The position numbers were made by a program, and so were the translations under genes. The notes beneath the pieces were generated by a model, which had not been told where the DNA came from, made no database searches, and was given only the letters and a program-made list of their open reading frames with translations. A stretch of 55,135 nt of DNA, filler included, from Sphacelaria rigidula (Eukaryota): the NCBI GenBank assembly GCA_964200075.2. It is 3 parts of 3 records of this genome, joined end to end, with 100 filler letters (N's around TTAATTAATTAA, not from the genome) between each part and the next. Parts side by side here need not be neighbours in the genome. Positions count along the whole stretch, not along the records: positions 1 to 18,316 come from CAXNAA020000877.1; 2 more parts are not named here. One strand, given 5' to 3'. Positions 1 through 55,135 of this stretch are shown in pieces (the stretch's first letter is position 1; each line of letters opens with the position of its first letter).

Positions 1-60
1 CTCCGGGTTCTCATCCTCAATCAATAGCACCATCCTCAATATAGATGATTGGCTGTTTTT
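1..60 (-). repeat. fragment of dispersed repeat family (copies at ~33995-34205 and ~49950-50990)
   Basis: The reverse complement of 1-60 (AAAAACAGCCAATCATCTATATTGAGGATGG...TTGAGGATGAGAACCCGGAG) closely matches ~33995-34053. Confidence 0.75.
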
Positions 61-499
61 CCCTGACCTAAAGTCATGACCAATGAATTTCATATGGACG
101 ACCTTATGCTCCCCGACCTCCTCAAAACTACTTCGGGGGTTGCCCGTCTTCCGTGACTCCAAAGCGTATGTGCAGAAGCACCTTTTCGCCTCGATATCGG
201 GGCGAAAAGGGGGATGTTTTTAGCCCGAGAGTGGTGCTTTCGAACATACATTTCAGGGTCACGGAAGACGGGCAAACTCCAACCCTTGCCGGTTTCCACG
301 AAACGCGAAAAGAGATAGTGTTTTAACGCAACAAAGGGAATGATGATCATTTCGTGATAGTGATAGTGAAGTGACGGCCAACAACTTCAGTATCACGAGA
401 AACCACGCGCCGTTCTAATCGAGTATGCTAGGGTGGGAAACAAGTGATACAGAAACGGTAAAACACCACGCGAACAGACCAGCGACTTCAAGGAAGGCG

Positions 500-1790
500 G
501 CGATCATGCGCAAGGGGGTATGGGTATTGTCGCAGGTTGAAACGCGAACCGCCTTCTGCACGAGAAGAAGCAGCAGCTGGAGTATCAGCAGCATCCTTAC
601 TGCCAGTAGATGTACGCAGCTGGGGGTGGGTGTAAATCAGCCGGTGACGATATTGCTGCTGCTGCTGCTGTTCTTACTCATAAGAGAGACGGTCCGCGTT
701 CCGATCGTGCTACAACGCCCACGCACCTTGCACGTGATAGCCACTGTGCTGGGAAGCGCTGGCTCGTACTACCCGTCGATAGGTCTATGCTTGCTTACTA
801 GGCTAAGTGCTGAGATATATAGCTGCGCGCATCTCTGTATGCGAGCTGTGCACGTCGGGCGTGTCTCTCACGCGTGGCTGCTGCTGGTGATGGCAATGAA
901 GCCAGCGTCCAATACAGGGGAAAACAAGTGGTATGTAGTCGTACTGAAAATGCTACTACTGTACGGGCGTAACAACACGCAAACCGATCGTAGTCTACTT
1001 TCAATACTACTGTAGGAGGGGGCAAAAACGCGCCAGGTGCATGGGTACTGCCGCATGTCGAAACGCGGACCGCCTCCCGCACGAGAAGCAGCAGCACCAG
1101 CAGCACCAGCAGCAGTATCTTTATTGCCAGTGAATGTGTACGGCTTGGGGTGGGTCTGAATCAGCTGGTGCCAATTCTGCTGCTGCCGCTGCCGTTTTTC
1201 CTCATGCGAGAGACGGTCCGCGTTTCAATCGTGCTACAATGCCCACGCGTCTTGCGCGTGATCACCACCATGCCGGAAAGTGCTGGTCCGTACTGCCCGC
1301 TGATAGGTCAATGCTTCCTCACCAGGCTAAGTGCTAGAAGATACAGCTGTGCGCATATCTCGGTGCGAGCTGTGCACATCGGGTGTGTCTCGCACGCGTG
1401 GCTAATGCTGGTGATGGCGTTGAAAGAATGAAGACAGCGTCCAATACAGGGGAAAACAAGTGATATGTACTCGTACTGAAATGCTATGCCACAGTATACT
1501 GATACAATATGAGGGTAACAACACGCAAACAGGTCATGAATCGATTACAAGTGGAGAGGAGGAAATAACGCACCAGGTGCATGGGTATTGTCGCACGTCG
1601 AAACGCGGACCGCCTCCCGCACGAGAAGCACCCGCACCAGCAACACCAGCAGCAGTATCTTTATTGCCAGTAAATGTGTACGGTTAGGGGTGGTTCTGAA
1701 TCAGCGGGTGCACTGCTGCTGCTGCTGCCGCTCCTAGACGATCCGCGTTTCGACCGTGCGACAACACTCACGCACCTTGCGAGTGATGGT
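500..1790. repeat. tandem array of ~520-540 bp units (2 full + 1 partial), each containing a long imperfect inverted repeat
   Basis: The motif TGGGTAyTG.CGCA.GT.GAAACGCG.ACCGCCT...GCACGAGAAG recurs at ~521, ~1042 and ~1582. Each unit carries the complementary arm ...GAC(G)GTCCGCGTT(T)C... about 150 bp downstream. Confidence 0.9.
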
Positions 1791-2437
1791 CTCTGTCGTA
1801 TTGGTCACCTGCAAACTCTGCTCCGATACTCTGTAAGCTGACATCGTTAGAAGGACACTACCATAACCGCCTTGCCGTCTGCCAGACTGTCACAGACTCT
1901 CAGGAAGTGGGATCCGCTAGCATTGCTACTGTCTGTACGGGGGTGTCGCCCCCTTGTCAGTCACGTTGTGGAGCATGATACCAGATAGATGAAGATCACT
2001 CTTCCTTGTACATGAGCACCAAACGCTGGGCTTCTCACTCAAGACTTCGATTTGGAGGACGATATTAGGTAGTCAGCGGCAACTGCTGTGTGTCCAGGTC
2101 CCCCTTGGAGCAGGATGCGTTTGGTGTCCGTTTGACGAAGTTATCCCCAAAAAAACGAAATCGATAAGGGTTTTAGACTGGAGAAATCTAGCAGAAAAAA
2201 TATCGCGATAACAACGCCTCAAAAACCACGACGCAAAAAATATATCGCAAGAACCACGACGCAAGAACCATGACGCAAAAAACCTCTTAGTCGAATTTTG
2301 ACCCGCAGCAGAAACCAACTTCACTTCGTGAAATTGGAATAGCTCAGCGGTATCATCATCCACCAGTTGAGCTTTATTGTATAGCCCAGCGGTACCTTCT
2401 TCCACTAAATGGGTAATATCACAGAACTAATTCAACT

Positions 2438-2457
2438 CATGAGTTGTCCGACGTGTG
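2438..2457. mobile_element. isolated terminal inverted repeat of the CACACGTCGGACAG family
   Basis: CATGAGTTGTCCGACGTGTG matches the right TIR of the elements at 30956-32465 and 43467-43724. No partner end was found. Confidence 0.6.
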
Positions 2458-2460
2458 CTA

Positions 2461-3145
2461 CCCCTGACCCTAGCCCCAACCCAACGCATTCCGAGAACCC
2501 TCGGGCGAGGGCGGAACATACATCACCTAGAAAAAGTGCGGCCTTCGTAGACCCCAAATCGGCGCCTGTGGCGCGGATTTCAACGACAAAAGTGTTATGT
2601 GCTCGCGAGGAGTACACGAGACTGTCAGCCCTCCAAAATTTCGATTCTCGTCGTTCACACTCAAATCGAGTAATAGCAGACATTCTTAAACGTAGCCCAA
2701 CGCCAGGAAATTTACTGCAGTGGCCTGTAGTGTGAACGACGACGATCAACTAAACTCGTCAATACCACCACTCCTGTTCCACCTCTCACGTACTTGGAGC
2801 GTGGGACATCAAGATCAACTTTTTTACGGCATATCGCAGTACAACTCCACCTCTGTCCGATCCATGCACCCTCCTCGATAGGGGGCTCAGCCTACACAAA
2901 CCGCCGACTGCGCGCATTTCGTTGTCATGTAGCTTGTTAAAAATAATGACACGTCGATCTCGTAAAGTTCATCGGCGTTGAGCTACGTTTTAGAATGGTT
3001 GATAACACTTGATTTGAGTGTGATTGACGAGGATCGGACACCACAGGCGCCGATTTGGGGTCTACCGAAGCCCCACTTTGCCTAGGGAAGGTATGTTCCG
3101 CTCTTGCCCGGCGGTTCTCGGTATGCATTGGGTTGGGGTTAGGTA
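2461..3145. repeat. two inverted copies (2461-2706 and 2970-3145) of a repeat with a telomere-like CCCTAACCCCAACCC head
   Basis: CCCCAACCCAA.GCAT.CCGAGAACC...GTAGACCCCAAATCGGCGCCTGTGG...CACACTCAAATC is present on + at 2461-2706 and on - at 2970-3145. Confidence 0.85.
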
Positions 3146-3188
3146 AAATTGTGTCAACCATTTGAAAACGTAGTCTAACGACGGTTAA

Positions 3189-3290
3189 CCCTTAGACCGC
3201 GGTGCGGGTAGTCCTTCTGAATCACGCATACTTTTTTCAAGTGAAAACTGATGCCGATTCAGCGGGTGACCTACCCTCGCGTTATAAGGG
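3189..3290. mobile_element. piggyBac-like MITE
   Basis: Ends read TTAA|CCCTTAGACCGCG ... CGCGTTATAAGGG|TTGA. CCCT/AGGG ends with a TTAA target are piggyBac hallmarks. The core TTTTTCAAGTGAAA..GATGCCGATTC recurs elsewhere in the window. Confidence 0.7.
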
Positions 3291-3892
3291 TTGACGAGCC
3301 TCTCATTATGCTACACGTCAACGTGTCGTGCAACAATTTGAAATGTGCATTTGACCGTCTTTCGAATAAATTGTTGATTCTGAATTCGATCTGTTACTCT
3401 CAATCTCACAAAAAAATGGCCATGCTTACGTTATCAAGCGCTTGACATATTCAATGCCATTCCACTTGTCGTCTTGCCCATGCGCACATGTACCGCCAGA
3501 CACATCAAGAACACGACCGGGTGTACTGCGAAGAACGGGATGGTCATGCGAGCAACTTAACAGCTACGACGGCACCACTACTGCTCAGTGCCGTGCAAAT
3601 ACTGTGAGGTTACTGGAACAAAAAAGCCGGACAAGTACAAGAAAAAATGTTGGAAACACCAGGAACCTGCAGAAAATAAAATGTCTCAGAACACAAAGAT
3701 GCGTGAGTGATTATTTGGCGTCCTCGTCTTCCTCACCCGTCACCCAACAGAGCAGCACCAGACAGCCCAGACTAACCCAAAAAGATGATGTATCGTAGTC
3801 GTACAAACCCGCAAAAATACGGCGAAATGTCGCCCAACAGACCAAGCCAACGTCAGCTGGCGAAACCTACATGTACGGATGGACTCATTGAG

Positions 3893-5482
3893 CTACTTCG
3901 TTCGTCGGCTGGATACCGCCGCGGAGACGTGACCAGAAGGCGTAGACACCCCCAACTCACACTTAATATCGCTTCCCTCTACAGATATACCATCAGTCGC
4001 CGTTGCCACACCAAGTGCCACTTCCACCGGCACTACTCCACGTAGTCGCTTGGCGCTTCTATTTCCACTGACGATGCTGCTACTGCAGCTCGGGTCTTTG
4101 ATGATGCTAGAATTGCCGTTGGCCACGCTACGATAAAGGCTCGATCGTGCAGCAGCTAGTTCGTTGCTCGTTATCCCTTCAGAAACACGCGCGGCGGGGA
4201 AAGTCATCTCCATTTTCACGTTCATGCGCCTCGCTGCCCTATCCGGCGGAACCCCGTCTCCTGCCGCAGCGCTGGCGGCCTGTCCCGAGGCGGCCGGCGG
4301 TGAGGTCGTTGAGTCTATATCGTCTCGTCTAGCCCGACTGGCGCACGAGCTGCGATGGATCTCAACCCTACGACCACCGTCGCTCGCGTTGCGACCGGCA
4401 GCCGACGGATGATTGGGCTTTCTACTACCCCCCCTGCCGCGCGTGGTTGTTCTTGCACCGACCATGCGAGTCAGAGCGTGCGCAGAGCAGAACTCCGCCT
4501 CCCCACTACCCGCTACACCAAACGACGGACTTGTGGAGCAGCCCTCCTCGCTGCACCGCTTGCGTTTCACATTGACCATGCCAGCCTGCGCGTGTGTGGC
4601 GCAGAACTCGGCCTTCCCGCTGCCCGCTACACCAAACGACGGCAATGTGAAGCAGCCCTCTTCGCCACACTTCTTTCTGACACCGACCATGCCAGCCCGA
4701 GCGTGTGTGGCGCAGAACTCCGCCTTCCCGCTACCTGCTACACCGAATGACGGACTCGTCGAGCAGCCCTCCTCGACGCACTTCTTGTTTTTCACATCGA
4801 CCATGCCAGCCCGAGCGTGCGTGGCGCAAAACTCTGCCTTCCCGCTACCCGCTACACCGAATATCGGCCATGTGGAGCAGCCTTCCTCGCTGCACCTCTT
4901 GCTTTTCACATCGACCATGCCAGCCCGAGCGTGTGTGGCGCAGAACTCCGCCTTCCCACTACCCGCTACACCAAACGACGGCCTCGTGGAGCAGCCCTCG
5001 TCGTGGCACCGCTTGCTTTTTACATTGACCATGCCAGCCTGCGCGTGTGTGGCGCAGAACTCCGCCTTCTTACCGCTGCCCGCGACACCAAACGACGGCC
5101 ATGTGGAGCACCCCTCCTCACCGCACTTCTTGTTTGTCACATCGACCATGCCTGCCCGAGCATGCGCGGCGCAAACCTCCGCCTTCCCGCTCCTCGCCAC
5201 ACCAAATGACGGCCTCGTGGAGCAGCCATCCCTGCTGCACCTCTTGCTTTTCACATTAACCATGCCAGCCTGAGCGTGTGTGGCGCAGAACTCCGCCTTC
5301 CCGCTACCTGCTACACCAAATAACGGCCTTGTGAAGCAGCCCTTCTCGCCGCACCTTTTGTTGACCATGCTAGCCCGAGCGTGTGTGGCGCAGAACTCTG
5401 CCTTCCCGCTACCTGCTACACCAAATGACGGCCATGTGAAGCAGCTCTCCTCCCTGCAACTCTTGTTTTTCGCACGGATCAT
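3893..5482 (-). CDS. EsV-1-7 cysteine-rich repeat protein (9 tandem ~38-aa C-x4-C...C-x2-H repeats plus a low-complexity C-terminal tail); true start uncertain
   Basis: The 529-aa ORF has the repeat consensus MVxVKxKxCxEEGCSTxPSFGVAGSGKAEFCATHAxAG, the pattern of the EsV-1-7 family of brown algae and Ectocarpus siliculosus virus. Confidence 0.9.
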   Translation of the reverse strand: MIRAKNKSCREESCFTWPSFGVAGSGKAEFCATHARASMVNKRCGEKGCFTRPLFGVAGSGKAEFCATHAQAGMVNVKSKRCSRDGCSTRPSFGVARSGKAEVCAAHARAGMVDVTNKKCGEEGCSTWPSFGVAGSGKKAEFCATHAQAGMVNVKSKRCHDEGCSTRPSFGVAGSGKAEFCATHARAGMVDVKSKRCSEEGCSTWPIFGVAGSGKAEFCATHARAGMVDVKNKKCVEEGCSTSPSFGVAGSGKAEFCATHARAGMVGVRKKCGEEGCFTLPSFGVAGSGKAEFCATHAQAGMVNVKRKRCSEEGCSTSPSFGVAGSGEAEFCSAHALTRMVGARTTTRGRGGSRKPNHPSAAGRNASDGGRRVEIHRSSCASRARRDDIDSTTSPPAASGQAASAAAGDGVPPDRAARRMNVKMEMTFPAARVSEGITSNELAAARSSLYRSVANGNSSIIKDPSCSSSIVSGNRSAKRLRGVVPVEVALGVATATDGISVEGSDIKCELGVSTPSGHVSAAVSSRRTK

Positions 5483-5650
5483 GCCGGCCTGAGCGATTGT
5501 GGCACAGAACTCTGCCTTCCCCGCTACCCGCTACACAGAATGACGGCCTTGTGGAGTAGCCCCCCTCGCCGCACCTCTGGTTTTTCACATCGACTATGCC
5601 AGCCCAAGCGTATGTCGAGCAAAACTCCACCTTCTAGCTACCCGCCACGC
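5483..5650 (-). pseudogene. decayed upstream EsV-1-7 repeats (stop codon and +1 frameshift)
   Basis: Reads VAGS*KVEFCSTYAWAGIVDVKNQRCGEGGYSTRPSFCVAGSG. An extra C follows (GCCTTCCCCGCT at ~5515-5525, versus GCCTTCCCGCT in intact units) before KAEFCATIAQAG. Confidence 0.8.
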
Positions 5651-6739
5651 TGTGCCCTCGTCGGAAAATCCCTGCGGGCACATGAAGTAGGCATCCCTCC
5701 ACGGCTGTACTAAGAGCACAACAGAGGGCGTGGGAGCTCCGCTGCTGCTATAATCCACACCGCCACAGACCTGAGCGCATGTATCAACTGACCAGTACAG
5801 CAATAGCCTGGAATAATTGACAAGTAAGGGCAACGAAAAATCGTGTCGAAAGGAAAAGTGGATTGACCGCTATCACAGGTCCTTGGTGACAAAGAGATTC
5901 GTGAGCTGCGGTGTTCTTACAACATGAACGCGCTTCAAGAAGCAGAGGGGAACCGGCGTCATTTTTGTGAGAAGACGAGAGCTGCTACCGTGACTGCACC
6001 ACGGCGGGGCGAGTATAAGATTGGAGCAGTGCTTGACCCTTGAGGTCCTCACAATTGTCGTGCTCAGGTCGCACGTATGTGTGTGCTCACACAATTAGTT
6101 CAACATACGACGACAACAGAGGGTTCTGGAAAATGTTATTTTGCATATCAAAGGTGGAGTGAAAGAAACAATAGCCAGTAACGGCGCACGTTCCACTACC
6201 AAAAGTTCTCCAGAGCGAATGTTTCAGAGTAGGGAGTTCCCACTTTGGAGAATTCCGTTTGGAACTATCCACTCTGAAAACTGATGTATCTCTTCAAACT
6301 TCATAGCAGAACGAAAAATACTCACCCCCAACTTCACCACCACGGCCATAGCCAGTCCGCGATCAATACACCCTAACTAGCAAAGTGGGACACCCATCAT
6401 AACTGCCATGCCCATCAAAATGGATCATTCACGAAGTAGCAACGCTTGGCATCGAAATCAGAGGACATCTCTGACGCCGCCATAGTATCAGTATTTCCTT
6501 GGTTGTGTTGCGTGAAATTGAAATGCTCGGCGGGTACACAACGTTGACTTCAGTGCAGTTCCTCACTCTTACCAGCCTCGGCTGAAAGAGGACTGCGTGG
6601 AAGATTCGTAGTCTACAGCGCACAAGTAGTACTACACCTTGCTGCATTACCATTCCCTGACAGATCGTGAAGTCTTGTACCACCCTTATGGGTGGCATGT
6701 TGGAAAATCATTTCAATGCGGCTTTGCCTATTGTTTGGA

Positions 6740-7010
6740 AGTGCTGCGTACTGTACTGAACTACTGTACACGTGACTGTACGGTATCGCTGTAGTTGACC
6801 GTACCCCAATGTACTGTTGTAGGCTTCTGTATCGAGCCCTCTGCACTGCTCTGTCCGTACTTTACACTGCACAACCCTACAGCACTGCAGTGCACCGTAG
6901 TGCGGTGAAGTAGTGCAAGTGCAGTGAAGCGTAGTGTACGGCATGGTGCGGTGCCGCAAGGTACGGTACAACACAGACTCGCCACGCTTAATTGTACAGT
7001 CAACGCTGTG
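6740..7010. repeat. low-complexity (ACTGT/CAGT/GTAC-rich) simple repeat
   Basis: Dense TACTG, ACTGCA, GCAGTG and GTACGG motifs. Confidence 0.6.
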
Positions 7011-7294
7011 CTGACAAATGAATTCCGACCCGGACGCTGGTCACTTGTACATTTGGCAGGGCAACCTGCGGCTAGTCACTGGGACAAAAAAAAGTCAACG
7101 TCGAGACACGTCACATCAGCTTCGGCTATAAACTTTTCGGCGTCCACTCTGAGCTCCCAAAAAGCTTCCAATGTGGACTTCTTCCACTCTGACTTTATGA
7201 TGCGAAAACGTATTTTCCGACATTCTTTGAGTATATACAAAAGCTGTCCTTAAAGTGAAATTTCGGAAGACAATCGTTTGCTTTGCTTGAGAGT

Positions 7295-10105
7295 TCCTTT
7301 CCCCCGACCGCCACCTGTCTGTGGTTGGTTGTGTCGGGTTAGGCTAACCCTGTCGACAACACAACCAATAAGTAAGGGAGGGTAAGTTGACCTACTGGCT
7401 TGCCTGCGTTTTGTGTCAGTGGCAATGCAACACACAGTCTAGGTAGTGGGTCATGCCGACAGCGCTGACGTCCAGGCTCAATTCTGCAGCTTCGGAATTC
7501 TACCCTAGAATGGGAACCAGATTGAACCCCGCAGCTGCAGCTGTTTACCCGGCGTTGAGACACAGCCACGGAAAGCACGATGATGGAGATGAGGCTCATG
7601 TGGGTAAGTATCATATTCGGCGGACTGGAGATAGCGGCCGACGCGGGATGGGAAGGCTGTACCCTTCCCGCGAGACCAACAAGCAAGGCAAGTACCGTGA
7701 TGACGTGCCAGAGGAAAATCGGAACAGATAAAAGCTCGCCCATATAATTAGGAGGCGGAACAGACCAAGAAGGAGAGAAAAGCAAAGAGAAAGACGCGTG
7801 AATATAGAGAAGGCTAAAGCTGGGTTGCGTAGTGGGGAGCTCAAAGTGGTCACCTATAACGTCTGTACACTGTCCCTCACGAGAAAGAATGGAGCTGGCC
7901 ATACTGAGGTGGTCCTGCAAATATGTCAGGCTGTCGGATGTGACGTCATCGGGCTATAGGAAACGGGGGGACCAGGTCGACGCGAATTTTGTGCGGCGGG
8001 ATATCGTGTATTTTGCTTCGGGCAGAGAGGGGCAAGGAAGGGGCTGGTCAACATGGGGTTGGGTTGGCGGTCAAGGGGTCGATCATCAGCAAGGAAACGT
8101 GGACACAAGCACCCATCAGCGAACGTCTCGTGTCGATGACTTTCAACCTAGCGGGTAAATCAAATTATGCTACGTTTGTAGCTGCATATGCCCCTACAGA
8201 CACGCCACAATCAAGAGAAGAGAGAGAGATGTATTCTAGACTGAGCTAGACGGCATTGTGAACGGCATCACTCACAAACATCACCTGTTTTTATTTTCAT
8301 GCAGGCTAAGGACTGGAGTACGAACAGGAGAGGAGGAACGTAAAATTGTAGCATACGGTCGGGACTCCCGATCCAACCACAGTAACGGTATATCTCTTAT
8401 GCAATTTGCAGGCGACAACAGGCTTTCCCTAGTCAACACGTTTTTCCCCCCCACAAAGGGAAACACCTCGCGTACGTTCAACGGTGTTGCGTATCGCCCC
8501 GCGGACAAGAAACGCCTTGACTACGTCCTCACACGGCAACATCACCGCAGGCTTGTTCGCAATGTCACCGTTCACCTTCAACTTTCCAACTCGCCGGACT
8601 CTGACCACAACATCGTGTGCGCCTCAGTGTGGCTTTTTGGTTGCTTCGCACACAACAGAGCTAGACGAATCCCAAATAGGCGTACACCCATCGACGAACG
8701 AGCGATAGTATATGACCCCGACAGACGTGAACAGCTGACCCAGCTTATCATCAGCGAGCTCAAACGAAGTATACCTAGCGATACAGTTGGTTTACTGACT
8801 ACGAACTTTACCGACGTACTCTTGAATGCCGCTGACAAGGAGGTACCCTGTATGGCCCGAAAGCCACGTATACCGGGGTGGTTCAAGGATGCTGAAATCA
8901 GAACGGCATTGAAGAGGCCTGGATGGAGATGGAAAGGGCGAGATCAACGATGAGACTGGGATCATCTCGAGATAAGCCCGCATGGCGCACATTGCGAGCA
9001 GCATGCAAAAAAGGTCAAAGAGGTGATCCAAGTTGGGACGAACAAATATAGGGAGGTATATTCTAGAGAACTAGAAGAGTATACTCGAGCGGGGGATATG
9101 AGAGGATTTTCTTTCCCTTGATGGAAAGAGGAAACTCAACCCAACACTTACCCCGCAAGCGATCGCAGGCGATCGCTAGCGAGTTCGTGTGCCGATTACC
9201 CGAAGGCTTGGCTTGAGGATGGAACAGACACCTCAACGGAGGGTGGAGACCGTCTGGACGACCGATCGAGACTGAGCAATACATTCGAGATGAGGACGGC
9301 ATTTTACTGCGGGCGAAGGTTTAATCAGTGGGAGATGGGAACCGTACTTCTCTACATCGTTGAACGCCATATCGGCAACCAACTATCGACCGAACCGTCA
9401 TCGAGAAGATTGCTCAACGACCAAAAGCGCTGTCACTAGGAAACCCGCTAAGCCCAGGTGAAACTGAGGAGGCTCTGACAGCTATGTTGAACGGCTACAA
9501 TCGGTCCGCATGGTATTTCTGCTGAAATCCTGAAGCTTGCACTGAACGGGGAGGCGTCGGAGATTCTGTACCACTTGCATAGCATCGTCTCTGCGGTTTG
9601 GACATCTGGCGAAGTGCCGCAAGAATGGAAATATGTCACTATCAAAGTGCTACACAAAAAAAAAAATGCGATCGAGTGTGGTAACTACAGAGGCATCTCA
9701 CTTGTGGCACATACTACTATAGTTCTCGTCAAAATCGCAGCCAACAGGCTCGGTAATTTCTGCGAGGAAACAGATGTCTTCCCGGAATAAGCAGGGTGGA
9801 CTTAGGCGCCAAAAATCGACCGCAGACATGATGTTCGTAGTACGCAGACTTCAGGATTTTGGACGGGCGAGCAACGTCCCAATCAACATATGCTTTATCG
9901 ATTTGCAGAAAGCCTACGATTCCGCAGACTGCACACTTCTGTGGGAAGTGCTTGCTCGGTTCGACGTCCCGTCGCGAATGATCACCATCATCATCCGATA
10001 TTTCACGACGGCATGCGAGCTCGGGTAGATCTAGATAGTGGCGAACTATCAACGTGGTTCCACGTCTGGCAGGACTCAGACAAGGTTGCGTTTCGCCCCC
10101 GCTGG
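7295..10105 (+). mobile_element. decayed non-LTR retrotransposon (RTE-like LINE): 5' UTR, APE endonuclease and partial reverse transcriptase; 3' part lost
   Basis: APE motifs: LKVVTYNV, CDVIGL*ET, QHGVGLAV, FVAAYAPT, RLDYVL, SDHNIV. RT motifs: [39 protein letters not shown]. It carries many stops and frameshifts and ends before the YADD motif. Confidence 0.93.
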
Positions 10106-10609
10106 TGCGAGGGAATCCTTGCAGGCGGCATGGTTGTCATTCTCGTACCACAGCAATCTGTCTGATGCCGCCTCTCGTGGGCATAAACAAAAACACTCAA
10201 AAACTGTCTGATTCATCCATTCGGAGCCGATTCTTGCCGGAATACGGAGCTAGGTGGATATGTGCCACCGTCGATAAAAATGTATGCTGTATAGACTGCT
10301 CTGCTTTGCATCGCGCTTCCAATTTTCTTTTCAGTTCTTACATTGCAATGGAAAAGGGACACAAGAGACAGACGGTCTCCATGAAGGAGCGCAAGAACAG
10401 CATACAAGCAGGACAGACGGAAAGAAAGTAAGGACCATAGATTGACACTGACGATTCTTTCGCGCATCGTACCACGCAAATTCCAGACATGATCGTTCTA
10501 GTTCGAGTGACGTCCTTCCACGTGCGCAAGGGCGCGCAGCAAGGCGGAGCTGAGACCGGAGTCGTCGCTCGGCAAGCTCCCGCTAGGTTCTCCCGTGCCA
10601 TCTCTGGCC

Positions 10610-10790
10610 ACTACTAGTAGATCCGTTTTGACGTACATGAACAAGACATGTCTCCCGGAATGCCATTGGGCACCGAACGAGGCAGACGCGCTAGTTCTAC
10701 CCCCAGTATTGCAATCGTACTTGAGCCACTTCCCCTGCAAACGGAGCTGCGTGACGTAGTGGGCGCCCACCGTATTGAGATCCCGCATGA
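10610..10790 (-). pseudogene. fragment resembling the His-box/C-terminus of a USP (peptidase C19) deubiquitinase
   Basis: With one frameshift it reads HAGSQYG-GAHYVTQLRLQGKWLKYD...HVLFMYVK. This resembles the USP pattern HxG...GHY...W..(F/Y)D...LFY. Confidence 0.5.
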
Positions 10791-10840
10791 AGGTCAGGTC
10801 CTCCTATGAATCGCGATCACTTTCACTTGAAAAAATAGGA
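10790..10840 (-). mobile_element. partial copy of the piggyBac-like MITE family
   Basis: The minus strand TTTTTTCAAGTGAAAGTGATCGCGATTCATAGGAGGACCT resembles 3232-3272. Confidence 0.5.
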
Positions 10841-12583
10841 CACAACTCAGAGCCAGCGAATAAACCAGGATGCCGGGAGCCGAGTTTGACATAAATTTGA
10901 TAAGAGGCAATTATTTGTGTGAATGATCCTCATGCCAATGCACTCGAACTATATCCCAATGAAGGTATCTCAAACTCGGCGATCCTGGATCGTTGAACGA
11001 GTAGTTCAGGATGTCCTGGATAACGAGTTTGAGATAACTCAACGAAGATCCTGGGATGGCATCGAGGATTCTCCGAATGGAGCTTTAAGAAAGATCCTCC
11101 CGGTTCACGACTTGAAGGGGAACCAAGAACCGCAAACGACGGTAAACAACAGCTTCCATTTGACAGTTTGACCGATGATCAATGTAATGCGCATGGTCTC
11201 GTCACGTTTTTCGATCCTTATGGTTGAAAGTGGGAAAAACGTTCGCGACCTTTCCTAGGAAATAACCAAAAAAATGATGTTTCGCGAGTCATCACGACAG
11301 GAAGATCCGGGAATTACAGCTGGATCTTTGATGAAGATCCATCCTCGTTGATCTAAGAATCCTGCCATTTAGCAGGATTACTGGATAAACGAGGATTTTT
11401 TTCAACTGTTTGTTGGAACCTACGCTTCGGGGTATCGCAGCTGAAGTGGCGACGTACCGTCTATACACCCAATGCTCTGCTGCGTTGGTGACATGGGGGA
11501 CGAGAGTGAAAATAGTTGTCGTGCCTCCCACAATGAGGAATTGTGTTGACAAAAGCCCTGCCGCTTGTGCACACACAAATTTAATAGCTCAAGGCAACAA
11601 GGAAGATATGTATGCTACGGTACAGTAGTAAAACAGACTACATCACGGTGACTGAATACACACTCCTCTTCATCTGTTGTGTTGATTAGAATGGCATCGC
11701 CACGTTCGCCGTACCGCCTCCGCAGCCTTCGTCGACGACGACGTGAGCCTGTACCTCTGGAATACACGCAGAAGTGTCACTCACCCCAGCGTCGGTCATA
11801 TGTAGTGTCGGTATACTCTCAACCCCAAGACTGCGATGCGGGTAGCACATCTGGATCGCATATACGTCTTGGCAGACTGCATTTGGAGCGGGACAGATTT
11901 GCTCGCTAACTGCCCATCAGATCGCTCCATTTCGCTTTGGGATCGTCAGGAGAGTGGTCTAAAACCTGCTGTTTGTGCGGTCTAATCTCGTATAGCGTTC
12001 CAACGCAGTACAGAATCATGAATAGTACAGTAGTATAGTACTCTGACTGAACACAATACAGTAGTACGGTACAGTACAGGTCCCCAACGCACAACGCCAG
12101 CAGAAGTGTCGCAGTACAGGACAGCGCACTGTTCGTCTTACATAAGACGAAACAGCCAATTCACCCATGAAGTTTCCAACAGTGTGCAGCAAGCACTACG
12201 TGCGGGCCGATATCGATTCCTGCCAAGACGAACACAACGACAATATCGCAGCTCGCATGCAATCCAACTTGTCTCCGCCACGGCCTGAACAACTGTTGAA
12301 GCTTCAACACATGGGAAGGTCTTGAGTGTGTTTTCTGCGGTACAGTAGTAGTGAAACAGGGTATGTCCCATGTCTTAATCCTCCGTCTGATTTTGGAGAG
12401 GTCCTTAATTTCGGGCTAGTGCAGACTTTGCACGCTCGGCCATAGTCCGGTTTCTTACAATTCACTTCGTGTTACCTTTATCTCTGTGTGGGAAGCTTGG
12501 CTTGTGATATGGGCTTCTCCCGCTAATTTCATCAAGCAGATTATGTCCTGGTAAAGCTTCAGTTTGTGTACGTTTTGAGGTAA

Positions 12584-12750
12584 CCCTTGGACAGCGAGGG
12601 TGCATCATTTGTTGAATCGGAATCAATTTCACTCGAAAAAAGTATGTGTCTTCCAGATGGACGACATTCGCAGTCTGAGGGTGTAGGTCACCTTCTAGAT
12701 CGGCATAAACTTCACTTGCAGAAAGTATGTACCTTCCAGATGGACTGTCC
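12584..12750 (-). mobile_element. piggyBac-like MITE family copy with a duplicated internal unit
   Basis: End reads GTAA|CCCTTGGACAGCGAGGG. Two tandem GTCCATCTGGAAG..CATACTTT..C.AGTGAA..T..CCGAT units lie on the minus strand. Confidence 0.6.
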
Positions 12751-12823
12751 GCATCATGGCCCAGGGTTCGCCGAGGTTCGCCTACAAATGTTCATGGTTG
12801 ATACATTTTACAAGTATCGCTAC

Positions 12824-13380
12824 CCCTGACCCTAACCCCAACCCAACGCATGCCGAGAACCCCCGGGCAAGGGCGGTACATAGCACTCCCTAGGCAAAGT
12901 ACGGCCTTAGTAGACCCCCAACGCATACCGAGAACCCTCGGGCAATAAGGGCGGTATTCCCCAGGCAAAGGACGGCCTTGGTTGACTCCAAATCGGTGCC
13001 TGTGGCGCCGATTTGAACGAAACGCGTTCTGCGCAGGCGAACACGGGTCTGTGAGCCCTACTAAATATCCGATTCTCGTTGTACATGCGTTTCCGTAGGA
13101 ATAGTGTGCGTTGGCAGACTCAAATCGACACTGCAGGCGCCGATTTCGACAAAAACACGTTGTGGACGAGCACCTAACCCCGAACCAAGCGTACGAGACC
13201 CTCGGACAAGGGGAGTACATACGTTCCCCTCAAATCAACGCCGCGGGCGCCGATTTCGACCAAACACGTTCTGGACGAGCGGGGTCCACTGCTCACGTGC
13301 CCCAAACCACAAATTTTCTCAGAACTTCCTCAACTCTAAAATCAAGTAATCATGTTGTCAACCATAGATATACGACCAAA
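12824..13380 (+). repeat. longer copy of the CCCTAACCCCAACCC-headed repeat with internal sub-repeats
   Basis: CCCCTGACCCTAACCCCAACCCAACGCATGCCGAGAACCC matches 2461 onward. CAAATCG..CGCCGATTT sub-repeats recur. Confidence 0.8.
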
Positions 13381-16300
13381 GCTCTAGGTCTACTGCTTTG
13401 CACTTGAAAATGAACGATTAACAGGCCGTGGGGGCGATGTGATGCAGCAGGGATGTGCGTGTCATGGGTGCAGACCTTGAGCGACGGGATGGTGCGGCTC
13501 GCATTCATTTTTCAGGTGAAAATGATGCAGGAGCCCAGTTGGAGATAACTCGACTGGTTTCCGGAGATATCCTTGAACCGGTTCCGGGATGGAAAGAGCC
13601 AAATATCATGCCAAGATACCAGGACGCCGAGTTTGGGATGCCTCTACTAACGTGCAATCGCTACTTTTCTCAAGCCGTCGAAGTGGTCTTCACATGAAGA
13701 AATGCGTGCCGATTCCTGCTCTGCATTGGACATCTCATGCTCACGCTTCGATGCGTGTAAGTGCGCGGGGATGAAATGCTCACACGGTTGTGGTTGAAAA
13801 CTTTTGATCTCGCTCGCGCGAAATGTTCGAACGACGGAAACGCGTGGTTGCACATGAGATACATACTGCTGTTGCGAGGTAGGTCTGCGCATGTTTGTCC
13901 TCTGCATCTCAACACAATATCAAAAAATTAAAAAGTATGCAGCCTCGTGATACAGGTGTCACAACCTCGGGGGGGGGTGTACTCATGATCATGCTTCGGG
14001 GGGCAGTATGTAGCAACAAGTTGATGTATTGAAAACCATAGTTGATATGTATGCATATCTCATAACCCTCGTTGACTGCTTCCATCACAACGTATATGCA
14101 GTGGCGGGAACCCAGTGTAGCGCATCACCAGGCGACAAAACCCATCTTGTGTCACGAAGTGTTCATGCGATACAAACAGGTGGATGCACAGATGAAGCAT
14201 CCAGGTACTACAGCACTTTGCATATCTCGATACTTCACCTGTTCTTCATGCGGGTCTACACTAAAATCCAATATCGCAACTGTCCACGCCGTACATTTCC
14301 GAGAACTATCTTGAACTACCAAGTGGTTAAGTCTACTGCATGCCTGATGGCACAAATTGATTAGTGCGCATGTCTGTTGGCCTAGCACAAAAAACACGAT
14401 CGCTACTACCCGCTAATTTCTGCGTCTCACAACATCTTCACATATTGGTTACAATCGACTAGCCTCTCCCTGCTTGCTGGTTCATCGACGAGCAAAACTA
14501 CAGCACAAGGGGATTTGCTGCACAACAGTAGCACTACGGTAGTGTGTACAGTTTTATAGCTGCCTTGGGGCATCGGATGATCAGCGATGCGGTAGCTCAC
14601 TTGCGAGATTGGATGATATACCATAATTGTACAAGTTGTCTGCTGTCTGATATACGGTATCTGAATGTACAGTAGGTTCTAAAAGGTTCAATGACACTGT
14701 ACGAGCTGGTTCACGGTGAACACCCGAAATGATGTCATCAGCAAATACCTTTCGCACAAAGCACCCAACAGTCGCATACATGGTATCATACTGGCCGCAA
14801 TCAACAAAGAGGATGGCATAGCCGCATATTTGTTCAAGGCCGTAGCGGTGGCGCTGTGGACGAAAATGTGTCTCGACCAATCAGCGACCTTCAAACTGTT
14901 CCGAGATCGAAATTACGAATTCCAAGCCCACTTTTCACCCAGTTTCCACATGCTTCAGTAACCGTCATCGGCACGGGAATCTAACGAGAAAAGCATTTTT
15001 TTAAACGGTTACTACGGGGGTCCAATTATACCCGAAACCGTGATGTTTCGGTGATGTCGGGTGTTGGCGTCGTCTAATTTCCACCAATGATACGCACGAA
15101 AGACCAAGGGAGCCATGTGACGGTGTCCCCTATATAATGTCGTAGACAAGCTCAGATCGTCCTCAAACTTAGCAGTTCGTAGGTATTAATGCTTCATATT
15201 AAAAAATTGTATTCTTGACTATGTTTTATGGTTTCTCCGTTCTCTACCTGCTTCCGGGGTTCCCAGTATGAAGACCCCCGGAACGCGGTACAGAATGCTC
15301 CAAGAGAAAAAAAAGAAAAGGATGCGCCCTGGGATAGTCTAAGGAACACATGTACAAGTTTGGTGGAGAAAATCGAAATCCTCATGCAGTTTTTCTTGCC
15401 TTGACCTCAAATTCAACCGAAAAGACGTTTCTATACTAAAACCAAGTAGTTAGGAGTTGCACGTTTCAAGCCCACGTCCTCCACAAACGCGCAAACCTTC
15501 ACGCCGTCATGAGGAGTTAGATGCTGAACCTTCGCACACATATACTATGTATCACTACGCAAATTTCTACGGACGAAATGTTTTACTTCGCGAGTTTTTT
15601 TACAGTTTTTTGGCGGTCCGACAGAGTCCAAGTCGTTTTTCGAAGTGGTCTACATTCTTGGATCCCAGAAAAACGGCCCTACAATATTGTTTTCATTTGT
15701 TCGCGCACGATTCGTCGCCGCAGAACCCTAGGAAGAGCCCCACAAAATTTCGTCTCAAAAATCGATCAACTGATGAGTGAATTATACTCACGTCAGAGAA
15801 GGCCCAAAAACGCTGTTTTGATACAAAAATCAAGTAGTTTGCGGTTTCACCGCGGTACGCCAAGGTTTATAGCACAAAATCGAGAAACCTCACGCCGTTT
15901 CGAGGAGGTAGACCCTGAAATTTTGCACAGCTGTTCTATGAGTGATTACGCTACTGTGGAAGAACGAGGTTTCGTATTTCATTTCTTCACCGTTTTACGG
16001 GGGTCCGATTGGATCGATGTTTTCCCGAGAAAAATGGGGACCCCCAAAAAACGGTGAAAAAAGTGAAAAATTCAACGAAACTCGTTCTTCGAAAGTTGCG
16101 TAATCACCCATAGAGCATCTGTGCAAAACTTCAGGGTATAGCTTCCCAAAACGGCGTGAGGTTCTGCCGATGAGTGTTTTTTGGGTGTTCACCGTGAACC
16201 AACTTGTAGGACTCCCGCGTTGTGTTCAGTGTAATACTCTGTACTGCTATATATACTGTAGGACTTCTGTATTTCAACAACGGGGATTCAAGTATGTGGG

Positions 16301-17739
16301 AGGGTCACGTTTTGGGCAGGTCCTTGAAAATTTCTGATTGATTCTTGAAAAGTTCTGATTGGTTCTGAAAATATTTTCTGAAAAAACGAAACACTTTTCT
16401 GTTACAGAAATCCAGTGCCGAAATCTGAAATGGCCCGAGACAACAACCAATGTGAAAATTGGAATTTGCTCCCGATATCCCCCTATTTCGTGTACCCCGC
16501 TTCACTTTTGGCCGGACCAGCGACCACTGGAACATGAAAGATACCGCATTCCTATGGGCTTTGTGTGTTACACGGTATAACTCGAAGTTTTTCTTATCGT
16601 TGTACGAGATCCGACAACATGACCAAGTGGGCGTGTGAACATCGGCCAAGCTTGCCCAAGCTAGCCCGGAGAGCACGAGAAGTAAACCCGAAGAACGATC
16701 TGCCAAGCGCCATACTCCCCAGACATTCGACACTGAATCGAACAAGTCTACTCCTGGATTCATTTCTTCCTCCACCCGAACCGGCGGACTCAAGCTTATC
16801 TGTCATGAGAATGTGTATATCTTCGATAGCAATTCTCTCGATCTGTTGTCGTTTCTTGCCGCTACGCCATATCCCAACGTTGCCGCAGTCGACTACTTCC
16901 GCACACGGCGGCGATTGAAACCAGATGTGGCGAGATGATGCCTGGACATTTCTTTTACTCAGAGGACAACAACCACAATTAAACCATGCAGCGAGGCTTG
17001 ACATGCTACTCCAGTAAATGTGCCCATATGTCATGTGAGACAACTGACTTGAATCGTCGCCGAGCGGGGAAGTTACGGCGGTGGAAAACCTGACTACAAT
17101 GCACAGAGACAAAACAATAAAAATATGCTGTCTGGGGCGATTAAAATACTTCGAGGAAAATCCAATCGATGAATTGCTTGCATCCTGAATATGGAGGGAT
17201 CACATAGGCCAGTATCTACGGGTACAAATCCAGAATTGTACAAATCTGGGGATTTCAGCCGTTCTGAAGAGATTTTGCCGTACGAAATGCGTTTTCGGAT
17301 CCCAGCACTTTGGAAACGTCCTTCGGCCAGCTGTGAGGAGAAGATGGAACTCTAATTCTTTTGACGTTGACTGTGGTACTAAACATAATGTCGTATCGCT
17401 CAAATAGAGGGGAGCCGGAATTTTCGTCCAGGAAGGACATATTTCGGCCGCAGATATGTTTCTTGTCCACACCTATTCGGGATTGACTGAATTTGAGCAG
17501 GAAGGTAGAATACCTGAAGTCCACATACTGAGAACTGGAGAAGTGTCCTCGCAGCTGGTCGAACACCATGCCCGAAGGGCCTCGTGTCCGAAACCTCACC
17601 CGATGAGAAAACACCGCCTTCAGAGGTGCTGAATGACGCTGCTTTGTTTACATATGCAGATTTCACCCCAAAGACCGCTTCTTATGACAACGACAAAGGA
17701 AAACGTAGAAAACCGCCTTGTTGGAGCTTCTGCGTCGTT

Positions 17740-18240
17740 TTACGCCGTATAAGAAAGGTGAGCGGATTTTGATACCATGGCATGCCTCCATGTACTCGTT
17801 GAGACGGTTCCGGTACACTCACATTTTTCTCGGAGACGGGTCAAGCCCAGAAAAAAAATCGCAAGTTCTTCTGGGTGTTCGCGTTTCAGACAAAAATGAG
17901 CGGTCTCCTGGAAAAATTGAGTCTGGCCAAGGGAAAAACTGCCACCGGAAAAAGGCATAAGTGCGCCGGAATCGTTTCAATGAGTACAACGCATTCCAAG
18001 GTGTCAAAATCCGCCTACCTCTGTGTAGGGCTTAAGACGATGCAGATGCTCCGAAAAAGGCTTTTTTAGATTTTCTTTGTTGGTCATAAGAAGCGGCCAT
18101 ATGGCAAACAAAAGAGAATACCCGGGAAACTTTCTCTTCGGAGCGTGAGCATCGCTATACGCCATAGTAGAGTGCCAGGCAAATTTCGACACCATGGAAT
18201 ACCGTGATGTACTCGTTCAGTCGGTTCCAGCATACCTGTG
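17740..18240. repeat. foldback sub-repeats (three copies of a ~80 bp motif, one inverted)
   Basis: GCGGATTTTGA.ACC.TGG.ATGC...TGTACTC.TTGA.ACG.TTCCGG occurs at ~17762 (+) and ~17965-18013 (-), with a more diverged copy at ~18180 (+). Confidence 0.7.
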
Positions 18241-18316
18241 CGATTTTCCGGTACGAGCTGGGCCAGCTTAAAAGCTGCTACAAGTTGCTCACACCACAGC
18301 TTCCCCAGTTTCCCGA

Positions 18317-18416
18317 NNNNNNNNNNNNNNNNNNNNNNNNNNNNNNNNNNNNNNNNNNNNTTAATTAATTAANNNNNNNNNNNNNNNNNNNNNNNNNNNN
18401 NNNNNNNNNNNNNNNN
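18317..18416. other. assembly gap with artificial TTAATTAATTAA spacer
   Basis: An N-run of 100 nt has a central TTAATTAATTAA. The same construct occurs at 36729-36828. Confidence 0.95.
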
Positions 18417-19559
18417 AGATAAGATGACACATGTGCTCATTATTGAACGACTTACGGGCAGACCGGTTTTCTGCTGATACAGAACAATACTTGTTATACT
18501 TCGAATTCTCAGTTATCCGGCATTCAGACCGATTGATTTCGTCCGTGTAAAACATTTCGTTGCTTTTGAGCGGTTTGATGAGTTATGCTACGCAGAACGA
18601 ACGGATGAAGTACAGAGTGCAGACTTTCAGAACCGTATCGGCGGGTTGCTTATCCAAAACGATATTTTTTATACTTCAAATTCTAAGTTATCCGGCATTC
18701 GGAAAAAATTCATCCGTGGAAATCCGTGGCTTTTCAGCGGTTCGATCCGTAACGTATGCTGCGAAGAACACATGGATGACCTACGGAGTGGATAAAACCG
18801 CATCTTAGAAAAACCGCGTTTCGTGGTTCCAACCGCGCAGCTGTAATCCATACGGAGCCGAGCGCTTTTTTTTCTTGTCCAGTCTTACGCCAAAAGAAAA
18901 AAAGAAAAAAATCGGAACAGAACCCGACATCTTTTCGCCTCAATACGCACGCACACACTGCGCAACCCCAGATCCAGCAAGATGAGGTTGTTGTCTGTTG
19001 TCTACATGACATGTGGTCAAAGTTTCAGTGCGTGAAGGCACTGACAGCGCTTGCACGGCCGTGTCTCCTGAAGTGAGCATCTCCACAGGCGATACCAAGA
19101 TAGGTACCGCGTAGAATGACATCATCCAAAGTGTGCCCAGTACGGATCGATGTGTTCGTTTGCCGGGGCAGGAGCCACCCAGCAGGAATTGAGCGTACCT
19201 GTGTGTCAACATGTGCATCCATTGACGTCTCACGGAGTCTGGGCCGAGGGGACTGCGTTTTGAGGGCGTATCGATGGCATGGCCAAAAATCAGTATTTTG
19301 CTTGGTGCGTCTGGCGCACCACGTAAAACGTGCCGCCGATCCGGGAATGTGCTATCTGTGTTGTGGTCTACCTCTGTGCCAAGTTTCAGGCTGGTTAAAA
19401 CAGACACGGCGGAGAAATCCACAAGCAAAGCAACCCTTGATTTGTACTGAAAATAAGGTACTAAACCCTGCTAAACCGTCGAAAGATACATGAGGTGCAT
19501 ATGATTCTTGTATGCGGGCATCGTGGCAGTTGACTTACTTTTTTTTTTGGCGTGAGACT

Positions 19560-19810
19560 GTGTCACGGAGCGGATATCAGCACATCGGAAAATTTACGGA
19601 TTATTGCGGAGCGAATATCCGGCCTTGATTATGTCACGGAGCGGAGCGGATTTTTCGAATGTGGTAAAGGGCGGAGCGGAGCGGATATCTGCCAGTGGGA
19701 AAAATAACGGATTGTCACGGAGCGGACATCAGCCCCCTACAAATGCCACGGAGCGGTGCGGTTTGACAAACCGCGCCGTAATCATCCGCTCCGCGGATTT
19801 GTTCTTGATC
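19560..19810. repeat. CGGAGCGGA-rich repeat (related inverted copy at ~53290-53430)
   Basis: Repeated TGTCACGGAGCGGA motifs. The complementary ATCCGCTCCG motif occurs at ~19783 and around 53295-53330. Confidence 0.65.
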
Positions 19811-20071
19811 CGAACGCATCCCTCAACATTTTCTTTCCCACCGCACTTTTATAATCGGGAAAAAAATGTCTCAAGACACGCCGTTTGACCTTTTGCACAA
19901 AAAATGTGCTATGGGCCATGACGCAACTTTCGAAGGTCGAGTTTTTTCTATATCTTTGGCGTTTTTTTGCCGTGTTTCGGGCGTCCCAGGTTTTTCGAGG
20001 AAACTTGAATTCCTTTGGAGCCTCGAAGAACGGTGAAAGAAGGAAGAAAATCTCGTTCATCCAAACTTGCG

Positions 20072-20320
20072 TAGTGAACAATTTTACGATAGAGGTTTCA
20101 CTTTGTGTTTCTGGGTCTCTTGTTTCAGGAACCCAAATGTATGGGGCTTACTGTTCAACCCAATCCTCCGGGGACCAGATATGCACGAAGGGACCTTTTC
20201 TTGAATCGACATCATTTTCACTCTTCTTCAAGTGAAAATGATGTCGATTCTCAAAATGACTTGTCCAACACCCCGAAGCATTTTCGCTAAAAAGTGCAAC
20301 CCCTACCGTAGCATCACTCT
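20072..20320. mobile_element. MITE inserted into the right TIR of the large element
   Basis: It interrupts the TIR alignment. Its ends are imperfect inverted repeats (TACGATAGAGGTTTCACTTT / AAAGTGCAACCCCTACCGTA), and it holds a perfect 20-bp stem at 20203-20250. Confidence 0.65.
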
Positions 20321-21423
20321 CATGAATCATAGCACGTTTGTGCAAAGTTTCAGTATCTAATTCGTAGGAACGACGTGAGGTTTTGCGGGTTGGTGCGATG
20401 AACTTTTCCGTGCCACGGTTGACCCGCAATTTGCTTGATTTCAGTATGAAAACGGCGTTTCTGAACCTCCTTTGATGTGAACATGAAAATTCAAGCATCA
20501 CTTAACCAAGTTTGGCCACGAAATTTCGTGGGGCCCTTCCTTGGATTATGAGACGACAGCTTGTTCGCGATAAAAAAAAATAAAACGGATCGCAGTGCCG
20601 TATTTCCAGGTTCTTAGAATGTAGACTCCTTCGAAAAATTGACTTGGTTTCCGTCGGAGCCCCGCGAAACGGTAAAACGTCAGGAAGAAAATAAAGCTCG
20701 TTCATCGAAAGTTGCGTAATGACCCATAGCACATTTGTGCAAAGTTTTAGGGTCGAACTCCAAATAACGGCGTAATGTTTGGCGCGTTTGTGCGAGGAAG
20801 TGAGCTTGAAACTCACGAATTTCCAACTACTCGGTTCGAGTATAGAACGTCTCAGAGTGACTCATACGTGAAGGCAAGAGGTTTTCGACTTTGTTGACCA
20901 AAATTTTACATGTGTTCCTTCGACTATCCCGGGACGCATTATTTTTATTTTTTTATTTTGAGGTATTCTGTACCGCCTTCCGGGGGTCTTCATACTGGGA
21001 TCCCTGGAAGCCGGTAGAGAACGGAGAAACTTTGAAATATTGTAAAACAAACCTGGAGCATTATTACATACGGAACTGCCAAGTTTGAGAGCGATCTGAG
21101 CTGTTCTACACCACATGTGAGGGAAACCGTCACGAGGCTCCCTGGGTCTTTCCTGCGTATCATCAGTGGAAATCAGACGACGCCAAAACCTCACATCACC
21201 CAAACATCCCGGTTTCGGGTATATTTCGACCCCCGTAGAAACTGTTTTCAAATTTGTTTCTCCCCTTAGATTCCCGAGCTGATGGCGGTCACTACGATTC
21301 AAAGCATGTCGAGATTGGATAAAAGTCGGCCTTGGAATTCGTAATTTCGATCTTATGAAAATTTGAAGGGCGCTGATCAGTCGAGGTACGTTTTCGCCCT
21401 TAGCACCACCAGTATGGCTTTAA

Positions 21424-21725
21424 AGATATCTATCGGTCCCAGAGGGATACCCACATCCCAGATGGATATCCCAGATGAACGTCCACATGGGGCATGGATA
21501 TCCGTATACCAGATTGATCTGATTTCCTGGATGGTTCTTTATATCCCAGGTGGATATCCATATTCTAGATGAATATCGCAGAGGGATGTCCACATCCCAG
21601 ATGGATATTTCGAATGGACGTCCACAAGGGACATGAATATCCCAAATGGACGTCATATCCCAGACACATGTCCACATCCTAGATGAACCTGATATCCTAC
21701 ATGAGTGTTCATATTCCAGATGGAG
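21424..21725. repeat. GGATATCC/ATCCCAGATG-rich repeat with ~140 bp duplication
   Basis: CAGAGGGAT..CCACATCCCAGATGGATAT occurs at ~21439 and ~21579. Confidence 0.7.
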
Positions 21726-22125
21726 ATGGTGCGATAATGCAAGGCTCTCCCGGGTAACGGTCTGGCAATCCGACCAGATCCCGGCGGTTGGCCACCGTAA
21801 GCGTATACGGCCACCACTAGACTGCGTGTGTGCCAAAACAAGTTCCTCGCGAATTTAGTTTTCCCAGGTAAGATTACAGGAGGCTAGGTATGTTGTTCGA
21901 ATGGGTAGGGTTGTGGTGTTTTCTCTGCGTACATCTACAAGACGCGAAAGCCGACTGAAGCCACCGTGGGCACCCGTTCTCGAGAGGGTACTGCATAGTA
22001 TCCGGCGTTCTCTTGTCGATACAATTTGTTCTCGGCAGAGAATGCGTGTGAATACATACACCATGAAGACGGGTACCATGGGTGACGGTGTGTATTTACC
22101 ACCCCTCCTGAATGCCGCCCCCTGA

Positions 22126-25100
22126 ATGACACCCGGGTTGAGGACTTTGCGTCAACTTAAGGTATGTAGTGCCCTACGTACCACCCCGGGCGATGAGATC
22201 TCGGGTCCCAAAACTCATCACCCAGAGGTCATGCATAAACCGTCACCTACGGTCCACGCAACTTGCACCTGCGACTTGAAGCAAAGTAACGTCCAAACAT
22301 TTAAATTCGCACGCGTACTACTGACCGCGCATGTTCAATTGTGAGGCGAGCTTCACTTGATCTCAAACGATGACCGTATATACTGTGCAGGTGGGGATGG
22401 TGAACGCTCGAAAGACGGGAAATATGGCGCTGGACATGGCGATCGCCTTTAGCATTCCCCTTTTCATCCAAGCGTCCACTTCAGCGTGGAGGAAGGCTCG
22501 TCCCGTCGTGTGGGAGTTGCTGTGCAGCGTTTCTGTGTGCAAGAAGCGTAACCACTTCTACCGTGTCATCGAGTTTGAGAAGGTGACCAGACGTTTGGTG
22601 GCTTGTTATTCCGCGATACTGAGACCCACTTGGCGTTGTTGTTGTTTTTTTTAACTCGCTTGAGTTATGCTACGTTGTAATAGTTGCAGCATCTTGGACT
22701 TTTCCTCACCACTCTCTTCGTTGTTCATGCAAGACAAGCGCAGCTAGCTGCAAATGGTACGAGAGAACCTTGCCTACCACGTCCTCTCCCCTCCTCTGTA
22801 CCAGTCCGTAGCCTCGAAGGGCCAATCCAATCTCCCCCGGTACTCGCCTTGGACTGTATTGCTGGTCATTGGATATGTATTATTGCTGGTCATTTGAATC
22901 AGCACTCGGACAACCCTCCGGTATTGTCGAGATGATTCTGTTGTTCGAATTGGCGTTCGCACAGGTCTAGACGACGAAATTTCCAGAATATTCTCGAGCG
23001 CACGAAATCCGCCCTAAACAGTGTCTATGTACCAGTTCCACCACCGGGGCATAGTCCGAGAAATTGAAGCTTAGAGACCTTCGCCTGGCAAGATTGGCAG
23101 AAACTGAGATACTCGATCGAATTCGGATGCCGACCTGTGTGACTTGCTCCGTTGTCTTGTCGTGCCCTCACGGTCGCCGCTGTGACGCTGTCGCCGCTTG
23201 GTTCACGTGGGTGGCTACATGCTGCATGGTGCGGCACAGATGATGTCCAAGTGGGGCAACGAAGAGGATACTGCGGAGGAGGTGCGGAGGAACAATATCC
23301 TGCAGAGGGCGATTATTCTTTACATCGGGCAGGTGAGAACTAGACCGCTTCAAACCAAGTAAGAGTTGATAATGAGATCACCACAAACGAGAATATTCAT
23401 CAAGTGCGAAGTATCATTGCCCATAATCCCCCCTCTCGCGCCCACGCGCGCGCTGGAATGCAACTGCACGGCGGAATCCCGATATGTGCTCTCTGCTCTA
23501 GAGCTGGGCCCCACGAAAAGTACAACATATTCGTTGGAGTGTCTGGTAGCTCTATCTCGCTGCGCGGCACCTCTTTTCAGAAGCATTACTTTGTTCGGTC
23601 TTACTCGCTACTCCTTTCACGTGTAACCCCTCTCCCTCCTCCCTCCTCTCGCTCCAGTAATTGAAAAAGCCAATTCATGGTCATACGGTAATCATTGCAA
23701 GTGCCAGGAGCAGTTTTCAAGGTTCTACCCTTGATATGTACACCCACCTCCTTGTCTCCCTCCTGCCGCCTTGATTGACGTTTCTGGCAGATGGGCTTGC
23801 CTTACAGAAGTGCTCGAATCATTCTTAGCGCCGTGAAGGAGAAGGGTGCGCAGGACGGGACAATAGATGGTACGGGGCGCCTGAAAACGGTACGTGGCAA
23901 GCGCAGCAAGAAGCGAGTGCGTATTCTTGATAATTGGATTAATTCTGTATTTATAAAGTTCCGTGGTTTCGACAGGTGCTATCTCTCCTGGAAACATCGT
24001 AGCACTCCGGTGGTACGGGTACGTACTGGGAGGGCGGAAGGGGGATGGAGGGCATTAAGCCACCGCAAGCCGTGTGCAGGTTGCTCGGTTGTGGAATTGC
24101 GTTTCGTGCTCATGCTGTCGTGCGGTGTGGTAGGTACATTTGAGGTATTGGTTCAACCAACTTGTCTCTATTGTGGACGACTTTTCTCGGGTGCTGTGAT
24201 CTGGTTGATGGCGAAAACGATGCTCGTCGTTCTGTGATGAGATCTGAACAAGGATATTGTTGGTCGGTCGGATACACGAGCCGTACCCCTATCCGCTGGG
24301 TACCGTAGTGTGTTTGCGAATGATCACTTTTTCCTTTTTGAATTTGACCGAAGCCACTCTTTTCCCCGTCAAAAGTGAGCCCGCATCTTAGTACAGATTC
24401 ATGCGTTTGTCGCGACACTTCGATTGTCACGGTAGGGAGGTTTATGTGGTGTGAACTTGCAAGAATGCATCTCTCGGTGATAGTTTCCGCACATGACAAA
24501 ATGTACCATGTTGGATCCGGGTTCGAACAAAGCTTGAAGCGATATATTCACTACGTGTTATGCCCCTCGTCGTTTTCTGTGGTGAGTAGTCGCGTCAGTG
24601 CCTAGGCGGTAATCGTACGAGAGCCTCACATCAAATATAGGCGTACAGCTACAGTAAAAGCATACCGTGGACAGCTGTTACCCACAACTGACCCCTCCAG
24701 AGATACGCTGGAAGGGGGAGACGTTAACCTTTTTTTTCTCTTGAGATCACGTATTACCTTGGATGTGTGCTCGGCATATCTATTCAACAGCGATACGGCG
24801 GCACTGCGGAGCAGCTGAAGGCCTACAATGTGGGAGTAGCACCGCCAAAAAACGAGTGGGTCAACATCGAGGAAGGGCTACAATTTAAGATGGTGCGCCA
24901 CGTTTACACAAGATTTTGCCTTCTAAGAGAGCATGTTGTTTTATTTCCAGAATTTTGATGGAAATGTGTCTGCAACGGGAGTCAACTTCTGGCAACGGTA
25001 CAGGGCTCCTTGACCGGACTCCTCGCGCGTGTGAAGCCCATGCTCCCCATGTTTGGGAGCCCGTTCATTCTCACTGTCCTTGAAGAAACTGAACAGCATC

Positions 25101-28100
25101 CTTTGGAAGACTATACCATGCCGTACCCCGCTCCTCGCCTCTTTCGGCCCTCCCGTCCTCACGCCCCCCTCGCGCTGCTCTCGGTCCTCCGTGCAGACCA
25201 TAGACGTGCAGGTGGAGGGAGAAGGACCAGAAGTGGGGAACGTGAAGGCCAGCAACTCCAAGAAGACGGTGTGTGATTGCTGTATACGACATCAAGATCA
25301 GAATACGGTTGATGGACTCCAGGTTGGAGTGTGCTAACCATTCCACCAGTGAAAGAGCGGCGGGGTTAACACAGCATACTCAAGCTTGGTAGCGTATAAA
25401 CTTACGTCATAGCGAGAGCGAACCTCCCGCAATGCCGAGAATTGATCACTCCTTGCGCGAGGCGGCTTGTTGCTAGCACCGTAGGCGACATTGATGACTG
25501 GTTGGATCTAGACGAAACCCGAATGCAGAACAGAAAATCAAGATCCAGCGACGGTGCAACTCGCTAGTGGATCTCTTCCGACCGAAATATACCCCAATCG
25601 GAAAATAACGCCAATAGCGTTCATGGAGTCAGTCGACGACCAATAGTTTTCGTCCATTCTGGTTCTCCGTATGAATAAACGGACTACTAGGAAACTTGAC
25701 GGTCAAGTCTCCCTTGTTGCTGTTCGTGCCCGTTCAGGTTCGATACATGTTCTTGTGTGCGAGGGAGAATGGGGACAAGGTCATACAGGCCTTCGTCGAC
25801 AAGGCCTTCACGTGGTACCGCGAGGCCATGGAAAATACAGAAGACCATTCGCGCTATCTCTTCACGCTTCTGTCGGAAAACCAATCTGACTCGCTCACAG
25901 GCTTCAACGCTAATCCATCGAATGTGTATGGCATCCCGGGGGGGGGCAGGGTCATGGGTATGAAGGGGAAGCAGACCAACTCTCACAGGTGGGATTCCTG
26001 GCTTCTAACAACATTGAAATCACTAACTTCCTGAGATTGGCCATACCCTACGGTGTATCAACGATCACGCTGGAATGTATGGGTATTCGAACGCAACGCC
26101 GTCTCCTTCACATTGTTTCTAGATAGAACTTTCTTCGTGTTCATCTTGGCGCTATTTCGATGTCTCGTGGGGGGAGATAGCTGTGGGGGAAGAAGGGGTC
26201 AGGTACAAGTCCAGAGTCGTGCCATACCGTGTGCATTGTGGCGAAATCATGTGCACGGCACAATCATGCAAAATCTTGCAGCACTTGCACCTATTAGTAC
26301 TGAAAATGTCCCGAATCGCGTGCCAGGTACAAACGGTACAAGCTTGGTGACACGAAGGACTTCGATAGTCTTTTTTTCCCGGAGAAGCCTGCTCTGCTCA
26401 AGATTCTTAATCACTTCGAGAGCAAAACAGGTACGATGTGGTGCCCACCTTCACCAAACCGTTCACAGGGTTGCTGACTTAAAGCAGAGCATCGAGCTTA
26501 TTCCGCGCCGTGTCCGCCCCTCTTGCGCCACCAGCTGTCAAAACAATCGAAAAACACCCAACGCAGAGTGGTTCTACGAAATGGGTGCACAATTTGTTTC
26601 TGAGGCTCAGCACTGCCCGAGCCTCTGAATGACAAGCATCTGGGCCTCAGTGTGCAGCCTCAGAAACATTTGGACTAAAAAGTGCACCTCTGCCTTAGAA
26701 TCCCTCTCCAAAAGCTCTCCCATGTGACAGTGGCCACGCGTCCAGGGCTGCGTCAATGATATAACCATCGCCACCACGGCATGAAAGCAAGACCCACTGT
26801 CCCTTCCTCCAGCCCTTCAGCTGCAGACACAACTCACCCCACCCACCCGCCTCACCTCACTCCATCCATGGACCAGGCAAATACCAGATCAGGGGGTATC
26901 CCCACAAGTTGGGATTACTGCTGCACGGTCCACCAGGCACGGGCAAGACTTCCTTGATCAAGGCGCTGGCTCTGCACACCAAAAGGCATATTGTCAACGT
27001 GCCACTGGCTCGTATCGAGACAAGCCAGGTAAGTTTACTCTGGGGGTCTGAGTGATGGTGTTGGGCAGGCCTCGCTCCTGCGGTTGAGGTTTCTTTCCAT
27101 GGCTGTGTTTAAACAGAACCCGTCCCGCTCTACGAAGCTTGGGTAGTTCATCCTCTTTGACGCGAAATCACGACTACACTGTGTGCGTGTGTTTTCTATT
27201 GGAATGTCGCCGTGGCTTGTGTGCTATACACAGCGTTCAACTGTCAACTTGACAGGAACAATCGGTTCAACTCGTGAACCCAGCTGCGTCAAGAGAGCTC
27301 GCAGAGGCTGTACACCAGTGTTGGTTAAACACCTACCTGCTTTGTACAATGAAGGAAATAAGGAGATGGTTTACTTTTGTGCTTCACCTGGCCGAACACA
27401 GAGTAAAACACAATGAAACGCTTGGTTCCTCATCAACGCAGGAACCAATGACAAGCTGATAGGCTGTATCGAGTGGATGAAAAAAAGAGAGCGAACACGA
27501 GTCGCTACCTGAACAAACTGTCCAATCTCAACAACACGTTTCGTACCATGAACTGTACGATTTGACCTATACAACCATGAACTGTACATTCACAAACTCG
27601 TGATACTACAATCAAACAATCAATCAGTCAATTAACTATGGACTCTTCAAGTCAAGCTCTGCGCTATTCTGACACTCACACTTTCATCGGATTTCACGTG
27701 CTCCGGGTGCATCGTCGTGATAAACGGTTGGCCGTTCCAGGCCTATGCTGACACATCATTAATTTTACGGATTATCATTTTCATTTCGCACGCATTCTCG
27801 AGTTGACATACGCTGGACAGTAACCAGCAGGAACACAAAAAGGGCGAACGACAAGAACGGACTAAACTGGTGGGGGAAAGCTCACACCATCAAACTTCGT
27901 GACATGTGGAGCCACATCTCAAACCCTGTCAGTTACCTGGATCATTACTGCAAGCATGATATCGGGTATACCTTAATTCTGGTCACAGAAGAATACGAAA
28001 TAGCAAACCGGTCCATCTATCCATCATTCTCCGAAATGTCATGATCAAACCTTGGTATATTTTCCCCTGCACTCCTAGTGCACTCAGGTATATACGTCTC

Positions 28101-30863
28101 ACGTACACCCATATTATCCTTGAGCGTATGTATATTCGATCACAGTTCGATCTGTCCACGCACCTACCATAGTGTTGAATCCGTTCGTACTGTCTGTTTT
28201 ACGTTCTACTGATATTGATGTTCATGCTGAATCGTAACTTATTCTGCCACTATACTGTATATAGATGTGTGATTTCTCACCAACACTTGCGCCCACAACT
28301 TGTGTCGCCAGGATTTGACGGACATCATGTTCGACCAGAGTTTCCCCGTTGTCGGCGAGGATCTGCCCATCTCTCTTTCGTTCGAGAACATCATCTTTGT
28401 TATGGAGGATATCGACGCAGCATCGCCAATCGTTCGATCTCGCGAACGCGCTTCCCACAAGCACCGAAGAAGGCAAAAAGCATCCGCAAAAGCCTTGAAG
28501 GCGAAACAGGCGGAAGCCGCGGCGAAGAGCAACCGGGACACCGCCGACAAGCGTGGGAGCGATGAGAGAACCCAATCGCTAGACAGCGACGTTGCAATAT
28601 CGTCTGCATACGAAGCCACTACTGCGACTGCTACCGTCACCGCGATCGCCGCCACCGCTAACATCCGAAGCACCCAGGCTGCTTGTGCCGCACCCGCATC
28701 GCTTGGGTATGATAATGAAAACGGGCAGATTGAAGACGCCATCTCCTTGGTGGACTCCGTGGACGCACAAGCAATGACCGGAGCTAGCGTCGGTGTGAAC
28801 GGGCACGAGGAGGCAGGAAGCGCGAGATGTCCCGCGAGGATCAATGTTAACGGGGACCTGGACGCGGGAAAGGACGGCGACAAGGTGAAATTGTTTTCGT
28901 CAAAATTGTATCCATTGCCCATCTCTGTGTCGCGTCGCAAGACCGAAGAGGATGGGGCAAGCGAGTCGACAGACAGCTTCGAGAAAGTTGTCCATGTCGG
29001 CAAGCAGAAAGACGAGAGTGATGGGGACACCCAGAGACTGCGAGTGTGCGAAAATGGTCGAAGACAACGAGGACATGAGGGCGGTGTTGACATCTTGCAT
29101 AATGGCGGTAAGGCTGTCACGGTTATCGACAAAACCGCCATCGTCATCAGCAATAATGCAGGTGCCCTTCCCCGCTTCTCTCCCGGAGTCGCGCCAGCGG
29201 GTGGGAAATCCCCAAACCTCATTCTGGACAACCGGGATGTGGTCGTTGTTGAAGACAGGAGTAGCGATAGGGGAGGGCAGACGGTGGCGCAGAACACAAT
29301 GAAGACACCCTCAAGCCATAGTTCCACCGCGAGAGACGCCGGTGATGCAGCAGCAGCGTCGGCTTCCGTCAAGGCGGCAAGCACATTCCCCATGGAAGAG
29401 CAGAGAAAAGAGGAGGAGTCGGATTCCGATTCGTCCTACTGCGGATCGTCGGATTCCGAGGATTCAGATAGCAGTACCAGCGGTGACGGGAGGGGTTTTC
29501 AGAGCGGACGAGGTAGAGACAATAACAAGAGCGCTTCGATGGTAAAGGCCCTCGCTAACACTCTCGTGGCAGGAAGTAAGAAGGCCGATCGGCGTGAGAG
29601 GAAGAAGTATGCCAGTAAGACGGGGAAGCTTGACCTCGCGGTGAGTGTTGTTGTAAATGATGTGACAGACAGGCATGATTGATTGCGATGCACGCCCTTT
29701 TCTCTCTACAAAGGCCTCAGCCAAGGTGATCTCCACAGCTATTGGAGAAGCCCGTTCCCGCTAATGGTACGAGTACACACAGCCCTGTCGGTTTCTGATT
29801 TCCTCAACTGAAGAATATTCATACTTTCCCGTACATCGTGCATGGTATGGAGGTGTGTGTCAAGCACTGCATTTCGCACTTCGCTGGTTGCTTGTATAGA
29901 CTTCGCACCCGTGGTGAATCTCTTAGGTGTCCACACGTTCGTACGCCTCGCTTGATGCATTCCATTTTTTCAGGGACTTTTGAACGCCCTCGACGGGGTG
30001 GTAGACACACCAGGGCGCATCGTGATCATGACCACCAACCACCCAGAGTCTCTCGACCCAGCTCTCATCCGTCCAGGACGAATCGACAAGAAGATCCACC
30101 TTGGATACATGAGGTAAGGATCAACTGCAGTACGGTTCAATCTTGTTGATTTGGAAGACGATGTCCACGTGTCAACTGCCCCAGGTTCGTTTCTTCGTAA
30201 GCTTGGCTGCAGTGTGTTCCCAGGAGGAACTGCGAAGACCCGACCACGTGTAGAACATGTGATCGTGCGCGTCGGGTTGATATTGCAGTCGGCCTCAAAC
30301 CACCATGTTTTTCGTCTCCAAGAGGGACCCAATGCCCAGCCCTGGCATATTCCAACGACCGTGGTGTCTCTGTCCTCGTATGTGCTGACATACGCCATCT
30401 ACAGGTCCTGAGAAACTCTGCTCTTCGTCGTTAACCTTCCCGCGCTCTTCTATCGCCCAATATTCAAGAATGTGCCGCGATCACCTTTTGTTTAACTCTA
30501 CATCCTGCCGAGTGATGGTTCCTCGACGTTCGCTGTTTCCACCTCGTTCTCCTTCGTTTGAGGCATGCTCTGCATGTACTACGCAGTACGTGAAATCTAT
30601 GCTTTTGCGGAGCTCTACTCACACTACCGCCCCCCCCCGCGCCCCTACCCTCTCCCAGGTATCCCGCCGCGCTCGAAATGACTCGGCACTTTTTCCAGGA
30701 AGAACAGCTGGGGCTAGATCATGCGGAACGCCTCGAGACTGTGTTCAACGACAGACGCCAGCTTACACCCGCCGTGGTTGAACAGCTGGCAGGCGAGTGC
30801 GACACGATAGGCGACTTCGTGGCCGCGTTGGAAGCCCTCCCGTTCTCGCGTCCTTGTGCTTGA
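22126..30863 (+). CDS. BCS1-like AAA+ ATPase, 12 exons, ~924 aa
   Basis: Manual GT-AG splicing of 22126-22161, 22391-22582, 23240-23332, 23791-23889, 24791-24892, 25197-25268, 25738-25988, 26327-26430, 26877-27028, 28312-29640, 29974-30113 and 30659-30863 gives 2775 nt in one open frame. Motifs: Walker [15 protein letters not shown], Walker [41 protein letters not shown]. The first exon is the least certain. Confidence 0.9.
22391..22582 (+). CDS. BCS1-like ATPase exon 2 (N-terminal hydrophobic segment)
   Basis: gcag|GTG...AAG|gtga; encodes [19 protein letters not shown]. Confidence 0.8.
23240..23332 (+). CDS. BCS1-like ATPase exon 3
   Basis: acag|ATG...CAG|gtgag; encodes [16 protein letters not shown]. 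Confidence 0.8.
23791..23889 (+). CDS. BCS1-like ATPase exon 4
   Basis: gcag|ATG...ACG|gtacgt; phase 0. Confidence 0.75.
24791..24892 (+). CDS. BCS1-like ATPase exon 5
   Basis: acag|CGA...ATG|gtgcg; encodes [14 protein letters not shown]. Confidence 0.8.
25197..25268 (+). CDS. BCS1-like ATPase exon 6
   Basis: Pyrimidine tract, then gcag|ACC...ACG|gtgtgt. Confidence 0.75.
25738..25988 (+). CDS. BCS1-like ATPase exon 7
   Basis: tcag|GTT...CACAG|gtgg; encodes [12 protein letters not shown]...SRYLF. Confidence 0.8.
26327..26430 (+). CDS. BCS1-like ATPase exon 8
   Basis: ccag|G TAC...ACAG|gtacg; encodes [20 protein letters not shown]. Confidence 0.85.
26877..27028 (+). CDS. BCS1-like ATPase exon 9 (Walker A)
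   Basis: Encodes [26 protein letters not shown]; ends CAG|gtaagt. Confidence 0.92.
27230..27465 (+). repeat. intronic fragment of the 53717-55030 element family
   Basis: CAATCGGTTCAACT.GTGAACCCAGCT...CAAGAGAGCTCGCAGAGGCTG and TTGGTTCCT.ATCAACGCAG match ~54490-54705. Confidence 0.85.
28312..29640 (+). CDS. BCS1-like ATPase exon 10 (Walker B + long insertion)
   Basis: ccag|GAT...GCG|gtgagt; 443 open codons, including [12 protein letters not shown]. Confidence 0.88.
29974..30113 (+). CDS. BCS1-like ATPase exon 11 (sensor 1/Arg finger)
   Basis: Encodes [46 protein letters not shown]; ends AG|gtaagg. Confidence 0.92.
30659..30863 (+). CDS. BCS1-like ATPase terminal exon
   Basis: ccag|G TAT...TGA; encodes MTRHFF...LTPAVVEQL. 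Confidence 0.85.
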
Positions 30864-30955
30864 TTGGTTGCTGACTGTCGTCCATTTTTGGATGTGACTG
30901 GCTGCACGCTTTCCATTCGAAGACTATGAAAGGGCTCGGGGTTATCGATAGAGTT

Positions 30956-32465
30956 CACACGTAGGACAGCTCATGAGCTAGCTCATCTGCGGGCGGTAGA
31001 TCACTTGTAGTCAAACATGTACATGTGAGCTACGTCCGATAGCTCAACACAAGGTAAACGTGCGCTAGTGAGCTACGAGTTGGTAGCTCACCGAGGGAAA
31101 ATATGTGTAGCTCATGCAGCTCTCATAGCTCACCCAGAGCGAATCTGAGCTGATGAGCTACGGGTTGGTAGCTCACCCAGGGCAAACATGCGTAGCTCAT
31201 TCAGCTCTCATAGCTCACCCAGGACGAATCTGAGCTGATAAGCTACGGGTTGGTAGCTCACATATCGCAAACGTGCGTAGCTCATACAGCTCCCATAGCT
31301 CACCCAGGGCGAATATGAGCTGATGAGCTACGGGTTGGTAGCTCACCCAGGGAAAACATATGCGGATGAGCTACGCTCGATAGCTCACCCAAGGCAAACG
31401 TGTGTAGCTCACGTAGCTCTTCTTTTAGCTTACCCGGGGAAAACATGAGCGGATGAGCTATGCCCGGTAGCTCACCCCAGGGACACATGGTCGTGGCTCA
31501 CTCACGTCATGTGCCTAGCTCGCCGCTGGCCAACCCCGTGTCGCTTATGATGCAACATTCTTGTTCGAACGGATGGTGCCACATATCATTAGGTTGTTGT
31601 GATGTTTTACCTCACTCTTCGCGATAGGGAGAAAATAACCCAACAGATCCTCGTTCGCTTGGTCGGATGGTTAAAAAAAGTATTAGTATTCAGTTTATAC
31701 AGTAATCGACTGATTCATTTCTTTTGATCGGTTGACCGCGAGGGTACGAATCCATCTGGTTATGCATACGTTTTTCAAGTGAAAGTGGAGCCGATGCAAC
31801 AGATAGATGACTTATGCTCGCCGTCAAGGGTTTAGCCCTTTGACCGCGAGGGTTGGCGATCTGATAAATCAGCATAATTCACTTGATTTTTCGGGAGTGA
31901 ATGATGCCGATTCAGAGACCTCCTACCTTCGCGGTCAAAGGAATAGGCAATCGTAGCTCTCATAGCTCCCATAGTTCATCCAGGGCAAATATGTGTAGCT
32001 CATGCATCTCTTATAGCTCATCCAGGGCAAACATGTGTAGCTGATGCAGCTCCCATAGCTCATCCGGGGCAAACATGTGTAGCTCATGCAGCTCCCATAG
32101 CTCACCCAGGACGAATATGAGTTAATGAGCTACGAGTTGGTAGCTCACGTACGGTAAACATGCGTAGCTCATGCAGCTCTCATAGCTCACCCAGGACGAA
32201 TCTGAGCTGATGAGCTACGGGTTGGTAGCTCATCTATCGCAAACATGCGTAGCTCATACAGCTCCCATAGCTCATTCAGGACGAATATGAACTGATGATC
32301 TACGGGTTGGTAGGTCACGTACGGTAAACATGCGTAGCTCATACAGCTCTCATAGCTCAGCCCAGAAGAAACATGCGTAGCTCTTGTAGCTCTCATGGCT
32401 CACTAGGGAGCTACGCTAAAAAAGAGCTAGCTCGAGCTATAGGGAACTGATCTGTCCGACGTGTG
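30956..32465. mobile_element. non-autonomous DNA transposon (hAT- or P-like, 8-bp TSD) filled with TAGCTCA/GAGCTA sub-repeats
   Basis: TIRs are CACACGTAGGACAG / CTGTCCGACGTGTG. The perfect TSD ATAGAGTT lies at 30948-30955 and 32466-32473. Confidence 0.9.
31732..31941. mobile_element. tandem pair of piggyBac-like MITEs nested in the 8-bp-TSD element
   Basis: TTGACCGCGAGGGT...GTCAAGGG, TTTAG, CCCTTTGACCGCGAGGGT...CGCGGTCAAAGG; same core as 3189-3290. Confidence 0.7.
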
Positions 32466-33804
32466 ATAGAGTTAGATTTGAGACAGGTGTTGCACATGCA
32501 TACGGCAGTGGGCTCAAAATGGGTACCGACGATCGTTGAAGAGCTTGCATCGATGTAGCTCGCCCATTAGCGTACCGGTCACGTCGGTCTGAGGTGTGAT
32601 CACTCCTCGGGACACTAGCGCGGCTATGACCCGTCGGATGGTATGTTGCAAAGGCCATATGCAACCTGATGAGTAACCAAGAGTCTGCTCGCGTTTGCAT
32701 CATACGTCGAGCGATACCGGTGTTGGTGTAAGGATTCCCTTCCCCAGTGGCCTCCGTTGTGATGTCATACCTCTCACGTGAGCCAACATGTTCCCTGTGG
32801 TGGGCCTTGCGAGTTGTGCAGTGCTGGGTTGATTCGTTGCCTCTGCCCCCGACGCCCACCTAAGCGTATATAGTTTGATAGCTTGTGTTCACAATGTCTT
32901 GCGTCGTTGCCAACGCTGGGCAGTTGGCTGCGCCGAGTATTGGTATCTGTCTAGGCCTGGTGCATATTTGGGCTGCGGGTTCGTGTACGTTTGGTGCTAT
33001 GTGGGGGTTGTTGTTGTTATGTCTTACCTCGCGATGTTCGTGGTGTCTATGTATCTCGTGCTAATGAAGCGCCAGCGTGCGATCGGATCAGATTTCCGGG
33101 TGCGGCGTTCTGATCAGCGAAGAGGAGATGGTCTGTATTTATGAAGGTACATCGCGGTTTCAGGGGCTGGTGCTTCTTATTCTCTGCATAAATGCATACG
33201 TTACGAGTTGGGAGCCTGGGGCATGATGGATGTGGCTAAAATGCCCGGCCCGTGCGCCCACACTAGTCGCCCGTGTTAGGTATGGGGAACACGTTCGCTC
33301 TATCTGAACAGTTTGGAGGTTCGGGAAATGATGGCCATTATCGGAACCGTACACCTTGTGGTACCTGATGTCTCGTCGCTAGGCTGCAAGAGCACTAGAT
33401 TAGTCGATACTGCTTGTGAGGGTCTGCAGTGGTGACAGCGTTGACCGATCGGATGTAAGCTATACGAATCCAGGCTGTATAAACAAACGTTGGAGAGTTA
33501 TCTGAAGTTCGGATGTCTTTTGTAGTCGGACAGTTACCCACTATCGTGTATTCCCCAAACGTTTTGACCGGTACATGTTGCACCCTTTGTAGATACACTC
33601 TGAGGGATAGGCCAGTGAACGGGTTTAGTGCAGTCGTCACTGAAGGGCACTTAGCGAGGACGCTCTCGCATGACAGGTGATGTTCACAGCATCATAATGT
33701 GTCTTGTATGCTTATCTATGTATAGGGCAGCTCATGTATCCGTTCTGGCGCGGTTTGTGTTGCTCGTTCGGGCAGTCAGAACCCTTCGATGATTCAAACG
33801 TCGA

Positions 33805-33995
33805 ATCAAAATGGAGTCGGATTGATTGGTTGGTTGGTTGATCGATCGAATATTGGTTGCACATCCTCGAGGGCCCAGTTATGGTCACAAGGCGAAAAGG
33901 CTGGTAAGCCTCGCTGGAGAAACCTCGAGAAAAGAAATAGATGAAGCGAGATAATACAAATGCTGTGCAGTGAGCAAAAACGAAATGTAAAGAGA
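33805..33995 (-). mobile_element. probable LINE 3' UTR remnant with (CAAC/CAAT)n tail
   Basis: The minus strand is pyrimidine-rich and ends ...TGTGACCATAACTGGGCCCTCGAG...TCAACCAACCAACCAATCAATC. Confidence 0.4.
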
Positions 33996-34205
33996 AAACA
34001 GCCGATCATCAATATTGAGGATGGAACTTTTCATTGAGGATGAGAACCGGGAGAATTCAAATCTTCGTATCCGCAACAAATCTTCAAAATATGGTTCCAT
34101 TCCTTCACCTACTGGTAGCTATTGACAAGTACTACACGCCATACAAATTTGAATTTCTGTAACCTAAATGTTGGGGTCCCAGGTGTAAAACCAATTTCTA
34201 GAACT
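33995..34205 (+). repeat. dispersed repeat; short form of the 49950-50990 copy
   Basis: AAATCTTCGTATCC...AGCTATTGACAA..CTACACGCCA.ACAAA.TTGAATTTC is joined directly to TGTAACC.AAATGT.GGGGTCC.AGGTG. Confidence 0.8.
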
Positions 34206-35254
34206 TGTTATGTGGCACGTGACGCGCTACAAATTCACCAAAACAGCCTGTTTTTCACATCTGGAACATTTCAACACTGCTTCAAGGGTCACGCGTTACA
34301 TCACGTTACGTTTCATTTGTCCCGTCTAGAAATCAAACCTCACGTAGCGTTAAATAACCCGAAGTCACGTGTTTTCAAATGCGTCACATGTGTCACGTGT
34401 ATAGCTATGAAATGTTTGGACTACAACGCAGCACTTTGAAGAGCTGGCCCGCGGTGCTCGCAAGCGTTCGAGAGTCATCGGGTACCTTGCCAGTGACACC
34501 CCGGGTCATGTCGGAGTGTAAAAAGCGACGTGGGTTGGCGGGAGTCGCCTCCTCGGGTCTGCGAAGGCGAGCAAACGACGAGATCGGCACCCTTTCCGTG
34601 TCTGAGAAATCTAACAGCAACGGCAAAAGTCGACAAAAATGGGTGACTTGGACTTCTTCAAAATTACAGGACTCCTCCAAAAAAGATTATTTTTAATAAT
34701 AATAATGGACCTCAGTTCCGTGGCAACGATCTAAACTAACGAAATCATCTCCTCAGCGCCGCTCGAGGCAGTGCCCTCGTTCCTGACAGTACCTCGTGCT
34801 CAATAGCCCCGCTATACAACACGACAGCACGCTCCGCTGGGGACACCACGTGAAAAGCAACGTAACGGTATCCGCTACCCCAAATACTTTGACGCCGATA
34901 CTTCACGCAGTCTGCCTCGAATGTTAGTTAAATGTTCTCGTCCATTTCATCCGCACATACTCAATAAAATCGCCGTTCTGCTGACTATGCCCTCCTCCAT
35001 CACTTCCCGCTGTGCCGAAGTTCCCGCTCTCTTCACCACCTCATGAATGAACAACAAATAATCACATCGTTCAGCTCGCGTTTGCCACGAGAAAATCAAA
35101 CTGCCTCATGATCGAGTGCCGGGGCACTGTCATACCGACGCTGTACGCTATTTTACCACCAGCGTGGATACGACCTCATAGAAATCAAAACTTCGCACGA
35201 ATGTCGGTCGAAGAGATCATCCCACTATTTGCGACACCATGGCATGGCTCTGCA

Positions 35255-35305
35255 CGCTTCATGATGAACAGAAGGTTCTGGGTTCGAATCCCGACTCCCG
35301 CCAAC
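35255..35305 (+). mobile_element. tRNA-like 3' half (B box), probably a decayed SINE head
   Basis: GAAGGTTCTGGGTTCGAATCCC; no complete cloverleaf is evident. Confidence 0.4.
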
Positions 35306-36728
35306 GCGGCGGAAGATAATAACCCCTTAAATTTAAGCGGGCAACGAAAATTCGTAAAACATTGGTGGGCAACTACAAAATATTAGTGGGGTGTTCCTGG
35401 TGGAATACTATCAAGGAGAGCCGACAAGCTCACGGGAGAGGTTCTTGCGGAGGTTGTTGACTTGGCAACCCAACGCACGCAGAAGAAACATGGAGAAAGG
35501 TGTACAGTATAAATATCGTCACCGCTGGCCGGCGCAAAAGGCTACTGTACCTCTGCACGCCTCTTCTCCCGAACCTATAAAAAGGCTCCAACAAAAGGAG
35601 GGTGATGCGGGTATTACCACAGAGAGAGGAAATACTCACACGATCGAAAGTAAAGGAAACCGCCTCTTCTTCACCACAAGGTGTCTGACCTTTTGTGCCG
35701 TGGGCGGGCGTCAGCGAGCCGGCAGAGGCGCGTTCTCGAGCTTCACCCTGAGCCTGCTCCAACAGCTCAGTCTGCGCCACACCGTCCAGTACAATCAAAC
35801 TCCAATCGGTTTGGTCGCTGTTTTGCGGGGAGAACGCGCCAGTTCGCACCGCCCATGTTTCTGTTGCCCTCTGGGCTTTTCAGTAGCCTCTGGAATACTA
35901 ACAAAGGCTGGGCGGGTGGTGCAATGGCGAGAGTTGGCGAATTGCTGGGGCTCTGCTGACGGCACTGTCGAACGAAATTACAAAGAGCTGTACGCTGACA
36001 TACTCTGTCATTTAGACGTCCCTGATTCTGTATTCTGGTTCATTGAGGTTACGTGGAGAGATGGCGATATTCTCCATCACCTACAGAACGCCCTGCGGCG
36101 TGCCTTGCGAGGTCCTTCCAGCTTTCAAAAGGCAAAACCTCTCTACAGGAATTAACCCTTTGATGTTCGAGAGGTAGAAGCTGAATTTTCGAGGAGGAGG
36201 TTGAATCGTTATGAGGCTCAACGGCGTTACTGCTGGTGCTCCACATACAACACGTGACTTCACGAATTGCGGGTGTTGAGTTTCTTAGGATGAACGTTGG
36301 TAAGGTTCGAAACCGCTATGAGCATCGAGTTGTTGTCCAAAAAAAGAATATCGAATGCATCATCCGGTCGCGATGTGTGGCCTCTTTTCCTAAAAAACAA
36401 AATCCATCCGCAATTTGTGAAATCCCGTGTTAACAGGGGACTCCCATAAATACGAAAAAAAAATGTACGGTTGTGTACGGGAATAAACGGAGATCGAAAC
36501 CGTTCGGCATAAACACAGAATTTTTCAAATTGCCGATGGATTCTTTGGAGGATGACGGAGGCCACAACTCGCGGCCGGAGAGGGCATTTTTTCATCTTTT
36601 TCCCCGATTTTCGATACTTTTGAAGGTTCCCAAGGTTCATCCTCAAAAATATCCATCAGCAATTAACAACAAATTGTGCGAATTGAGGTTTAACTTTGAG
36701 ATGAGGTTCAAGCCTAAAACAGTGCTTT

Positions 36729-36828
36729 NNNNNNNNNNNNNNNNNNNNNNNNNNNNNNNNNNNNNNNNNNNNTTAATTAATTAANNNNNNNNNNNNNNNN
36801 NNNNNNNNNNNNNNNNNNNNNNNNNNNN
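36729..36828. other. assembly gap with artificial spacer
   Basis: N-run with a central TTAATTAATTAA. Confidence 0.95.
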
Positions 36829-37095
36829 ATTTCGTCTGCCCCTGCTGCCTTCCTGTTCTTGAGTTTAGCTACGCGCTCCTTTACTTCATCTCTAGTAAAC
36901 TCTCTCTGCAATTCTGTTGAGTCACTATCCTCCCGTTTCGACGTCTCTACCTTTGTCTTTGCCCACGTGTCGATTTCTTTTTCGAATTTCTTGTCGAACT
37001 CCGTGGTTGTTTCTGGTGTTCCTAGTTCACTGTAATGCGCGACCATCACTTCTTTTTCCCCCTTCGAACTACTGACCATTTTACCGTTCCGTGCC
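36829..37095 (-). mobile_element. LINE ORF2 fragment (region just upstream of RT), running into the gap
   Basis: Encodes ...HYSELGTP...ELQREFTRDEVKERVAKLKNRKAAGADE, matching the FTxxEV...LKxxKAxGxD motif of non-LTR retrotransposon ORF2. Confidence 0.85.
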
Positions 37096-37123
37096 CGGGA
37101 GAGGAGGGGGGGGGGGGGGTTGC

Positions 37124-37211
37124 TAGAGGTATCTTCAACTCGGGGTTCCGGTATATTTGACCGTAAATTACTGTGAAACATGCCGCGAACCTTGAGTTTG
37201 AGATACCCCTG
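37124..37211. mobile_element. very short hAT-like MITE
   Basis: TAGAGGTATCTTCAACTCGGGGTTC pairs with GAACCTTGAGTTTGAGATACCCCTG (reverse complement CAGGGGTATCTCAAACTC). Confidence 0.45.
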
Positions 37212-37529
37212 CTATTATAACCCGAATCGCACACATCGCGGTTGACCGCAGATTTTTTTATGCAAGTATTTCTGTGAAGGTATGCAGACCCGGTTTCTTT
37301 CCTATTCCGTCATGGGTACAGAGGTTTGCCCTGTATGCACCTGGTGCAGGTAAGCTGGCATGGTGGGGAGCCAGTGTGTTGTATGTCTATGCTGATATCT
37401 ATCTGCAGACATGCGATTTTCCGCAGAGCTGCTTGTAGGAGTGAAACTTGCCAACGAATATATGGCTCACTTGCATCCACCACCCCCTGTTCGCACTGGC
37501 AGTGGACGCCATGTTACCTTAGAGTAGGG

Positions 37530-37945
37530 GCATATGTGGGCGCGCCAGCCCGTGCCACACAGGAGGAACGCCAACACCGGAGTTTTTCATTATTTTTCAG
37601 TACTCCACCTTCCTTTCGCGATGGGCATCGGTGCATACGGTATCAGTCAGTCGGCGAGCAGTGGTGGTACGTTCAGATGTGTGTGTGTGTTGTCATCCCA
37701 TCTTTCCTGGACGCCAGCAGTCAACACCTTATTTCGGAATGTATGTGGGCACATTAGCCGGAGTCACGCAAGACGAAGGCCAGCACGGGAGTTATTTTTT
37801 ATTTTGTTCTAGTACTCCACCTGCTTTCTGCGTTGCTCGCCTTATTTTTTTACCGCGAAAAGGATTCAGCAGTTCCTTTCCCTCGTCGATCATGCAGTCG
37901 AACTTCGGATACACACGACATAGTCGCTCTCTACTTTTGGGCAGT
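37530..37945 (-). mobile_element. two headless copies of the SINE body
   Basis: ATATGTGGG..C.CCAGCC...AGTACTCCACCT...CACGACATAGTCGCT is shared with 39790-40060. A (CA)n tail lies at ~37678-37690. Confidence 0.75.
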
Positions 37946-38020
37946 ATTATTGTATTCGTCACATAAGCTCGATCTCTGGAACTCGTGGTCACAGAGTGCA
38001 AGGAGCATGCCACCCATACC

Positions 38021-38318
38021 CAACAATGTTTTCGTGAGATCGAGAGTTACGCGTCGATTGTGAGTGACTTCCATCATTCCCTTTAAGTTGACCAATTACT
38101 TACTCCATGTGTACTTTTTTTTGCCTTTGTCACTGACGTGTGCTTACAGCTACATATCGATATCCGGGTCGAGGATATCAAGGGCTTCAGTGCAAGCTAT
38201 TGCAGGAAGTATATCGGGCTTCGTGGAGGGGCATTTCGGAACTAAAACGATTATTCACTGATTGACCGCTTTTCACTCTCAATCGTATCCTCTACCCTCA
38301 AGCTCACCGAAACGGTGG
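38021..38318. mobile_element. ~300 bp MITE (same family as 53872-54168, opposite orientation)
   Basis: TIR-like CAATGTTTTCGTGAGATCGAGAGT; the interior matches the reverse complement of 53880-54100. Confidence 0.8.
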
Positions 38319-38419
38319 TACCCATAAATCAAACAGCCCGTAGAGGAAGGCGAGAAACAAACATTTGCACGAAAACTGTGAGGCTAAAGAGGGAAAAATT
38401 CACACCCTGGACATTGCAA

Positions 38420-39545
38420 TGTTTTCAATATATATATATTAGTCGATCATATTGGAATTTTACGAGATATTGCCGGCGTGATATATATTGGTACCCTTGG
38501 ACTGCACACGTATTGCGCGCCCAATATATATTGGTGTCGTGGGACTGCATGCATATTGCTCGCCCAATACATATACCAGCTGTGGGGTTGAACACATGTT
38601 GTCCCATCAATATATATATACATATATATTGGAGCAGCGTGGGCGACAGCATATTGCACGACCAATATACATTAGGGTCGCATTGGTGAGAACATATTGA
38701 CCGGTCAATATATTTATATTGGGTCTACGTGGGTGTCAATGTATCGGCCGATCAATATATATACATGTATATATTGGATATTATAAGTATGGTGACGCTT
38801 CAAGAAAGATCTAGAGACGCGATGGATGCCGGAGCTCGTGCAGATTGAGAAAAGCTTCAACGGGAGCCGCAGAAGTACGCGTGCATCACCACGGAGAGTT
38901 GTCACACACACACACAGATATATACATATATGTATGCTGGTCAGAGAATGTAGTGACAGAAGAGGCGACCCGGTATATATGCCTCCTGATACCCATCTGG
39001 CCACCGATGCGGGGCCGCCCATCCCCTGCCCAGCATTTAATTAGTATATCTTGGCTAAATATCACGATGACAGAAAACGCGGGTCGATAATATGCGCCTT
39101 TTGGTATCCCTGTGGTCACCGGGGCTGTGTTGCTTATACCCTGGACAATACAATATATTCCAATATGATACCAATAATTTGTATTAGAGCCAGCGCAAAT
39201 ATTTTCCTTTCAATATATATTGTGTCGAGATGTCCTCGGAGACATTGAAGCAACAATATATATTGCTCGTGTCATGATCATGAAGTAATGTATGACAGTA
39301 TGTATTGGACATGCGTTTGCTCCGGGAATAAAACATTAATATATATTGTGCATGCCGGCAGTGTATGTATTGAAGTGTCAATATATCTCGAGTCGAAGCG
39401 ATGGGTAGCATATTGTTACCATAATATATATTGAACGCAAACCATGCAAGAGTATCGTTTTTCCAATATTTATTGCGCACGCTCATCGCATAGCTGTTGT
39501 GCAGCCAATACGTATTGAACACGCTCGCGGCGGAGTATATTGAGC
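38420..39545. repeat. AT-rich element built of ATATATTG/CAATATAT sub-repeats
   Basis: Dense ATATTG/CAATAT motifs in two blocks flank a more GC-rich centre. Confidence 0.55.
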
Positions 39546-39789
39546 GTTTTCAGCATGTGGAAGACCTCAAAGCGGTGCCTGTGGTGCCGATTTGGACAAA
39601 AGTGCGTTCTTCGCACGCTAGGAGCACTCGGGACTGTCAGCCCCACTAAAGATCCGATCAGTGGTGTTCAGACTCAAATCGAGCATGTTTGAGACCATGG
39701 ATTTGCGTCGGTACACTTGGGTAAACTATACTGATCGCAGAAGTACTCCGTGAAACTTCGCTGCATAGGATCAACACCTAACCCACCAC

Positions 39790-40151
39790 CTGCGAGTGTG
39801 CTGTCATTCCATATATTCTGGACGGCAGTCTACACCTTTCGGTATATGTGGGAGCACCAGCCGGGGTCACACGGGAGGAAGGTCAAGACAGGAACTCTTT
39901 CTTTTAGTTTATTTGTTTTAGTACTCCACCTTCCTCCTGCGGTGCTTGCCTTTGCTTTTTATCGCGAGAGGGGTTTAGCAGTGTCTTTTCCTCGTCGACC
40001 GTTAGATCGAATTTTGTGTACCCACGACATAGTCGCTTTCCGCTGTTGGGCATTGAGTGAGAAAAAAAAGAACCAGGTCGCTCCGAGATTCGAACCCACA
40101 ACCCAACCAGCGGAAGGTTTCGATGTCACCAACTAAGCCGCCGGGGCGACC
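39790..40151 (-). mobile_element. tRNA-derived SINE
   Basis: The minus strand starts GGTCGCCCCGGCGGCTTAGTTGG (A box-like) and continues to GGGTTCGAATC (B box). The body that follows is repeated at 37530-37945. Confidence 0.8.
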
Positions 40152-43100
40152 GTTCTATCGGTTACCCACTGACGAAATTGAAATATCCGGATCTTCTCCA
40201 CAAAGCCAGCTAACTACAAGATAACGCTAATCATGTCCCTAACCCCAACGAAGGGGGACCATTAAACCTGGAGCAAAGCGGGTCCACTGATGTCCTCTAC
40301 GCAAAGTGCGCGTCGTAGCGTTGCCTAGGCGCGCGGTGATACAAATGTGCCCCTTACATCCCACGGAACCTGGTGAGATGAACACCTAGTGAAAGCTCCT
40401 CTGAACATTCGGATCTGATTATTACGCCCGAGATGGTAATCGCTGCTGGCACCGTGTCGCCCAACACTCATGTCTAAGTAGTGGCCTAATGATGCCTTCA
40501 GACTAGTTCCCACTCTTTGTAGGGCGAAGACTCTCGGATGCTGTCGCCACATGGCAAGGAAGTATTTCTCTTGCGGCTTGAAGAAGAGCTCCTACTATGA
40601 CCGTGAGGACTATTGGTGCCCTCATACCCCACCAATGCCGGAAGACTGATGCAGTGCAGGAGCTGCTCTTGTCCTCTGCCCACCACCTTGAAAGAAGTCC
40701 TGATTTGAACTGCTCACTACACCCCTGGCTAAGTCTCAGCAGTCATGTTTTGAGTTCAACTCATGCAAACTATTGTGCCAACGCAAGTTTGTGCAATTCA
40801 ATGGCTCGAAGTCGCACGAATTTAATTCACACCCCCTTTGCTCAGATGGCCCCAGAGGAATGAAAGTTAGTACGACTTGGAGCCCTTGATGTAGGCTAGG
40901 TTGCATTGACGTACTACTCGGAGGCGTTGATTTACCTTGGTTCGTGCTGACACACCGATTTGTATTGGCACCATGACCCAATGCAAATTAGTGCAAAACA
41001 AGGCATGTGACAGTTTCGTGGTGTACGAAATGGGCGCACCAAAAAAACCCGACAAGGCAATCGGTACATCAGAAAGCCACTGGAGTCTGGGACATCTACG
41101 GGCTGAATCGACGGCGTTGATTAATGTTTGGATATAGGGACGTCAAATGCCGTAGAACCGCGATGTTGGAAGCAACGCGATATGCGTCTTTCTGGGACGC
41201 CCTCAAAACCTCGGAAATCTGTGCGCAACACCCTACATGTGTGATAGTCCGTATCTACTCTGCTCCATACGTTGCGGTCATTGAGTCTACCCGAGACCGC
41301 ACTCGTGTCCGATTATGAAGACGTTTTGTTCATCGTGTTCCTTGGCGTTTTAGAGGTTCAAACTTTTTTTTTTCCTCATCTTCCGAACCATGCGGCCCAA
41401 CGGCCGGGAAAACAATCTGTCCGCCTGGAAATTTCCATGTTTCACTAACATTCCGGGGGGAAACAATTGAAAACAAATATGTTCTTGAGCGTTAGTCGTC
41501 CTCCGCATCGCTGCTACTTGATGCGAGGTGCTCCAGTGCCATCTCAAAGCCCCTCTTATCGCTAGCGACCTTCCTCGGAAACACTGCCGTCCTTTGGCAC
41601 GTCCTTTCTACGATGTGCTCGACACTGAAGGCGTTATCGACAAACCTCCTGAACAAGTTTGACAAAATCTCAATTTCTCCCTCTCGAGATACGAGCCTGG
41701 TCTGGCGAGAACCCGGTGTCCTCCGTCTCGGCTTGGTAGGGATGCGAGGTCAATGGTCAGATGACTATGGCATGCAAGATCATGAGTACACCCCCCCGAA
41801 GTTGGTCATTGTCGACACGAATTTCGAGTGGAAAGTATACGTCAGATTTTTTTTGTCTTCCAAACGTTTTTTTCCCCAACGATAACAACTTTAGTGCCGT
41901 ACACATACGCCGTTGGGGTGAGCGCTCCTTGTTAACTCATGACCCTAACGTATGGGGCAGAGGACGTGTGCAGAAGGTTTTCGGTTGCTTCCGCCGCCAA
42001 GCTCGGTGTAACAATTCCAATATTCTCTGTAGATACACAAAAGTAATTCGTCCTTCGGTTAATACCTTTTTTTTATGTTGTCATCACCGGGCATGACCTC
42101 GGCATTCGCGGGTTTAAGTTCGGGGGGCCTATCGAAAGACTCGTTCGAAGCGGCTGCACAACGTGGCACCTGATAAATAAAAGCGATTCGAAAACAAATC
42201 CCTACGCACCATCAAACCGCACACCTGCACTCACCGCATATGAACATAGTCGAAAATCGATCAAAATGAAAATGACGAATTTGAAGAGGCACATAATGCT
42301 TGGTTACCTCATCACAACATCACCGAAGGCTGTAGTGCGTTTCCACCGCGTAAACGGGAGTCCGTGTATGCTGGGAGGTAGGTGGGGACATGCATCAAAC
42401 ATGAGAAGTCGACGCACACGTCACCCCAGGAGGCGGGGTTTGGCTCAGGTGGGGCGTTGGCGTGATGGTTGCTGGTAATCGTTGCCGCACGGAGATTAAA
42501 CACTAGGGACGAGAAGATCCGAATAGGTGAACAAAATTGGCGAAGGTAAGGGTCGAGGAGTGCGGAATGAAACACAGACCCATAGACACCGCTTCGGAGA
42601 GACTCCAGTGGACCAGTGGAGCATTTGTTGGGATGGCAGTGTTTCAGCCCTTGGACTGCCAGCATTGGTCATCTGTTGAATCGGCATCGACTACACTTAT
42701 AAAAAATCATGCTCCAGCCACATGGCCTGCCCTCGCCGTCAAGGGATCAACGCATGCATGGTGTGTGACGGTGGGTGGATGACACAGAAAGAAGGGCGAG
42801 AGCCCTCTTCACGTTGGTGGCAGAGGACTTCTCCGGACAGAGGGGTCCGCCGCGCGACGTGTGGAAGAAAGCGCGCGGCACGGATAGGAAAAAATGTTTC
42901 CCCCCGCAAACTGTCGGAACGGACGGAGGGCTCGGACGAGGGACAAGTGTACTCTAAATCAAATGATGCCCCTCGTCGGGAAGCCCGTATAAGATAAATG
43001 CTACCCTGTGAAGCGTTGAGAGAATATTCTCGAGGACTCCGAAGAAAACTTTCATGTATTAAACGGTTATATCAGTGACTCGATACATCTAGTGAGCCCC

Positions 43101-43466
43101 GCCAGCGCAACATATTCAATCAGAAAGCCATGGATGCGGCACACTTGAGCAGCGGTCTGACGGAGTTTCGTGGACTGTGGCGCCGGAAATGTTGCAAAAA
43201 GTGGCCGTTCCACAGGACATGACCCTATCCACCTGTGATAATGATGGGCCTCGGGCGGACATCATTTGATGATGATGCATTTGTTTCATGTCGCACATTT
43301 GTTTGTTCAAGAAAGAGAGGTAACTGATAGTCGCCGTGTTGTCAGTGTTTCACTTCGAGTACGAGGCTGGGCAAGGGTGCAAGATGTTGAATCTTGACAA
43401 AATGCAGTCCTCACTCCCAAACTTCGGATTTTCCACTATTCCATTTGTGCGCTGTTCATTCTTATG

Positions 43467-43724
43467 CACACGTCGGACAGGTCATGAGCTACCTGATATT
43501 AACAAGTCGAAGAGAACTCTCAGATCCATTGTGCAAAAACACAAAAAACGTGACAGCAGTGTGCGAGAAGACAAAGCATTATCTTCCCGCTACACGGCGT
43601 GCTCGGCGTACATTGCTGTCGGGACCTAATACGGAAATAGTGGCCGAATGAGCTAGCTCATGATCCGCATCAGTACTCTAATAACAAGTAATATACAGGT
43701 AGCTCATGAGCTGTCCGACGTGTG
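43467..43724. mobile_element. MITE of the CACACGTCGGACAG family, 8-bp TSD
   Basis: ~30-bp TIRs CACACGTCGGACAG(G/C)TCATGAGCTACCTG. The perfect TSD TTCTTATG lies at 43459-43466 and 43725-43732. Confidence 0.93.
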
Positions 43725-46700
43725 TTCTTATGACAGCCGTGAATATACGAGCGTATGCGTACGTTTGGCGGGTGAAAATTGGCAGAAAATGCAGGATGCA
43801 GGCAGCCATGCTTGCAAAGCGATCGTAATGTAATTATTGTGCTGGATTCGCCGTGCATATTTCTTGTCTCTTACCGGACATGTCGTCGCCGCTCATCATT
43901 TTTCGTTTTCCCCATCAAAAGTATGTTCATTGTGTTGGGGTATTTGACACAGTCCGTAATTGTGCAGGACGTCTTCGAAGCACACACATGGATGGATATC
44001 TGGCCACCTGCCCGGCAAATCGCAATATTACCTGAGAACTTATGGTTTAGTTGTTCTCAATAACAGATATTCCTCCACGATTGGGAGGACTTCCTGCATG
44101 AACACAAATTCGACAGCGATTGAGAAGTTGTCCCGCGCGAACGTATATTCGACAACAATTTGGGATTTTGTCCTGAAAGATCAGATATCCAACAACGTTC
44201 GGGGAACGTTTTCTGAATGAACGTATATTAAAAAAAGAAATCGGAAGAAATTCTCAAGTGAGTACGCGATCTGACAACGTTTTGCCTATTGTTCTATACC
44301 GAGTGCGATGTCTGACAGCGTTTTGAAGAACATTTATAAATTTCATGCAATATTCGTTAACGTTTAACCCTTTTGGGACCGACACCCCACTAACACAGGG
44401 TTGACCCTGTGTTGGTGAAATAATAAAAACAAGTCTTCGAGCGACCTGCCCAATCACGGCGAGGCGAAATTTATTGACCAGACCCGAACGACCAGTGCTG
44501 GGATTGTCGGCGAGTATGATGCCACTGTAAAGATCGTGTGGGGACCCTATCCCTGGCCCAGATGAGGCTTCGCAGGTTTCCAAGTGCAGGGCGGTCGGAA
44601 CTTGGTTACCTGATATGACTTGCACTCAGTATACCGTTCCCGAGTTTTCCGGTGTTTTTTTTGGGTCACAATTCTTTACTAAAACGTAGTAATTACACTC
44701 ACACAGGGTCGACCGGAAAAGCCGGGGAGGAGTGTACATGCCACGATGTGGTCATTTTCACCACGCCCTTAAACCAGGTGGGCCGTGGAAAGACAAAAGG
44801 ATCTACTGTCATGAGTTCTGTTTATCCCTCTGGCGATGACTTGCAGGATGCAGTGAACAAGTACGTGGTGGATGGGGATCGAGAAGCTGTATATAGGCAG
44901 TTGATCACGGTAGCCGAAAACTGCCCAAAACGTGCAAGGGTGTATGCAGCGGCAGCTGCTGCTTCAGTCGTAGAGGGGTACTACACTGTACTGTATACCA
45001 TACTGTTGTATGCATGAGCGCCGCAACGCTGATTCCCTTCGAAGAGAAGTTGCTGCATGCAACAAGGGGGGAAATGGCGGCCCACCCCGACCACAAAGAG
45101 CTGTGTGGCAAGGTGATGGGGACAATAGTATCATCCAAAGCCACGAGAGGCGGGCGGCCCGCCGGTCACCGCATCCTGTTGAAAGCTAGCTCTTTACCAC
45201 GGCTCATGCTGCTTTCTACATCAGATGTACACCACCTAATGCGCATCTTGCACCTGAAAATAGTTCGGATGAAACTTTCGGTCTTCGTCATAACTCCGCG
45301 GTTACATACGCGGGTTTTCAGCAACACGCCACTGTTTCGTGCAGACGCCAGACAGGTCATTCCTGACCAGCCTACTTGGTCGTTCTGGAGGCCCGGTCCC
45401 AACAGGGTTAAGTACTTTCTCCAATTGTGAACAGGCGGTCATACGTTTTATTTCGCTGGAGGACGTGTGGCAAAGTCATTCTTCGGTCGTTTGGAAGCAT
45501 GCTACTGTTTTATGTTTTTCGAGAGGGAATGAAGTAAGCGCAGCCGTTGGCAGGTTGTTGGCAGCCAAACCTTTTAGGGGCCGTCGTGACTGATTTGCAC
45601 TTTGATGACCATTATCCTAGTGGCGGGGAAGACGGGGGTTGACGGGAAGGATGCTCATAAGGGGACACGGGGGGCGAGTTTCCGAAGATCGCGGAATTGG
45701 GTGATGTTAGGGAAAGGGTCGCAAGCTAGCCGATACCCAAGAAGTCGGAGGATGGGTGTTATGCATGTTCACACTCAAGTGAGCCGAGAACTCGCATGGG
45801 TTGCATACAGCAACGGTGAAAGTTAGTAAGTACTTGGGTTTGACTGGACAGGCGGTGGAGTCGCTTTCAAACCCGATGCCTAGCTTTGAGCGGATAGTGT
45901 AGAGATGCGATCTATAGTACAGTAGAGTGCATGGGGGAGTTCAAGAGCGTCTAGATGGGCCCTGACACGGGGTGTGTGTGTTCGAGGCGAGAAGCTGAAG
46001 GTGGGGATTGCTCTCATATCAATACACCCGGAGCTGGTTGCATGGGGGGGGGATGGCTACCTACAGATCGGGTTAGAAATGAAAGGCTTGAACGCGTAAC
46101 CAGGGTCCAGTTGCGTCGGATCATTGGTGAGGCAACAGGATATTGACCTCGTAAAATGCGCGATACATTCGGATCATGCACGATGTGCGACGAGGGTAGC
46201 AGCGGCAGAGAACCAACTTGTCGCGATTCAACGGGAGAGGCATTCGTGCAGCAGCGTATCATGAAGTATTTGCGTGCTAATGTAGAGGATGTGGGGGGAA
46301 GCATCGCACGCCATGTCAACGGAGGTGATGGAAGTAGAGCTCGAGGCCGTGAAATAGACACGATGGGCAAATAAAAGTGATCGGGTGTTGATGTGGGGGA
46401 CAACACGCGGTTCTGAAAATGCAGACGATCCGAACTAGAAACAAGAACGAAAAAAGGGAGAGAAAAGTAGAAGAAAAAAGGAAAGCGGAAGGAAAATAAA
46501 TATAGTGGAGATATGAACACGAAATTAATCATCAAGGAGCATATAGGTGTATGTGCCTTAATGCAGTGAATTTGTATTGATACATGTAAAGGTAAACGTC
46601 CCAATTAAGGTACTCTTGCGGCACCTGACAGGAAAACTCTGGTTCGTGGGAACCACGACACGTAGAACAATGCCCAGAGTATCCAGAGAGAGTGACAACT

Positions 46701-46859
46701 TCATCCTCCACCACCCAAGCGTTCCAAAATTGAAAAATAATCCAGCCAAGTTGCAGGAGTGGATGTGGAGTATGGCTCTATCGAGGTAAAAGTGCGGCCA
46801 AAATACCCTCGGATTCAATAACGGTACACTTTACGCGGCAGTTGATTCCTCGCGACCTT

Positions 46860-47900
46860 AGACGTCTCAGACCTTCTCCTTTGGTACAAATGTTTATGAG
46901 ACAAGTGCGGCCCGTTTTCAAGAAAAATAAATCAATCGATCCGTGGATAAAATCGCCCATCTCCTGTTTTTCGGAACAAACTTCGCCATTACGCCGGTGT
47001 TTGGCAACGCCGTACTCAACGAAAACGATTTTTTTTCCTAACCCATTGGAATACATTTTGATAGTAATATCCCAAAGGTTGGTGTTCATCGGTTTCGATG
47101 AAGGTACTCTATCACGCGCGTTGAGTGGTGCCCCCTAATCACTCATTTTTCAGCAGAAATTGACAGTGACCACGAAAATCGAACACCTGGGACGTTTCAG
47201 GCCTCCTTTGGTACAAATGTGTATGACACTAGCGCGGTCCGTTTTGCAAAAAAAATAGTAATGCAGGGATGAAAATTGTCTATCCCCTGGTTTTCGGAAC
47301 GAATTTCGCAATCAAGTCTGTGTTTGGCAACGCCGTACTCGACGAAAACGTTTTTTTTTCTCCTTCATCAACACATCGAAATACGGTGTAACAGTAATCT
47401 CCCAAAATTTGGTGTTCATGGGTTACAATTAAGGTACTATGACGCATGTTGAGTGATGCCCCCCAATCACCAGAAATCGACAATGACTGCGAAAATGGAA
47501 CACCTAGAACGAGGACGTACCAGATATTTTTCTCTGGCACAAACCTTTACACATCGCAATGCATCACACTGCATCACTTTCCAGCACCAAAGAGGGAAAA
47601 GAGTCCATTCGGGGATAAAAATGGCCTGTCCCCGGATTTTTGGAACAAATTTGAGCATTTTTCTCCGTGTTTGACGACGCCGAACTCGGCGAACACGTCC
47701 GTAGAGCTCTGTGCTCTCTGTTTTTTTAAAGCTACCCAAGTGGAATTAGTTTCGACATAATTCTAGCAAGAATTTGGTGTTGAACGGATGTGACCGAGTT
47801 ATAATGAAACACGTTTGCTGCCCCCCCGCCCCCCCCTTCCCCCTCAAACACACAAAATTCTCGCCAAAATCGACAATGCCTACGAGAACGGCAGACGTAG
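46860..47900. repeat. three diverged tandem units of ~330-380 bp
   Basis: GACGT..CAG...TGG.ACAAA, GTGTTTG.C.ACGCCG.ACTC and TTGGTGTT.A recur in units starting at ~46861, ~47191 and ~47514. Confidence 0.8.
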
Positions 47901-47959
47901 CTCACAGATAGCAACGAGCACGAAACAGAGCAAGCTAAGCAGCGAAAACTTCGCCGGAT

Positions 47960-48916
47960 CTTTCATGGCGATGACCTTCCACGCCCTGATCCCTTGCGGA
48001 GTAACACCTGGGGCGAAGATATCCACGAGTAGCGGGTGTAGGGGCGGGTGGGGGTCGGGGGTCGGGGCACGGTACAGAGTAGTACGTCGAGGATCGGGTG
48101 GTACGCACAGCACCGGCACCACCTCTAACCGCGGTACTTACAACACCTTTACAGACAGTATAGGCAGGACCTCTATAAAGAGTAAGTGCAATCAACAGAA
48201 TCCGCCGAGATAGCAACGAGCAGGCACCAACAAACAAACGCCAAGTGCTTTGTCGGCGAAGAATGCGGCGAAAATAATTCCGTTTCAAACGCAACATGAT
48301 TTAGAGCAGACAAACACCAACCAACAGCAACAGCCCATGGCTCTAGCTTTAGACACATGCGTTGTATCACATAAACGGAACGGCTCTTGACAGACAGTAA
48401 AGCACCTATCTCGTCATTGTTCTATCTGTGGTCGGTTGCTGGCTTCTCCTTGTCCAAGTAGTCCTCACAGGCCGCATAAAACTCCGGCATGCGATCTTCT
48501 TCGTCGGCCGCACCACCCTGTCGGCCCTGTAGATGCGGTTGCTGCGCTCACCTAGCCGCGGGTGCCTCCGAAGGAACAAATCGAACGATTTACGACCTGA
48601 GCCTACTGTCGGGTCCTATGGCACCGGCCGGTTGTCGTTTCAGAGTGCCATAACCGTCTGTTTCAGACTATCTATGCAGACCCGTTGACGAGCTGCGAAT
48701 TTCAGCATATCTTCGTTGTCCTTTTCTTCCTAACCTCGACAGTACAGTACCCGGACTATCCCTGCCAGCTATGCCCACGCTACCACTGACACGCTCCTGC
48801 AGCGAACCAATGAAGATGCCAAAGGTCTTCGCAGTAGCATGGAAGGTCATGCGATCGCTGCGTACTGCTTTCACGGCCTCTGCTGCACGTTCTGAGTCCA
48901 CCATTACTCTCTGCAT
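47960..48916 (-). pseudogene. pogo/Tigger-type (Tc1/mariner superfamily) transposase pseudogene with an intron; truncated early in the DDE domain
   Basis: HTH_psq-like AEAVKAVRSDRMTFHATAKTFGIFIGSLQERVSG and CENP-B-like GRKSFDLFLRRHPRL. Then HR*NNDEIG, an intron (48405-48008) and VTPQGIRAWKVIAMK. Contains stops and frameshifts. Confidence 0.85.
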
Positions 48917-49426
48917 GCTTAGCAGCCGATCGAGCAAAAAGCTGATTTTTAAGAAAGACACACACACCCTTATTCAGAGTGCTGTGGGATGGTGCTTTCT
49001 GCTGTAAAAGGCATGTGCAGTAGCTCAAAAGAAGCATCGTGCTCTTGTGCACACGCAACAAAAAACAGAATGTTGAACGATTAATATTTCGCGGACTTAT
49101 CAATGATTGAAACACAGGGTTCTTTAATTGGTACTGTCCAGTAATAGGGACGTTTTTACTCTGTGAGATGAACTTGTTCTTCGCCTGAAAGATCCCTTGC
49201 GTGTACGGTAAAACAGGCCAACTCAGAAAAAATATTTCACCGCACACGCGTGGCCTCGGTTGAGTCCGACGGTCCGCTTATATATTCGCCAACACACGAA
49301 AACATTCCATACTCACGAGAGGGAGTGTAGTTTCTACCGTTTGTGACCCATCGTTTGTTGTTCCGGGTCTTTCACTTTGATTCTTGTCCTACTCTCCTTT
49401 GTTCATGCTCATCTTTTCCTCTTTAG

Positions 49427-49574
49427 GGCGCCGGATACAGTGATCTCGCAACACCGGCGGCGAGCCACGTTTGTCTGGGTGTCTCTGATAGTGATGATGA
49501 TGGTCTACTCGGGGTGGTTGTTCGTCAAAGCGTATAGGCAGAGATCGAATCCTGCCATCAGCCTTAGAGTGGAG
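49427..49574 (+). CDS. isolated exon encoding a transmembrane helix (unknown membrane protein)
   Basis: Long pyrimidine tract, then ttag|...GAG|gtaggt. Encodes APDTVISQHRRRATFVWVSLIVMMMVYSGWLFVKAYRQRSNPAISLRVE. Confidence 0.6.
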
Positions 49575-49949
49575 GTAGGTCGACGTCGGCCAGGAGGGGA
49601 AAAAAGTGGGGGGTTGATGTTTTTTATTTGACTAGATGGCGTGACTTGACGTTCTATAGTCCTTCACTCAAAAAGCGTTCCGGGGACCGTAGGGTACGTA
49701 CTGTCGTATTATTGCCAACCATGGTTTGTTTCTCGCTGCTGGCCTTGAAATACTCACGTATCCAAGCACGCGAACAAGATATTTTCACGAACTGAACATC
49801 TCATGGGAATCGAACTCACGCCTTTCCGACCCCATGGTTTCACTTGTGTCATCGGCCCACCGAATGCTGTAATAACATGAAATAACATTATTTCGACGTC
49901 AAGATGAGGGAGCATTGAGCACGGGGTTTTACAATTTGGGGGTGGATCT

Positions 49950-50990
49950 TTTATTGTGGATGAACACCCGGAGGATTGAAATCTTCGTATCCAAACCAAA
50001 TATTTGAAGTATGCTCTCATTTCTTTACTTGCTGGCAGCTATTGACAACTACACGCCAAACAAACTTGAATTTCGATATAGTAGTCAGCATCAGAAGTTT
50101 TCAGAATTCGTAGTTGTTGCAGTTTCTTCATTACTACTTGAAAGTGCTAGCGCCGGTAGATTTAGGAGGGAAAGCGTAGGCCGCGCTCAAATTGCAGTGC
50201 CCAAGTTGGTGGTTCTGTGGCGATACGGACTAGACACCCCGTTCATCAGGAGGATGTTTTTGACCGTTTTTGGTCCAATAAAACAGTTTCCCGGCTCTTC
50301 CGCAACGGAACGGGAAATGTCTAGATAAATGAATACGTATATAATTCTTCACAACAACAATCGAGATCGTGTTTCCCTCCTACACTGCACAGATCTCAGT
50401 CTAGCATTTTCTGCGTTTTTTTTTTTTCGCAAAACATTTTCCATGGGCACTCGAAAGTGCTAGCGTCGATAGTTTTGGCAAAATAAATAGACCGTGCTCA
50501 AATCACAATGCCCAAGTTGGTGTTGTGGGGGCGATACGGAGTAAAAACCCCGTCTATCAGGAGGGTGTTATTGACCGTGAATTGTCCAAGAAACGTAGTT
50601 TACCGGCTTTAGCGCAGTGATGAGGTGGAATTTCATAACAGGAGTAATTTTTGAGCCTTCACTCACATGATCGGGATCGAGTCGGTCCACCGAAAACACG
50701 GAGAAGCTAACACCTGGGGTTGCACTTTCGCAGGACCCCGGAAGATCGATCAAGCCCGGAAGTCACTCAATCTTGATCGCGAATATTATTTCTTTGAATA
50801 CCTGTCAAGAGGACCAAAATTTCTTCATATACCCATTCTTTGGCATCCAACAGTCACTGTGATCAGCGGTGGCAAGCGAAACAAATATGAGAAATCTTTG
50901 GGGACCTAATAAATTGCGAATTCTGCATACTTCTGACGCTGACTACTGTAACCGAAATGTCGGGGTCCTAGGTGAAAAACCAATTTTGGA
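49950..50990 (+). repeat. dispersed repeat, long form, containing a ~165 bp direct duplication (50138-50305 / 50450-50617)
   Basis: Both ends match 34035-34200. GAAAGTGCTAGCG...TGCCCAAGTTGGTG...GGCGATACGGA occurs twice. Confidence 0.75.
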
Positions 50991-53716
50991 GGATTTTAGG
51001 TAGCTGTAAATGAACCATTTGGGTTTTGCGTAGTTATGTGAAACGGTGATATCTGACAAGGTTGTCTGCAACATAGAAGTTACGTGCCCATTTGTTTATT
51101 CCGCCACTCGTTTCGCTTGAAACAACCATGAGCTGGGCCGGCCTAGATGCGGATTTAAGCTCTTAAAGCAATATCTCATCGACACAGACGAGTTGGGCCG
51201 TGGTCCGCATATCGCATTAACCGGCTGATCAAGGGAAAGGTGCCCATCCGCTCACAAGTCTGGGCCACTTCTTTCTTGTTGATTAAATACTATGTTTGGT
51301 AGTTCCTACACCGTACGGAGATAGCGTCCATACTGGAGTCTATGTGAAACCCCGAACGATATACCGAGCGGAGGATGGCGATTTTCGGTGTGGGCATTCC
51401 CTGGAGCACGCGGAAATGATCGATACCGTCACTTTCGTCTAATTCGTTATTTGTCTCATGATATAGCGCACACAGTTTTCTATATTCAAATCAATATACT
51501 TCGAGCAGTGGCACTTCATGCACTAAATCTGGATATTGCGCCTCAGTTTTGAGAGTTGTGCTTTGAAATTTCGTTTGGAGAATCGCTAGTGCATAATGAA
51601 CAACAATATCATCATCATTTTTCGTTTTTCTTCATTTTTTTCTTCAGGGGAGTCATGAGGAAAAATGCACAGTGCTCTCGGATCTCATCTCAGTATTTCA
51701 GCTTATTTATAACAAATGAGATTTGAAACTCATCATGAAGGATTGCAAAGGCATGCCAAAGGAAAAAAATGGACCCTTCATTTTTTGTTTCTTTGGAGAA
51801 GTACGGATCCTCTCGTGAAAATACATGTATATATAAACGTTTCCCACGTTTTTTGGTCGATTATGGCCTAGCGATGTCTCACACAAAGATTCAAAGCACA
51901 AGTACCAAACCTGGGCCGGTATACGGCCTGGAAAATATTGTTCCGAATTTTGACCCGCCCGGTTCTTAAATCACCCTGTCTCACTCGCAAAATTGAGGTG
52001 AGACAGGGTCTGCAAACCACAAAAAGATTTTTGTTCTTGACCCTGCCCGTCGCGCGCAACTATATATGTAAGGGAATTGAAGCCATCTGAGAACATAAAT
52101 GCCGTGGTCGTATCTGGTACGGCCTCGTAGAGACCAATTCGATTCGACGGCATGTTTTCGACTCGAAAATGTTTTTATAAGACACTGCCTAAGTGTATGT
52201 TTTTGTATCAAGCACGTTCGAACACAATGTGCTACTATCAACGAGATTTGGAACGGAATTTTGTGGAAGAAATGGCCCCAAATATCCCCCCTCCGTATCG
52301 CCCTATCGTAGGATGACTGTACGGCAAATAAAAAAAGCCCCCATGTCTTTTTTCGTCTGACGGCTAAAAGTGCACCCGCACATTTTGTTCTAACTTACAG
52401 CGAAAATATGCGGCCCCATTTTGTTTTTGCTGCAAGCCACAAGTGGGTCTTGGAAAAATGAACGCTGCGCACGAATAAAGCCCGAAATTCATGCTGGCGC
52501 ACATGAACACTCGCTTTTCTTTATTCTGCTGTGCGCCACAGGCCCGTGCCTGGGGTGCCGTACTGTCTACCCGATAATGATCTCATGGTTTGATGGCCCA
52601 GTCATCTCGCATGTCGCCGAGCAGTGGTCCGGACACTCTTGGGTCGCCCGTCATCCTTTCACGATTTCCCCTCATTTTCCTTCGGGTTAGATGGGCTGTG
52701 GGAAAAGTTTAGACAGCAAAAGAACAAAAGAATGACAGACGTCAAGCGGTTTTTACTCTTGTTTTTTTGTCGCATTTTTTCCGCCCTCAGTTTGCCCTTA
52801 TTGCGACACGTACTACCTCTCACCAACCCTCGGGGTATATATTTCAACTCGGGGGCAAAAAGTCGAACGACCCGCAAAACGTTATGGGGCACATGACGTC
52901 ACCTCACCTCCCTACACTTCCCGGTCAAACTACAGTCGAGAGGCACCATTTGCTGTCATCAGTAGATGCAATACATCACACCTCACTGTCGCAGCCGGTT
53001 TCGTCTACCAACATCAAATATCGCAGTTTCATCAGCTGAACTAGATACGAAAGATTTATCATTTTCGATGTCGACGGCGATTTTCGAAATATCAGGTCGG
53101 CAGGTACCGGTACCCTACGGTAACGGTGTGCATGGACGGGGCGGCGGGCGCAGTAGGCTACGGCTGTGACTACGAGGAGTGGCCATGTGCTGCCGAGGCG
53201 GAGGCATACGTCTATGGTGTTGATGGATTCGTCGAGAAGAAAAACGTCGATAGGTCGATCCCAAATGAGGTGATGTATGGTGAATAGAGATGTGCTCCGC
53301 TCCGTCCACTCCGGATATCCGCTCCGTTTGAAAAAAACACACGGATAAATCCGTTTCATATCCGGACAACGCATGACGCGGAAAATCCGAAATCCGGCTA
53401 CTAATGCCGCCCATAATCCGGATAAGGCGCCCAACAAGCCCACCGAGCATCAATTGCCGTGGCGGTCATCCAGGATAGTCGTGTTGTAGACATTCCCGCC
53501 GACGAGCGACACAGCGCCGGTGACAGTTGAGTCATCGGCTGATGACAAAAACCAGAACGAAGGGTCAGAGGTTACGATTCTGCCTCGAGACCCGGGAAGA
53601 CAGGCACGGAAAGCAAGATCGCGCTAACAGGGCGTCAACACCGCTCCTGTGTGGAAGTTTTTTGATGAAAGGAAGGATAATGACGTACTACTTGCTTTGT
53701 GTAAGGTGGAGGGATG

Positions 53717-55030
53717 CAGTGTTGGAATTTGTGAAAATAACAGTTCCGAATATACGTACTCGTGATTGGCGGTAAAACCAGTTACGGTCCATCGTCAGAA
53801 CAAAGATCATAAGAATATCCGAAGTAGTGAGATATTCGTCGTAGAATAATACATAGCCTATGTACTGTAAACAACGTTTTCGTGAGATTGAGAGTAGAGG
53901 ATACGATTGAGAGTGAAAAGCGGTCAATGAGTGAATTAATCGTTTTAATTCCGAAATGACCCTCCACGAGGCCCGATATGCTTTCTGTTGTAGCTCGCCA
54001 TTGAGGCCCTAGATATCCCCGAGAAGGATATCGACGTGTAGCTGTAAGCACACGCGAGTGATGAAGGCAAAGAATATCACGCACGGAGCGAAAAATTGGC
54101 CATGTTGAAGCGAATGATCAAAACCACTCTCAATCAGCGTTCTACTCTCAATCTCACGAAAACGTTTTTTGTATAGCTCGTATACAGAGAGTCAGCATAT
54201 TGTCAGAATACTGAAGGGTTGAGTACGAAGAGTCCAAGCTATCAACAATGTGGACAGACAATTGTATAGTGTCCAAGAGTTTTGTCGACAGAGTGAAATA
54301 GCCCCACGCTATTTACTCTCTGCAGCGACCCACCTCAAGGAAGCCTACCAGCTTGTCATTAGTATTCTATGGAGTAGAGACTGATTGTGTTTGATGTTGC
54401 GCAAGGCTGATCAACCTGTTACAGTACCCGTGAACGAGGCGAATGACCTGTTGAAATACAATTCGCTATCGTGGCTTGTGTATAAAGTACACAGTGTTCA
54501 ACTGTCAGTAGACAGGGGCAATCGGTTCAACTTGTGAACCCAGCTCTAACAAGAGAGCTCGCAGAGGCTGCACAGTGTTGGTTGAACACTTGTTTGTGCG
54601 AGAGAGAGGATGTTTAAACTTGCCGCTTCATCTGGGCATTACTCAAATTAAACACATGAAGCACTTGGTTCCTTATCAACGCAGAAACCAATAAGAAGCT
54701 GATGAGCTTCTTTGAGGTGGGTCGCTTTGGAGAGTAAATAGCGTGGGGCTATTTCACTCTGTCGATAAAACTCTTGGGCACTAAAAAATTGTCCATCCAA
54801 ACTCTTGATACCTTAGACTCTTGGTACTCAACACTTCAATATTCTGACAATATGCTGATTCTCTGTACACGAGCTGTACAGTACATGAGCTATTCATTAT
54901 TCTACGACGAATATCTCACTACTTCTGTTATTCCTACGATTTTTGTTCTAACGATGAACCGTTATTGGTTTTCCCGCTAATCTCGACTATGTATATTCGG
55001 AACTGTTATTTCTTAAACTTCCAACATTTG
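53717..55030. mobile_element. non-autonomous element with ~340 bp TIRs; left TIR interrupted by a MITE
   Basis: AAATAACAGTTCCGAATATAC, GAAGTAGTGAGATATTCGTCGTAGAATAAT and CGACAGAGTGAAATAGCCCCACGCTATTTACTCT all have reverse complements within 54690-55026. Confidence 0.88.
53872..54168. mobile_element. nested ~300 bp MITE
   Basis: Perfect 26-bp TIR AACGTTTTCGTGAGATTGAGAGTAGA / TCTACTCTCAATCTCACGAAAACGTT. TGTA (or TA) is duplicated at the insertion site. Confidence 0.88.
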
Positions 55031-55135
55031 ATTTGAGTAACACCCGGATGAAGCGGCAATTTTAAACATAACGTGGAAAAAATAGGGCAATGTTCCCGTC
55101 ACCGCTACTACTGTTCTCTGCCACACACATGCCAG

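Follow-up and report, generated by a model that had tools for sequence, protein, structure and literature searches.

Introduction

The EsV-1-7 family was reportedly defined by Macaisne and colleagues in 2017 by tandem repeats with the spacing C-x4-C-x16-C-x2-H. Published accounts treat the domain as possibly a new kind of zinc finger, with its function unknown (10.1101/2024.02.19.579948; PMC7457493; PMC12477816), and with 2018 proteins in 31 genomes it is counted, in one of the same sources, among the largest gene-family expansions of the brown algae (10.1101/2024.02.19.579948). The domain matters as a large brown-alga expansion that includes a developmental regulator, IMMEDIATE UPRIGHT (IMM) of Ectocarpus, which in its published description has a domain ahead of the repeats that is unique to it (10.1101/2024.02.19.579948). 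In Ectocarpus, another report describes the fusion of an EsV-1-7 array with a Tc1/mariner transposase (PMC12477816).

C2H2 arrays and TALE repeats resemble EsV-1-7 arrays in repeating a nearly invariant scaffold in tandem, with a linker that is conserved, and in varying under positive selection at a small number of fixed positions, as seen on the EsV-1-7 side in relatives of the gene studied here. Their fold and ligand spacing are unrelated, however, and the likeness is one of logic only. Classical CCCH fingers (PF00642), which bind RNA, have the Cys3His ligand set in common with EsV-1-7, but are spaced C-x8-C-x5-C-x3-H, whereas the EsV-1-7 spacing differs and gives no match to their Pfam family. 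Here we describe an EsV-1-7 gene of the brown alga Sphacelaria rigidula, located in a stretch of 55,135 nucleotides that is referred to below as the window.

Results

The gene occupies an open reading frame at 3893..5482 on the minus strand and encodes 529 aa, of which nine EsV-1-7 repeats take up aa 9-347 and a 182-aa tail the remainder after them (ORF list, Pfam). PF19114 (EsV_1_7_cys) matched the protein in nine stretches with an E of 6.1e-135 and 439 bits, against a gathering cut-off of 25 bits, and no other Pfam domain was found. The match and the Cys3His ligand pattern bear out the identity as an EsV-1-7 array that had been given to it in an earlier note, made from the sequence by itself. 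The same note spoke of a CCCH zinc-finger array, which is right for the Cys3His pattern but not for the classical CCCH finger, as the spacing is another and zf-CCCH (PF00642) had no match in the protein at E <= 1. A C-x4-C-x16/17-C-x2-H search returned nine repeats in the frame, from R1 at 5458-5354 to R9 at 4555-4442, with x16 in eight and x17 in one, and all 36 of the 36 putative metal ligands were intact. Searching the window with an HMM of the nine repeats found only this gene and its own upstream relic, and no paralogue. We conclude that the gene belongs to the EsV-1-7 family of brown algae and is intact and without a nuclease.

Like IMM, the window protein shares the repeat and consists of a tandem array without further Pfam domain, in a family expanded in brown algae. 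IMM is known here by its published description, and compared with it the window protein lacks a non-repeat domain at the N-terminus (10.1101/2024.02.19.579948), has nine repeats where five are reported for IMM (10.1101/2024.02.19.579948), and ends in a tail of Sphacelaria type. With regard to orthology, the frame begins 8 aa before repeat 1, with in-frame stops upstream, and so lacks the feature by which an IMM orthologue would be recognised. Among the best 120 of 432 homologues the proteins closest to the window frame were those of S. rigidula; in P0001, the closest database protein (67% identity), several Cys and His have been lost, and ligand losses were seen in many Sphacelaria paralogues. 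The window gene is an ordinary paralogue among the hundreds of the family.

All nine repeats lie on the minus strand and were delimited by regex. Repeat 1 (CREESCFTW..., 5354..5458) has a short linker and is followed by repeat 2 (CGEKGCFTR..., 5240..5353) and by repeat 3 (CSRDGCSTR..., 5126..5239), which by the identity matrix is the most divergent of the inner repeats. Repeat 4 (CGEEGCSTW..., 5009..5125) carries an extra Lys and thus reads C-x17-C, after which come repeats 5 (CHDEGCSTR..., 4895..5008), 6 (CSEEGCSTW..., 4781..4894), 7 (CVEEGCSTS..., 4670..4780) and 8 (CGEEGCFTL..., 4556..4669), and the array closes with the diverged repeat 9 (CSEEGCSTS..., 4442..4555). The tetrads between the first two Cys (REES, GEKG, SRDG, GEEG, HDEG, SEEG, VEEG, GEEG, SEEG) and the triplets after the second (FTW, FTR, STR, STW, STR, STW, STS, FTL, STS) are exactly those read earlier. 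The scaffold FGVAGSGKAEFCATHA, which had been called nearly invariant, was exact in six of the nine repeats, but R3, R4 and R9 show 1-3 changes or a single added K. The triplet ends in the residue called position 9 below, the third after the second Cys, which is W, R, S or L in this array. As had been pointed out, R and W alternate at this position in repeats 3-6 (R, W, R, W), but from R1 to R9 it reads W R R W R W S L S. Two-repeat periodicity was absent, the identities of repeats i,i+1 and i,i+2 being alike in the identity matrix, and since in addition the full series is irregular, the alternation carries no weight. TRF scores for periods of 114, 231 and 345 were 1393, 1456 and 1457.

The tail (aa 348-529, 3896..4441, minus strand) is by composition a low-complexity region rich in Ser, Ala, Arg and Gly, and is homologous to the tails of S. 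rigidula paralogues. Comparison with these paralogues singled out three short motifs on the same strand. VKME (aa 422-425, 4208..4219) fits psi-K-x-E, which we take to be a SUMO consensus, and stands at the same place in the paralogue tails. The NLS-like basic motif KRLR (aa 478-481, 4040..4051), which is KRLR or KWLR in the paralogues, may act as a nuclear localisation signal. IKCE (aa 506-509, 3956..3967) falls inside a conserved near-C-terminal D-[VI]-K-x-E-L-G-V-S.

The repeat array in the DNA exceeds the reading frame: TRF placed it at 4459-5645, with 10.5 copies. A relic of about 1.5 further repeats (5483..5645, minus strand) was recognised in the 5' leader by TRF, by three-frame translation and by HMM matches in the frame 5412-5633; in three-frame translation it has a one-base frameshift, Cys changed to Tyr and His to Tyr or Ile, and the linker Met lost. 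From translation and sequence context the probable 5' leader extends over 5483..5807 (minus strand) in the same exon, where four short ATG frames lie upstream of the main ATG and three stops in its frame precede it. The leader is preceded by a probable 3' splice acceptor, a pyrimidine tract followed by CAG at 5808..5810 (minus strand), which was placed with the help of contigs of runs X5 and X7. These contigs, typed as RNA by a guess only (no listed run with a match is recorded as RNA), match down from 5809 and continue with 49-50 unmatched letters; they have no depth at 5824-6227, a stretch through which runs X1 and X9 continue. The window gene is probably transcribed, and its leader spliced.

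Substitutions among the nine repeats were then counted codon by codon. Over the 34 non-ligand positions a minimum of 36 amino-acid changes was needed, and these were not over-dispersed (P 0.37). Non-synonymous and synonymous counts were 14:5 at the variable sites and 9:18 in the scaffold (Fisher P 0.016, with a variable class chosen post hoc). At a pS of 0.34 among the repeats, the scaffold had a dN/dS of 0.09, indicating strong purifying selection, and the six positions that the earlier note had called variable had 0.76, which is about neutral; positions 2 and 9 gave 2.5, a value for two codons only that were picked post hoc. Judging from these codons, the window gene is now or was formerly under selection, since the scaffold is so constrained at that pS and all 36 ligands are kept. 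The per-position profile of the window array followed the within-array profile of the family (Spearman 0.71, P 6e-7, a value raised by the invariant ligand positions). The proposal that variation is concentrated at fixed positions is therefore statistically weak in the window array taken alone, but agrees with the profile of the family.

In relatives the selection on single positions could be followed more closely. Position 9 was the most variable within-array position family-wide (1.81 bits, 73 arrays), reaching 1.88 bits in the 40 arrays that have no nuclease and 1.66 bits in the 48 that are fused to one. Rates were measured on young within-array repeat pairs (pS < 0.2) in 36 arrays from IMG/VR viral contigs and in 18 arrays from metagenome contigs. 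In the viral set pN/pS was 3.0 at position 9 (bootstrap CI 2.4-3.7), 3.2 at position 11 (2.5-4.0) and 2.7 at position 36 (2.1-3.3), as against 0.9 (CI 0.6-1.2) at positions 2-5 between the first two Cys and 0.69 at the remaining non-ligand positions. The metagenome set gave 3.3, 3.1, 2.8 and 0.95 for positions 9, 11, 36 and 2-5. The pN/pS figures come from non-independent pairs in mutually related arrays and are conditioned on low pS; pooled pN/pS stands at 1.2 even in the lowest bin. Four nuclease-free metagenome arrays with young pairs gave 2.1 and 2.6, as point values without confidence interval. Gene conversion could be the source of part of this pattern. Position 9 in the viral set had a narrow vocabulary (R 140, Q 104, I 59 of 380 repeats), which does not suggest a free site; it varied independently of position 11 (z 1.6).

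Host arrays have Ser at position 11 in 181/266 and a broad set at position 9 (R, Q, H, Y, K, S, G, L, F, W and others), so the virus pattern may not carry over to host genes. A metagenome scan for DNA of brown-alga paralogues found only distant arrays, with 29-49% identity. The specificity-determining positions proposed for the array find partial support: position 9 is the most variable in host and nuclease-fused arrays alike, and positions 9, 11 and 36 run about threefold over synonymous change in young repeat pairs of the viral and metagenome arrays, but the loop between the first two Cys is not special (pN/pS 0.9). The same division applies to the neutrality of the variable sites, which had been named as the check on a code, as the window array is near neutral but the virus and metagenome relatives reach some three times the synonymous rate at 9, 11 and 36.

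An AlphaFold2 model of aa 1-350 (mean pLDDT 86.7, pTM 0.55) predicted a small pattern of strands and helix that is alike in each repeat, and DSSP on the model assigned positions 9-11 to the loop that leads from the knuckle to the first strand. Matches of the model in BFVD included the EsV-1-7 protein of Ectocarpus siliculosus virus 1, at E 3e-27 and 54% identity, as well as proteins from giant viruses that UniProt calls 'Endonuclease'. Foldseek of the repeat model against the PDB returned nothing at E <= 0.001, the best being the nsp13 zinc-binding domain (E 0.74), followed by LIM and GATA, and a wide fold search with VIA reached a best Z of 3.0, with RING and B-box domains at Z 2-3. Such null results from a predicted model are no evidence of a new fold. 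Several of the weak neighbours of the repeat are protein-binding modules.

In 66 of the best 120 of 432 homologues (E <= 0.001) the array is joined to a C-terminal domain of Vsr/EDxHD type, with the invariant residues P-D, E-x-D-E-x-x-H and R-x-N-x-D, and at least 559 such fused loci lie within IMG/VR viral contigs. The nuclease-fused homologues are mostly metagenome records. By sequence the domain had no match in Pfam (E <= 10), and its best values were E 0.93 against PDB sequences and E 0.1 against PHROGs. Its model, however, aligned with I-Bth0305I (3r3p_B; Z 8.0, rmsd 3.3, 95/98 residues), NGO0050 (3hrl; Z 7.6) and Vsr (1cw0; Z 7.0), and with McrC by Foldseek (E 7e-4); the Atlas lead was DUF559/Vsr (0.84). 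On the modelled structure the fused domain in relatives is of Vsr/EDxHD-like nuclease fold. No match to P-D ... E-x-D-E-x-x-H ... R-x-N-P-D was found in the window protein.

The giant-virus proteins that combine array and nuclease are homologous to the window protein over the array, with 30-50% identity in most nuclease-fused matches among the best 120 of 432, and the window model matched them in BFVD with E down to 7e-40. Position 9 is hypervariable in these proteins as in the host arrays. They differ in that the window protein has no nuclease and that position 11 is mostly Ser in hosts, and a host scaffold of FG-AG stands against FN-EG in the viruses. In the titles, abstracts and passages of the literature we found no paper on fusions of EsV-1-7 with a nuclease or on a positional code.

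Discussion

On balance, and with moderate confidence, we read the window protein as a probably transcribed, nuclear, DNA-binding zinc-finger array without nuclease, whose specificity would reside mainly at position 9. We infer zinc binding, DNA binding and nuclear location, and suggest that each 38-aa module would fold around one zinc held by Cys1, Cys6, Cys23 and His26, as a knuckle with a short beta-hairpin and a one-turn helix, and that the basic linker GMV(D/N)VK-K-R/K would connect the modules so that nine of them could bind DNA side by side. Each module's preference would be set mainly by position 9, in the x-P-x loop after the knuckle, and position 11 and linker position 36 may play the same part in the virus relatives. 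The tail, with its NLS-like KRLR and two conserved psi-K-x-E motifs, may do the regulatory or effector work in a nuclear factor, and the protein might act in the manner of a transcription regulator. A role on nucleic acids, which the earlier note had proposed, gains indirect support from the fusions to a Vsr/EDxHD-like nuclease and, as one report describes, to a Tc1/mariner transposase (PMC12477816).

These same fusion partners, which act on DNA, count against another reading, in which zinc would stabilise the array as a scaffold for contacts between proteins, in the way of LIM, B-box or RING modules, and the variable positions would be no more than the least constrained surface loop, without any code. 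That reading agrees with the weak structural neighbours, which include LIM, RING and B-boxes (Z 2-3 for the last two), with a variable class close to neutral in the window (0.76), and with the broad position-9 vocabulary of hosts. We nevertheless regard it as rather unlikely, as virus positions 9 and 11 outpace the synonymous rate with a narrow residue set, unlike a free loop. Binding to RNA, as by many Cys3His fingers, would be in keeping with the ligand set and with a relative, P0016, that carries HA (helicase-associated) domains, but C-x4-C-x16-C-x2-H is unlike zf-CCCH, which had no Pfam match at E <= 1, and the nuclease to which relatives are fused belongs to the Vsr/homing type, which according to one study cuts DNA (PMC3239194), so that we consider this reading quite improbable.

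It is also improbable, though a shade less so, that the gene is a decaying copy in a fast-expanding family, without present function, and that its pattern records past constraint. The frame-shifted relic and four upstream ATGs in the leader, the loss of several Cys and His from P0001, the closest database protein at 67% identity, and a gene-poor neighbourhood with a reverse-transcriptase fragment would all suit decay, but a 529-aa open frame with 36/36 ligands and a scaffold dN/dS of 0.09 at pS 0.34 would not, and the gene is covered by contigs from runs that are probably RNA. As for the antiviral or anti-transposon defence that had been put forward earlier, the family is common to giant viruses and much expanded in brown algae (10.1101/2024.02.19.579948), yet no defence-type domain or neighbour was found in the window, over the 150 frames scanned, and IMM, the one characterised member, is a developmental regulator in its published descriptions (10.1101/2024.02.19.579948; PMC7457493); we think a defence role very improbable indeed.

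Taking viruses and algae together, a wider reading may be entertained, which we hold to be possible but doubtful: EsV-1-7 would be a third natural modular DNA reader beside C2H2 and TALE, with which viruses would aim nucleases, and whose arrays brown algae would have domesticated. A one-zinc module would then read a short DNA step via positions 9 and 11, which flank an invariant proline, using a small residue alphabet (R, Q, I, H and others). Giant viruses would aim selfish Vsr-type nucleases with EsV-1-7 arrays, and nuclease-free arrays such as the window gene and IMM may have been domesticated as lineage-specific transcription factors that expanded with multicellularity. The natural fusion of array and nuclease recalls the engineered ZFNs and TALENs, and a simple residue-to-base rule, if true, would offer a new programmable DNA-binding scaffold.

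The EsV-1-7 family seems to turn over quickly, because paralogues have lost ligands, a 5' repeat of the window gene has decayed and four upstream ATGs precede its frame. A scan of the neighbourhood, covering 150 of the 159 stop-to-stop frames of at least 90 aa (the seven that overlap the gene and the last two listed were set aside), yielded only one AAA exon and a fragment with a weak match to RVT_1, and the surroundings are gene-poor over the 150 frames scanned. The Logan contigs were fragmented across the repeats, and many of the joints inside the array are cross-matches between repeats.

Results and discussion

The gene under study is a 529-amino-acid open reading frame on the minus strand (3893-5482), which was matched by PF19114 (EsV_1_7_cys) in nine stretches at E 6.1e-135, the only Pfam family above its cut-off on this frame. 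A ligand expression run on the frame recovered nine C-x4-C-x16-C-x2-H units (one with x17) at 5458-4442. In their alignment, where FGVAGSGKAEFCATHA was exact in six of nine units, every repeat string listed in the earlier note was found. At the DNA level the array is longer, with 10.5 copies of 114 nt placed at 4459-5645 by Tandem Repeats Finder, and the 5' leader carries a relic of about 1.5 decayed EsV-1-7 repeats (5483-5645, minus strand) that is frameshifted by one base and has lost ligands. The start codon of the frame is the conserved linker Met of the repeat that follows the relic, and three in-frame stops and four short ATG frames lie upstream of it. EsV-1-7 arrays may lose repeats at their 5' end and still be translated. 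Starts at a linker Met (MVDV.., MVNV.., MLNV..) were seen in seven of ten compared homologues, six of the seven being Sphacelaria rigidula gene models.

It had been suggested that the residues between the first two Cys, together with the triplet after the second, form a recognition code. With the first Cys taken as position 1, Nei-Gojobori counts over all pairs of the nine repeats gave a pS of 0.34 and a pN of 0.13 over all codons and a dN/dS of 0.09 for the scaffold; therefore, the repeats are old and their scaffold is kept by selection. At the proposed variable sites (2, 3, 4, 7, 9 and 11) dN/dS was 0.76, indistinguishable from neutral in nine repeats of one array, and in the linker it was 0.78, while positions 2 and 9 alone, two codons picked post hoc, gave 2.5. 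Non-synonymous against synonymous counts separated the variable class from the scaffold (P 0.016), and no over-dispersion of minimum amino-acid changes was found across the positions of this array (P 0.37). The alternation of R and W in repeats 3-6 carries no weight, because the repeat similarity matrix has no two-repeat period. The worth of the window gene lies in what comparison with its relatives renders testable.

The family profile was built from 583 canonical repeats in 118 of the best 120 homologues, with entropy averaged over 73 arrays of at least five repeats. Within-array entropy was highest at position 9, the last residue of the triplet (mean 1.81 bits), with linker positions 36 and 35 next and position 11 after them. 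Position 9 ranked first in nuclease-free arrays (1.88 bits, n=40) and second in arrays fused to a nuclease-like domain (1.66 bits, n=48); position 11 was variable in the fused arrays only, being Ser in 181 of 266 host repeats. The profile of the window array followed that of host arrays (rho 0.71).

Codons were compared in 80 IMG/VR loci, which gave 72 distinct frames and 380 canonical repeats. Across the 53 arrays of at least four repeats, dN over pooled dS was highest at positions 11 (1.79) and 9 (1.56). When repeat pairs were binned by pS against saturation, pN/pS at positions 9 and 11 reached 5.5 and 6.6 below a pS of 0.1 (95 pairs, 26 arrays) and 2.5 and 3.2 at 0.1-0.2 (191 pairs, 31 arrays), an excess that wanes in older pairs. 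Bootstrapping over arrays with pairs at pS below 0.2, in 36 IMG/VR arrays and in 18 of 39 nuclease-fused metagenome arrays respectively, gave pN/pS of 3.0 (CI 2.4-3.7) and 3.3 (2.4-4.3) at position 9, 3.2 (2.5-4.0) and 3.1 (1.8-4.6) at position 11, and 2.7 (2.1-3.3) and 2.8 (2.0-4.0) at position 36, although neither pairs nor arrays are independent and low-pS conditioning lifts all ratios somewhat. The corresponding values for positions 2-5 were 0.9 (0.6-1.2) and 0.95, and other non-ligand positions in the IMG/VR set stood at 0.69. The same pN/pS picture would arise if gene conversion acted together with selection that keeps the residues at positions 9, 11 and 36 from being overwritten, and diversity at those residues would be selected even so. 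The recognition idea was right in outline, but its emphasis on positions 2-5, the loop joining the first Cys to the second, was misplaced, as they stay at a pN/pS of 0.9; judged from sequence comparison, the informative site appears to be position 9, joined in viruses by position 11 and a linker site.

Position 9 is mainly R, Q or I (303 of 380 IMG/VR repeats) and varies independently of position 11 in virus arrays. Within repeats of the 80 loci, linker residues 33 (D/N) and 36 (S/N/H/D) were tightly coupled, with a z of 14.8 relative to shuffles made inside each array. The linker may contribute to what the virus array recognises.

The EsV-1-7 family and its expansion have already been published, as have its link to viruses and the conjecture that it is a zinc finger (10.1101/2024.02.19.579948; PMC7457493; PMC12477816). 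Among the best 120 of 432 homologues (E <= 0.001), 66 continue past the array into a domain in which P-D, E-x-D-E-x-x-H and R-x-N-x-D are invariant; this domain was unmatched in the sequence libraries searched, Atlas giving a lead only. The AlphaFold2 model of one such homologue, P0074, had a pLDDT of 81, with the fused domain at 84-98 in most 10-residue blocks and 77-80 in two. Foldseek related this model to restriction-endonuclease-fold proteins (McrC at E 7e-4, also Hjc), and the best VIA-align match was the catalytic domain of I-Bth0305I (3r3p_B; Z 8.0, rmsd 3.3, 95 of 98 residues), followed by NGO0050 (Z 7.6) and Vsr (Z 7.0). The EDxHD homing endonucleases have I-Bth0305I as their prototype (PMC3239194). 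At least 559 array-nuclease loci occur in IMG/VR, and BFVD relatives of the model of the window protein include EsV-1-7 itself as well as giant-virus proteins that bear the name 'Endonuclease'. An Ectocarpus Tc1/mariner transposase is likewise reported to have acquired an N-terminal EsV-1-7 domain (PMC12477816). Two unrelated DNA-acting enzymes thus bear the array as an extra domain, which is the best available argument that it binds DNA. Among other fusions, homologue P0016 joins the array to HA (helicase-associated) domains and P0072 joins it to a Tudor (PTM/DIR17-like) domain; those to ELO in P0023 and ETF in P0110 may be merged gene models.

The tail of the window protein holds two psi-K-x-E motifs, VKME (4208-4219, minus strand) and one in D-I-K-C-E-L-G-V-S (3956-3967, minus strand), with an NLS-like KRLR between them. 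The first takes the form (M/V/I)K(M/V)E at matching places in paralogue tails and the second D-V-K-x-E-L-G-V-S; both are common to brown-alga EsV-1-7 tails (P0001, P0004, P0006, P0012, P0015, P0017, P0040 and others), and the trio is common to paralogues of Sphacelaria and other brown algae. Both motifs fit the SUMO consensus, and the tail would suit a regulated nuclear protein. For the window gene we infer specificity-determining positions, DNA binding and a nuclear location. No DNA target or residue-to-base rule was found in these comparisons, and nothing in the analysis supports the role in defence that was also suggested.

The stretch is present in ten public runs from three studies. Contigs of runs X5 and X7, from one study and taken as RNA by guess only, cover 3400-5809 gap-free in unique parts and end at a pyrimidine tract plus CAG, where they carry 49-50 extra unmatched letters; their depth is zero over 5824-6227, which runs X1 and X9 pass through. 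We read this pattern as suggestive, though not proof, of transcription of the gene and of a leader intron. Over the repeat region (4511-5419) Logan contigs of at least 90% likeness stack to a summed word depth in the thousands, whereas the flanks reach about 60; of the 1516 X1 contigs placed, 745 fit two places. The pile-up is consistent with the genome containing many repeats of this kind at other loci and is not a copy number.

Among the database matches listed, S. rigidula proteins ranked first, with identities of up to 67%; behind them came proteins of other brown algae and of green algae and a large number from metagenomes. A second EsV-1-7 gene was not found in the window, which has four runs of N, and a domain scan of 150 of the 159 stop-to-stop frames of at least 90 aa detected only two features around the gene. 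One is a weak RVT_1 fragment (9723-10025, plus strand; E 6e-4, under Pfam's cut-off), probably a decayed retroelement. The other is an AAA ATPase gene on the plus strand, with a Walker-A exon (26765-27052; Pfam AAA, E 7e-8) and a second frame (28273-29679) that begins ..FVMEDIDAA.. and runs into a long low-complexity tail, acidic and rich in Ser. At 31026-31482 and 31964-32403, about 500 nt apart, an 85-nt (and 42-nt) tandem repeat forms two arrays with 73-87% matches.
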